Below, in pieces: positions 1 to 39,792 of a DNA stretch of 39,792 nucleotides. The DNA comes from an uncultured bacterium. Its GTDB lineage: Bacteria > Bacillota_I > Bacilli_A > RF39 > UBA660. Numbering within the stretch: position 1 is the first letter of the stretch; each line of letters opens with the position of its first letter. The translations under genes and the position numbers were made by a program. The stretch spans positions 1-39,792 of the forward strand of contig CASEJU010000074.1 of NCBI GenBank assembly GCA_949288335.1, given 5' to 3'. Below the pieces are notes generated by a model. That model made no database searches. It had not been told where the DNA came from and worked only from the letters and a program-made list of their open reading frames with translations.

Positions 1-1174
1 ATTCCACCTCTATTATATCAGTGTATCTTGTTAAAACAGATTTATACTTATTATAATACGACTGGTAATTATTTAAAAGAGTATTATTTAAATTTGTATA
101 TGGATAAACTTTAAAATTACTACTTCCTTTAAAATATGTGTATATTAAATTAGCTTTTATATTACTAAATGTAATTTTTTTCTCATCATCTTTATTAATG
201 TTTAAAGTAACTATCACGCCGGTTTGTCTATCTATGGTATCTTGTGCGGCAATAAAATTACCAAGGGCATAAAACACCAAAGTATCGCCAATCATTTCTA
301 CTGGCTGAATAGAGTGTGCATGGTTTCCAATAATTAAATTAACACCCATATCAGATAGTTCTTTTGCAATTTTCTTTTGACTTTCATTAGGATAGGTAGT
401 GTACTCTTCTCCCCAATGCATTGAAACGATTATTAAATCAGCATCATCTTTTATCTTTTTAATGTCTGCTTGTGCTTTTTCTTTTAAGTAAATATTAGTT
501 AAATATTCTTTGCCAGAAGGAGGCAATAAACCATTAGTTACGCTGGTATATGCTAAAAAAGCATATTTTATTCCGTTTTTTTCTAATACCTTTATGTTAT
601 TTTCTCTATCATCTTCTGACAAAGCCTGTCCACTATAATAAACACTTGGATAAGTTTTCCAAAAATTAACTGAGTTTATTACTCCTTCTTCTCCTTTATC
701 CATCGTATGATTATTAGCTAAACTAACCAGGTTAAAACCTAAATTTACCATGTCCTGTCCTATTTCTTCTGGAGAGTTAAACCTGGGATAAGCAGATAAC
801 CCAAGAGCTTTACCACCGATTATACTTTCTTGGTTATAAAATGCTAAATCATGATTTTTTATTAGTGGCTCAACTTCTGTAAACATATTTGAAAAAGAAT
901 ACGTTCCATCACTTTGTTTAGCATCCGTATAAACAAAGCGATGAATAAGGCAATCTCCAACCATAACCATTGAAAGTTCATTAGTATCCTTTTTAGTGGT
1001 AACTGTTGTTGTTGTATTCTTTTTCTTTTCATTGTTTAAAGATGCTTTATCCTCTTTTAAATACTTATCATATAAAAACAAACTTAAAATTATTATTACA
1101 CAAATAGTCAAAAGCCATAAAACTAACTTAACCCACTTTTTTAGTCTTCTCTTCTTCTTTTTCGTCTCCTTCAT
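1..1174 (-). CDS. CapA/PGA_cap-family metallophosphatase-like protein with N-terminal membrane anchor (3' end runs off the window)
   Basis: Absent from the ORF track because there is no stop in the window. My minus-strand translation from the ATG at 1174 reads MKETKKKKRRLKKWVKLVLWLLTICVIIILSLFLY (TM anchor). It then shows MVMVGDCLIH, LANNHTMDKGEEG, VSMHWGEEY and IIGNHAHSIQP, which are CapA/metallophosphatase blocks. The frame stays open to position 1. Confidence 0.8.
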   Translation of the reverse strand, partial: MKETKKKKRRLKKWVKLVLWLLTICVIIILSLFLYDKYLKEDKASLNNEKKKNTTTTVTTKKDTNELSMVMVGDCLIHRFVYTDAKQSDGTYSFSNMFTEVEPLIKNHDLAFYNQESIIGGKALGLSAYPRFNSPEEIGQDMVNLGFNLVSLANNHTMDKGEEGVINSVNFWKTYPSVYYSGQALSEDDRENNIKVLEKNGIKYAFLAYTSVTNGLLPPSGKEYLTNIYLKEKAQADIKKIKDDADLIIVSMHWGEEYTTYPNESQKKIAKELSDMGVNLIIGNHAHSIQPVEMIGDTLVFYALGNFIAAQDTIDRQTGVIVTLNINKDDEKKITFSNIKANLIYTYFKGSSNFKVYPYTNLNNTLLNNYQSYYNKYKSVLTRYTDIIEVE

Positions 1175-3284
1175 TTTCTTCACTACTTTCACTACTTATT
1201 TCAAAATCAATAAATGACTCTTCTTTAGATGCAGACTTACATATTACCGTTACTTCATCACCAATTCGGTATCTTCGCTTACTTCTTTGCCCTATTAAAG
1301 ACATGCTTTTTTCATCATAGTTATAATAATCTCCTTTGATATCGCTTATGTGAACTAAACCCTCTATCATGTTAGGTAATTCTACAAACATACCAAATGA
1401 TGTAACACCACTTATCATACCGGTAAATTCTTCACCAACGTGATCCATCATGTACTCGGCCATTTTCATATCCTCTACTTCTCTTTCACATTCAATAGCG
1501 TCTCTTTCTTTTTGTGATGCATGTTCAGTTAAAACAGGTAAATATTCCTTAAAGTAATCTATTGTTTTTTTAGATTGGTCATTTTCGTAAAGATACGTTC
1601 TTAAAAGACGGTGAACCGTTGTATCAGGAAACCTTCTAATTGGTGATGTAAAATGGGTATATATCTTACTTGCAAGTCCAAAGTGACCTATGTTATCAGT
1701 TTGATAAACGGCTTTTTGCATAGCTCTAAGCATTAAAGAGGATAATATTTTATATTCTTTTTTATCCTTTAACTGGTCCAAAACATGCTGAATTGAAGAA
1801 GGATACTGCGTGTTTATTTTACCAGTTATCTTATAACCTAAAGAACTGATAAAATCTAAAAAATCGTTTATTTTCTCTTCTTTTGGAGTACCATGAACAC
1901 GATATACAAATGGTAATTCCATGTAAAAAACATGAGATGATACCGTTTCATTAGCCGCTATCATAAAGTCTTCAATCATTTTTTCACCTGAGGCACGTTC
2001 CCTTAAAACAACATCAATTGGCTTTCCGGCCTCATCCGCAATAATTTTAGCTTCATCAGTATCAAAGTCTATTGCGCCCCTTGCACTTCTTGCTTTTCTT
2101 AAAATATCAGCAAGTTCTTTCATTAACGTTAAATCCTTAGTAAAAGGCTCATAACCATCCTCAACGATACCTTCGTCAAGCCATTTATTAACCTTTTTAT
2201 AAGTCATTTGTAGTCTTGATTTAATAACGCTTTCAAATATATCATGACTAACAACTTTTCCTTTATTATCAATTTCCATAACGCAGCTTTGAGTTAAACG
2301 CTCAACGCCTGGATTAAGTGAACAAATACCATTAGATAACTTATGCGGAAGCATTGGAATAACCCGGTCTACCAAATATACACTAGTACCTCTTTCATAT
2401 GCCTCATCATATAACTTTGTTCCAGGTTTAACATAATAAGATACATCAGCGATGTGAACACCTAGTTCATAGTTACCATTTTTTAGTTTTTTTATTGATA
2501 TAGCATCATCAATATCCTTTGTATCGTCACCATCGATGGTAAAAATAACTTCATTAGTTAAGTCTTTTCTTCCTACCTTATCTTCTTTTCTTACACTATC
2601 TGGAATACTATCTAACTCTTCTAATACCTCATCTGGAAACTTAGGAGAAAAAGCATGCTTATAAACAATCGATTCAACGTCTACTCCAACATCATTTTTA
2701 TGACCTATAATTGTTTTTATTTCCGCTAAAACAGTATTATGATCAAGTTCTTTTATAACGTTTAATAAAACGATGTGCCCATCTACCGCGTTTTTTAAGC
2801 TTTCCTTTGTTAATACTATTTTCTGCTTAAACTTTTTATCACTTACGATAACGGTTGGGTTACCATTATTAAATGAATATTCACCAACTATTGGTCCGTA
2901 ACTTCTTTTAGCTATTCTAAGAACACGACCTTCTTTTTTTGCACCAGTATTCTTATTTGTTATTTCAACAATAACCATATCACCATCTTGAGCACCGTTT
3001 AGATGTTCTTTATCCACGTGAATATCTTCTTCATCTTCCATTAAAACAAAACCAAATCCCTTATCAGATACATCTATCTTACCCTTTTTTAAATGACTGT
3101 ATTTAAAAGCCATATATTTATCTTTATTAGTATGATATATAATTAAACTACTTTCTAATTCTCCTAATACCTTAAGCATATTTTCCATTTCACTAGTGGT
3201 ATCAAGTCCTAATATATCCTTAAGTTCAAAAACAGTATAAGCCCTATCGTTTTCTTCTAATATATTTAGTATTCTATCTTTCAT
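1128..3284 (-). CDS. rnr: Ribonuclease R
   Basis: 718 aa. It has a cold-shock-like GFGFV block, an RNB catalytic region (DDAISI, HIADVSYYV) and a C-terminal S1 domain (GMISGVTSFGMFVEL...GLVHISDI). A charged tail follows. Confidence 0.95.
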   Translation of the reverse strand: MKDRILNILEENDRAYTVFELKDILGLDTTSEMENMLKVLGELESSLIIYHTNKDKYMAFKYSHLKKGKIDVSDKGFGFVLMEDEEDIHVDKEHLNGAQDGDMVIVEITNKNTGAKKEGRVLRIAKRSYGPIVGEYSFNNGNPTVIVSDKKFKQKIVLTKESLKNAVDGHIVLLNVIKELDHNTVLAEIKTIIGHKNDVGVDVESIVYKHAFSPKFPDEVLEELDSIPDSVRKEDKVGRKDLTNEVIFTIDGDDTKDIDDAISIKKLKNGNYELGVHIADVSYYVKPGTKLYDEAYERGTSVYLVDRVIPMLPHKLSNGICSLNPGVERLTQSCVMEIDNKGKVVSHDIFESVIKSRLQMTYKKVNKWLDEGIVEDGYEPFTKDLTLMKELADILRKARSARGAIDFDTDEAKIIADEAGKPIDVVLRERASGEKMIEDFMIAANETVSSHVFYMELPFVYRVHGTPKEEKINDFLDFISSLGYKITGKINTQYPSSIQHVLDQLKDKKEYKILSSLMLRAMQKAVYQTDNIGHFGLASKIYTHFTSPIRRFPDTTVHRLLRTYLYENDQSKKTIDYFKEYLPVLTEHASQKERDAIECEREVEDMKMAEYMMDHVGEEFTGMISGVTSFGMFVELPNMIEGLVHISDIKGDYYNYDEKSMSLIGQRSKRRYRIGDEVTVICKSASKEESFIDFEISSESSEENEGDEKEEEKTKKVG

Positions 3285-3312
3285 AAGTTTTCTCCTTATC
3301 TAATATTATTAT

Positions 3313-3345
3313 AAAACAAAAAAAGACTTATAACCAAGTCTTTTT
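3313..3345 (-). terminator. Rho-independent terminator downstream of secG
   Basis: The plus strand reads aaaaagactt-ataacc-aagtcttttt. The 7-bp stem AAGACTT/AAGTCTT is followed on the minus-strand RNA by a U run (uuuuuuuguuuu). Confidence 0.7.
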
Positions 3346-3349
3346 AGTA

Positions 3350-3559
3350 TTACATGTCTACTATTATACATAATGCAAAAAATATAATCCCTAAAACGTA
3401 CGTTAATCTTGTTATAAAAAGCTCTCCTCCACGCTCTTTACGATTCATGAACAAATCAGCATTACCACCGGTTATTATGTTTCCGCTTTCGGCTTTGCCA
3501 CTTTGTAAAAGTACGATAATAATAAGTAAAACAGATACAATCATTAGTATTGTAAGCAT
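3350..3559 (-). CDS. secG: Preprotein translocase subunit SecG
   Basis: MLTILMIVSVLLIIIVLLQSGK...GG...FITRLTYVLGIIFFALCI has the typical two-TM SecG layout. I chose the internal ATG at 3559 because AGGAGG lies 6 nt upstream. The track ORF starts at 3598. Confidence 0.85.
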   Translation of the reverse strand: MLTILMIVSVLLIIIVLLQSGKAESGNIITGGNADLFMNRKERGGELFITRLTYVLGIIFFALCIIVDM

Positions 3560-3624
3560 GATAATCCTCCTTTTACTAGGTAATATTTTAGCATACATTT
3601 AATTTTATTACAACATCTTTAAAT

Positions 3625-3927
3625 TTATTTATTCTTAAATTGCATGATGGCTCCATCTCTTTTGCCATCCAAATAAACTAACGCAAAAGCAGTGATCATT
3701 GTAATTATATAAAATAAATAGCAAACTAAATTCAAATTAAAGGTTATAACGTTATTATCAAAAGTCTCTATTGTTAAACCTTCATCAATTACAAAGGACA
3801 TAACAATACTTATAATAAGTGAAATTACAAATACTATTAAACCTATTAACATATGTTTATTTACTTTTTTACCATATAAAGTTTTTTCAAATGCTTCTTT
3901 TTCTTCTTTTTTTACTTTTTCGTACAT
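3625..3927 (-). CDS. Small hypothetical membrane protein (2 predicted TM segments)
   Basis: 100 aa. Hydrophobic stretches are MLIGLIVFVISLIISIVMSFVI and LVCYLFYIITMITAFALVYL. AAGGAGGA lies upstream of the ATG, which is 15 nt after the stop of the preceding gene. No family was recognised. Confidence 0.6.
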   Translation of the reverse strand: MYEKVKKEEKEAFEKTLYGKKVNKHMLIGLIVFVISLIISIVMSFVIDEGLTIETFDNNVITFNLNLVCYLFYIITMITAFALVYLDGKRDGAIMQFKNK

Positions 3928-3942
3928 ATTTATCCTCCTTAA

Positions 3943-5982
3943 TTATATAACGTATTTATTATTTAAGTAATCTTCGTTTTTAATTTGCTTTATTCTTCTC
4001 ATAAGTTCTCCATCTTTATCCGAGTATGGATACTTAGGTCTTATAATTTTAAACGTCTTGTCATAATCAACGTTTCCGTTTTCTAAATAAGTAACAAGTT
4101 GCTCATTAAATACGTCTTGTTTATGCTCATCTAGTTCACTTAAAAGATCATCTATTTCAGATTTTATCGCTTCAATTAATTCATCTTTTTTTGATTCTTC
4201 TATATCCTTATTAAATATGTTAGTAAATCGTTCTTTAAAATTACCAGCGACTTTTTTTACGTCAGAATCATTTGAATCTTTATTTAAATAAGTGATTCTT
4301 GGACTTTCTTTTACTATCTTTTCTCCTCGTTTAAGCGCTACATATGATATTTCTTTTATTTCTTTTTCAGAAAGTTCTTTTTGACCAAAAATCTTATTCG
4401 TATCTAAATCCTTAATCATTTGATAAGACAAAGAAGAGTAAACCGCTTCCATTTCCTCATCGGTTGCTTTAGGTATTTTAATTTTCTCATCTAAAAGTTT
4501 TTGATAATAAAATCTTTCAAGTAATTTTTCATATTCTTCTATCTGATCTAAAAAATTCATACTTTTCAACTTATAATATTCATGCATACTTAAATAGCCG
4601 TCTAGAACGTCGCTTAAATTAGCAGCATCCTGATACATGCTTTTAACAAATTCTTTACTATAATATCTTAAAGGAAACAATTCAAAATTAACGGTATGCT
4701 TTTTATTTACGTATTTCATACACATTTCTTTAGTTATAAAATCCCTTGGAACCATTTTCAAATTATCCACATCAAGGTCCACCAATTCATCATAAAATGA
4801 CTTATCAAGAACATCAGAAGGAGTTTTTGGGTGTATTTTTTTATGAGTATTAGCGTAAGCCAAATAAGTATTTTTATTTCTAAATTCTTTTTTTACTTCA
4901 TCAAAAGGCATCCCTACGTTTATCGCCTCAACGTATAATTCAGTATTTAATCTACTTTCAGGAATTTTTTTTATGTTATGATAATCGTTTCTTATACTAT
5001 TTACCAAATAATCTTCTGAAACGTAATATTTTTTATAACGTTTTGGAATTTTACTTAATGGTAAACCGTTTTTGCTTGCTAAAAGCCATAGCTTTATATC
5101 ACGCTTTTCTTCTGGAATCTTAAATATATATTCCGGATCCTTCTTAATTTCTTCTTCATATGATTTTCTACATAAATCTTTTAGCTCTTTAGATGAATTA
5201 ACATACTTTTCTGGAACTAAATTTACAGCAAGACCAGATTTTACCGCTAAAAGCCACATGCGAGCATCTTTATATTCCAAAGGAAATAAGAATATGTTTC
5301 TTGGGTTTTCTTTTATTTTTTGTTCGTACGTTTCTTTATTTACGTACTGCTTTGGCATGCTTGATATATCAAGGCCATTTTCAAAGGCTAAAGTATATAG
5401 TTCTTTTTTACTACTATACGGAACCTTAGAAGTACCAAAAGGAACATATTTAACGTTGTTAGGATTTATTTTAATGGCGTAATAACATAAGTCTAAATCC
5501 ACCATGCTTATTGGAACGTCCGCTAAAGAACCATTATTTAACAAAGATAATTTACAAAGGTCTAAATTAATTGCTTTCCTAGGAAGTTTTTTTAAGCTAA
5601 CACCATTTTTTACACAAAGAACATAAAAATCATTATCTAAGAATTCTAAAGGAATATCTTTTAAATTAAAATCGTTAGGGCTATTTTCAACTGATGCTTC
5701 ACAAATTTCTCTTGTTCGATACTTAAAAGGAACCAAGCTTAAAGGATATCCGAAATGTTTAACGTTTGTTAAATATTCTTTAATTCTGTGTTTTTTAGAT
5801 AAAATAAATAAAATAGAATTTGTTTTTATAAGTTTTATTTTTTTTACCTTCAATTTTAAACCAGCAGGATAAACTACAACGTTTGTTTTGTTGATTTCTG
5901 ATAGTCTTTTGATTTCTTTAAATTTTCTTTGTCTTTCTATAGCTTTTTCATACTCTAAATCAAGATAATCCTTATCAGTCAT
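3943..5982 (-). CDS. Hypothetical repeat protein (DUF4116-like repeats, coiled-coil/charged C-terminal third)
   Basis: 679 aa long ORF. It carries recurring units of the form [IV]P.E....(L/C)..A(V/I)K.NG..L..(I/V)P. Examples are LCVKNGVSLKKLP, LLAVKSGLAVNLVP, LLASKNGLPLSKIP and YVEAINVGMPFDEV. The family assignment comes from remembered resemblance only. Confidence 0.6.
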   Translation of the reverse strand: MTDKDYLDLEYEKAIERQRKFKEIKRLSEINKTNVVVYPAGLKLKVKKIKLIKTNSILFILSKKHRIKEYLTNVKHFGYPLSLVPFKYRTREICEASVENSPNDFNLKDIPLEFLDNDFYVLCVKNGVSLKKLPRKAINLDLCKLSLLNNGSLADVPISMVDLDLCYYAIKINPNNVKYVPFGTSKVPYSSKKELYTLAFENGLDISSMPKQYVNKETYEQKIKENPRNIFLFPLEYKDARMWLLAVKSGLAVNLVPEKYVNSSKELKDLCRKSYEEEIKKDPEYIFKIPEEKRDIKLWLLASKNGLPLSKIPKRYKKYYVSEDYLVNSIRNDYHNIKKIPESRLNTELYVEAINVGMPFDEVKKEFRNKNTYLAYANTHKKIHPKTPSDVLDKSFYDELVDLDVDNLKMVPRDFITKEMCMKYVNKKHTVNFELFPLRYYSKEFVKSMYQDAANLSDVLDGYLSMHEYYKLKSMNFLDQIEEYEKLLERFYYQKLLDEKIKIPKATDEEMEAVYSSLSYQMIKDLDTNKIFGQKELSEKEIKEISYVALKRGEKIVKESPRITYLNKDSNDSDVKKVAGNFKERFTNIFNKDIEESKKDELIEAIKSEIDDLLSELDEHKQDVFNEQLVTYLENGNVDYDKTFKIIRPKYPYSDKDGELMRRIKQIKNEDYLNNKYVI

Positions 5983-6012
5983 GGCTTATTTCCTTTCATA
6001 TTATACGAAAGT

Positions 6013-6021
6013 ATTATATCA
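6013..6021 (-). promoter_or_regulatory. Extended -10 promoter (TGaTATAAT) for the 679-aa gene
   Basis: The minus strand reads ttTGaTATAAT about 30 nt upstream of the ATG at 5982, just after the eno stop. No good -35 was seen. Confidence 0.5.
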
Positions 6022-6038
6022 CAAAGAAAAAAAAAGAG

Positions 6039-7283
<1,245 letters not shown>

Positions 7284-7292
7284 CTAATAACT

Positions 7293-7301
7293 ATTATAGC
7301 A
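7293..7301 (-). promoter_or_regulatory. Extended -10 promoter (TGcTATAAT) for eno
   Basis: The minus strand reads agagTGcTATAATag about 25 nt upstream of the eno ATG. Confidence 0.45.
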
Positions 7302-7343
7302 CTCTAAAGCACTTAAAATAAAGAATTTATACAATTATGTAAA

Positions 7344-7373
7344 TTGACTTTAAAGCGTCTTTTAAGGTATAAT
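7344..7373 (+). promoter_or_regulatory. Sigma-A type promoter for the femAB-like gene
   Basis: TTGACT (7344-7349), an 18-nt spacer, then TATAAT (7368-7373). AAAGGAGGG lies before the ATG at 7403. Confidence 0.65.
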
Positions 7374-7402
7374 ATTATCTTAGAATAAAAGGAGGGATAA
7401 AA

Positions 7403-8650
7403 ATGCAAATCATATTACTTGACGAAATAAGATTTGACCAATTTGCAATATCCCATCCTAGACACAACTATTACCAAACAAGTAACTATGGTAGACTAAT
7501 GACGAAAAACGGATATAACGCGTACTACTTAGGCTTATCAGATAACATGGGCGAAATAAAGGCTGCTACTTTAATGCTTGTTAAAAACGACTCTAAAGAA
7601 AAAAGAAAGATGGGCTATGCACCAAGAGGTTTTCTAATTGATTGGAATGATGAAAATTTAGTAAAAGAGTTTACCGAAAGTTTAAAAGACTTTTTATCTA
7701 AAAGAAATTTTACTTACTTAAAATTAGATCCAATGGTTATATATAAAGAACATAACCTTGACGGTAGTGAAAAAAGCTTGGCAGATACCAATACGTCATT
7801 AGTACAAAAGCTTCAAAGCCTAGGTTATATCCACATGGGATATAATAATGGTATGGAAGCTTCAAAACCAAGGTGGAACGCACTTGTAAGCTTAGATAGT
7901 AACATAATAAATTTATATAATTCAATCTCTAAGGAAGCAAGAGAAAAAATTAACGAATCAGCTAAAATGGGGAACAAAGTTTATAAAGGTAGCACAAATG
8001 ATATAACAATTTTATTTAACTTGATAAATAAAAATAACCCACCACTTGATTACTACCTTGATTATTACCAGTTTTACGGACAAAATCAATTTGAAATATA
8101 CTTTAATAAGCTAGAACCAATTTCATACGTTAATTTAAGTAAATCAAATTATGAAAAAGAAGAACAAAGAAACAACGAATTAAACATGCAAATGCAGGAC
8201 TTTAATAATCCAAATAAAGACGCAATAATAAACGAAAAATTAAAATCGGACGAATTAGTTGCAAAATACAAAAAGAACATGTTAGAAGCAAGTAATTTGT
8301 TCCAAAAGTATCCAAACGGATTAATCACCGCTGGTGTTGCGATAATAAAATATGGAAAAACGATAACGTTTTTCGCAAGTGGTGTTAATGAAGAATTTAA
8401 ATACCAATATCCTGAGTACTTGCTTAAGTGGCAACTAATGCAAGAATTTGCAAATCAAGGTTATAAAATCATTAACCTCGGTGGTATGACAAGTGATTTT
8501 AAAAAGGATTATGAGTCAACCATAAAATCGGAAATGTCAAATAAAATCGTAGAATACGTAGGAGAATTTGATTTGGTTATAAATAAAAAATCTTATTATA
8601 CCGGTAGCAAATTAGCACCTATTCTTAACTGGCTTAATACACCTATTTAG
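7403..8650 (+). CDS. FemAB-family peptidoglycan interpeptide-bridge aminoacyltransferase
   Basis: 415 aa. The N-terminal FAISHPRHNYYQTSNYGRL...YAPRGFLIDW, a central charged coiled-coil insert and the C-terminal GG...DFKK block match the FemA/FemB/FemX layout. Confidence 0.75.
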   Translation: MQIILLDEIRFDQFAISHPRHNYYQTSNYGRLMTKNGYNAYYLGLSDNMGEIKAATLMLVKNDSKEKRKMGYAPRGFLIDWNDENLVKEFTESLKDFLSKRNFTYLKLDPMVIYKEHNLDGSEKSLADTNTSLVQKLQSLGYIHMGYNNGMEASKPRWNALVSLDSNIINLYNSISKEAREKINESAKMGNKVYKGSTNDITILFNLINKNNPPLDYYLDYYQFYGQNQFEIYFNKLEPISYVNLSKSNYEKEEQRNNELNMQMQDFNNPNKDAIINEKLKSDELVAKYKKNMLEASNLFQKYPNGLITAGVAIIKYGKTITFFASGVNEEFKYQYPEYLLKWQLMQEFANQGYKIINLGGMTSDFKKDYESTIKSEMSNKIVEYVGEFDLVINKKSYYTGSKLAPILNWLNTPI

Positions 8651-8655
8651 ATATT

Positions 8656-8686
8656 AAAAAAGACATTCAAATTTGAATGTCTTTTT
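8656..8686. terminator. Bidirectional terminator between the femAB-like gene and tuf
   Basis: aaaaaGACATTCAAatTTGAATGTCttttt is a perfect 10-bp palindromic stem flanked by A and T runs. It lies between convergent genes. Confidence 0.8.
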
Positions 8687-8697
8687 ATTAATTATAA

Positions 8698-9882
8698 TTA
8701 AGCATCAATCTTAGTAACTGTACCAGCACCAACAGTACGTCCACCTTCACGGATAGAGAACTTAGTACCATTTTCAAGTGCGATTGGTGCAATTAATTCA
8801 ACTGTCATAGAAACATTATCACCAGGCATAACCATTTCTGTACCTTCTGGTAATGTAACAACACCAGTTACGTCTGTTGTTCTAAAGTAGAACTGTGGTC
8901 TGTAGTTTGAGAAGAATGGAGTATGACGTCCGCCTTCTTCTTTACTTAATACGTAAACTTGAGCTTCAAATTTAGTATGTGGAGTAACAGTACCTGGTTT
9001 AGCAAGTACTTGACCACGTTGTACGTCATCACGTGAAATACCACGTAATAATACACCAGCGTTATCTCCTGCTTCAGCGTAGTCTAATTGCTTACGGAAC
9101 ATTTCAATTCCAGTAACAACAGTCTTTTGAGTTGGTTTTAAACCTACGATTTCAACTTCATCATTTAACTTTAATTGTCCACGTTCAACACGTCCAGTAA
9201 CAACGGTTCCACGACCAGTAATAGTAAATACGTCTTCGATTGACATTAAGAATGGTTTTGTGTTGTCTCTTTCAGGAGTAGGAATCCATTCATCAACAGC
9301 GTCCATTAATTCATCAATTTTTTCTTCCCACTTAGGATCTCCTTCAAGTGCTTTTAATGCAGAACCTCTAATAACTGGAGTGTTATCTCCATCGTATTCA
9401 TACTTGTTTAATAGTTCACGAACGTCCATTTCTACTAAATCTAGCATTTCTGGATCGTCAACCATATCGCATTTGTTCATGAATACAACGATTCTTGGAA
9501 CACCAACTTGACGAGCAAGTAAGATGTGTTCTTTAGTTTGTGCCATAGGACCATCAGTTGCAGCTAAAACAAGGATTGCTCCGTCCATTTGTGCAGCACC
9601 AGTAATCATGTTTTTAACATAATCAGCGTGTCCTGGGCAGTCTACGTGAGCATAGTGACGTTTGTCAGTTTCGTACTCAACGTGTGCAGTATTGATTGTT
9701 ATACCACGTTCTCTTTCTTCTGGAGCTTTATCGATATCTGCATAGTCTTCGAATTTAGCTTGACCTTTTTCAGATAATCTCTTAGTAATAGCAGCAGTTA
9801 AAGTAGTTTTACCATGGTCAACGTGTCCAATAGTACCAATGTTAACATGTGGTTTTGAACGATCAAATTTTTCTTTTGCCAT
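8698..9882 (-). CDS. tuf: Elongation factor Tu
   Basis: [18 protein letters not shown] and NKCD are present, and the full length resembles EF-Tu. Confidence 0.99.
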
Positions 9883-9931
9883 AATTAAATTTCCTCCCTA
9901 TATAAATTACATATCTATTTTATCTAATCTA

Positions 9932-9956
9932 AGGGAAAATAGCAAGTATTTTCCCT
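9932..9956 (-). other. fusA-tuf intergenic hairpin (no clear U tract)
   Basis: AGGGAAAATA-gcaag-TATTTTCCCT is a 10-bp perfect stem. On the minus-strand RNA it is followed by uuagauuag rather than a U run. Confidence 0.5.
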
Positions 9957-9968
9957 CAGGATTATTTA

Positions 9969-12041
9969 TTATTGTGCACCATTTTTCTTAATGATGTCTT
10001 CAGAAATATTTTTAGGTACTTCTTCATAATGATCAAAGAACATAATAAACGTTCCACGTCCTTGCGTATTTGATCTTAACGATGTAGCATATCCAAACAT
10101 TTCTGATAATGGTACGTAAGCACTTATCTTAAGTGCGTTACCAACTGATTCTTGACCCATAGGACGTCCACGACGAGATGTAATATCTCCCATAACGTTA
10201 CCCATGTACTCATCAGGAACGGTTATGTCAACCTTCATGATTGGTTCAAGAAGAACTGGCTTACATTTGTTCTTAGCTTCTTTTAATGCAAGAGAAGCCG
10301 CAACCTTAAAGGCCATTTCGTTAGAGTCAACGTCATGGTATGATCCATCAAATAACGTTGCTTTAACATCAATCATAGGATATCCTGCAAGAATACCGGT
10401 TTTCATAGCTTCTTGTAATCCTTTATCTACTACCGGAATGTATTCACGAGGAACAACACCACCGACAATAGCATCAACGAATTCATAGCCCTTATCTTTA
10501 TTAGGTTCAAACTTAACCCAAACGTGTCCATACTGACCACGACCACCGGATTGCTTAATGTATTTACCTTCACAATCACCGGTTTGAGTTAAGGTCTCAC
10601 GGTAAGCAACTTGAGGTTTACCAATGTTTGCCTCAACGCCAAATTCCCTTCTCATTCTATCAACGATAACATCCAAATGAAGCTCACCCATACCAGATAT
10701 TACCGTTTGACCAGATTCTTGATCAGTTTCAGCTTTAAAAGTTGGGTCTTCTTCAGCTAATTTTTGTAATGCCGTTGACATTTTTTCTTGGTCTCCCTTA
10801 CTCTTTGGTTCGATAGCAATCGAAATAACTGGTTCTGGGATAACCATTTTTTCTAAAATTACCGGATGTTTTTCATCACATAACGTATCACCAGTTGTAG
10901 TGTTCTTAAGTCCTACAGCCGCTGCTATATCACCTGCGAATACTTCTTGTATTTCAGTTCTATTATTAGCGTGCATCTGTAAGATACGTCCAATTCTTTC
11001 CTTCGTGTTTTTGTTAGCATTTAAAACGTATGAACCACTTTTTAAAGTACCAGAGTAAACACGGAAGAACGATAATCTACCAACGAATGGATCAGTCATT
11101 ATCTTAAATGCTAAAGCAGAGAATGGTTCAGAGTCTGATGCATGTCTTTCTACTTCTTTATCATTTTCATCATGACCTTTAATTGATGGAATATCAGTTG
11201 GTGCTGGTAAATAATCAACAACCGCATCAAGCATTAACTTAACACCAATGTTACCAAGTGCGGTACCACACATTACTGGGAACATCTTAACAGCAAGAAC
11301 ACCTTTTCTGATTGCTCTTTTAATTAAGTCTACGCTTATTTCAGCTCCTTCTAAGTATTTTTCCATCAACTCTTCGTCGAATTCAGCAGCATCCTCAATC
11401 ATTTGGATTCTTTTTTCTTCAGCGATATCCTTTAAGTCAGCTGGTATTTCAATTTCAATTGGATTTTCTTCTGGTTTACCATCATACTGGTATGCCTTCA
11501 TGGTAACTAAATCTATGATACCGTTAAAATCTGATTCAGCTCCGATTGGCCACTGGATAGCTGTTGCTTTAACACCAAGACGTTGCTTAATACTTTCAAC
11601 GCTAGCTGCAAAGTCAGCTCCCATTTTGTCCATCTTGTTAGAGAAAACAAGTCTTGGTACGTGCATTTCGGTTGCTTGACGCCAAACGTTTTCCGTTTGA
11701 GGCTCAACACCATTTTGAGAATCAAGTACCGTAACAGCACCGTCTAATACCCTAAGTGATCTCGTAACTTCAATCGTAAAATCTACGTGACCCGGAGTAT
11801 CTATAATATTAAGTCTATTGCCCTTCCAAAATGCGGTAGTTGCAGCAGAAGTAATGGTAATACCACGTTCCTTTTCTTGTTCCATCCAGTCCATCTGTGA
11901 TTCACCATCATGGGTTTCACCAATCTTATGAATCTTGTGAGTATGGAACAAAACACGCTCAGTACAAGTTGTCTTTCCGGCGTCAACGTGAGCCATAATA
12001 CCAATGTTACGAGTGTTTTCTAATGAATATTCACGAGCCAT
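9969..12041 (-). CDS. fusA: Elongation factor G
   Basis: [17 protein letters not shown] and NKMD are present. I placed the start at MAREYSL (ATG at 12041) because GGAG lies upstream. The track start at 12062 would overlap rpsG. Confidence 0.97.
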
Positions 12042-12055
12042 ATACTTCTCCTTTC

Positions 12056-12526
<471 letters not shown>

Positions 12527-12556
12527 TTATCCTCCTTTATTATTTCATCTTATTTT

Positions 12557-12970
12557 TTATTTCTTTGGCTTTTTTGCGCCATACTTACTTCTTGCTTGTT
12601 TTCTGTCAGCAACACCCGCGGTATCCAAAGTACCTCTTATGATGTGATAACGTACACCGATAAGGTCCTTTACACGACCACCACGTATTAATACTACGCT
12701 GTGTTCTTGTAAATTGTGCCCTTCTCCCGGAATATAAGCAGTTACCTCATAACCATTACTTAAACGTACACGAGCATACTTACGTAATGCTGAGTTTGGT
12801 TTTTTAGGTGTCATAGTTCCAACACGAGTACATACACCACGTTTTTGTGGCGAGTTAGAACTTAGGTTCTTCTTTTTTAAAGTGTTGGTTCTAACGAGTA
12901 AAACCGGTGCTTTTGGCTTACGGGTTTTCTTTTGTCTTCCATGACGAAGAATTTGGTTTATTGTAGGCAT
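12557..12970 (-). CDS. rpsL: 30S ribosomal protein S12
   Basis: [20 protein letters not shown] and RGG.VKDL.GVRYH..RG are present. Confidence 0.98.
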
Positions 12971-13065
12971 AATTTCTACTCCTTTCTTAACACACTACCT
13001 GGTGTTTCATTTATGATATATTTTTAAGCCTCACCAAAAAGTAAGACTTAAACATAAGCTTATAT

Positions 13066-13095
13066 AATATAACACTTTTTTTGCTTTTTTGTCAA
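13066..13095 (-). promoter_or_regulatory. Sigma-A promoter of the rpsL-rpsG-fusA-tuf (str) operon
   Basis: The minus strand reads TTGACA (13095-13090), an 18-nt spacer ending in TGt, then TATATT (13071-13066). This leaves a 5' UTR of about 90 nt before rpsL. Confidence 0.7.
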
Positions 13096-13104
13096 TACGT
13101 TTTC

Positions 13105-13335
13105 TTAAGCTGCTTTGTTATCTTTTGCACTAACGTTACTTTTTAAACCATATTTTTGGTTAAACTTCTCAGCTCTACCAGTTTTTGACTGCATCGTTGC
13201 TTGACCGGTATAATATGGATGACATTTTGAACAAACTTCTACGTGAATTTTATCCTTTGTAGACTTTGTCTCAAAAGTAGCTCCACAAGTACAAGTAACC
13301 GTTGAAGTTTTGTAAATACTTTCTTTCTTAGGCAT
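13105..13335 (-). CDS. rpmE: 50S ribosomal protein L31 (Cys-containing, Zn-ribbon type)
   Basis: The sequence contains CTCG...CSKCHPYYTG...GRAEKFNQKYG. I chose the start at MPKKES (13335) because AAAGGAG lies 8 nt upstream. The track ORF begins at 13356. Confidence 0.9.
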   Translation of the reverse strand: MPKKESIYKTSTVTCTCGATFETKSTKDKIHVEVCSKCHPYYTGQATMQSKTGRAEKFNQKYGLKSNVSAKDNKAA

Positions 13336-13391
13336 ATTCATAGCTCCTTTCGCCATGACTTACATAAAGTCATAGATTTAAAATCTTTAAT

Positions 13392-13420
13392 ATTATAACA
13401 ATTGTTTAATTATTTTGCAA
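13392..13420 (-). promoter_or_regulatory. Sigma-A promoter for rpmE
   Basis: TTGCAA (13420-13415), a 17-nt spacer, then TATAAT (13397-13392) on the minus strand. The -35 overlaps the last codons of the GDSL gene. Confidence 0.65.
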
Positions 13421-14171
13421 GCATTTTTTCATCGATTAAATCAATTACCGCTTCGCCCATTGCTTTATATCCATCTTTAGTAGGATGAATTTCTAATTTT
13501 TTTGGTAAATACTCATTATTAGCTAAAAAAGTATCGTGTATATCAACGTAAGTCATATCATATTTTCTTGTTAACTTCTTCATCTTATCATTAGCATAAA
13601 GTATAATGGGCTCTACCGAATCCGCCAAGTTAGAAGAAAAATTTGTAAACGGATTATAAAAGCCAAATACCATTATTTGTTCTTTACAAGACTTTCTAAG
13701 TTCATATAAAAGTTTATCAACGTCTCTTATTGATTCATCAACGTAAGTATATATATCACCAAACTCGCTTAAGTCAAAAGAAGTTCCTATGTTAAGTTTA
13801 TAAAAAAGATCATTAGAACCTATACTTACCGTTACTAAATCGGCCTTTATAAGAGCGTTTTTTAACGTTATTTCTTTACCATCTACCTTTACTTTTTTAT
13901 TACTTTTTAAATCGTTTAACAAATCTATACTGCGATAACCACTTTTAGCGAATTTTTTTGTGTAAAATTCTAAAACCTCTTTATCTTTTAAATATTCGGA
14001 TACATAATCTCCATAACTTTCTTCAATTGAGTTATCTGGTGTTTGCCCAGCTGCTAATGAATCACCTAAAGAAAGATAATAAATACTTCTGTCACGCGTT
14101 AATAAAAATATGGTAATTAATATTATTCCGGTTATCATAAAACCTATTAGCAACTTATATCTTCTTTTCAT
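13410..14171 (-). CDS. SGNH/GDSL-family hydrolase, N-terminally membrane-anchored
   Basis: YYLSLGDSLAAGQ is the GDS(L) block I. SIGSNDL is block III. The C-terminal HPTKDGY is the DxxH-type block V. An N-terminal TM segment is also present. Confidence 0.85.
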   Translation of the reverse strand: MKRRYKLLIGFMITGIILITIFLLTRDRSIYYLSLGDSLAAGQTPDNSIEESYGDYVSEYLKDKEVLEFYTKKFAKSGYRSIDLLNDLKSNKKVKVDGKEITLKNALIKADLVTVSIGSNDLFYKLNIGTSFDLSEFGDIYTYVDESIRDVDKLLYELRKSCKEQIMVFGFYNPFTNFSSNLADSVEPIILYANDKMKKLTRKYDMTYVDIHDTFLANNEYLPKKLEIHPTKDGYKAMGEAVIDLIDEKMLAK

Positions 14172-14187
14172 AAAAACCTCCCGTTTA

Positions 14188-14220
14188 TAAAATAAAAATA
14201 GTATTCAAACCAATACTATT
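14188..14220 (-). terminator. Rho-independent terminator after murA
   Basis: AATAGTATT-caaacc-AATACTATT is a 9-bp stem. It is followed on the minus-strand RNA by uuuuauuuua. Confidence 0.7.
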
Positions 14221-14252
14221 TTATTTATAAAAAAGGATTTTTAGTACTTATT

Positions 14253-15512
14253 TTAATTACCTTCCTCAAGTTTTATTTTAGCTCCTATTTTAGTTAACTT
14301 TTCAACAATATCCTCATAACCCCTTAAGATGTAATCCGCGTTTAAAATAACCGTTTTACCTTCCGCGATTAATCCCGCAAGAACAAGCGATGCACCGGCT
14401 CTTAAATCAGATGCAACAACTTTTTTGCCCTTTAATTTAGTAGGTCCTATAATAATTGCTTTAGATACGGTTAACAGCTCCGTTGTTGCCCCCATTTTAT
14501 TTAATTCCAATAAATTCAAAAACCTGTTTTCCCAAATGGTTTCATTAATCATGGATTTACCATTTGCCTGAGTAAGAAGAGTTGCCATTGGTTGCTGTAA
14601 ATCCGTTGGAAACCCTGGGTATACTTGAGTCTTTATGTTTACTGGTTTTAAAGAGCTAGGAGCACTTATCTTTATATAATCAACACCTATTTCCATTGGT
14701 ACGCCCGCTTCTTCTAACTTAGAAATCAAAGATTCAACGTGCTCTGGAATGATATTTTCAATTACAACGTCTTTTCCAATCATGCTTGCTAAAATCATGT
14801 ACGTACCCGTTTCAATATAATCGGGAACAACCTCATGAAAACAAGAATGTAAATAATCAACGCCCACTATTTTTATCTCACTTGTTCCGGCTCCACTAAC
14901 CTTAGCTCCCATGTTATTTAAAAACGTGGCAACGTTTACAATGTGCGGCTCTTTAGCAGCATTAGAAATTATCGTTGTCCCTTCCGCTTTTACCGCGGCA
15001 AGCATAAGGTTAATAGTTGCTCCAACCGATGCAAAATCCAAATTTATTTTGGCACCCTTTAACTTATCTGCCGTAATAACGAACATATTATCTTCTTCTT
15101 TAATTTTAGCACCTAAAGCTTCAAAGCCCTTAAGATGAAGGTTTATTGGTCTTGCACCAATCGAACATCCGCCCGGGAAATACATTTCTACATGCTTAAA
15201 CTTACTTAATAGTGCGCCCATAAAATAATATGATGCTCTTAATTTTTTTGAAACTTTTTCCGGGATTAATTTATTTTCTATTTTTGAAGAATCAATTTTA
15301 ATAACATCACCATTTCTAATAACAGTTGCTCCAAGATGATTTAGAATTTCATCTAAAGCATCAATATCAGATATACTAGGTACGTTTGCAATGGTTACTT
15401 CCTCATCACATAAAACCGCGGCAGGCACAAGTGCTACAGCACTATTTTTCGAACCACTAATTTTTATTTTACCACTTAATTTATTGTTTCCCTCAATTAT
15501 TATTTTGTGCAT
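14253..15512 (-). CDS. murA: UDP-N-acetylglucosamine 1-carboxyvinyltransferase
   Basis: SGSKNS is present, the active-site loop reads PGGCSIGARPI, and the 419-aa length fits the EPSP/MurA fold. Confidence 0.95.
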   Translation of the reverse strand: MHKIIIEGNNKLSGKIKISGSKNSAVALVPAAVLCDEEVTIANVPSISDIDALDEILNHLGATVIRNGDVIKIDSSKIENKLIPEKVSKKLRASYYFMGALLSKFKHVEMYFPGGCSIGARPINLHLKGFEALGAKIKEEDNMFVITADKLKGAKINLDFASVGATINLMLAAVKAEGTTIISNAAKEPHIVNVATFLNNMGAKVSGAGTSEIKIVGVDYLHSCFHEVVPDYIETGTYMILASMIGKDVVIENIIPEHVESLISKLEEAGVPMEIGVDYIKISAPSSLKPVNIKTQVYPGFPTDLQQPMATLLTQANGKSMINETIWENRFLNLLELNKMGATTELLTVSKAIIIGPTKLKGKKVVASDLRAGASLVLAGLIAEGKTVILNADYILRGYEDIVEKLTKIGAKIKLEEGN

Positions 15513-15564
15513 ATTACTCCTCCATATCTACATAGTATTTTATTAAAATTTTCATAAATAGTGA

Positions 15565-16404
15565 TTAATCAGCCCTATTTTTTGATCCGAATAAATTATT
15601 CTTATAATGCACTACCTTTTTAATTTCACTTTCTCCCGATGCAATTATTACCCTTGGATCATACTCGTTTTTATTATATTCTAAAAATCTTCTTACCTCA
15701 CCAGACCAAGCGACTTGTAAATCAGTATTAATATTAATTTTTGATACACCACAAAAAATAGCTGTTTTTATCATGTTATCACTAAGTCCTGAGGCTCCGT
15801 GAAGGACAAGTGGAATCTTAACACTTTTACAAATTAGTCCTAAAAGTTCAAAGTCTAACTTTGGTTCTTCTTTATATATACCATGCTTATTACCTACTGA
15901 TGGTGCTAAAGAATCAACGTTTGTTTGTAAAACAAAGTCTTTTGCATCCTCTGGTGTTATTTTATCTTCATTATTAAACGTTCCTAAAAAAGCTTCTACA
16001 CTAACGTTTTTATCTTTGGCATATAAAATAACTTCATTCGTATCAATAATGTTATTATTAATATTTTTATCTGAAGAATCTATCATAACCGAAGTAAATC
16101 CGGCATCAATTGCTTTCTTACAAGATTGAACTGATGAGGCGTGATCCAAATGAAGTACTACTGGAATAGTTATGTTTAATTCTTCAATTAATGATGTAAC
16201 CGCGCTATATACAACATGATATCCCCCGAAATAAGAAACACTTTTTTCAGTTACAGCAAGAATAACCGGGCTTTTATCCTCTTGGCAAGCTTCCAAAATA
16301 AACCTAGTCCATTCTAAGTTATTTATGTTATAAGCAGCAATAGCATATCCTTTTTTAGAGGCAATGCTTAATAAATTATTACTGTTGACTAACAACGTAA
16401 TCAC
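15565..16404 (-). CDS. fba: Class II fructose-1,6-bisphosphate aldolase family
   Basis: YAIAAYNINNLEW, VVLHLDHA and LVLHGASG are present. The start is uncertain. The track GTG at 16404 lies inside a GAAGGTGA SD-like string, so the TTG at 16395 is an alternative. Confidence 0.88.
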   Translation of the reverse strand: MITLLVNSNNLLSIASKKGYAIAAYNINNLEWTRFILEACQEDKSPVILAVTEKSVSYFGGYHVVYSAVTSLIEELNITIPVVLHLDHASSVQSCKKAIDAGFTSVMIDSSDKNINNNIIDTNEVILYAKDKNVSVEAFLGTFNNEDKITPEDAKDFVLQTNVDSLAPSVGNKHGIYKEEPKLDFELLGLICKSVKIPLVLHGASGLSDNMIKTAIFCGVSKININTDLQVAWSGEVRRFLEYNKNEYDPRVIIASGESEIKKVVHYKNNLFGSKNRAD

Positions 16405-16440
16405 CTTCTAATTTAATTTTAACATATTTTAAATATACAA

Positions 16441-16474
16441 ACAAAGAAAAACACCAGAATTTACATTCTAGTGT
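16441..16474 (-). terminator. Rho-independent terminator after the 535-aa gene
   Basis: The minus-strand RNA reads ACACUAGAAU-guaa-AUUCUGGUGU, a 10-bp stem with one G-U pair, followed by uuuuucuuug. Confidence 0.75.
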
Positions 16475-16480
16475 TAACTA

Positions 16481-18088
16481 TTAGTACCTATTCATTATCT
16501 TTTGTTTTGCAGCACTAAACTCATCTTCAGTATATACCCCTTCAAATTCTTCACCATCAGCATCAACGTACACATCTTCTGTTTCACCAATTATATCAGA
16601 TGAATCTTCTTCTTTGCCCGGAGCAACGTCTTCTTCACCAATAATCTCTCCTGGTTTTTCATCATCACCATCTATAACAGGATCCCCAACTGGTTTTCCG
16701 CCTTCTTCTACAACCTCATCTTTTGGCTTATCCTCTGGTTTTGGATCAGGTAAAGTTTCTTCTTTTTCGGTTGTCGTTCCAAGGTTTACCGAATCTTTTA
16801 TAGTTTCTTTTGAACCAGACGAACCATTAACTTTTTCTCCGTGTTTTTCTATGGTTTTTGTATCATCACCTTTAGAGAAAGATGAATCATTAGCTTTATT
16901 AGCATCACTTTCAACGTACTTGCTACCAAATTCAGTAATTTCTTTACCATAAGTACCATCTTCTGCTGCTTTTGCAATTATTGATGCAACATCAATTCCC
17001 CATTCTCTTGCAAGTTCTTTTACATAATCCTCGTTTGAAAAACTTTGATGTTCTCCTTTTAAAACATCGATTTGATCCTTTGTTAAATAATTACCATATA
17101 TTGAGCATACCGCTTGAAAATAGTCCATGTATACTTTCCAACGCTCTGGTTTTTCAACCGATAAGTCTTCATCATTTTTTATTTCTTCGTAAATATCATA
17201 AAAGTCCTGAGATAACTTACTTAATTGGTTTGTATCTTTTTCTCTTATTGATTTTAAAGAGCTTTCTAAATTCATAGCAATTTTATCATTATATTTTTGT
17301 TCTTTTGTTTTTAAGCCTTCTATTTCTTCTTTATATTCTGTTATTTTTAACTCGCATTTACTTATTTTTTTATTATACTTTTCAGTCTTTTCTGGTTTAT
17401 CGGTAATTTCTTTATTATATCTTGCTATTTTTTGCTCTTCTTCATCTATTTTAGCTTGTAGTTTTAAAATTTCCATTTCATTTTCATCAGAGTTTGTATT
17501 TCCTAAAATAGCACTTGGAGTAACTAATTTATCAGATTCTATGTTATTAATTTTATTTTCTATTTCAACGTTACTTGGGTTAGTAGACTGCAATATACCA
17601 GTTATACTTGCATAATTTTCTAATGCATCAGTTACATATACATCGTTATATAAATCAACACCAAAGTTTAATAAAGCGTTAAAAATCTCTTCATCAGACA
17701 CTCCGTTAAAATCGTCTTTTTCTAAAGTTCTATTATAAAACTTAATAAGGTTTTTAATGTTTATTTGTGCCCCGGTATTTTCTTTTATAGCCTGTGCTAC
17801 CTCGTTTACTTCTTCAGCGTCATTAGCTTTAAAATCAGCCGCTAAAACGTATTTATAATCATCGTTTACTATGTCATTTTCTAATTGACTATCGTAATCA
17901 TTTTCATTTTGATTAATTACGTATGCAGCGGTTGCACCACCACCAATAGCAACGGCTAAAGCTGTTGCACCTGCTATTATAGCTTGTTTTTTTCTTTTCT
18001 TCTTTCGTCTTCTTTCCCTGATGGATGAAATGGTATTTTTATCCTCACTTTTTTCTTGCATTTTTCTATAATCTTCCATAGTAAGCAT
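16481..18088 (-). CDS. Hypothetical membrane-anchored protein with coiled-coil middle and acidic/Pro-rich C-terminus
   Basis: 535 aa. The basic N-terminus (RERRRKKKRKKQ) precedes a TM segment (AIIAGATALAVAIGGGATAAYVI). Heptad-like K/E-rich stretches follow, then PDPKPEDKPKDEVVEEGGKP low complexity. GGGGGA lies 7 nt before the ATG. No family was recognised. Confidence 0.7.
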   Translation of the reverse strand: MLTMEDYRKMQEKSEDKNTISSIRERRRKKKRKKQAIIAGATALAVAIGGGATAAYVINQNENDYDSQLENDIVNDDYKYVLAADFKANDAEEVNEVAQAIKENTGAQINIKNLIKFYNRTLEKDDFNGVSDEEIFNALLNFGVDLYNDVYVTDALENYASITGILQSTNPSNVEIENKINNIESDKLVTPSAILGNTNSDENEMEILKLQAKIDEEEQKIARYNKEITDKPEKTEKYNKKISKCELKITEYKEEIEGLKTKEQKYNDKIAMNLESSLKSIREKDTNQLSKLSQDFYDIYEEIKNDEDLSVEKPERWKVYMDYFQAVCSIYGNYLTKDQIDVLKGEHQSFSNEDYVKELAREWGIDVASIIAKAAEDGTYGKEITEFGSKYVESDANKANDSSFSKGDDTKTIEKHGEKVNGSSGSKETIKDSVNLGTTTEKEETLPDPKPEDKPKDEVVEEGGKPVGDPVIDGDDEKPGEIIGEEDVAPGKEEDSSDIIGETEDVYVDADGEEFEGVYTEDEFSAAKQKIMNRY

Positions 18089-18138
18089 AAGTTTTTCCCC
18101 CTTTGTGTTTGAATGCCATATATCCTAGCACAAATACC

Positions 18139-18651
18139 TTAATTTGTCAATACAATAAGAGAATAAACAAACAACGTTAAACTACCAATTATAAAAGCAT
18201 ATTTACCTGTTTTTGCAGATAATCTTCTTCCTAGCCAAAAGCCTAAAACCGTAAAAAAAGCACTTATTATACAAAAAGATAAACAAGCAAGCAAAACGCT
18301 ATCATAAATATAATTAATTCCTATTCCAACCGAGAAACTATCAAAACTAACCGAAACAGCAAAAATAATGGTTCCGATTATGTTAAGTGGCCTTATTTTT
18401 GGTGTTTTCTCAAAAAAATGAGTAAACATGTCAAACGATAATATCAAAAACACTATAAATAATACAAACCTTGGTTTTATAATGGTATAACTAAATAATT
18501 TAACACCAATACCATTTCCAATTAACGGCATAAAAAAATGAAAAATACCAACCGTTAATGCCGTAATTATTACGTTTTTAACCCGCACGTTCTTAATCCC
18601 ATAAGATAATGCAAGAACAAAAGCATCCATGCTTAAACTAATTGCAATCAA
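18139..18651 (-). CDS. MntP/YtaF-family (DUF204) membrane protein
   Basis: The sequence LSMDAFVLALSYG plus a second SVSFDSFSVGIG repeat shows the two DUF204 halves. The protein is polytopic and hydrophobic. The start is uncertain, because the track start is a TTG and the GGAAGGTGA SD lies about 21 nt upstream. Confidence 0.7.
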   Translation of the reverse strand: MIAISLSMDAFVLALSYGIKNVRVKNVIITALTVGIFHFFMPLIGNGIGVKLFSYTIIKPRFVLFIVFLILSFDMFTHFFEKTPKIRPLNIIGTIIFAVSVSFDSFSVGIGINYIYDSVLLACLSFCIISAFFTVLGFWLGRRLSAKTGKYAFIIGSLTLFVYSLIVLTN

Positions 18652-18704
18652 TATAATGTTTACGATGAGAAATCACCTTCCTACATTATCCTATTACATT
18701 AACC

Positions 18705-19235
18705 TTAAAAATATTTTTCAATTAACTCTTTTATAAAAGATTTATACTCAACTGAAGATGTATCAGCAGTTTCTTCAGCTTCCAAAAGACATAAAGGAGG
18801 AAATAAAACGCACCACCAGTTATCACCTTCGCCTTTTCCTAACGTAACAAGAAGCGACTCATACTCTCCCGCCTCATAAGTTATTCCTTTGTAAGTTTTT
18901 TCAGGAAATTCATGCATTCCATAATCAATCGTGTAAGAATATTCTTTATCTTTCATTTCATCTTTTAAAATCTTATTAAAGTTACCCATGTTATCTTGAA
19001 TTAAACCTCTTGCTTCTTTCGTACTCTTTGAGTTTTCAAGTAAGGTATATAATTCTTTTTGCATCTTATCTCTTACGTCCTCTTTTATTTTTTGATCCCT
19101 TGGTGAATTACTATTTGCAAGCACACGAAACCTTATCGCGGAATCCGGAATCCTAACTTCTTCTTTAGTATTAGTTTTATTGAAAAATACGTATAATGAC
19201 AATAATGCTAGTAAAATTATTATAATTTTTTTCAT
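18705..19235 (-). CDS. spoIIR: Stage II sporulation protein R
   Basis: A signal/anchor segment is followed by IRFRVLANSNSPRDQKIKEDVRD and GEGDNWWCVLFPPLC. Both are SpoIIR signature blocks. Confidence 0.85.
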   Translation of the reverse strand: MKKIIIILLALLSLYVFFNKTNTKEEVRIPDSAIRFRVLANSNSPRDQKIKEDVRDKMQKELYTLLENSKSTKEARGLIQDNMGNFNKILKDEMKDKEYSYTIDYGMHEFPEKTYKGITYEAGEYESLLVTLGKGEGDNWWCVLFPPLCLLEAEETADTSSVEYKSFIKELIEKYF

Positions 19236-19270
19236 TTAAAAATCACCCTCTATTACCTAGTGAGTGATTT

Positions 19271-19987
19271 TTAATAATTATATACGAAAATAAACCTATT
19301 TTTATCCGACAAATCTTTTTTTACTTCGACCGTTACATTACCTAGATATTTCAATGCGAGACGCTTTATATCTTCAGCTTGAGTTACTCCTATTTCAAAA
19401 GCTATTAAAAATTTATCTTTTAATATGTATTTTGCATCTTTTAAGATTTTATCATAAAATTCCAAACCATTATTTTTAGCATACAACGCAAGATTTGGTT
19501 CATTATTTTTTACAATGCTTTGGATTTCTTCATCTTCCATTATATACGGCGGATTACTTACTATTATATCAACCTTTAATTTTTCATTAATATAAGGCTT
19601 TAACATATCACCTTCAAAAAAAGATACGTTCGCTTTGTTATTTATACTGTTTTTTTTAGCAACCAACAAAGCACTATTACTGATGTCTGAGGCATAAATG
19701 TGAGTATTAAGTTCTTTCGAAAGAGTAATTGCAATAGCTCCAGAACCTGTTCCAACATCTATAATAAGTGGATTACTAAAAAATTTAGAACGTTTAATTA
19801 CTTCTTCTACTAACTCTTCTGTTTCGCGCCTTGGAATTAATACGTTTTCATTAACGTCTAATATATATCCATAAAAATCAACGTTTCCAACGATATACTG
19901 AACAGGTTTACCTTGCTTTAATAACTTAATTGCATCTTTTATGTTACCTTTGTAATACTTTTTTAAATACTCTATTTCTTTATTCAT
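19271..19987 (-). CDS. prmC: Release-factor glutamine N5-methyltransferase
   Basis: VGTGSGAIAI is the SAM-binding motif and VSNPPYI is the NPPY motif. I preferred the start at MNKEIEY (19987), but the track start at 20002 is possible. Confidence 0.88.
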   Translation of the reverse strand: MNKEIEYLKKYYKGNIKDAIKLLKQGKPVQYIVGNVDFYGYILDVNENVLIPRRETEELVEEVIKRSKFFSNPLIIDVGTGSGAIAITLSKELNTHIYASDISNSALLVAKKNSINNKANVSFFEGDMLKPYINEKLKVDIIVSNPPYIMEDEEIQSIVKNNEPNLALYAKNNGLEFYDKILKDAKYILKDKFLIAFEIGVTQAEDIKRLALKYLGNVTVEVKKDLSDKNRFIFVYNY

Positions 19988-21092
19988 GATATTCACCATC
20001 ATACACGATTAATGGAACTAACATCTCATCAATTGTTAATCCTGAATGAGCAGATTTATGCATATGTCCTTTCTTATCATACCTAATCGCCTTATTTCCT
20101 GTTCCTATGGCAAAATAATCTCCTAAAGCATCATAAAAATATTTGTTTTTTATTCCGTTACCATATAGTTTCTTTTTTATAACTTCATCTTTAGTCATTA
20201 GTATAAAATCATCTTTTAATATCCTTTTTATTTTTAAAGGAAAAATCTTTTTATATTCATCCTTAACCCTAAAGATAGCCACCCTTGAATCACCTGAAAA
20301 ATCGTTTTTTAACATGTTAATAATATCTGGATAATCGCTTAAAGTTATGTAATCAACGTTCAAATGCCCATGATCAGCTAACGCTATTACGGTGGTATCT
20401 TTCAAAGAAGTACAAATTTTTTTAAACTTTTTATCTAATTTCTTTAACATTTTAATGGATTTTTTATCATCACAACCATATTTATGAAAAGTATGATCTG
20501 GTTCATTACAGTAAAAATATATGTAATTTTTTAATCCGTTTTTTGTTATTTTTTTCACTTTTTTTATTTGTTTATTAAAAGATGGCCCCTTGGTTTGATA
20601 ATAAGTAACTTTACTTCCTAAGCAATTGTTTAATTTACTTATTTTATCAATTATTGGCTCATATTTTAAAAGTGTTCTTGCAATATTATAATTAGTTATT
20701 TTCTCTTTAGTTCCTTTAACATAATTTCTAGCTAGTGTAATTACCTTATCGAATTTTTTAAAATACATATCCCAGCCAAGCCAACCATGTTCTAAAGGGG
20801 TTAAACCAGATTCAATGGTTGTTCTAGAAGACATAGTCGTAGTTGGAAAGCAAGACGATACATTACCGATTAAATACTTATTTAAAAACGGGGTATACTT
20901 CTTGTTTCTTTTTAAAATATTATAACCTAAACCATCAAATAATATCAAAACGATGTTTTTATTTTTTCTTGTTTTTAAAATGGTATCTAGTTTACTTAAA
21001 GACCCATGCTTATGGTATATGTTAAAACTTTTTAAAATAGATGATGTAACGTTTACTAACCCATTATTATAATCAGGAAACAAAAATTTCAT
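19980..21092 (-). CDS. Alkaline-phosphatase-superfamily protein (type I phosphodiesterase / nucleotide pyrophosphatase-like)
   Basis: LILFDGLGYN, FPTTTMSSRTTIESGLTP (Thr nucleophile region), EPDHTFHKYG and ALADHGH are present. I chose the start at MKFLFPDY (21092) because AAAGGAG lies 5 nt upstream. Confidence 0.75.
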   Translation of the reverse strand: MKFLFPDYNNGLVNVTSSILKSFNIYHKHGSLSKLDTILKTRKNKNIVLILFDGLGYNILKRNKKYTPFLNKYLIGNVSSCFPTTTMSSRTTIESGLTPLEHGWLGWDMYFKKFDKVITLARNYVKGTKEKITNYNIARTLLKYEPIIDKISKLNNCLGSKVTYYQTKGPSFNKQIKKVKKITKNGLKNYIYFYCNEPDHTFHKYGCDDKKSIKMLKKLDKKFKKICTSLKDTTVIALADHGHLNVDYITLSDYPDIINMLKNDFSGDSRVAIFRVKDEYKKIFPLKIKRILKDDFILMTKDEVIKKKLYGNGIKNKYFYDALGDYFAIGTGNKAIRYDKKGHMHKSAHSGLTIDEMLVPLIVYDGEYHE

Positions 21093-21140
21093 AACGGCTC
21101 CTTTCATTTATTTACCACATTATATTTAAAAACTGAAGAT

Positions 21141-22196
21141 TTATTCTCCAGCTAATTTTCTTCTTTGATCTTCGGTTATTAAAGCATCTATTATATCATC
21201 TAATTTACCATTCATTACCCGGTCTAAATTATTAGTTGTATAACCAATTCTATGGTCAGTTACTCTGTTTTGCGGATAGTTATACGTTCTTATTTTTTCA
21301 GAGCGATCACCTGTTCCTATCTTGCTTCTTCTTTCAGCTCCAATTTCTTGTTCTTGCTGTCTCATCTTAAGGTCATACACCCGAGATTTTAAGATTTTTA
21401 TTGCCTTTTCTTTGTTTCTTATTTGGCTTCTTTCCGTTTGTGAATAAACTATTATACCAGTTGGAATATGAGTTAACCTTACGGCGCTATCGGTTGTGTT
21501 AACACCTTGACCCCCGTTACCTGATGCCCTTGTGATATCAACCCTTACATCGTTCATATCAAGCTCAAAATCAACGTCATCAACTTCTGGCATTACTAAA
21601 ACGGTAGCCGTTGAAGTATGTACACGCCCCTGCGATTCAGTCGCTGGTACCCGTTGAACACGGTGTGCCCCTGATTCGTATTTTAACTTGGAATATACGT
21701 TATCACCCTTAACCATAAAAGAGATTTCAGAAAATCCACCACTAGCACCTGGCGTACTTTCTAGGTCCTCAATTTTATAGCCCTGGTTTTCCGCGTACTT
21801 TACGTACATATTATAAAGATCCCCAGCAAAAATATTTGCTTCGTCTCCTCCTGCAGCACCTCTTATTTCAACGATTATATTTTTGTCATCATTAGGATCC
21901 TTTGGTAATAACAATATTTCTAACTTTTTTTCTAATTCTTTTTGTTTTTCTAAATTCTTTTGTTCTTCTTCCATCGCAAATTCTGCCATTTCAGGATCTT
22001 TTGATAATTCTTTAGCTTCCTCATAATCTTTTTTTGCTTTTAAATATTCATCATAACATTCTATTATTTCTGATAAACTTGATTGTTCTTTTGATAATTT
22101 AGTAGTTTTCGAAACATCACTTATAACGTCAGGTTTAGTTAACTCATTTGTTATAAAATCATTTCTTTTTTTTATCGCTTCTAATCTTTCAAACAT
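21141..22196 (-). CDS. prfA: Peptide chain release factor 1
   Basis: The GGQ motif (SGNGGQGVNTTDSAVR) and the RF1-type P-A-T tripeptide (RVPATESQGR) are both present. There is no internal frameshift. Confidence 0.97.
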   Translation of the reverse strand: MFERLEAIKKRNDFITNELTKPDVISDVSKTTKLSKEQSSLSEIIECYDEYLKAKKDYEEAKELSKDPEMAEFAMEEEQKNLEKQKELEKKLEILLLPKDPNDDKNIIVEIRGAAGGDEANIFAGDLYNMYVKYAENQGYKIEDLESTPGASGGFSEISFMVKGDNVYSKLKYESGAHRVQRVPATESQGRVHTSTATVLVMPEVDDVDFELDMNDVRVDITRASGNGGQGVNTTDSAVRLTHIPTGIIVYSQTERSQIRNKEKAIKILKSRVYDLKMRQQEQEIGAERRSKIGTGDRSEKIRTYNYPQNRVTDHRIGYTTNNLDRVMNGKLDDIIDALITEDQRRKLAGE

Positions 22197-22637
22197 CTAC
22201 TCATCCATCTCTTCTTCATTAACTACTACTAAATCCTCTAAATCATCCATATCTTCATCTTGATCATCAAAATCATCTATGTTATCAGCAATCGCTTCAT
22301 CCTCGGTTTCGTTTGTTTCTATTTCTTCACCTAAATCTTCTTCCTCATCTGATTCGTCTTCATCTTCATCATCAATTATTGTTTTTACACTATGAGCCTC
22401 TTTTAAATCCCATTCAGCAGAATCAAGAAGAATAAACCTTCTATCGGTTGTCAAATTAGTATAAAAATCCCCAATCATATCCATCATATCATCTTCGTTT
22501 ATTTTAAGTAATTTACAAACCTCGCCAAATAAAACTGGCGTTGTTTTTGGCTTTTTATCTAATTTTAACAATTCATAAGCGATGTCAGTATATGATAATA
22601 ATTCTAAGTCCTCTAAAGGCATTTGTCTTACGTTCAT
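22197..22637 (-). CDS. rpoE: DNA-directed RNA polymerase delta subunit
   Basis: An N-terminal HARE-HTH-like domain (LSYTDIAYELLK...FYTNLTTDRRF) is followed by a long D/E-rich C-terminal tail. This is the typical RpoE layout of low-GC Firmicutes. Confidence 0.85.
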   Translation of the reverse strand: MNVRQMPLEDLELLSYTDIAYELLKLDKKPKTTPVLFGEVCKLLKINEDDMMDMIGDFYTNLTTDRRFILLDSAEWDLKEAHSVKTIIDDEDEDESDEEEDLGEEIETNETEDEAIADNIDDFDDQDEDMDDLEDLVVVNEEEMDE

Positions 22638-22648
22638 TTTAATTCCTC

Positions 22649-24277
22649 CTACATTTTAGTTGGTGCTGTAACACCAATAAGCTCTAAAGCGTTTTTTATT
22701 GTTATTTGTACGGTTTTAACCAATCCCAATCTTTCTTGTGATGATGTTATATCATCAGTTAATATTCTATGTTTACCATAATAATTATGGAACAAACTTG
22801 CAAGTTCATACACATAATTAGTAATTAAGTGTGGTTCTTTTTTCAAAGCAGCCGATTCAACTACGTCATTAAATTCATAAACTTTAAGAAGCAGCGTTTT
22901 TTCATCAGTACCTTTTATATGTTCAATATTAGTATTTATACTTATGTTCTTTTGAGCCGCATCTTTTAATACAGAACATATCCTTGCGTGAGCGTACCCA
23001 ACATAGAAAAATGGGTTATCATTCGACTTTTTTACCGCCAAGTTTATATCAAAGTCCATTTGACCATCTAAACTTCTAGTGGCAAAAAAATATCTTGCAG
23101 AATCTTTACCTATTTCATCTATCAATTCATTAATTGTTATATTACCACCGGTTCTTTTACTCATTTTAACTATGTTCCCATCTCGAAGTAGTCTTACCAT
23201 TTGAAGGAGTCTGACTTCCAATTTGTCTTTATCGTAACCCAAAGCTTCAATACTTGCTTTAAGTCTTGAAACATAACTGTGATGATCCGCTCCAAACACA
23301 TCTATTAAATAATCATACCCACGGTCAAACTTATCTAAATGATAAGCAATGTCAGGAACCAAATAAGTATAACTTCCATCAGATTTTATTAATACACGGT
23401 CTTTATCATCCCCATAAACCGTTGTTTTAAGCCATTTTGCATCATCTTTTTCATATATTAAACCTTTTTCATTAAGTATTTTTAATGACTCTTCAATTCT
23501 TCCTTTAGCACGAATGGCCTTCTCACTTGTCCAAACGTCAAAGGTAACACCAAAAGATGATAAATCATTTTTTATTATATTAAGAAGATAATCCACCGCA
23601 ACTTCTTTAAAATATTCTAAATCCTCATTAAGTTTTGTATCATTATATTTTTGTTTTATACTTTTAGCAATATCAATTATTTCCGTACCATAATAACCAT
23701 CCTCTGGCATCTTTTCTTCTAGGCCACATAAACCTTTATATCTTTCTTTAACGGATAATCCAAGGTTATTTATTTGGTTACCGGCATCATTTATATAATA
23801 CTCTTTAGTAACGTTAAAGTTCGCAAATGACATTATGTTAGCAAGATTAGAACCATAAGCAGCACCACGCGCGGTACCTAAATGTAATATACCCGTTGGG
23901 TTAGCGCTAACAAACTCTATGTTTACTTTTTTATTTTTGCCAACGTTACATTTACCATAATCACCATCAAGTTCAATTACCTTTTTAACACCACTAAAAA
24001 CGTATTCATCATTTAAATAAATATTAATAAAACCAGGTCCAGCGATGTTTACTTTTTCTATTTTCTCATTATCACTAATAACATCCGCAATTTTAGAAGC
24101 TATACTTTTTGGATCTGTTTTAAGAATCTTTGTTAATTGCATAGCAATATTACTAGAAAAGTCCCCGTTATTTTTATCTTTTGGAACTTCCACTACTATA
24201 TTTTTTTTATCATAATCAATGGACAATTCATCTAAAGCGCTTGCAATAATATTTTTTATTAATTCTTTTATGTTCAT
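22649..24277 (-). CDS. argS: Arginine--tRNA ligase
   Basis: ANPTGILHLGTARG is the HIGH region and VKMSKRTG is the KMSKS region. The start at the ATG at 24277 forms an ATGA overlap with the DUF1934 stop. The track start is 24292. Confidence 0.95.
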   Translation of the reverse strand: MNIKELIKNIIASALDELSIDYDKKNIVVEVPKDKNNGDFSSNIAMQLTKILKTDPKSIASKIADVISDNEKIEKVNIAGPGFINIYLNDEYVFSGVKKVIELDGDYGKCNVGKNKKVNIEFVSANPTGILHLGTARGAAYGSNLANIMSFANFNVTKEYYINDAGNQINNLGLSVKERYKGLCGLEEKMPEDGYYGTEIIDIAKSIKQKYNDTKLNEDLEYFKEVAVDYLLNIIKNDLSSFGVTFDVWTSEKAIRAKGRIEESLKILNEKGLIYEKDDAKWLKTTVYGDDKDRVLIKSDGSYTYLVPDIAYHLDKFDRGYDYLIDVFGADHHSYVSRLKASIEALGYDKDKLEVRLLQMVRLLRDGNIVKMSKRTGGNITINELIDEIGKDSARYFFATRSLDGQMDFDINLAVKKSNDNPFFYVGYAHARICSVLKDAAQKNISINTNIEHIKGTDEKTLLLKVYEFNDVVESAALKKEPHLITNYVYELASLFHNYYGKHRILTDDITSSQERLGLVKTVQITIKNALELIGVTAPTKM

Positions 24278-24651
24278 TTTAAATCGCTCCATTCCAAATT
24301 AAAAGTGAAACTAGAACTAAACTCATCATTCATAAATAAATCATATTCCAATTTAATACTATTATCATTTATAATGAGTTTTTTTGTTTTTGTTTCTACT
24401 TTTACATTTAACCCCAAATCTTTAATTAGGTATTTATTAATCAAACATTTATTCTTTTCAAACTCTAAGTTTAGCATCATGTCTTTACTTTTTCTTGTAA
24501 TTGAAAGTCTATTTTGAAAAATAGTTATTTTAACCAAAACATCATTTAGCTTATAAGTTATTTCATTATCCTTATAAATTGCTTTTACATTTTCTATTAA
24601 CTCAGTTTCACCTTTGGAAAAAACTCCACCATTTATCATTATTTTAGACAT
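24274..24651 (-). CDS. DUF1934 (YwiB-like) beta-barrel protein
   Basis: 125 aa. It occupies the conserved position immediately upstream of argS, coupled by an ATGA overlap, as in many Firmicutes. The alternating pattern looks beta-rich. Confidence 0.7.
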   Translation of the reverse strand: MSKIMINGGVFSKGETELIENVKAIYKDNEITYKLNDVLVKITIFQNRLSITRKSKDMMLNLEFEKNKCLINKYLIKDLGLNVKVETKTKKLIINDNSIKLEYDLFMNDEFSSSFTFNLEWSDLK

Positions 24652-24680
24652 AAAAACACCCTTAAAATTTTTCTAGCAAC

Positions 24681-24709
24681 AATATAGCATATATAATAAA
24701 AAAGGTCAA
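24681..24709 (-). promoter_or_regulatory. Sigma-A promoter for DUF1934-argS
   Basis: TTGACC (24709-24704), a 17-nt spacer, then TATATT (24686-24681) on the minus strand. Confidence 0.65.
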
Positions 24710-24768
24710 CAAAATACTAATATTTTATGTATTTTTAGCAATACTAAAATTAGAAAGAAGGCGATTAA

Positions 24769-26742
24769 ATGAAACATGTAAAAATAATTTGTAAAACGCT
24801 AATCGCCTTAATGATTATATTTTGCACGTGTTACACCATACTCTTTTTATGTGCTAAATATGGCTCTAAAATAGACATAGAAAATTCAAATAGTATATAC
24901 ATGTATGATAAGAATGGAAAAAGCTTCTACGAAGGCAACAACGGTACTAAAAAATGGATAAAACTAAAAGACATATCAAAGAATTTAATAAATGCAACAA
25001 TATATTCGGAAGATAAAAATTTTTATGAACATAACGGTTTTGACATACCAAGAATAATAAAATCTACCTTAATTAACATCAAATCAAAAGATTTAAAACA
25101 AGGAGCATCAACGATAACCCAGCAATACGCAAGAAATTTATTTCTAACGTTTGATAAGACATGGGAACGAAAAATAAAAGAAGCTTGGTATGCATTTAAA
25201 CTAGAAACCCAGTACTCCAAAGATGAAATACTAGAAGGATATTTAAATACCATAAATTATGGAAATGGAATATTAGGAATTGAAAACGCAGCAGAATATT
25301 ATTTTAACAAATCCGCTAAAGACTTAAGTTTAGCTGAAAGCACAATGCTGGCTGGAATACCAAAATCACCAGATAATTACTCGCCATTAAACGATGAGGC
25401 AGCTGCTAAAAAAAGACAAAAAGAAATATTAAAATCTTTGGTTAATAACGGAATAATATCTGAAAAAACAATGGAAGATACCATAAATGTAAAATTATCT
25501 TACTATGGAAAAAAAGAGAACTTAAACTTATCTACTTTAATGTATTATCAAGACGCGGTTATAAGAGAATTACAGGACCTTAAAATAGTAAGTGAAGATT
25601 CTATTAAACAAGAGGGACTAAAAATATACACAAACCTTGATATAGAAGCACAAACATCACTAGAAGACGCAATAAAAAACAACCTAGAAAATAAAGATAA
25701 AATGCAAACAGCAGCGGTAATGATTAATCCTAATAACGGAGCGATAATTGCCCTTGCCGGTGGTAAAGACTACTCTAAATCACAATATAACAGGGCCGTG
25801 CAATCAAAAAGACAAGTAGGCTCTACCATGAAACCTATATTATATTATGCTGCATTAGAAAATGGCCTTACGGCGTCTACCACTTTCTTAAGTAAACCAA
25901 CTACCTTTTCTTTAGGAAATAATCTTACCTACTCACCTAGTAATTACGGAGATATATATCCTAATGATAAAATCACCATGGCTCTTGCAATCGCTTATTC
26001 TGATAATATATACGCCATTAAAACGCATCTTTTTTTAGGAGAAGATACCATGATAAAATACGCAAAAAAAATGGGTATAACAAGTAAATTAGAGGCAAAT
26101 GCATCACTGCCACTTGGAACCAATGAATTGTCTGTTACCGAATTTACTGGAGCCTACGCAAGTTTAGCAAACTCCGGGAGTAGTGTTAAAGCGCACCTAA
26201 TAAATAAGGTAGAAGATGGCAATGGTGATATCTTGTATAAATTTAAAGACAACAAAAAGAAAGTATTAAATAAATCATATACCTATATACTAAGTGAGCT
26301 TCTGGCTAACACATATGATACATCTTTAATAAGCTACACCTCACCTACTTGTGCATCAATAAATCCTAAATTAACCAAAAAATACGCCGTTAAAAGTGGA
26401 ACAACTGATTATGATTTATGGACCGTCGGATACAATCCAGACGTTGTGGTAGGTGTATGGACTGGATATGATGACAATAGAAAGCTATCAAACAGCGAAT
26501 ATAAATATTCAAAAAACATATGGGCTGATACCATAGAAGGATACTTAAGAGGCAAAGATGCATCCTGGTATGAAAAGCCTGATAACGTAGTAGGAGTATT
26601 AACGGATGTGCAAACAGGAGAAGTTGCAACAAATGATTCTAAACTAAAAAAGATACTATATTATATAAAGGGAACGGAGCCCGGTTATAAAAGCAAAACA
26701 ACTAAAAAGAATGCTACAACCAAAAAAACGACTAGCGATTAG
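24769..26742 (+). CDS. Class A penicillin-binding protein (GT51 transglycosylase + transpeptidase)
   Basis: An N-terminal TM segment is followed by EDKNFYEHNGFD and GASTITQQYARN (GT51 motifs). STMKP (SxxK), YSDN (SxN) and KSGTT (KTG-like) follow. Confidence 0.93.
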   Translation: MKHVKIICKTLIALMIIFCTCYTILFLCAKYGSKIDIENSNSIYMYDKNGKSFYEGNNGTKKWIKLKDISKNLINATIYSEDKNFYEHNGFDIPRIIKSTLINIKSKDLKQGASTITQQYARNLFLTFDKTWERKIKEAWYAFKLETQYSKDEILEGYLNTINYGNGILGIENAAEYYFNKSAKDLSLAESTMLAGIPKSPDNYSPLNDEAAAKKRQKEILKSLVNNGIISEKTMEDTINVKLSYYGKKENLNLSTLMYYQDAVIRELQDLKIVSEDSIKQEGLKIYTNLDIEAQTSLEDAIKNNLENKDKMQTAAVMINPNNGAIIALAGGKDYSKSQYNRAVQSKRQVGSTMKPILYYAALENGLTASTTFLSKPTTFSLGNNLTYSPSNYGDIYPNDKITMALAIAYSDNIYAIKTHLFLGEDTMIKYAKKMGITSKLEANASLPLGTNELSVTEFTGAYASLANSGSSVKAHLINKVEDGNGDILYKFKDNKKKVLNKSYTYILSELLANTYDTSLISYTSPTCASINPKLTKKYAVKSGTTDYDLWTVGYNPDVVVGVWTGYDDNRKLSNSEYKYSKNIWADTIEGYLRGKDASWYEKPDNVVGVLTDVQTGEVATNDSKLKKILYYIKGTEPGYKSKTTKKNATTKKTTSD

Positions 26743-26749
26743 TCGTTTT
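26722..26749. repeat. Direct repeat copy 1 / terminator hairpin (contains the pbp stop codon)
   Basis: aaaaaaaCGACTAgcgaTTAGTCGtttt forms the hairpin ACGACTA/TAGTCGT. It is 26/28 identical to 28850-28877. On the minus strand it is followed by U7, so it also terminates the HEPN gene. Confidence 0.85.
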
Positions 26750-26773
26750 AAAAATATTTACATATTAATTATA

Positions 26774-28774
26774 TTATTTATTTATTTTTTTAAAATGTTG
26801 ATTATTATTTAATAGTGATTCCAAAAATTCATAATTATTTAATACTTCAATTAAATCTCCAAATGAAATCAAAGTGCTAAATTTTGAATTTTCATCATAA
26901 TTATCAGTTATTTTTAAATTGGTTTCGGCAATATCATTAAGTTTAGAAATCTCAATACGAAGCTTACCGTGAGCTAAACAATTTCTTATTTTGTTAAATA
27001 TATCCATATTCACATTATTATAGTCATATTTATTAGCTGTACCATTCAATATTTCTGAAACACATAATATTTGTTTTTTTAATTTAATTAATTGATTTTC
27101 TTTCTTACTTATATTATATTCTATATTTTTAAAACTTTTATCAGGTATTAAAAATTTTGATGCAGCTATTTTTAATAATAAAATATAATCTGAGCGATAA
27201 TTACTTATTTCTTTGTTCATCATATAAAATAACTCTTTTTTTTCATTTAAATAATCTTCATAAACTTGTTTAGGAAATCTTACAGTTTCCACTTTTATTG
27301 TAAATTTATTTTGATTATAACAAAATAATAATAAATTGTTTATCAATGACAGCATTATAAGCTCCATTTTTGATTTATAGTTTATATAATCTGATGCGTG
27401 CTCAACTAATCCACTATTTGAAATATTATTAATATTGATTATTTTTTGTAACGTTTTCTGCAAATAATAATCCTTATTATATTTCTTAAATATTAAATTA
27501 TTAATTACTTCTATTTGCGATCCTCTACTCAATTTATAAAAATAATCGGAATTCATTTCATCAATACTGTTTATAATATATTGAATATCTTCTTCCGTCA
27601 ATCTTTTAGAATCTAATTCATCAACACACAAATGTCTTTTCAATGAATTATTGCTTAATACCTGGCTCTTTCCCAGTTTTTTAATACTGTTAAAAAAATA
27701 TATGTCTAATCCTAAATCGTTATCCATTATCTTCTGTTCTTCTGGAGACTTAAAAATTTTTAATTTTATATTATCAACACCAATTAATTCAATACCATTT
27801 AAATAGTTAATAAGTGACTCTTTTGTAAATGGAGTTCTATTAAAGACTGAATCGTTATCTAATATCACTGGCAAAGCACCTTCCAAGAAATAATAGTTAT
27901 ATAAATGATTAAATAAAGACATAAGATGAATTTTCTTAATAGTAAAATTCATTCTATTTTTACCTTCATTGTAGAATTCAACGTTACCATTTTCCAAAAC
28001 TTTATAATTAGAGTGTGCTATGCAATTTCTTATCATTCTAATTATTTTTTTATAATCAATATTACCATTAGTAAGAATAGCATTGTTTGATTCATTAAGT
28101 TCATCAATTCCAAAATCAAATATTAAGACAAATTTCATTAAATCTATTATATTTTGAGGAATAAAATCTAATTTATTATCTAACATTAGCAATTGTGTTG
28201 ATAAGAATATCATATCCAAGTTATTATCCATATTATTATAAATATCATTGAGCATAAAACTCTTCTGTATTAATTTATTCAATACAAACTTATCATTTTG
28301 AGAAATAGTCATATTATTTAATAAAATTAATAAAGTTTTAACATTTGTACTAGCATATTCCAACATAGTATTATTTGATTTTAAGGATTCTATTCTAATT
28401 TCACTTAAATCACCTAGTTTATCATTTAGTTGATACTCTTTATAAAAAATATTATAAGTTGAAACTTCGCTATAAATATCAATATCAAAAACATTTCCAT
28501 CATCAATTATAGTTAGTATAAAACTATTTGTTGCATTAACACCATATTTCTTCATTTTATCAATACTGTATAAGTCATTCAATTCTATATTGTCTAAAAA
28601 AGTAGATACATTTATACCATTGATTTTAGACACTTCTAGCAATTTTCTATTTTCTTCCTTTAATAAAAAATTAAATGCATATAATTTATCATTTATTATC
28701 TTAAATTTTAGGCCTAGGCGATCTTTATTATTAAATATATTTATAATACTATCAAATCTATATATATCTAACAC
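26774..28774 (-). CDS. Orphan tandem-HEPN protein (two RNCxAH motifs), putative RNase / defence effector
   Basis: 666 aa, with a GTG start 7 nt after AGGAGG. AGA AAT TGC ATA GCA CAC (28030-28013) encodes R249-N-C-I-A-H254. AGA AAT TGT TTA GCT CAC (26986-26969) encodes R597-N-C-L-A-H602. Each motif is followed 44-50 aa later by NY[YE]FLE. The rest of the protein matched nothing I recognise. Confidence 0.7.
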   Translation of the reverse strand: MLDIYRFDSIINIFNNKDRLGLKFKIINDKLYAFNFLLKEENRKLLEVSKINGINVSTFLDNIELNDLYSIDKMKKYGVNATNSFILTIIDDGNVFDIDIYSEVSTYNIFYKEYQLNDKLGDLSEIRIESLKSNNTMLEYASTNVKTLLILLNNMTISQNDKFVLNKLIQKSFMLNDIYNNMDNNLDMIFLSTQLLMLDNKLDFIPQNIIDLMKFVLIFDFGIDELNESNNAILTNGNIDYKKIIRMIRNCIAHSNYKVLENGNVEFYNEGKNRMNFTIKKIHLMSLFNHLYNYYFLEGALPVILDNDSVFNRTPFTKESLINYLNGIELIGVDNIKLKIFKSPEEQKIMDNDLGLDIYFFNSIKKLGKSQVLSNNSLKRHLCVDELDSKRLTEEDIQYIINSIDEMNSDYFYKLSRGSQIEVINNLIFKKYNKDYYLQKTLQKIININNISNSGLVEHASDYINYKSKMELIMLSLINNLLLFCYNQNKFTIKVETVRFPKQVYEDYLNEKKELFYMMNKEISNYRSDYILLLKIAASKFLIPDKSFKNIEYNISKKENQLIKLKKQILCVSEILNGTANKYDYNNVNMDIFNKIRNCLAHGKLRIEISKLNDIAETNLKITDNYDENSKFSTLISFGDLIEVLNNYEFLESLLNNNQHFKKINK

Positions 28775-28796
28775 AAATTCACCTCCTATTAATTAG

Positions 28797-28802
28797 ATTA
28801 TA
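28797..28802 (-). promoter_or_regulatory. -10 box (TATAAT) upstream of the tandem-HEPN gene
   Basis: The minus strand reads aaatatagTATAATctaattaatAGGAGGtgaatttGTG. No convincing -35 was seen (TAGTAA at 17-nt spacing). Confidence 0.45.
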
Positions 28803-28849
28803 CTATATTTTTTACCAATTTACTACACGGCCTATATTTTAAACGTATT

Positions 28850-28877
28850 AAAAAAACGACTAACAATTAGTCGTTTT
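28850..28877. repeat. Direct repeat copy 2 / terminator hairpin (contains the ftsH stop codon)
   Basis: aaaaaaaCGACTAacaaTTAGTCGtttt differs from copy 1 only at two loop positions. On the minus strand it is followed by U7, which makes it the ftsH terminator. Confidence 0.85.
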
Positions 28878-30852
28878 CTTCTTCCTCTTGTTTCAACTCA
28901 TTTGATAAGGCTTTTTTTAACTCATCTTTATTCATGGTTGAATAACCTTTAATACCTTTTTCTTTAGCCATTTCTTTTAGCTTTGGTAAGGTAACATCAT
29001 CTAGCATGTCTTCGTCTGGCATTTTTCCGTTTTCTGCTAAGTAATCGATTTGTTCTTTAGTTAAAGTTTCATGTTCAATTAATGATGATGCTATTAAATC
29101 AAGTAAATCTCTATTTTTCTCAATAAGTTTTTTAGCCTTTTCATAGCATTCATTAATTATCTTTCTTACTTCGTTATCTATTTCTAATGCTACTTGGTCA
29201 GAGAAGTTTCTGTTTTTATTGTAGTCTCTTCCCAAGAACGAACTTCCTTCTGGAGTTTCTAATTGTACTGGTCCAAGTGATGACATTCCATATTCTGTTA
29301 CCATACTACGTGCTATTTTAGTAGCCTTTGAAAAGTCGTTATGTGCACCAGTTGTTATTTCTCCAAACACAACTTCTTCTGCAACACGGCCTCCAAGTAA
29401 TCCCATAATTTGTTCTAATAATTCAGTTTTGGTTGCCGTATATTTTTCTTCCTTAGGAAGCATTAGGTTATACCCACCTGCTTGCCCACGAGGTATTATG
29501 GTTACCTTTTGAACATCATTTGCATTATCAAGCTTAATGCCTAGTACCGCATGCCCGGCTTCGTGGTATGCTACTAGTTTCTTTTCTTGCGGAGTATACT
29601 TTTTAGTTACCTTTGCTGGTCCCATTATTACCCTATCTATTGCCTCGTCTATCTCAGACATCGTAATAGCTGATTTTTCTCTTCTTACCGCAAGTAAAGC
29701 AGCTTCGTTAAGTAGGTTTTCTAAGTCCGCTCCAGAAAAACCAACGGTTCTTTTTGCAATGCTATCTAAATGTACGTTTTTAGATAAAATTTTATTTCTA
29801 GCATGAACTTTTAATATTTCTTCCCTTGCTTTCATTTCTGGTAAAGCAACGGTTACTTGCCTATCAAATCTTCCTGGTCTTAATAATGCTGGATCAAGTA
29901 CGTCAGGTCTGTTTGTTGCAGCAATAATTATAATACCTTCATTAGCCCCAAATCCATCCATTTCCGTTAGTAACTGGTTTAAGGTTTGTTCTCTTTCATC
30001 GTGTCCACCACCGATACCAGTTCCACGTTGACGTCCTACAGCATCAATTTCGTCTATGAAGATTAAACATGGTGCGTTTTGTTTTGCTTGTTTAAACATA
30101 TCTCTTACACGGCTTGCACCAATACCTACGTATAGCTCTACGAAGTCAGATCCAGAAATAAAGTAAAATGGTGCGTTAGCTTCTCCCGCAACAGCCTTTG
30201 CAAGTAACGTTTTACCAGTTCCTGGAGGACCTACTAAAAGTACACCCTTAGGTATTCTAGCACCTAATTTAGTAAATTTTTTCGGATTTTTAAGAAAATC
30301 TATTAATTCTTGTAACTCTTCTTTTTCTTCAGGTAATCCCGCTACGTCCTTAAACGTTACCTTACCTTTATCCGGATTAAGTTTAGCTTTGCTTCTTCCA
30401 AAATCCATTGATCCTTTTTGCCCACCAAGTTGTCTTGTAAAGAACCAAAATGCTAAACCAATTAAAATTATGTAAGGTAATACGTTCATTAAGAATATAT
30501 ACCAAGTAGATGAAGTTGGATCTGATTTAGATATTATCTTAAAATCTTTTTCTTCACTAGCTTTTACTATATCTTGTATAACAGTATCAGATAATGGTGT
30601 TTTAACACTAAATGTTTCACCTTGTTTTGCATCTCTTAAAGTACCGTTTAATTGGTAAGTATAAGCTGCAGTACTTGGAGTAATAACAACTTCTTTTATG
30701 TTATTTTTAGAAAGTGCCTTATTAAACTCGTTGTATGTTAATTCCTTATTCATGTCATTAGTCATGTTATAGAAAATCATTATTGCTATACCAATAACTA
30801 AAAGCATAAGATAAGGAAACATTCCCTTTTTCATATTTTGATTATTTTGCAT
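28867..30852 (-). CDS. ftsH: ATP-dependent zinc metalloprotease FtsH
   Basis: Two N-terminal TM segments are followed by Walker A GPPGTGKT, Walker B IIFIDEID-like (LIFIDEIDA), the SRH region and the HEAGHA zinc motif. Confidence 0.98.
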
Positions 30853-32181
30853 TTATATTTCCTCCTTGTAACACTTTAATATTATATCATAATTTCTATC
30901 TTTTGACTTATCGTATTTGGATTTTTTAAGCCCAGGAATCCATAAAACAACATCCCTACTATCAACCAAAACGGGATATTCATTTCTTTTTGAAACATCT
31001 ATTTTCTCATCAATAAAAATATCTTTTATTTTCTTTGACCCACCCATGTTTAAAACACTCATTTTATCACCGTCTTTTTTATTTCTAACGTATAAAGGTA
31101 ATTTAATTTCATCGTTTTTAAAACAAGTGGTATAATTTGACGTATCCGGCAAATTATCTATTTTTTTTATAACGAAATTATTAGGTAACTTTACATAATC
31201 ATCCAATTGATAGCAGTAGCTATTATACATTACTTTTTTATCGAAATATATCTTATTATAGGATCTTTTTATACACTTTTTAAGTGGCATTGATAGCTTG
31301 CAATTAGGTTTATCACCATTAATCATATTTAGTATCTTTAAAATATGATTATGATTAACGTTTTTTATATCTTCTTTATATTCTTCTAGTAAATAGCGTT
31401 CTATTACTTTCTTTTTAATCAAGTTATCTAATTTTTTTATTTTTTCTACGTTAATAACACCATTATCAACCACTTTTAAATAATGTTCATTTACTACTTT
31501 ATTAATATAATCATCATATTCTTCAAGCTCTTGTGAAAATTGCAAAAACTTTTTATGAACGTTTTTATTCTCTTTTTTTAACGATTTTAAAATGTTGTTT
31601 CTATATCTATTTCTGGTATACAAACTACTTTCGTTCGTTAAGTCAAGTGCGTATGGAATTTTGTTTTTATTACAATAATTTATTATTTGACTTTTAGATA
31701 AATAAAGAAGAGGTCTTATAATTTTATAACCCGAACGAATACTTTCTTTTCTTATTCCAACGTAGCCATTTACGTTTGCACCACGTACGATTCTCATTAA
31801 AATGGTTTCACTTAAATCATCCCCATGATGGGCCGTAAATAAGTATTTTGAATTGTATTTCGAAAGTAAAGTATCAAAGAACTCATATCTTTTTTTTCTT
31901 GCTTCTTCCTCACTAAAATTACCATTATCATACTTTTTTATTTTCATAAACTCAAAAATTATTTTATTTTTAACACAGTATTCTTTTAATAATTTAGCTT
32001 CCTCATCACTTTGTTTTCTATGGTTATGATGTACATGAGCACATATGATTTTGTTAGATCTATACTTATTCTTTAATAAGTTTAATAAAAACATAGAATC
32101 AGGCCCAAATGATACCGCAACTACTAAAACATCACTTTTTTTTATATTTAATGAATTTAAAAAGATTTCAACTTCATTCAT
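30853..32181 (-). CDS. tilS: tRNA(Ile)-lysidine synthase
   Basis: The PP-loop reads VAVSFGPDSMFL (SGGxDS type). The 442-aa length fits, and the gene abuts ftsH (stop at 30853, ftsH start at 30852). Confidence 0.88.
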   Translation of the reverse strand: MNEVEIFLNSLNIKKSDVLVVAVSFGPDSMFLLNLLKNKYRSNKIICAHVHHNHRKQSDEEAKLLKEYCVKNKIIFEFMKIKKYDNGNFSEEEARKKRYEFFDTLLSKYNSKYLFTAHHGDDLSETILMRIVRGANVNGYVGIRKESIRSGYKIIRPLLYLSKSQIINYCNKNKIPYALDLTNESSLYTRNRYRNNILKSLKKENKNVHKKFLQFSQELEEYDDYINKVVNEHYLKVVDNGVINVEKIKKLDNLIKKKVIERYLLEEYKEDIKNVNHNHILKILNMINGDKPNCKLSMPLKKCIKRSYNKIYFDKKVMYNSYCYQLDDYVKLPNNFVIKKIDNLPDTSNYTTCFKNDEIKLPLYVRNKKDGDKMSVLNMGGSKKIKDIFIDEKIDVSKRNEYPVLVDSRDVVLWIPGLKKSKYDKSKDRNYDIILKCYKEEI

Positions 32182-32280
32182 AAAATCACCTTAAGGTATA
32201 TTGTAACATAAAACTTCAAAAACACCATATTTAATATAATAATTTAATAATTTTTAAAAGATTAAATATTATACTTTGTA

Positions 32281-32309
32281 TTTACTTAGATAAATTAATA
32301 ATGTATAAT
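32281..32309 (+). promoter_or_regulatory. Plus-strand sigma-A promoter in the tilS-rpoC gap
   Basis: TTTACT (32281-32286), a 17-nt spacer, then TATAAT (32304-32309). No plus-strand ORF lies downstream. Confidence 0.55.
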
Positions 32310-32315
32310 TAACTT

Positions 32316-32351
32316 GAAGAAAGCACCTAACTTAAGGTTAGTAGCTTTCCT
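32316..32351. repeat. Inverted-repeat arm A
   Basis: Arm A reads gaagaaagcacctaacttaaggttagtagctttcct. The reverse complement of 32525-32558 reads gaagagcacctaaatgggttagtttggctttcct. Shared blocks are GAAGA, GCACCTAA, GGTTAGT and GCTTTCCT. Confidence 0.75.
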
Positions 32352-32404
32352 ATTTAACGGTAGGAAAAGGCGTACGTCCCTTATGGGATAGTACGCTTTT
32401 TCTT
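32316..32404 (+). ncRNA. Candidate small RNA (~89 nt) bounded by a promoter and an intrinsic terminator
   Basis: The predicted start lies 7 nt after the TATAAT. Hairpin 1 is GAAAGC-ac-CUAAC/GUUAG-ua-GCUUUC (32319-32349). A small CCUA/UAGG hairpin follows. The terminator is GCGUACGUCCC-uuau-GGGAU(a)GUACGC plus UUUUUCUUUU (32370-32405). It is convergent with the small ORF and ends at that ORF's stop codon. Confidence 0.5.
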
Positions 32405-32485
32405 TTATATTTTAAATATTAGTATTCCTAACAATAAAATTAAAAGGATAATTATTACTCTAAGAAAACTATTTTCTTGTTTCAT
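32405..32485 (-). CDS. 26-aa hydrophobic small ORF (candidate type I toxin-like membrane peptide)
   Basis: ATG at 32485 and TAA at 32407-32405. The peptide is MKQENSFLRVIIILLILLLGILIFKI. A strong SD (AAAGAGGTGA) lies 5 nt before the ATG. No convincing sigma-A promoter was found upstream. Confidence 0.4.
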   Translation of the reverse strand: MKQENSFLRVIIILLILLLGILIFKI

Positions 32486-32524
32486 AAATATCACCTCTTT
32501 TCATTCTTTTTTAGAATTAATCAG

Positions 32525-32558
32525 AGGAAAGCCAAACTAACCCATTTAGGTGCTCTTC
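32525..32558. repeat. Inverted-repeat arm B
   Basis: This is the reverse-complement partner of 32316-32351 (see arm A). It lies in the 5' leader of the small ORF. Confidence 0.75.
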
Positions 32559-32605
32559 AGTTTATATTTAGACGTTTCTTTTAAAATGCCCCTAAATTTT
32601 TTTAA

Positions 32606-32637
32606 AAACATAAAAAAGAAAGCTAAAATTAGCTTCC
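32606..32637 (-). terminator. Rho-independent terminator of rpoC
   Basis: The minus-strand RNA reads GGAAGCUA-auuu-UAGCUUUC followed by UUUUUUAUGUUUUU. It starts immediately after the rpoC stop. Confidence 0.75.
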
Positions 32638-35600
32638 TTAATCAGTTAATTGATCTTCTAACACGTCTAATGCATCGTCTTCTACTTGTTCACTTTCTAA
32701 CTTATATTTAACGTTAGAATAGTATTTAGAACCCGTACCAGCTGGTATTAATTTACCAAGTAATACGTTTTCTTTTAAACCGGTTAAATGGTCAACCTTA
32801 CCTTTTATTGCAGCATCAGTTAAGATACGAGTAGTTTCCTGGAATGAAGCCGCAGATAAGAATGAATCGGTCTCTAAAGATGCTTTTGTAATACCAAGCA
32901 TTATTGGTCTACCAGTTGCAGGTTTCTTTCCTTGAATGATAGCTTCTTTATTAATTTTAGTAAATTCATGCATAGAAACTAACTTGCCATCAACTAAAGG
33001 AGTTTCACCCGGATCAACAATCTTTATTCTAGCTATCATACGACGTGCAAGAATTTCGATGTGTTTATCTGAAACATCAACACCTTGTGATTTATAAACT
33101 TTTTGTACTTCCGCTAAAATATAGCTTTGAGCGGTAATTGGGTCAGTTACAGCAAGTAATTCTTTAGGATTAATAGAACCAACGTTAAGTTTATCTCCTG
33201 CTTTAACTTCTTGACCAACTTCTACACAAAGTTTAACACCATAGTTAGTTGTATGTTCTCTTGTTTCTACATCGTTAGTAATCTCAATTCTATATTTTCC
33301 ATTAAGATCATCAATCTTTGTTATTTTACCATTAATTTCCGCTATAGTTGACTTAGCCTTTGGAATTCTAGCTTCAAACAACTCTTGTACACGAGGTAAA
33401 CCTTGGGTTATATCTTCACCAGATGCAACACCTCCGGTATGGAAAGTACGCATCGTAAGCTGTGTTCCTGGCTCACCAATAGATTGAGCAGCCATAATAC
33501 CAACAGCCTCACCAATTTCAACAACGTTTCCAGTTGCTAAGTTTGTTCCGTAACAATGCTCACATACACCATTTTCCGTTTTACAAGTTAAAGCAGTTCT
33601 TATCTCAACTTCCTTAATACCTGCCTTATCAATTTTATCTGCGATAGGTTCAGTAATAAGTTCGTTTTTATCAATAATTAATTCCTTAGTTTCAGGATTA
33701 ATTACCTTTTTATTGGTAAATCTGCCCACGATACGTTCATGAAGAGTTTCTATTACGGTACCAGCATTCTCATCAATGAAAGCAGATACAACAACACCTT
33801 GATTAGTTCCGCAATCTTCTTCTCTTACGATAACGTCTTGAACAACATCAACCAAACGTCTTGTCAAATATCCGGAGTCTGCTGTTTTTAACGCCGTATC
33901 AGCATTACCTTTACGAGCACCATGAGTTGAAATAAAGAATTCTGATACTGATAAACCATCTATAAACGAAGATGTAACCGGAATTTCAACTGCCTCACCA
34001 TTTGGTTTAGCAAGTAATCCACGCATACCTGCAAGCTGTGTAAACTGTGATATGTTACCACGAGCTTTCGAGTTTATCATCATCATGATTGGATTATCAC
34101 TTGGAGCTTCAACCTTTGCTTTTAACTCAGCTTGAACCTTACTTGTAGCATCATTCCATACGGCACAAACCTTTTCGTAACGTTCTCTATCAGTTATTAA
34201 GCCACGACGATATTGTTTATTAATAGTATCAACAACTTTTTGTGATTCTTCAACGATTTCATGCTTATGCTCACTTGTTTCTACATCCGCAATTGATATT
34301 GAAATGCCTGATAAAGTAGAATACTTAAATCCCAAATCCTTTAAACGGTCAAGCATTATAGAAGTCTCGGTCGTTTTATAACGTTTGAATATTTGAGCTA
34401 TTATACTTTTTAAAGCACCTTGTGGAAATGGTTTTACAAGTGGCATTTCTTTTATTGCCTCTGGAATGTTAGTACCACGAGGTAAGAAATACTTCATCGG
34501 AGTTAAGTTCTCAAAGTTATCATCACTCGGTTCATTAATATATTGGAATCCATCTGGTAAAATCTCATTAAACTTTAACTTACCAACCGTTGTTACTAAA
34601 TACATTTCTTTTTGTTCATCAGTAAACATCTTATATTTTAATGATTTAGCTGGAAGCGCAATTCTAGCGTGAAGCGTAAGTTCTCTTCTTTCGTAAGCTT
34701 CAATTGCTTCGTTTGCGTCTTTGAACACCCTACCTTCACCTTCAACGCCAGCTTTCTCCATGGTTATGTAATAATTACCTAATACCATGTCCTGTGATGG
34801 TGTAACAATTGGTTTTCCATCTTTAGGAGATAAAATGTTATTAGCACCAAGCATTAATATTCTAGCTTCAGCTTGTGCTTCATCAGAAAGTGGTACGTGA
34901 ACAGCCATTTGGTCACCGTCAAAGTCTGCGTTAAATGCCGTACAAACAAGTGGGTGAAGTCGAATTGCTTTACCACTAACAAGCTTTGGTTCAAACGCTT
35001 GAATACCTAACCTGTGAAGCGTTGGAGCACGGTTTAACATTACTGGATGTTCTTTAATAACATCTTCTACAACGTCCCATACCCTTTCGTCTTGATTTTC
35101 AATTAATTTCTTAGCTGATTTTATGTTGTGAACTATATCTCTTTGCACTAAACCATGGATAACGTGTGGTTTAAATAGTTCAAGAGCCATTTCCTTTGGT
35201 ATACCGCATTGATACATCTTAAGCGTTGGCCCAACAGCAATAACAGAACGTCCTGAATAGTCAACACGTTTACCAAGTAAGTTTTGACGGAAACGTCCTT
35301 GTTTACCCTTTAACATACTTGAAATTGATTTTAAAGGCCTGTTAGAAGGTCCAGTTACGTTTCTTCCACGTCTTCCGTTATCAAATAACGCATCAACTGC
35401 TTCTTGAAGCATTCTTTTTTCGTTTTGAACAATAATTGAAGGAGCGTTTAGCTCAAGTAATTTCTTTAAACGATTGTTACGGTTAATAACACGTCTATAT
35501 AAATCATTTAAATCACTAGTTGCAAAACGTCCACCATCAAGTTGAATCATTGGCCTTAATTCTGGAGGTATAACAGGAAGTGCTGTTAATATCATCCATT

Positions 35601-36270
35601 CAGGTTTATTTCCTGATTTATCAAAAGAATCTAGTATATCAAGTCTTTTTAATAACCTTGTTCTTTTTTGTTCTGGAGCATCCTTTAATTCTTCTTCAAT
35701 TTTTGCAATTTCAGCCTTAACATCTATTTCCTTAAGTAATTTTAAAATAGCTTCGGCTCCCATACCTACCTCAAAAGTATTTCCATACTTTTCATAATAA
35801 GCACGATATTCTTTATCTGATAAAGTTTGTTTTTTCTCTAAAGGAGCAGCTCCCGGATTAATAACAACGTATGAAACAAAGTATAATACTTCCTCTAAAT
35901 CCCTTGGTGACATATCAAGCACTAATCCCATACGGCTTGGTACCCCTTTAAAGAACCAAATGTGAGACACTGGTGTTGCAAGTTCAATGTGTCCCATACG
36001 TTCACGACGAACTTTAGACTTAGTAACCTCAACACCACATCTATCACATACGATATCTTTGTATCTTAATCTTTTGTATTTTCCGCAAGCACATTCATAA
36101 TCCTTAGTAGGACCAAATATTTTCTCACAGAATAAACCATCTCTTTCTGGTTTTAAAGTACGATAGTTTATTGTTTCTGGCTTTTTAACTTCTCCATATG
36201 ACCATTCTCTGATTTGTTCGGGTGAAGCGATAGATATTTTAATTCCTTCAAATCTATTTGCATCAAGCAT
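32638..36270 (-). CDS. rpoC: DNA-directed RNA polymerase subunit beta'
   Basis: [12 protein letters not shown] is the catalytic motif, a zinc-binding CxC...CxxC lies near the N-terminus, and the length is 1210 aa. The ATG overlaps the rpoB stop (TAATG). Confidence 0.99.
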
Positions 36271-39200
36271 TACTCTTCATCCCCTTCCATTAATGAGTCA
36301 TCTAACTCATCTAATTCATCTTCAATTTCTGCTTCATAATCGTCTTGTTCTTCTTGACTTTCAGCTTTCTCATCTTCATTAATTGCTTCTTCTTTTGATA
36401 TTACATCTACCGTTTCTTTTGGCTTGACCATCGAAACGTTATCTATTTCCTCGATTGATAAAGGTGTGCTTTCTTTATCTTCCTCTTCTTCAAGAGTCTT
36501 TACGTCTACTTCTTTTCCATCTTCGTTTATCATTGCAATGTTTAAACCTAAAGCTTGGAATTCTTTAATAAGTACACGGAAACTTTCTGGCACACCAGCT
36601 TGATCAACTGGTTTACCTTTAACGATTGATTCATATACCTTAACACGTCCAACAACGTCGTCTGATTTAACGGTTAAAATTTCTTGAAGTACGTGTGCAG
36701 CTCCATAAGCATAAAGCGCCCAAACTTCCATTTCACCAAATCTTTGTCCACCGAATTGAGCTTTACCACCAAGTGGCTGTTGCGTAACTAATGAATATGG
36801 TCCGGTTGCACGAGCATGAAGTTTATCATCTACCATATGGTCTAGTTTTATCATGTACATAACACCAACAGCAACACGGTTATCAAAAGGTTCACCTGTT
36901 TTACCATTATACAAAATCGTTTTTCCATCTGGATCCATACCAGCTTCTGCCATCATTTCTTGAATATCTTTCCATGAGGCACCATCAAATACTGGTGTTG
37001 CGGTATAAACTCCTAGTTTTTTAGCAGCCATACCCAAATGCATCTCAAGTATTTGCCCAGGATTCATACGAGAAGGAACACCAAGTGGGTTAAGTAATAT
37101 ATCAACCGGCGTACCATCTGGTAAATATGGCATGTCTTCTTGTGGTGCAACAAGTGAAATAACACCTTTGTTACCATGACGTCCAGCCATTTTATCTCCG
37201 ACTTGAATCTTACGTTTTTGAACGATGTACACACGAATTTCTTTTGATACTCCTGAAGGAAGTTCGTCAGAGTCCTTTTTCGTATATATCTTTATATCGT
37301 GAACAATACCAGCACCACCATGTGGAACGCGTAGTGATGTGTCTCTTACTTCACGAGTTTTCTCACCGAATATTGCATGTAATAATTTTTCTTCCGAAGT
37401 AAGTTCTACCATTCCTTTTGGTGTAACCTTACCAACTAAAATGTCTCCCTCTTTTACTTCGGTTCCAATTCTTATAATACCGTTAGCATCTAAGTTCTTA
37501 CGTGCTTCTTCGCTAACGTTAGGAATATCACGGGTTATTTCCTCAGGACCTAACTTAGTGTCACGACACTGAATTTCATAATCTTCTAAATAAATTGATG
37601 TTAAAACGTCGTCTTTAACCATTCTTTCGTTTAAAATAACAGCATCCTCATAGTTATAACCATTATAAGTCATAAATGCTACAACTAAGTTTTTACCTAA
37701 AGCAACCTCACCTTTATCAGTTGAAGGTCCATCAGCGATAATTTGACCACGCTTTACTTTATCCCCAACTCTTACGATTGGTCTTTGATGATAACAAGTA
37801 CCAGCGTTTGAACCCTCGAAGTTCTTTAGGATGTATATATCTTTTGCCTTTGCTGTTTTAACAATGATTTTTTTACCATCAACGTATTCTACAACACCAT
37901 CTGCTTTTGAAATAACACAAACACCGGAATCCTTGGCTGCTTGAGCTTCAACACCAGTTGCAACCAAAGGAGCTTCTGCCTTTAATAAAGGAAGTGCTTG
38001 ACGCTGCATGTTAGAACCCATTAACGCACGGTGCGCATCATCATGATCAAGGAATGGGATACAACTTGTTGTAACAGATACGATTTGTTGTGGTGATACG
38101 TCTATATAATCAATGTCTTTAGGTTTAGCAAGAATATTTTCTCCGTTATGACGAGCTGGGCAATGTTCTTGAACTATGGTGTTTCCATCCATCTCCACCT
38201 TTGCCTGAGCTATTATATGTCCATTTTCTTCATCTGCGGTTAAATAATCGATTTGGTCTTGTAACTTACCATCCTTAACCCTTCTATACGGAGTCATAAT
38301 GAATCCATAATCATTAACCTTAGCATAATTTGCAAGTGAAGTAATTAAACCTATGTTAGCACCTTCTGGTGATTCAATCGGACAAATTCTTCCGTAGTGA
38401 GATACGTTTACGTCACGTACTTCCATCGCAGCTCTATCACGAGAAAGTCCACCAGGTCCTAAAGCAGATAAACGCCTTTTGTTATTTAATTCTGATAATG
38501 GATTAATTTGGTCCATGAATTGTGATAACGGACTTGATCCAAAGAATTCTTTTATTACTGCCGTTATTGGTCTTATGTTTATTAAAGTCTTTGGAGTTGC
38601 CGTTTCAATGTCTAAAGTAGTCATACGTTCACGAATAACTCTTTCCATACGTGCAACACCAATTCTAAATTGATTTTGTAATAACTCACCAACTTGTCTT
38701 AAACGACGGTTAGATAAATGGTCTATTTCGTCAATTTGTCCAACGTTATTTAAAAGGTTCAAATAATATGAAACAGATGCATATATATCTGATATAGTAA
38801 GAGTTTTTACACCAAGCGACTGATCATTACCAATTACTTTTATAACCTTATCTGGTTCTACTGGTGAATATATATTTATAACTTGAACCATAGTATGATC
38901 ATCAAGTTCTTTATCCATGGTAGCATCTACCATACCATAACCATTTTCCAAAATTGGTTTTAAAGTTTCTAACACATCTTTGGTAACTTTGGTACCCTTT
39001 TTAATTACAACTTTTCCATCTACCGTTATGTCTTCAGCTAAAGTTTGATTTAATAAACGATCGATAACGTTTAATTTTTTGTTAAATTTATAACGTCCAA
39101 CCTTCGCTAAATCATACCTAAAGTTATCAAAAAATCTAGTTATTAACTGGTTTTTAGCACTATCAAGTGTAGCAGGCTCTCCTGGTTTTAATTTTTCATA

Positions 39201-39792
39201 AATCTCAAGTAAAGCTTCATCAGTATTTTTAGTAGAATCTTTACCTAAACTGTTAATTAAATATTCATCTTGACCATATAGCTTTAAAATATCATCATCC
39301 GAAGATAATCCAAAAGCTCTTAAAAACGCCGTTACAACAACCTTTCTGTTACGGTCAATTCTAACGTCTACAACGTCTTTACTATTAAGCTTATACTCAA
39401 GCCAAGTTCCCCTTGTTGGTATAATTTGTGATGATATTATAGAACGACCATTCTTATCTATTTCTCTTCCATAATATACGCTTGGAGAACGCACTAATTG
39501 TGATACAATAACACGTTCTGAACCGTTAAATATAAATGATCCAGAATCAGTCATAAGTGGCATATCACCCAAAAAGATTTCTTGTTCTTTTACCTCTCCT
39601 GTTTCATTATTAAAAAGACGAGTTTGAACTTTTAACGGAGCAGCATAAGTAGTTTTCTTCTCCTTACATTCTTTAATCGTATGCCTTGGTTCATCAAATG
39701 AGTATTCACCAAATTCTAAAGATAATGTTCCAGAGAAATTTTCTACTGGGCTTATTTCTTCTAATACTTCTTTGATTCCATCCTTAATAAAC
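36270..39792 (-). CDS. rpoB: DNA-directed RNA polymerase subunit beta (5' end beyond the window)
   Basis: The frame stays open upstream of the track's first Met. My translation of 39792-39573 gives [77 protein letters not shown], a canonical RpoB N-terminal region. The C-terminus is acidic. Confidence 0.98.

Follow-up and report, generated by a model that had tools for sequence, protein, structure and literature searches.

Why should one gene lie between two almost identical hairpins, in each of which a different essential gene ends? The window, by which we mean the whole 39.8-kb stretch of DNA analyzed here, contains convergent pbp and ftsH genes with a single-gene insert between them (Table 1). 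The initial annotation described a 28-nt direct repeat bracketing this insert, and its coordinates hold: the copies (AAAAAAACGACTAGCGATTAGTCGTTTT and AAAAAAACGACTAACAATTAGTCGTTTT) start 2128 bp apart and agree at 26 of 28 positions, both mismatches being in the loop, and a repeat search returns the pair at 93%. A search with a degenerate stem pattern (AAAACGACTA-N5-TAGTCGTTTT, at most three mismatches) finds exactly two sites in the window, where 100 shuffles give an expectation of zero, so that, as had been claimed, there is no third hairpin of this sequence in the window.

Both copies fold as proposed, with stems of 10–14 bp (−10.1 to −13.7 kcal/mol, z = −2.8 to −5.4) that are perfect and without bulges, and they are the only terminator-like sites in 26500–29100, against 0.1 expected. 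By sequence and folding, each has the stem-loop and T run of an intrinsic (Rho-independent) terminator. On the minus strand a run of seven Ts directly follows the stem-loop in both copies, and thus both should work best as minus-strand terminators, copy 2 as the predicted terminator of ftsH and copy 1 as that of the inserted gene. The coding ends lie where the initial annotation placed them. The TAG stop of pbp (26740–26742) opens the right arm in copy 1, and copy 1 also contains the final PBP codons (K K T T S D); the TAA stop of ftsH (the reverse complement of 28867–28869) lies in copy 2 with the last ftsH codons (E E E N D). The left arm and loop of copy 2 are a non-coding duplicate of a PBP gene end (K K T T N N and stop), and this non-coding half has already decayed in a sister strain (L122). 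With two copies present, both essential genes retain their final codons, their stop codon and a predicted terminator; copy 2 is predicted to end ftsH and insulate the cassette, and copy 1 to end both the cassette gene and pbp.

Because the element is palindromic, a “direct” orientation can be read from its asymmetric parts only. The stem-loops match at 23 of 25 bases in direct register versus 21 of 25 in inverted register, and an A7 run on the left and a T4 run on the right are common to both copies. The direct orientation is settled by the single-copy alleles of relatives, where the loop of copy 2 (ACAAT, then TAG) reads in the PBP frame in the same orientation and encodes the final PBP codons, Asn-Asn, and the PBP stop.

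Table 1. Features of the pbp–ftsH junction in the window
Feature	Position	Strand	Description
pbp, class A penicillin-binding protein	24769..26742	+	Pfam Transgly 5.4e-64, Transpeptidase 1.4e-23
Hairpin copy 1	26722..26749	.	A7-CGACTA-GCGAT-TAGTCG-T4; predicted bidirectional terminator of pbp (+) and the inserted gene (-, then T7)
Insert between hairpin copies	26750..28849	-	2100 bp, single gene with its own leader
666-aa ORF, double R-x4-H (HEPN-like) protein	26774..28774	-	GTG start
Leader of inserted gene	28775..28849	-	75 nt
Hairpin copy 2	28850..28877	.	A7-CGACTA-ACAAT-TAGTCG-T4; predicted terminator of ftsH (-, then T7)
ftsH	28867..30852	-	Pfam Peptidase_M41, AAA, FtsH_ext

If the insert had entered a terminator shared by the two genes, relatives should include an empty site, and this prediction of the initial annotation was borne out. 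In at least 17 related species of uncultured gut Bacilli (L011, L015–L018, L020–L023, L027–L029, L034, L037, L038, L040 and L055), pbp and ftsH converge on a single hairpin copy, in which their stop codons overlap or have no more than 9 nt between them. The insert is absent from 17 related species, so it is not the case that all relatives carry the HEPN-like gene; the empty alleles include the most basal branches of the PBP tree (L037, L038 and L040). As the stop codons overlap inside one hairpin, the unoccupied junction has zero intergenic DNA. Copy 1 of the window is identical to the single-copy allele of L011, and the loop variant of copy 2 is that of the single-copy alleles of L029, L020 and L027. 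In most empty-site species the stem is almost identical to that of the window; it varies no more among species than it does between the two window copies, and the 26/28 identity is therefore uninformative on the age of the duplication. The hairpin is not a common repeat either, and the insertion claim thus withstood both of the refuting conditions set in the initial annotation. In ~1 Mb of related loci it was found at the pbp–ftsH junction only, and in a metagenome-wide scan it was multi-copy on a contig only there. We thus reject a dispersed palindrome of the REP/BIME kind, given two copies in the window and, elsewhere in the sampled sequence, copies only at this junction.

The site is not specific to the HEPN-like gene: the junction is a general hotspot that holds at least eight unrelated cargo sets in other species. 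All cargo ORFs of at least 80 aa are co-oriented with ftsH. Two near-canonical hairpin copies bracket the cargo in the window and in L006/L013, L012, L019/L110 and L024. L010 has two successive cassettes with a hairpin between them, its nested insertion showing a 19-nt partial duplication that ends exactly at the boundary of loop and right arm. At every occupied locus the duplication stops where the stem and its A/T runs stop, which fits equally a structure-specific mechanism or one ancient duplication with later replacement of cargo. The flanking direct repeats do derive from the target, but they are not of fixed length, measuring 28 nt in the window and only 19 nt at the nested insertion of L010. 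The terminators inside multi-gene inserts are unrelated to the canonical hairpin. The insert of the window has a GC content of 19–25%, versus 31–40% for pbp and ftsH. As first noted, it encodes no integrase, transposase or recombinase, and none was found in the subset of 30 cargo ORFs scanned from other species. Nor does any locus have an integrase gene in the sequence retrieved around pbp, which extends 7 kb to each side.

One species has both states. The junction is empty in L016 and occupied in L110, L079 and L087, with flanks 99.2–99.7% identical. Between L016 and L110, 7 of the 18 flank mismatches fall in the last 200 nt of pbp beside the insert (~1.6 expected), and 2 of the 28 positions of the pbp-side hairpin in L110 depart from the resident allele. 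This mismatch cluster, together with a seemingly foreign hairpin, is the signature of a probable import by flank recombination. L122, a sister strain from another sample of the species, also has the insert, at 98.4% identity. A sister species has an orthologous HEPN-like gene at the same place (53–54% amino acid identity); there, identities are 53% for the HEPN-like protein, 67% for TilS, 55% for DUF1934 and 93% for FtsH. Because of this orthologue, the event is old rather than recent. The proposed insertion footprint is thus upheld by the empty sites, but the footprint is not a fresh one.

How, then, did the cassette come to lie between two hairpins? We would give about an even chance to the view that the 2.1-kb segment, a cassette of one accessory gene in the common bidirectional terminator of pbp and ftsH, was gained and spread by homologous recombination. 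Incoming DNA already bearing a hairpin copy would recombine with the chromosomal hairpin in a Campbell-type single crossover across the short common segment. If so, the repeat would be exactly as long as the common sequence, which is 28 nt in the window, 19 nt in L010 and 84–267 nt at a secA site described below. The resulting hairpin–cargo–hairpin island would spread, be replaced or be lost via homologous recombination in the conserved pbp and ftsH flanks; loss or exchange could also occur between the two hairpin repeats, and the island would not need a recombinase of its own to move. Recombination at a hairpin carried by incoming DNA, followed by spread through conserved flanks, is the account that fits best. 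Several observations count against it. First, neither a circular or excised form nor a donor molecule or a recombinase was seen. Second, 19–28 bp of homology is at the lower limit for a RecA-dependent crossover. Third, the duplication boundaries fit other mechanisms equally well, as noted above. Fourth, six loci (L014, L030, L031, L035, L039 and L043) are occupied, but their flanking terminators are not copies of each other. Fifth, three members of the cargo family (L068, L069 and L071) have no flanking repeats.

A less probable but serious alternative is that the locus was occupied in the ancestor of the clade after one ancient duplication. Today's “empty” sites would be secondary deletions between the copies, the diversity of cargo would come from homologous replacement, and the insert of the window would be an old resident in its own lineage. 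Such a history accords with the occupation of the whole sub-clade around the window (L010, L006/L013, L012 and the window itself), with the orthology of the HEPN-like gene in two species at 53% identity, and with a four-gene module found at the junction in four distant branches at only 32–55% identity. Deletion between direct repeats would, moreover, leave a perfect single hairpin, and with the “empty” site regenerated so exactly, any single empty or occupied state may be either ancestral or derived. On the other hand, empty sites predominate, even in the most basal branches, and the first event would still be an insertion into a single common hairpin, given that copy 2 contains a fossil PBP 3' end.

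Rather unlikely, in our judgment, is that the hairpin is a true att-like site on which a trans-supplied recombinase acts, be it a Xer-type enzyme of the host or an integrase encoded by an element at another place in the genome. Cassettes would then behave as CIMEs, dif modules or integron cassettes, with one-hairpin circles excising from and re-integrating at the junction. The perfect 10-bp inverted arms around a short center recall recombinase core sites, the duplication boundaries are always at the ends of the palindrome, and many unrelated cargos, all without a recombinase, use exactly the same site. But the center is only 3–5 nt, shorter than the overlap regions of tyrosine recombinases, which are typically 6–8 nt. 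Furthermore, the hairpin was found nowhere else in the sampled genome sequence, the L010 duplication is only 19 nt, the internal terminators are not the canonical hairpin and so form no attC-like array (L010 excepted), and the clustered SNPs in the L110 pbp flank speak for homologous recombination.

The contexts of related genes bear on this possibility. A homologue of the inserted gene in another taxon lies downstream of secA, between 84–267-nt att-like repeats that include the secA terminator, and in another strain (L002) the secA site holds an element bearing an integrase and a relaxase. Another homologous gene (L120) lies within an integrative element. Homologues elsewhere are mobile cargo, which supports the account we favor, and the sharing of the secA site with an integrase-bearing element is a point in favor of an att-like site. 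A first precedent is that of CIMEs and tandem accretion (streptococcal ICESt1/ICESt3-type; PMC5704250, PMC7563491), in which direct repeats likewise copy the 3' end of a core gene together with its terminator and the flanked cargo likewise contains no integrase. The secA locus (L001/L002) has the exact CIME layout, with the cognate integrase-bearing element at the same attB. The window shares with it the attL/attR-like direct repeats derived from the target. It differs, however, in that its insert, unlike an integrative element, has no integrase between the repeats, in that none of 58 species loci or ~10 metagenome contigs (~70 loci) has an integrase-bearing element between pbp and ftsH, and in that the repeat is only 19–28 nt and is itself a perfect hairpin common to two convergent genes.

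The dif modules of Acinetobacter are a second precedent, pdif-flanked cassettes moved by host XerC/XerD (PMC6449649, PMC7399989). There too, 28-bp partly palindromic sites bracket single-function cargo that lacks its own recombinase, and many cargos use the same type of site. Here, in contrast, the hairpin center is 3–5 nt, against the 6 nt that separate the XerC and XerD arms of dif, and the site is a chromosomal terminator and the coding end of two genes rather than part of a plasmid. Sites that flank dif modules are inverted relative to each other, whereas the hairpin copies are direct, and to our knowledge the hairpin has no sequence resemblance to dif. Integrons offer a third comparison, with co-oriented cassettes and hairpin-forming imperfect palindromes between them, as in the two-cassette L010 locus. 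The pbp–ftsH junction differs in several ways: it lacks both intI and attI, its stem is short and perfect and has none of the extrahelical bases found in attC, its cassettes have apparent Shine-Dalgarno and −10 elements of their own, and the internal terminators of multi-gene inserts are unrelated. We therefore reject an integron cassette, on the grounds that no integrase gene lies within 7 kb of pbp and that the stem has no bulges. Finally, chromosomal integration hotspots between conserved core genes have reportedly been described by Oliveira et al. in 2017. As in such hotspots, one interval holds accessory genes that differ by strain or species, and the comparison of L016 with L110 suggests exchange by homologous recombination in the flanks. 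Unlike them, the interval here has zero length when empty, and occupancy accompanies duplication of the common terminator.

It is improbable that the palindrome was duplicated by accident during replication or repair, with no recombinase involved. Two routes can be envisaged. A stalled fork could switch template to foreign DNA and then re-prime on the upstream side of the hairpin, or a cruciform could be cleaved into two hairpin-capped ends, which would then be opened and ligated to foreign DNA. In favor, what is duplicated corresponds exactly to the structure-forming element with its A/T runs, the length of the duplication varies (19–28 nt), the site is one where two transcription units meet head-on and end in one strong hairpin, and no recombinase was seen at any occupied site among the ORFs scanned. 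The case is, however, purely structural, and it leaves unexplained why the insert is always a tidy, expressed, co-oriented gene set; a true duplication should also begin identical, but the pbp-side copy of L110 differs from the resident allele. The remaining candidate, a target-site duplication made by a transposase, would account for a discrete insert between direct repeats but is very improbable indeed, because the insert has no transposon features at all (no transposase domain in its only ORF and no terminal inverted repeats beyond the hairpin), the length varies between events (28 nt in the window, 19 nt in L010), 28 bp is far outside the usual range of target duplications, and the same site is used by many unrelated cargos.

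What the cassette carries can be described more closely. The 666-aa protein has two motifs, R249-N-C-I-A-H254 and R597-N-C-L-A-H602, which are invariant across 25 homologues and conform to the R-x4-6-H pattern of HEPN proteins, and the two motif regions are homologous to each other (hhalign 90%, E 1.7e-6). Direct matches are absent in Pfam, PADLOC and NCBIfam, and Pfam has none for any family member. Weak precomputed matches to PF18736 are listed for homologues, and the C-terminal module is joined to PF18736 transitively, through small homologues; the link runs via P0095, whose own PF18736 match (E 1.4e-5) scores 25.3 bits, below the 26.6 cut-off. The HEPN label given initially is thus justified by the invariant motifs and by a transitive, sub-threshold Pfam link, but not by a direct family match. 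The AF2 model is confident (pLDDT 85.9), and a whole-chain Foldseek search gave no structural match, to Cas13 or any other PDB chain; the protein belongs to a tiny family and has no solved relative by that search. Most likely, the cargo encodes a HEPN-type RNase effector that acts on its own in defense or abortive infection and has two homologous R-x4-H modules; we infer RNase catalysis from the motifs alone. Known proteins that come close are Cas13, a HEPN-superfamily RNase with two R-x4-6-H motifs in one chain, and the small HEPN proteins of the pEK499_p136 type (PF18736). The cargo protein resembles them in its two invariant R-N-x-x-A-H motifs, one in each of two homologous modules of its ~670-aa chain, and in the PF18736 link of its C-terminal module. 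Unlike Cas13, the protein has no CRISPR array or known RNA nearby and no Foldseek similarity, and its gene stands alone in every context examined. We thus reject a type VI effector, there being no CRISPR array in the 39.8-kb window, no Rfam family matching the leader or neighborhood of the gene, and no Cas13 among the Foldseek matches.

A broader reading, which we consider doubtful, is that the pbp–ftsH hairpin is a dedicated cassette-capture site, at which a trans-acting, structure-specific activity inserts and excises cassettes and duplicates the hairpin, and that one of these cassettes encodes a new double-HEPN effector. If true, small-genome gut Bacilli would possess a recombinase-less, integron-like platform on a terminator common to two essential genes, one captured cassette would encode a structurally new stand-alone double-HEPN effector, and captured cassettes would be promoter-bearing. 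In the leader of the inserted gene, a consensus promoter scan lists none; a TATAAT hexamer at 28797–28802, without a good −35 box, is a candidate promoter only, and a Shine-Dalgarno sequence, GGAGGTG (28780–28786), lies five nucleotides ahead of the GTG.

The insert carrying the HEPN gene is bracketed by two 28-nt hairpin copies that match at 26 of 28 positions and lie 2128 bp apart, start to start; on re-reading the window sequence, the positions, sequence and identity reported for these repeats in the initial annotation proved to be as stated. Each copy folds into a 10-14-bp hairpin. A degenerate search of the window for the stem (up to three mismatches) returned these two sites only, with none expected by chance, and no other terminator-like site lies in the region around the insert. 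The PBP gene, whose product has Transgly and Transpeptidase domains, and ftsH each end inside one of the copies. Because the element is a palindrome, it is the loop and the A7/T4 asymmetry that mark the copies as "direct", an orientation that single-copy alleles in relatives confirm.

Those relatives come from a PBP protein query against 185,579 species genomes, which gave 58 loci, the close ones belonging to uncultured gut MAGs labeled Bacilli/Tenericutes/Mollicutes, to Clostridium sp. CAG:594, and to Candidatus Aphodocola. The predicted empty site exists: in 17 species (PBP 75-88% identical to that of the window), pbp and ftsH run toward each other and end in a single hairpin; their stop codons overlap (TTAG) or are separated by no more than 9 nt, and in most of these species the stem is nearly identical to the one in the window. 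One empty allele (L011) is identical to copy 1, and the ACAAT loop of copy 2 recurs in three other alleles (L029, L020, and L027). Copy 2 thus holds a fossil PBP 3′ end, and a single shared hairpin must have preceded the duplication. The earlier proposal of one shared terminator, into which a cassette was inserted with duplication of the hairpin, therefore holds. Equally, the hairpin is not a generic REP-like repeat. It occurs only at this junction in ~1 Mb of related sequence, and among 46 matching stretches in a metagenome scan, about 10 are the pbp|ftsH junction, the remainder being single unrelated terminators with different loops.

Two variants of the junction were also seen. In L025 and L032, from different branches, the loop of an otherwise empty hairpin holds a homologous mini-insert of ~30 nt (ATGATRTRAACC...AGG..ACATCA), a small hairpin in its own right and perhaps a scar or a very small element. 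In L036, pbp and ftsH are separated by a 195-nt spacer that lacks the canonical hairpin and, on its reverse strand, seems to encode a short hydrophobic peptide.

The pbp|ftsH junction is a general, recurrent cargo hotspot; the unrelated genes found there in other species are listed with the other features in the table.

Features of the window and of related genome and metagenome loci (L-numbers), each in its own coordinates
Locus	Position	Feature
Window	26722-26749	Hairpin copy 1, pbp side; contains PBP stop TAG
Window	26774-28774 (-)	HEPN gene, 666 aa
Window	28850-28877	Hairpin copy 2, ftsH side; contains ftsH stop TAA
L122 (reverse complement)	6075-6102	Hairpin equivalent to window 28850-28877
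L012		Cargo: two orphan ORFs
L014	8957-10531	Cargo: sigma-70-like protein (regions 2, 3, 4; long inserts)
L024	10608-12608	Cargo: sigma-70-like protein (regions 2, 3, 4; long inserts)
L019, L030, L031, L033		Cargo: four-gene orphan module (~192, 606, 597, 100 aa)
L035, L039, L043		Cargo: single large orphans
L041		Cargo: larger gene set
L010		Cargo: at least two successive cassettes
L019	2968-7000	DUF1934-pbp interval
L025	8953-8981	Mini-insert in hairpin loop
L032	8969-8997	Mini-insert in hairpin loop
L036	8963-9157	pbp-ftsH spacer
L001	4198-8345	Tandem cassettes at secA
L072	6510-8527	Split HEPN-family gene

The four-gene module lacks Pfam domains, is 32-55% identical across species, and always lies at this junction. 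The cargo lies between two near-canonical copies of the hairpin in the window and in L006/L013, L012, L019/L110, and L024, and all cargo ORFs of at least 80 aa are oriented like ftsH. In the PBP tree, the basal branches are among empty alleles and occupied alleles are scattered. The locus is thus a clean natural example of accessory genes, probably defensive ones, entering where no spare DNA exists: two essential genes have one common terminator and overlapping stop codons, and duplication of the whole hairpin is the recurrent solution, seen with many different cargos and without a visible recombinase. In L019 (Clostridium sp. CAG:594), ~4 kb separates DUF1934 from pbp, versus ~120 nt in the window and most relatives, and this interval may be a second variable spot adjoining the same pbp gene.

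Several origins of the duplication can be considered. The one that fits best is recombination, in which incoming DNA carrying its own hairpin copy would recombine with the chromosomal hairpin. Exchange through the conserved pbp/ftsH flanks is visible in one polymorphic species, where L016 is empty and the four-gene module is present in L110, L079, and L087, in flanks 99.2-99.7% identical to those of L016. Of the 18 pbp flank mismatches between L016 and L110, 7 fall within the last 200 nt beside the insert, and the pbp-side hairpin of L110 differs from the resident L016 allele at two positions. This pattern indicates that homologous recombination in the flank brought in the cargo along with a foreign hairpin copy. 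The argument rests on this pair; L016 versus L019 was rejected as proof because, with those loci only 96-97% identical, a difference at two of 28 nt is not significant. A site-specific recombinase acting in trans is a live alternative, as is an accident of replication or repair at the palindrome. The 30 cargo ORFs scanned yielded no integrase or transposase domain, in keeping with the original statement that no recombinase accompanies the insert. In a nested insertion in L010, only the left arm and loop (19 nt) are duplicated, and the junction lies exactly at the loop/right-arm boundary. The repeat is thus not a target duplication of fixed length. A literature search found no direct precedent for terminator-duplicating insertions. 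If the hairpin is a real recombination site, it would represent a cassette platform of a new kind, in a gut lineage that is uncultured and medically relevant; otherwise, the locus is still a well-resolved example of hotspot turnover through homologous recombination, in which a single species has both empty and occupied alleles.

Insertion of the HEPN cassette is old. A sister species (L006-L009 and L013) carries an orthologous HEPN gene in the same place, and identity to the window is 53% for HEPN, 93% for FtsH, 88% for PBP, 67% for TilS, and 55% for DUF1934; the insert DNA is 70% identical, versus 80-85% in the flanks. L012, the species nearest to the window in PBP and FtsH identity, has different cargo. 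When identity was profiled along the window against L012 and L006, no recombination breakpoint appeared near the junction. The 26/28 identity of the two copies is no clock, since the stem is equally conserved between species and between copies. A second sample of the same species as the window (L122; 98.4% identity across 7.1 kb) has an ftsH-side hairpin that reads AAAAAAACGACCAAAATTAGTCGTTTT, one base shorter and with a weakened stem; even in so close a strain, decay of the non-coding half of copy 2 has already set in, which implies that this half drifts quickly. This sole other sample is also occupied, so that no presence/absence polymorphism was seen within the species, and an exact-sequence look-up of FtsH gave no match.

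The cargo itself is of interest as a member of a small family; its two HEPN-type motifs are invariant, and its structure, predicted with confidence, is unlike anything solved. Pfam, PADLOC, and NCBIfam gave no meaningful assignment for the 666-aa protein, and a PDB sequence search returned only coiled-coil noise. The family comprises 29 clusters at 90% identity and accounts for 91 of 1.84 billion representatives at 50% identity, and a profile search of a word-indexed set of 5.8 billion proteins added no further relatives. The invariant motifs, R249-N-x-x-A-H254 and R597-x-x-x-A-H602, lie in two mutually homologous modules (hhalign 90%, E 1.7e-6), and the C-terminal module has small, remote homologues that match Pfam PF18736 (HEPN pEK499_p136) just under the cut-off. 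The AlphaFold model is confident (pLDDT 85.9, pTM 0.86). Foldseek found no match to the full AF2 model below E = 0.2 in PDB and BFVD, which leaves a Cas13-like fold, or any other known fold of the whole chain, unsupported; neither a CRISPR array nor a known RNA was found beside the gene. "Double HEPN-like effector" is therefore a reasonable working name rather than a demonstrated identity.

Homologues elsewhere occupy other sites. In another taxon, a homologue with 43% identity occupies the interval from secA to prfB, where a 267-nt direct repeat (85% identical) on either side carries a copy of the secA 3′ end and terminator. There (L001, also L002-L005), three such copies delimit two tandem cassettes, the first a pair of genes for 252 and 80 aa and the second, downstream of it, the HEPN homologue; a 139-nt upstream region is common to both. 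At this site in L002, an element with a relaxase, an excisionase-like HTH (HTH_17), and a tyrosine integrase sits exactly at the first secA copy. This is the arrangement of cis-mobilizable elements (CIMEs) and accretion (PMC5704250). Another homologue (L120) is within an integrative element, and others are lone genes in housekeeping contexts that lack flanking repeats. The absence of flanking repeats around those in L068, L069, L071, and L072 implies that the repeats belong to the insertion site, not to the gene. In L072, the HEPN-family gene is split, probably by a frameshift, into ORFs of 164 and 508 aa and may be a pseudogene; the same locus is intact in L068.

Follow-up and report, generated by a model that had tools for sequence, protein, structure and literature searches.

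We describe here a 666-aa protein with two HEPN-type motifs in a single chain, which is a promising, though unproven, candidate for a novel nuclease of uncultured gut Bacilli that would act in defence or conflict as a single protein. It is encoded on the minus strand (positions 26774–28774, stop codon included) of the stretch of DNA analyzed in this study, which has a full length of 39,792 nucleotides and is referred to below as the window. Many immune systems, among them Cas13, Csm6, RNase L, ApeA, HepS and DARNA, use a HEPN RNase as their killing or arrest module. Nearly all of these enzymes require two chains for one active site, and Cas13 is the well-studied case of a single chain with two HEPN domains.

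Domain layout of the 666-aa protein

The ORF starts with a GTG codon at positions 28774–28772. Structure prediction with AF2 afforded a confident model of the protein (pLDDT 84.9, pTM 0.84), from which the following predicted order was derived: an N-terminal beta-rich domain, HEPN-like module 1, a helical middle domain and HEPN-like module 2, homologous to module 1. The N-terminal domain (residues 1–105; positions 28460–28774 on the minus strand, as are all the other parts of the protein) contains strands at residues 3–51 and 86–99 with pLDDT values of 87–94. It had no match in Pfam, PDB or Foldseek, and is a candidate sensor or regulatory domain. Module 1 (residues 136–300; positions 27875–28369) was delimited by AF2 secondary structure and by matches to the Pfam family PF18736; in the model, several helices lead to the motif helix (residues 241–253), which is followed by a beta-hairpin (residues 257–280) and another helix (residues 281–295). 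The middle domain (residues 301–455; positions 27410–27874), likewise assigned from AF2 secondary structure, is helical and gave no family match. Module 2 (residues 456–657; positions 26804–27409) was delimited by the AF2 model, by PF18736 matches and by its homology to module 1, and runs from long helices (residues 460–576) through the motif helix (residues 582–601) and strands (residues 606–637) to terminal helices (residues 638–655).

The initial annotation of this region had reported two RNCxAH motifs, and both were indeed read from the translation, RNCIAH at R249–H254 (positions 28013–28030) in module 1 and RNCLAH at R597–H602 (positions 26969–26986) in module 2. The whole protein contains only 15 Arg and 7 His residues. 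When its sequence was shuffled, two RNxxxH motifs arose in 0.03% of the shuffles and two Rx4H motifs in 0.8%, which makes a chance origin of the pair of RNxxAH motifs unlikely.

Motif conservation and comparison of the two modules

Analysis of 28 homologs revealed that R249, N250, A253, H254, R597, A601 and H602 were each at least 90% conserved, and both motifs were kept by nearly all full-length relatives. Both R/H pairs were also invariant in two more distant subgroups of ~580 and ~800 aa. In the subgroup alignments, the R, A and H residues of motif 1 were invariant in A3 and A4, and those of motif 2 in A2, A3 and A4. In motif 1, the residue after R was N, in rare cases K, and H in part of the distant relatives, while N, D or H was found at this position in motif 2. 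The two motif helices of the AF2 model end at A253 and A601, and H254 and H602 are the first residues beyond them. According to the definition of HEPN domains, the motif has a polar residue right after R, mostly N, D or H, and is positioned at the C-terminal end of a helix (PMC3710099). Both motifs fit this definition in the residue after R and in their position at the helix end. The conservation of R and H that the initial annotation had asked for was therefore found, and its description of a catalytic-type HEPN signature held up in these respects.

The AF2 model places a hairpin and then a helix downstream of each motif helix. A common downstream pattern had already been noticed by eye, and a profile–profile comparison gave it a firmer footing, with module 1 and module 2 aligned motif on motif and then along the beta-hairpin and the helix. 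The probability was 85% (E 5.8e-6) with alignments of close homologs and 96% (E 2.6e-9) with wider alignments in hhalign. The two modules are hence homologous to each other and represent an internal duplication. The dN/dS ratios in related pairs ranged from 0.08 to 0.33, which together with the confident AF2 model points to a functional gene.

Relationship to known HEPN families

Isolated module fragments were searched against 24,736 models, and 13 of the 20 fragments matched one Pfam family, PF18736 (“HEPN pEK499_p136”). This family was matched by nine of the ten orthologous motif-1 fragments and four of the ten motif-2 fragments, and the alignments extended over 40–90 residues, well past the hexapeptide motif. 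The module 1 fragment of the 666-aa protein itself scored 16.4 bits (E 0.0076), and the best score, 25.8 bits (E 1e-5), was obtained with small single-module relatives that match the module 2 region; every PF18736 match lies below the gathering score of the family (26.6 bits). Minor matches of the fragments were to the RiboL-PSP, MAE_28990 and HepT HEPN families, and weak matches to the PADLOC model RTasHEPN were centred on motif 2 in two distant relatives. Precomputed PF18736 labels, carried by about half of the family and marked as faint for the 666-aa protein itself, were reproducible only with isolated module fragments, and a full-length Pfam scan of all 28 family members returned scattered noise only. 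No family match to Abi_2 (PF07751) was obtained, the only hit being one small relative at E 0.055. The only hit of the full-length protein in the library searches was to the ApyA RiPP model (E 0.008); as its 26 aligned residues lie around motif 2, it was dismissed as a motif-level coincidence.

Searches with the full-length protein gave nothing significant in Pfam (E ≤ 10), NCBIfam, PADLOC, PHROGs or PDB sequences. Foldseek retrieved no significant match and no HEPN protein when the whole model was compared with PDB and BFVD, and no HEPN protein when the separately modelled motif-1 module was compared with PDB, where the best E-values were 0.29–0.4. PDB-sequence profile searches with the whole family and with the motif-2 module returned coiled-coil or designed-helix noise only. 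HEPN families are known to be very divergent, and hence hard to detect by structure search (PMC12165695). The outcome of the profile and structure comparisons was divided, with recurrent PF18736 matches that were all sub-threshold on the one side and no HEPN fold from Foldseek on the other. As no solved HEPN structure was found by Foldseek, the support for a HEPN fold comes at present only from sequence. Since the scores fall below the gathering threshold, both modules were treated as HEPN-like and related to the PF18736 family, and not counted as strict members of it.

A single-gene cassette between ftsH and the PBP1A gene

Composition, alignment to empty sites and presence or absence in 34 species defined a 2.1-kb single-gene cassette at positions 26750–28849 (minus strand). 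The insert has a GC content of ~22%, compared with 30–36% in its flanks, and it stood out as an insertion when aligned with L042, L044 and L048, where the site is empty. The gene is absent from this junction in ~20 of the 34 closely related species, and in these (FtsH 85–93% identical) ftsH directly adjoins the PBP1A gene. The cassette is bordered by a direct repeat, of which the left copy AAAACGACTAATTGTTAGTCGTTTTTTT (positions 28850–28877, minus strand) comprises the ftsH stop codon and terminator hairpin, and the right copy AAAACGACTAATCGCTAGTCGTTTTTTT (positions 26722–26749, minus strand) contains the same hairpin and encodes on the plus strand the C-terminus of PBP1A (KKTTSD and stop). 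With its 28 nt, the repeat duplicates the terminator hairpin that ftsH and the PBP1A gene share; 0 matches are expected by chance, and the empty-site relatives have a single copy of it.

In the 5′ region of the cassette (positions 28775–28849, minus strand), a TATAAT box (28802–28797) and the RBS AGGAGG (28787–28782) were read directly ahead of the GTG codon; a sigma-70 consensus promoter scan was uninformative in this AT-rich DNA (22% GC). Non-coding DNA inside the cassette is limited to 75 nt ahead of the ORF and 24 nt behind it. The cassette carries its own RBS and a terminator copy, and one gene is its only cargo. Its neighbours in the window are ftsH, tilS, PBP1A, DUF1934 and argS, and rpoC is also among the surrounding core genes. 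No recombinase was found inside the cassette, and no ICE near the ftsH–PBP1A site. Other cargos at this hotspot were ORFans or sigma-70-type proteins, and no recognisable defence gene was present among them; they were considered as evidence for a defence island and gave no support either way.

Distribution and horizontal transfer of the family

The initial annotation had called the protein an orphan. This agrees with the absence of significant matches in curated libraries, but the protein is not without relatives, as 29 clusters of close homologs (664–689 aa) and 90 representatives at E < 1e-3 were recovered. All family members belong to a single group of uncultured gut Bacilli, with one copy per genome, and pattern scans detected any family member in ~6 of 80 FtsH-anchored species. 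A homolog search seeded with the small relative P0096 returned P0096 itself only. No family copies were found in the collections of viral contigs, phage records and plasmids that were searched, and a phage-borne or plasmid-borne origin was therefore rejected. The protein is 54% identical between sister species, so that it diverges no more than TilS or DUF1934 do; the idea that fast evolution signals an arms race was consequently rejected as well.

The family members in other lineages are surrounded by the core genes secA and prfB. There, the relatives are the only cargo of repeat-flanked, integrase-less cassettes at the 3′ end of secA, and the direct repeats of the cassettes L001 and L019, which include the secA 3′ end, are ~240 and 124 nt long. 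Decayed copies of the secA 3′ end mark the borders of the cassette blocks, which at this site stand in tandem with a further cassette and an ICE. From the beginning of att onward, loci L002 and L001 have the same sequence; upstream of it, L002 carries an ICE that encodes both a tyrosine integrase and a relaxase. One homolog adjoins an Xre-type HTH gene, an integrase fragment and FtsK. In two pairs of relatives, the gene was 97.7 and 95.3% identical, respectively, as opposed to 67.8 and 64.5% for SecA. The transferred DNA blocks are discrete. Identities of 95–98% for the gene against 65–68% for SecA imply recent horizontal transfer, and this sequence comparison indicates that the relatives moved recently between distantly related gut Bacilli.

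These cassettes resemble the CIME-type accretion beside ICEs known from the Streptococcus ICE literature. The likeness consists in direct repeats from the 3′ end of the target gene at the borders, the lack of a recombinase inside and, at the secA site only, the use of the same att by an integrase-bearing element. The ftsH–PBP1A insert differs in having just the 28-nt hairpin duplication and no nearby ICE, and mobilisation of the cassettes is putative.

The gene is thus accessory and horizontally moving, not housekeeping. A vertically inherited housekeeping family, which had been named initially as an outcome that would speak against a defence nuclease, is contradicted by the empty junctions in ~20 species, the incongruence with SecA and the repeat-flanked, low-GC insert.

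Neighbouring genes and RNAs

No neighbour family was conserved across 22 loci, and an ABC-ATPase cluster among the neighbours of these loci was set aside as paralogy noise. No MNT, cas, CARF or SAVED gene was found near the ORF, and no ORF lies between the gene and ftsH or the PBP1A gene. The window contained no CRISPR-like array or tandem repeats, and no relevant Rfam family, RF03085 included, was detected in the window, L001 or L019. The empty repeat, Rfam and neighbour scans confirmed the earlier impression that the surroundings hold no CRISPR array and no cas, MNT or CARF/SAVED gene, and the comparison of the 22 loci confirmed that there is no partner gene. The gene thus stands alone at its locus.

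The suggestion of a Cas13-like relative fared differently. No Cas13 model or structure was matched, no array was present, and the cassette leaves only 75 and 24 nt beside the ORF, not enough to accommodate a guide RNA. Judged from these comparisons, the likeness to Cas13 is one of layout only, and the protein is not a relative.

Discussion

We put slightly better than an even chance on the reading that the protein is a self-contained, self-gated tandem-HEPN RNase which serves as a mobile single-gene conflict or defence effector; its RNase activity and its defence role are what we infer from the evidence above. As two HEPN motifs lie in one chain, an intramolecular composite site is expected. 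Modules 1 and 2 would pack together in one chain to form a composite R/H active site, whereas other HEPN RNases build such a site by homodimerising. Pairing of the motifs between two chains rather than within one is also possible. The N-terminal and middle domains would hold the active site shut until a trigger is detected, and this trigger would most likely be something produced during infection by a phage or a mobile element. The activated enzyme would then cut RNA (tRNA, mRNA or rRNA), by which growth or the replication of the invader would be stopped. The proposal of a single-gene defence candidate, made initially, is borne out as far as the standalone, mobile and accessory nature of the gene is concerned; on the other side, there are no defence-gene neighbours, and no link of the gene to phages was found.

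ApeA, HepS and DARNA provide an established precedent for defence by a single gene whose product combines HEPN with a fused sensor. ApeA (~600 aa) is likewise a partnerless single gene of similar size, in which an uncharacterised sensor is fused to an RNxxxH HEPN nuclease. In contrast to the tandem-HEPN protein, ApeA has one C-terminal HEPN domain, forms its active site via homodimerising and is widespread across phyla, and the PADLOC search of the 666-aa protein gave no ApeA match. HepS (“HEPN solo” of the Gifsy-1 prophage) and DARNA/PD-T7-3 are standalone abortive-infection HEPN anticodon nucleases, which are partnerless, often located on mobile elements, made constitutively and self-inhibited until a phage product activates them. 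They differ in having one HEPN per chain within a tetramer or dodecamer and show no sequence relation to the tandem-HEPN protein, whose gene lies on a minimal chromosomal cassette and not in a prophage. The features of this type that recur here are a standalone gene, a HEPN-like domain combined with a non-catalytic domain, and a mobile accessory distribution. We therefore lean toward the view that the protein behaves like a mobile module of the ApeA/HepS/DARNA type, with a Cas13-like layout of two HEPN domains in one chain that would be of independent origin.

Among the HEPN families, PF18736 (pEK499_p136; Anantharaman et al., 2013; PMC3710099) came up repeatedly as the best profile match, with either module as well as with the small relatives, and it shares the conserved Rx4H. 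Descriptions of this family connect it with R-M and Pgl contexts of defence. Its members are single-domain proteins encoded in R-M or Pgl operons, whereas two fused copies with extra domains are present here, the tandem-HEPN gene has no R-M neighbour, and all matches stay below the gathering score. Cas13 (type VI, including the compact Cas13an) also has two HEPN motifs in one polypeptide, and its proposed origin is a fusion of two related HEPN genes (PMC12165695), traced to AbiD/F. However, the tandem-HEPN protein comes without an array, crRNA or detectable sequence or structure similarity to Cas13, and its affinity is to pEK499_p136, not to AbiD/F. CnuE of the type III-A CoCoNuT is a non-CRISPR protein reported with two HEPN domains, but it belongs to a multi-gene McrBC-type system and its second HEPN has a shortened RxH motif, while both motifs are canonical and the gene is standalone in our case. 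The locus differs from HepT/MntA in having no adjacent MNT antitoxin gene, and from AbiD/AbiF in having neither a PF07751 (Abi_2) match nor an RF03085 RNA. With somewhat less than even confidence, we further propose that these proteins constitute undescribed guide-independent, single-chain tandem-HEPN immune nucleases, which would have arisen by an independent fusion of pEK499_p136-type domains, use protein sensing domains and no crRNA, and spread among gut Bacilli with reduced genomes on minimal integrase-less cassettes, with the terminator or 3′ end of essential genes (ftsH, secA) as insertion point.

Several other explanations have to be weighed against a self-gated effector. It is unlikely, though far from negligible, that the protein serves mobile elements in a selfish or competitive manner and not in anti-phage defence, in which case it would stabilise its cassette or island, a task for which post-segregational or exclusion effects may be the route, or attack rivals at the same att. 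Being the sole cargo of att-flanked cassettes that are accreted with other cassettes and an ICE at secA, having been transferred recently between genomes and lacking defence-island neighbours would suit such a module. Yet a classical addiction module is impossible, as an antitoxin gene is absent and the cassette is too tight to encode an antitoxin RNA, and many single HEPN genes of mobile elements, such as HepS, are genuine phage defences. The single-gene units without a recognisable recombinase, flanked by duplicated target sequence containing a hairpin, might even suggest that the protein itself mobilises the cassette, as a nuclease or recombinase targeting terminator hairpins or the 3′ ends of genes. 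This is very improbable: HEPN-type R/H sites are those of metal-independent RNases (PMC3710099), and the ICE with a tyrosine integrase at secA offers a plausible recombinase in trans. To our knowledge, no DNA transposase of HEPN type exists.

The assignment to HEPN itself could be mistaken if the RNxxAH helix ends belonged to another helical scaffold, nucleic-acid-binding or structural, and the sub-threshold Pfam matches were driven by the short motif alone. That all PF18736 matches stay under the gathering score, that Foldseek gave no HEPN fold and that the long helices produce coiled-coil-like matches would be accounted for in this way. We nevertheless regard it as improbable, considering that 13 of 20 fragments chose the same model with alignments of 40–90 residues, and that R and H are invariant over deep divergence, with a motif position and an N/D/H residue that fit the HEPN definition (PMC3710099); the divergence of HEPN families, moreover, hampers their detection by structure search (PMC12165695). 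A lineage-specific, vertically inherited housekeeping RNA-processing enzyme, for which core-gene surroundings, one copy per genome and restriction of the family to one lineage could be cited, is contradicted by the evidence and has hardly any probability left, given a junction that is empty in ~20 close species, family members in ~6 of 80 FtsH-anchored species, the incongruent gene and SecA identities and a low-GC, repeat-flanked insert. The faintest chance of all is given to a degenerate or ancestral Cas13-type effector whose guide RNA would come from another locus. The pair of HEPN motifs in a single chain, the Cas13-like size of this chain and the proposed derivation of Cas13 from a HEPN fusion (PMC12165695) would fit such an effector, but no array was found in the window, PADLOC (including its cas models) was empty and the Foldseek lists contained no Cas13; the cassette moves with one gene and <100 nt of non-coding DNA in all, and the affinity to pEK499_p136 stands against the AbiD/F origin of Cas13.

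If the self-gated effector reading is true, a CRISPR-less family with a Cas13-like layout would mean that HEPN fusions arise repeatedly, and would provide a natural parallel to the origin of Cas13. The protein would then be a compact self-gated RNase, the activation logic of which would be open to dissection and perhaps to engineering, and poorly known uncultured gut bacteria would gain a defence candidate. Moreover, the unusually clean single-gene cassettes and the two integration hotspots, one at the terminator between ftsH and the PBP1A gene and one at the 3′ end of secA, offer a route to more accessory genes in these Bacilli.

Motif modules and homologs of the 666-aa protein

The open reading frame at 26774-28774 (minus strand) of the window encodes a 666-aa protein from a GTG start, with a ribosome-binding site AGGAGG (28787-28782) and a TATAAT box (28802-28797) read from the sequence on the same strand. 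The two RNxxxH motifs reported in the initial annotation were found exactly where it had placed them, RNCIAH (motif 1) at residues 249-254 and RNCLAH (motif 2) at residues 597-602. The protein contains 15 Arg and 7 His in total, and two RNxxxH motifs occurred in 0.03% of shuffles of its sequence. Profile-profile comparison of the two motif regions superposed the motifs and then a hairpin and a helix, with a probability of 85% (E 5.8e-6) for close homologs and 96% (E 2.6e-9) when distant relatives were added; because of this match, the internal duplication of the motif module, suspected from the sequence at the outset, is regarded as established. In the confident AlphaFold model (pLDDT 84.9, pTM 0.84), helices 241-253 and 582-601 stop precisely at the motif Ala, each being followed by a beta-hairpin and a further helix. 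The beta-rich N-terminal domain (residues 1-105) and the middle domain (residues 301-455) had no detectable relatives.

The full-length protein gave no meaningful match in Pfam, NCBIfam, PADLOC, PHROGs or PDB sequences. Its close homologs in a large protein database formed 29 clusters of 39-60% identity, nearly all 664-689 aa long, and about half of them carried a precomputed weak label of PF18736 ('HEPN pEK499_p136'), which Anantharaman et al. defined when surveying HEPN proteins (PMC3710099). R249, N250, A253, H254, R597, A601 and H602 were each conserved in at least 90% of these homologs, and the Arg and His of both motifs thus showed the conservation on which the initial annotation had made its reading depend. 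When 1.84 billion representative proteins were searched exhaustively with a profile, 90 relatives were recovered, including an ~800-aa subgroup, an ~580-aa subgroup and small proteins of 130-210 aa matched by the second module alone. Both R[N/H/D]xxAH motifs were retained in nearly all full-length relatives, and the motif R, A and H were invariant in the alignments of both subgroups. Three distant full-length relatives (P0077, P0093 and P0110) lack motif 1 or both motifs and may be inactivated or repurposed tandem architectures.

The small relatives matched PF18736 with an E-value of 1e-5; their 25.8 bits fall short of the gathering score, which is 26.6. When the modules were also scanned against Pfam as isolated fragments, 10 per motif, PF18736 was matched by nine of the motif-1 fragments (E 0.0076 for that of the window) and four of the motif-2 fragments, with minor matches to three further HEPN families; no HEPN match reached its curated threshold. 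Both motifs have an N, D or H after the Arg and lie at the C-terminal end of a helix, as in the HEPN definition (PMC3710099). Judging from sequence, two HEPN-type modules with kinship to pEK499_p136 are very probably present in the protein. Residues 1-40 of P0095, a small HEPN relative of pEK499_p136 type encoded outside the window, match PADLOC PDC-S13 and the C-terminus of type I R-M specificity subunits, which suggests that P0095 adjoins, or is fused to, hsdS.

Insertion between ftsH and PBP1A

All genomic matches of the family and of both distant subgroups were in Clostridium sp. CAG:710 or in MAGs of uncultured 'Bacilli' from the human, rabbit, goat and mouse gut. By FtsH identity, Candidatus Aphodocola and Clostridium sp. 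CAG:594 come nearest to the window among named relatives. Since this host range is narrow, vertical inheritance as a housekeeping gene was tested directly in a presence/absence analysis anchored on FtsH, which retrieved 80 species. The order rpoC-tilS-ftsH-PBP1A-DUF1934-argS was kept in 34 of them, with FtsH 84-97% and RpoC 89-97% identical to those of the window. In about 20 of the 34, ftsH and PBP1A are directly adjacent (gap ~50 bp), and the vertically inherited housekeeping family allowed for in the initial annotation is contradicted by this absence. A homolog (54% identity) occupied the junction in a single species representative, two more assemblies carrying the same protein at the identical site, and unrelated inserts of 1.5-6.5 kb were present in 8 other species.

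Junction alignment revealed one copy of a 28-nt hairpin in the empty sites (about 11960-12040 in the loci L042, L044 and L048). The stop codons of both genes lie within it, on opposite strands, and it encodes the C-termini ...END* of ftsH and ...KKTTSD* of PBP1A, one per strand. In the window, two copies (28850-28877 and 26722-26749) immediately flank the 666-aa gene; they are the only two terminator-like hairpins in the region, and no such repeat match is expected by chance. The 2.1-kb segment between them has ~22% GC, against 30-36% in the flanks. The hairpin probably acts as a bidirectional terminator between the convergent genes, and through its duplication by the insertion both ftsH and PBP1A remain intact. 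The 666-aa gene is an inserted single-gene accessory cassette.

In this clade the convergent ftsH-PBP1A junction is a hotspot of variable content (loci L041-L073, around 11980-12040). Other cargo comprises sigma-70-type proteins of 459-666 aa (L058, L063, L064), a four-gene ORFan operon common to L055 and L061, an 813-aa DUF4116 protein (L067) and other ORFans (L041, L062). Downstream of DUF1934, the argS position of L052, L053, L063, L065 and L068 holds a protein 23-25% identical to the ArgS of the window, which suggests replacement by a different arginyl-tRNA synthetase type in several close species. An Rfam L31-Firmicutes ribosomal-protein leader lies at 13344-13375 (minus strand) of the window (34.1 bits, gathering score 33.3).

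Mobility at secA and elsewhere

The homologs lie in many different genomic contexts, with no neighbour common to 22 loci. At five loci, which represent both the 670-aa and 800-aa subgroups, secA lies just upstream of the gene. Two pairs of tandem-motif proteins at this site were 97.7% and 95.3% identical, against 67.8% and 64.5% for the respective SecA proteins. The near-identical DNA was a discrete 2,551-bp block (97.9% identity; flanks ~69%), and in the second pair identity jumps from 58-82% to 91-98% exactly where the gene starts. The block is bordered by direct repeats, each a decayed copy of a secA 3' end (...PCGSGKKYKQCCGK*) and its terminator. The segments concerned are 6198-10345 of L001, 4617-6300 of L002 and 1425-4560 of L019. 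A second, unrelated cassette has accreted at the site in L001, and L002, identical to L001 from the first base of the repeat onward, has upstream of it a full ICE, which encodes a relaxase, a sortase and a tyrosine integrase and also carries an HTH_17 gene. In related gut Bacilli the secA 3' end thus serves as an integration (att) site, where cassettes accrete in tandem, each with decayed secA 3' ends as its borders. One L001 cassette encodes 252-aa and 80-aa ORFans.

In L017 (6135-9746), the gene of the related protein P0010 adjoins an Xre-type HTH gene, two small ORFs, a tyrosine-integrase fragment and ftsK, a layout that looks like a mobile element. The dN/dS values of the two recently transferred pairs were 0.33 and 0.08, and the tandem-motif protein is therefore under purifying selection. 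No member was found in IMG/VR viral contigs, GenBank phages or PLSDB plasmids.

Discussion

A HEPN active site is composite, being built from two HEPN domains. HEPN nucleases cut RNA at this composite site without metal ions (PMC3710099), and we propose on these grounds that modules 1 and 2 of the same chain pair with each other and make up one RNase site. The N-terminal and middle domains would keep the site closed until a trigger is sensed; once active, the enzyme would cleave RNA and arrest growth, or would destroy the invader's RNA directly. In the single-protein systems ApeA, HepS and DARNA, fused domains sense RNA structure, a tail-tip protein or SSB-bound ssDNA. The 666-aa gene likewise stands alone, with its own expression signals and no protein or RNA partner found. 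We lean towards a mobile, self-gated tandem-HEPN RNase acting as a conflict or defence effector. That the gene is accessory and mobile is much more secure than this overall picture; an anti-phage role is less secure.

Several other readings were weighed. The protein might compete between, or stabilise, mobile elements instead of defending against phage, which we regard as rather unlikely. Foldseek searches with the whole chain against PDB and BFVD, and with module 1 modelled separately, returned no HEPN structure, as would suit a helical non-HEPN protein with a convergent motif; one and the same HEPN model was nevertheless chosen by 13 of the 20 module fragments, and we consider such convergence distinctly improbable. 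A housekeeping RNase conflicts with the presence/absence pattern and with the incongruence between gene and SecA identities. The guide-less Cas13-like relative suggested earlier was not borne out, nor was a Cas13 relative guided from elsewhere: we found no array in the window, no RNA and no likeness in sequence or structure, and the mobile unit is a cassette of this one gene that leaves <100 nt non-coding. A self-mobilising nuclease is a long shot.

In architecture the family resembles Cas13, with its two HEPN motifs in one chain, and likewise CnuE, a protein of type III-A CoCoNuTs with two HEPN domains. The pEK499_p136 family is nearest in sequence, although the 666-aa protein fails strict Pfam membership, and single-gene HEPN defence proteins would be closest in function. 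No description of the family was found in the literature searched or in PADLOC v2, and its sequences suggest a new tandem-HEPN architecture among HEPN conflict nucleases; the minimal cassette that carries it is unusual. HEPN defence families are newly reported often, and it is by inference that a function is assigned to this one; the family is a solid, testable candidate that bears on the origin of Cas13.
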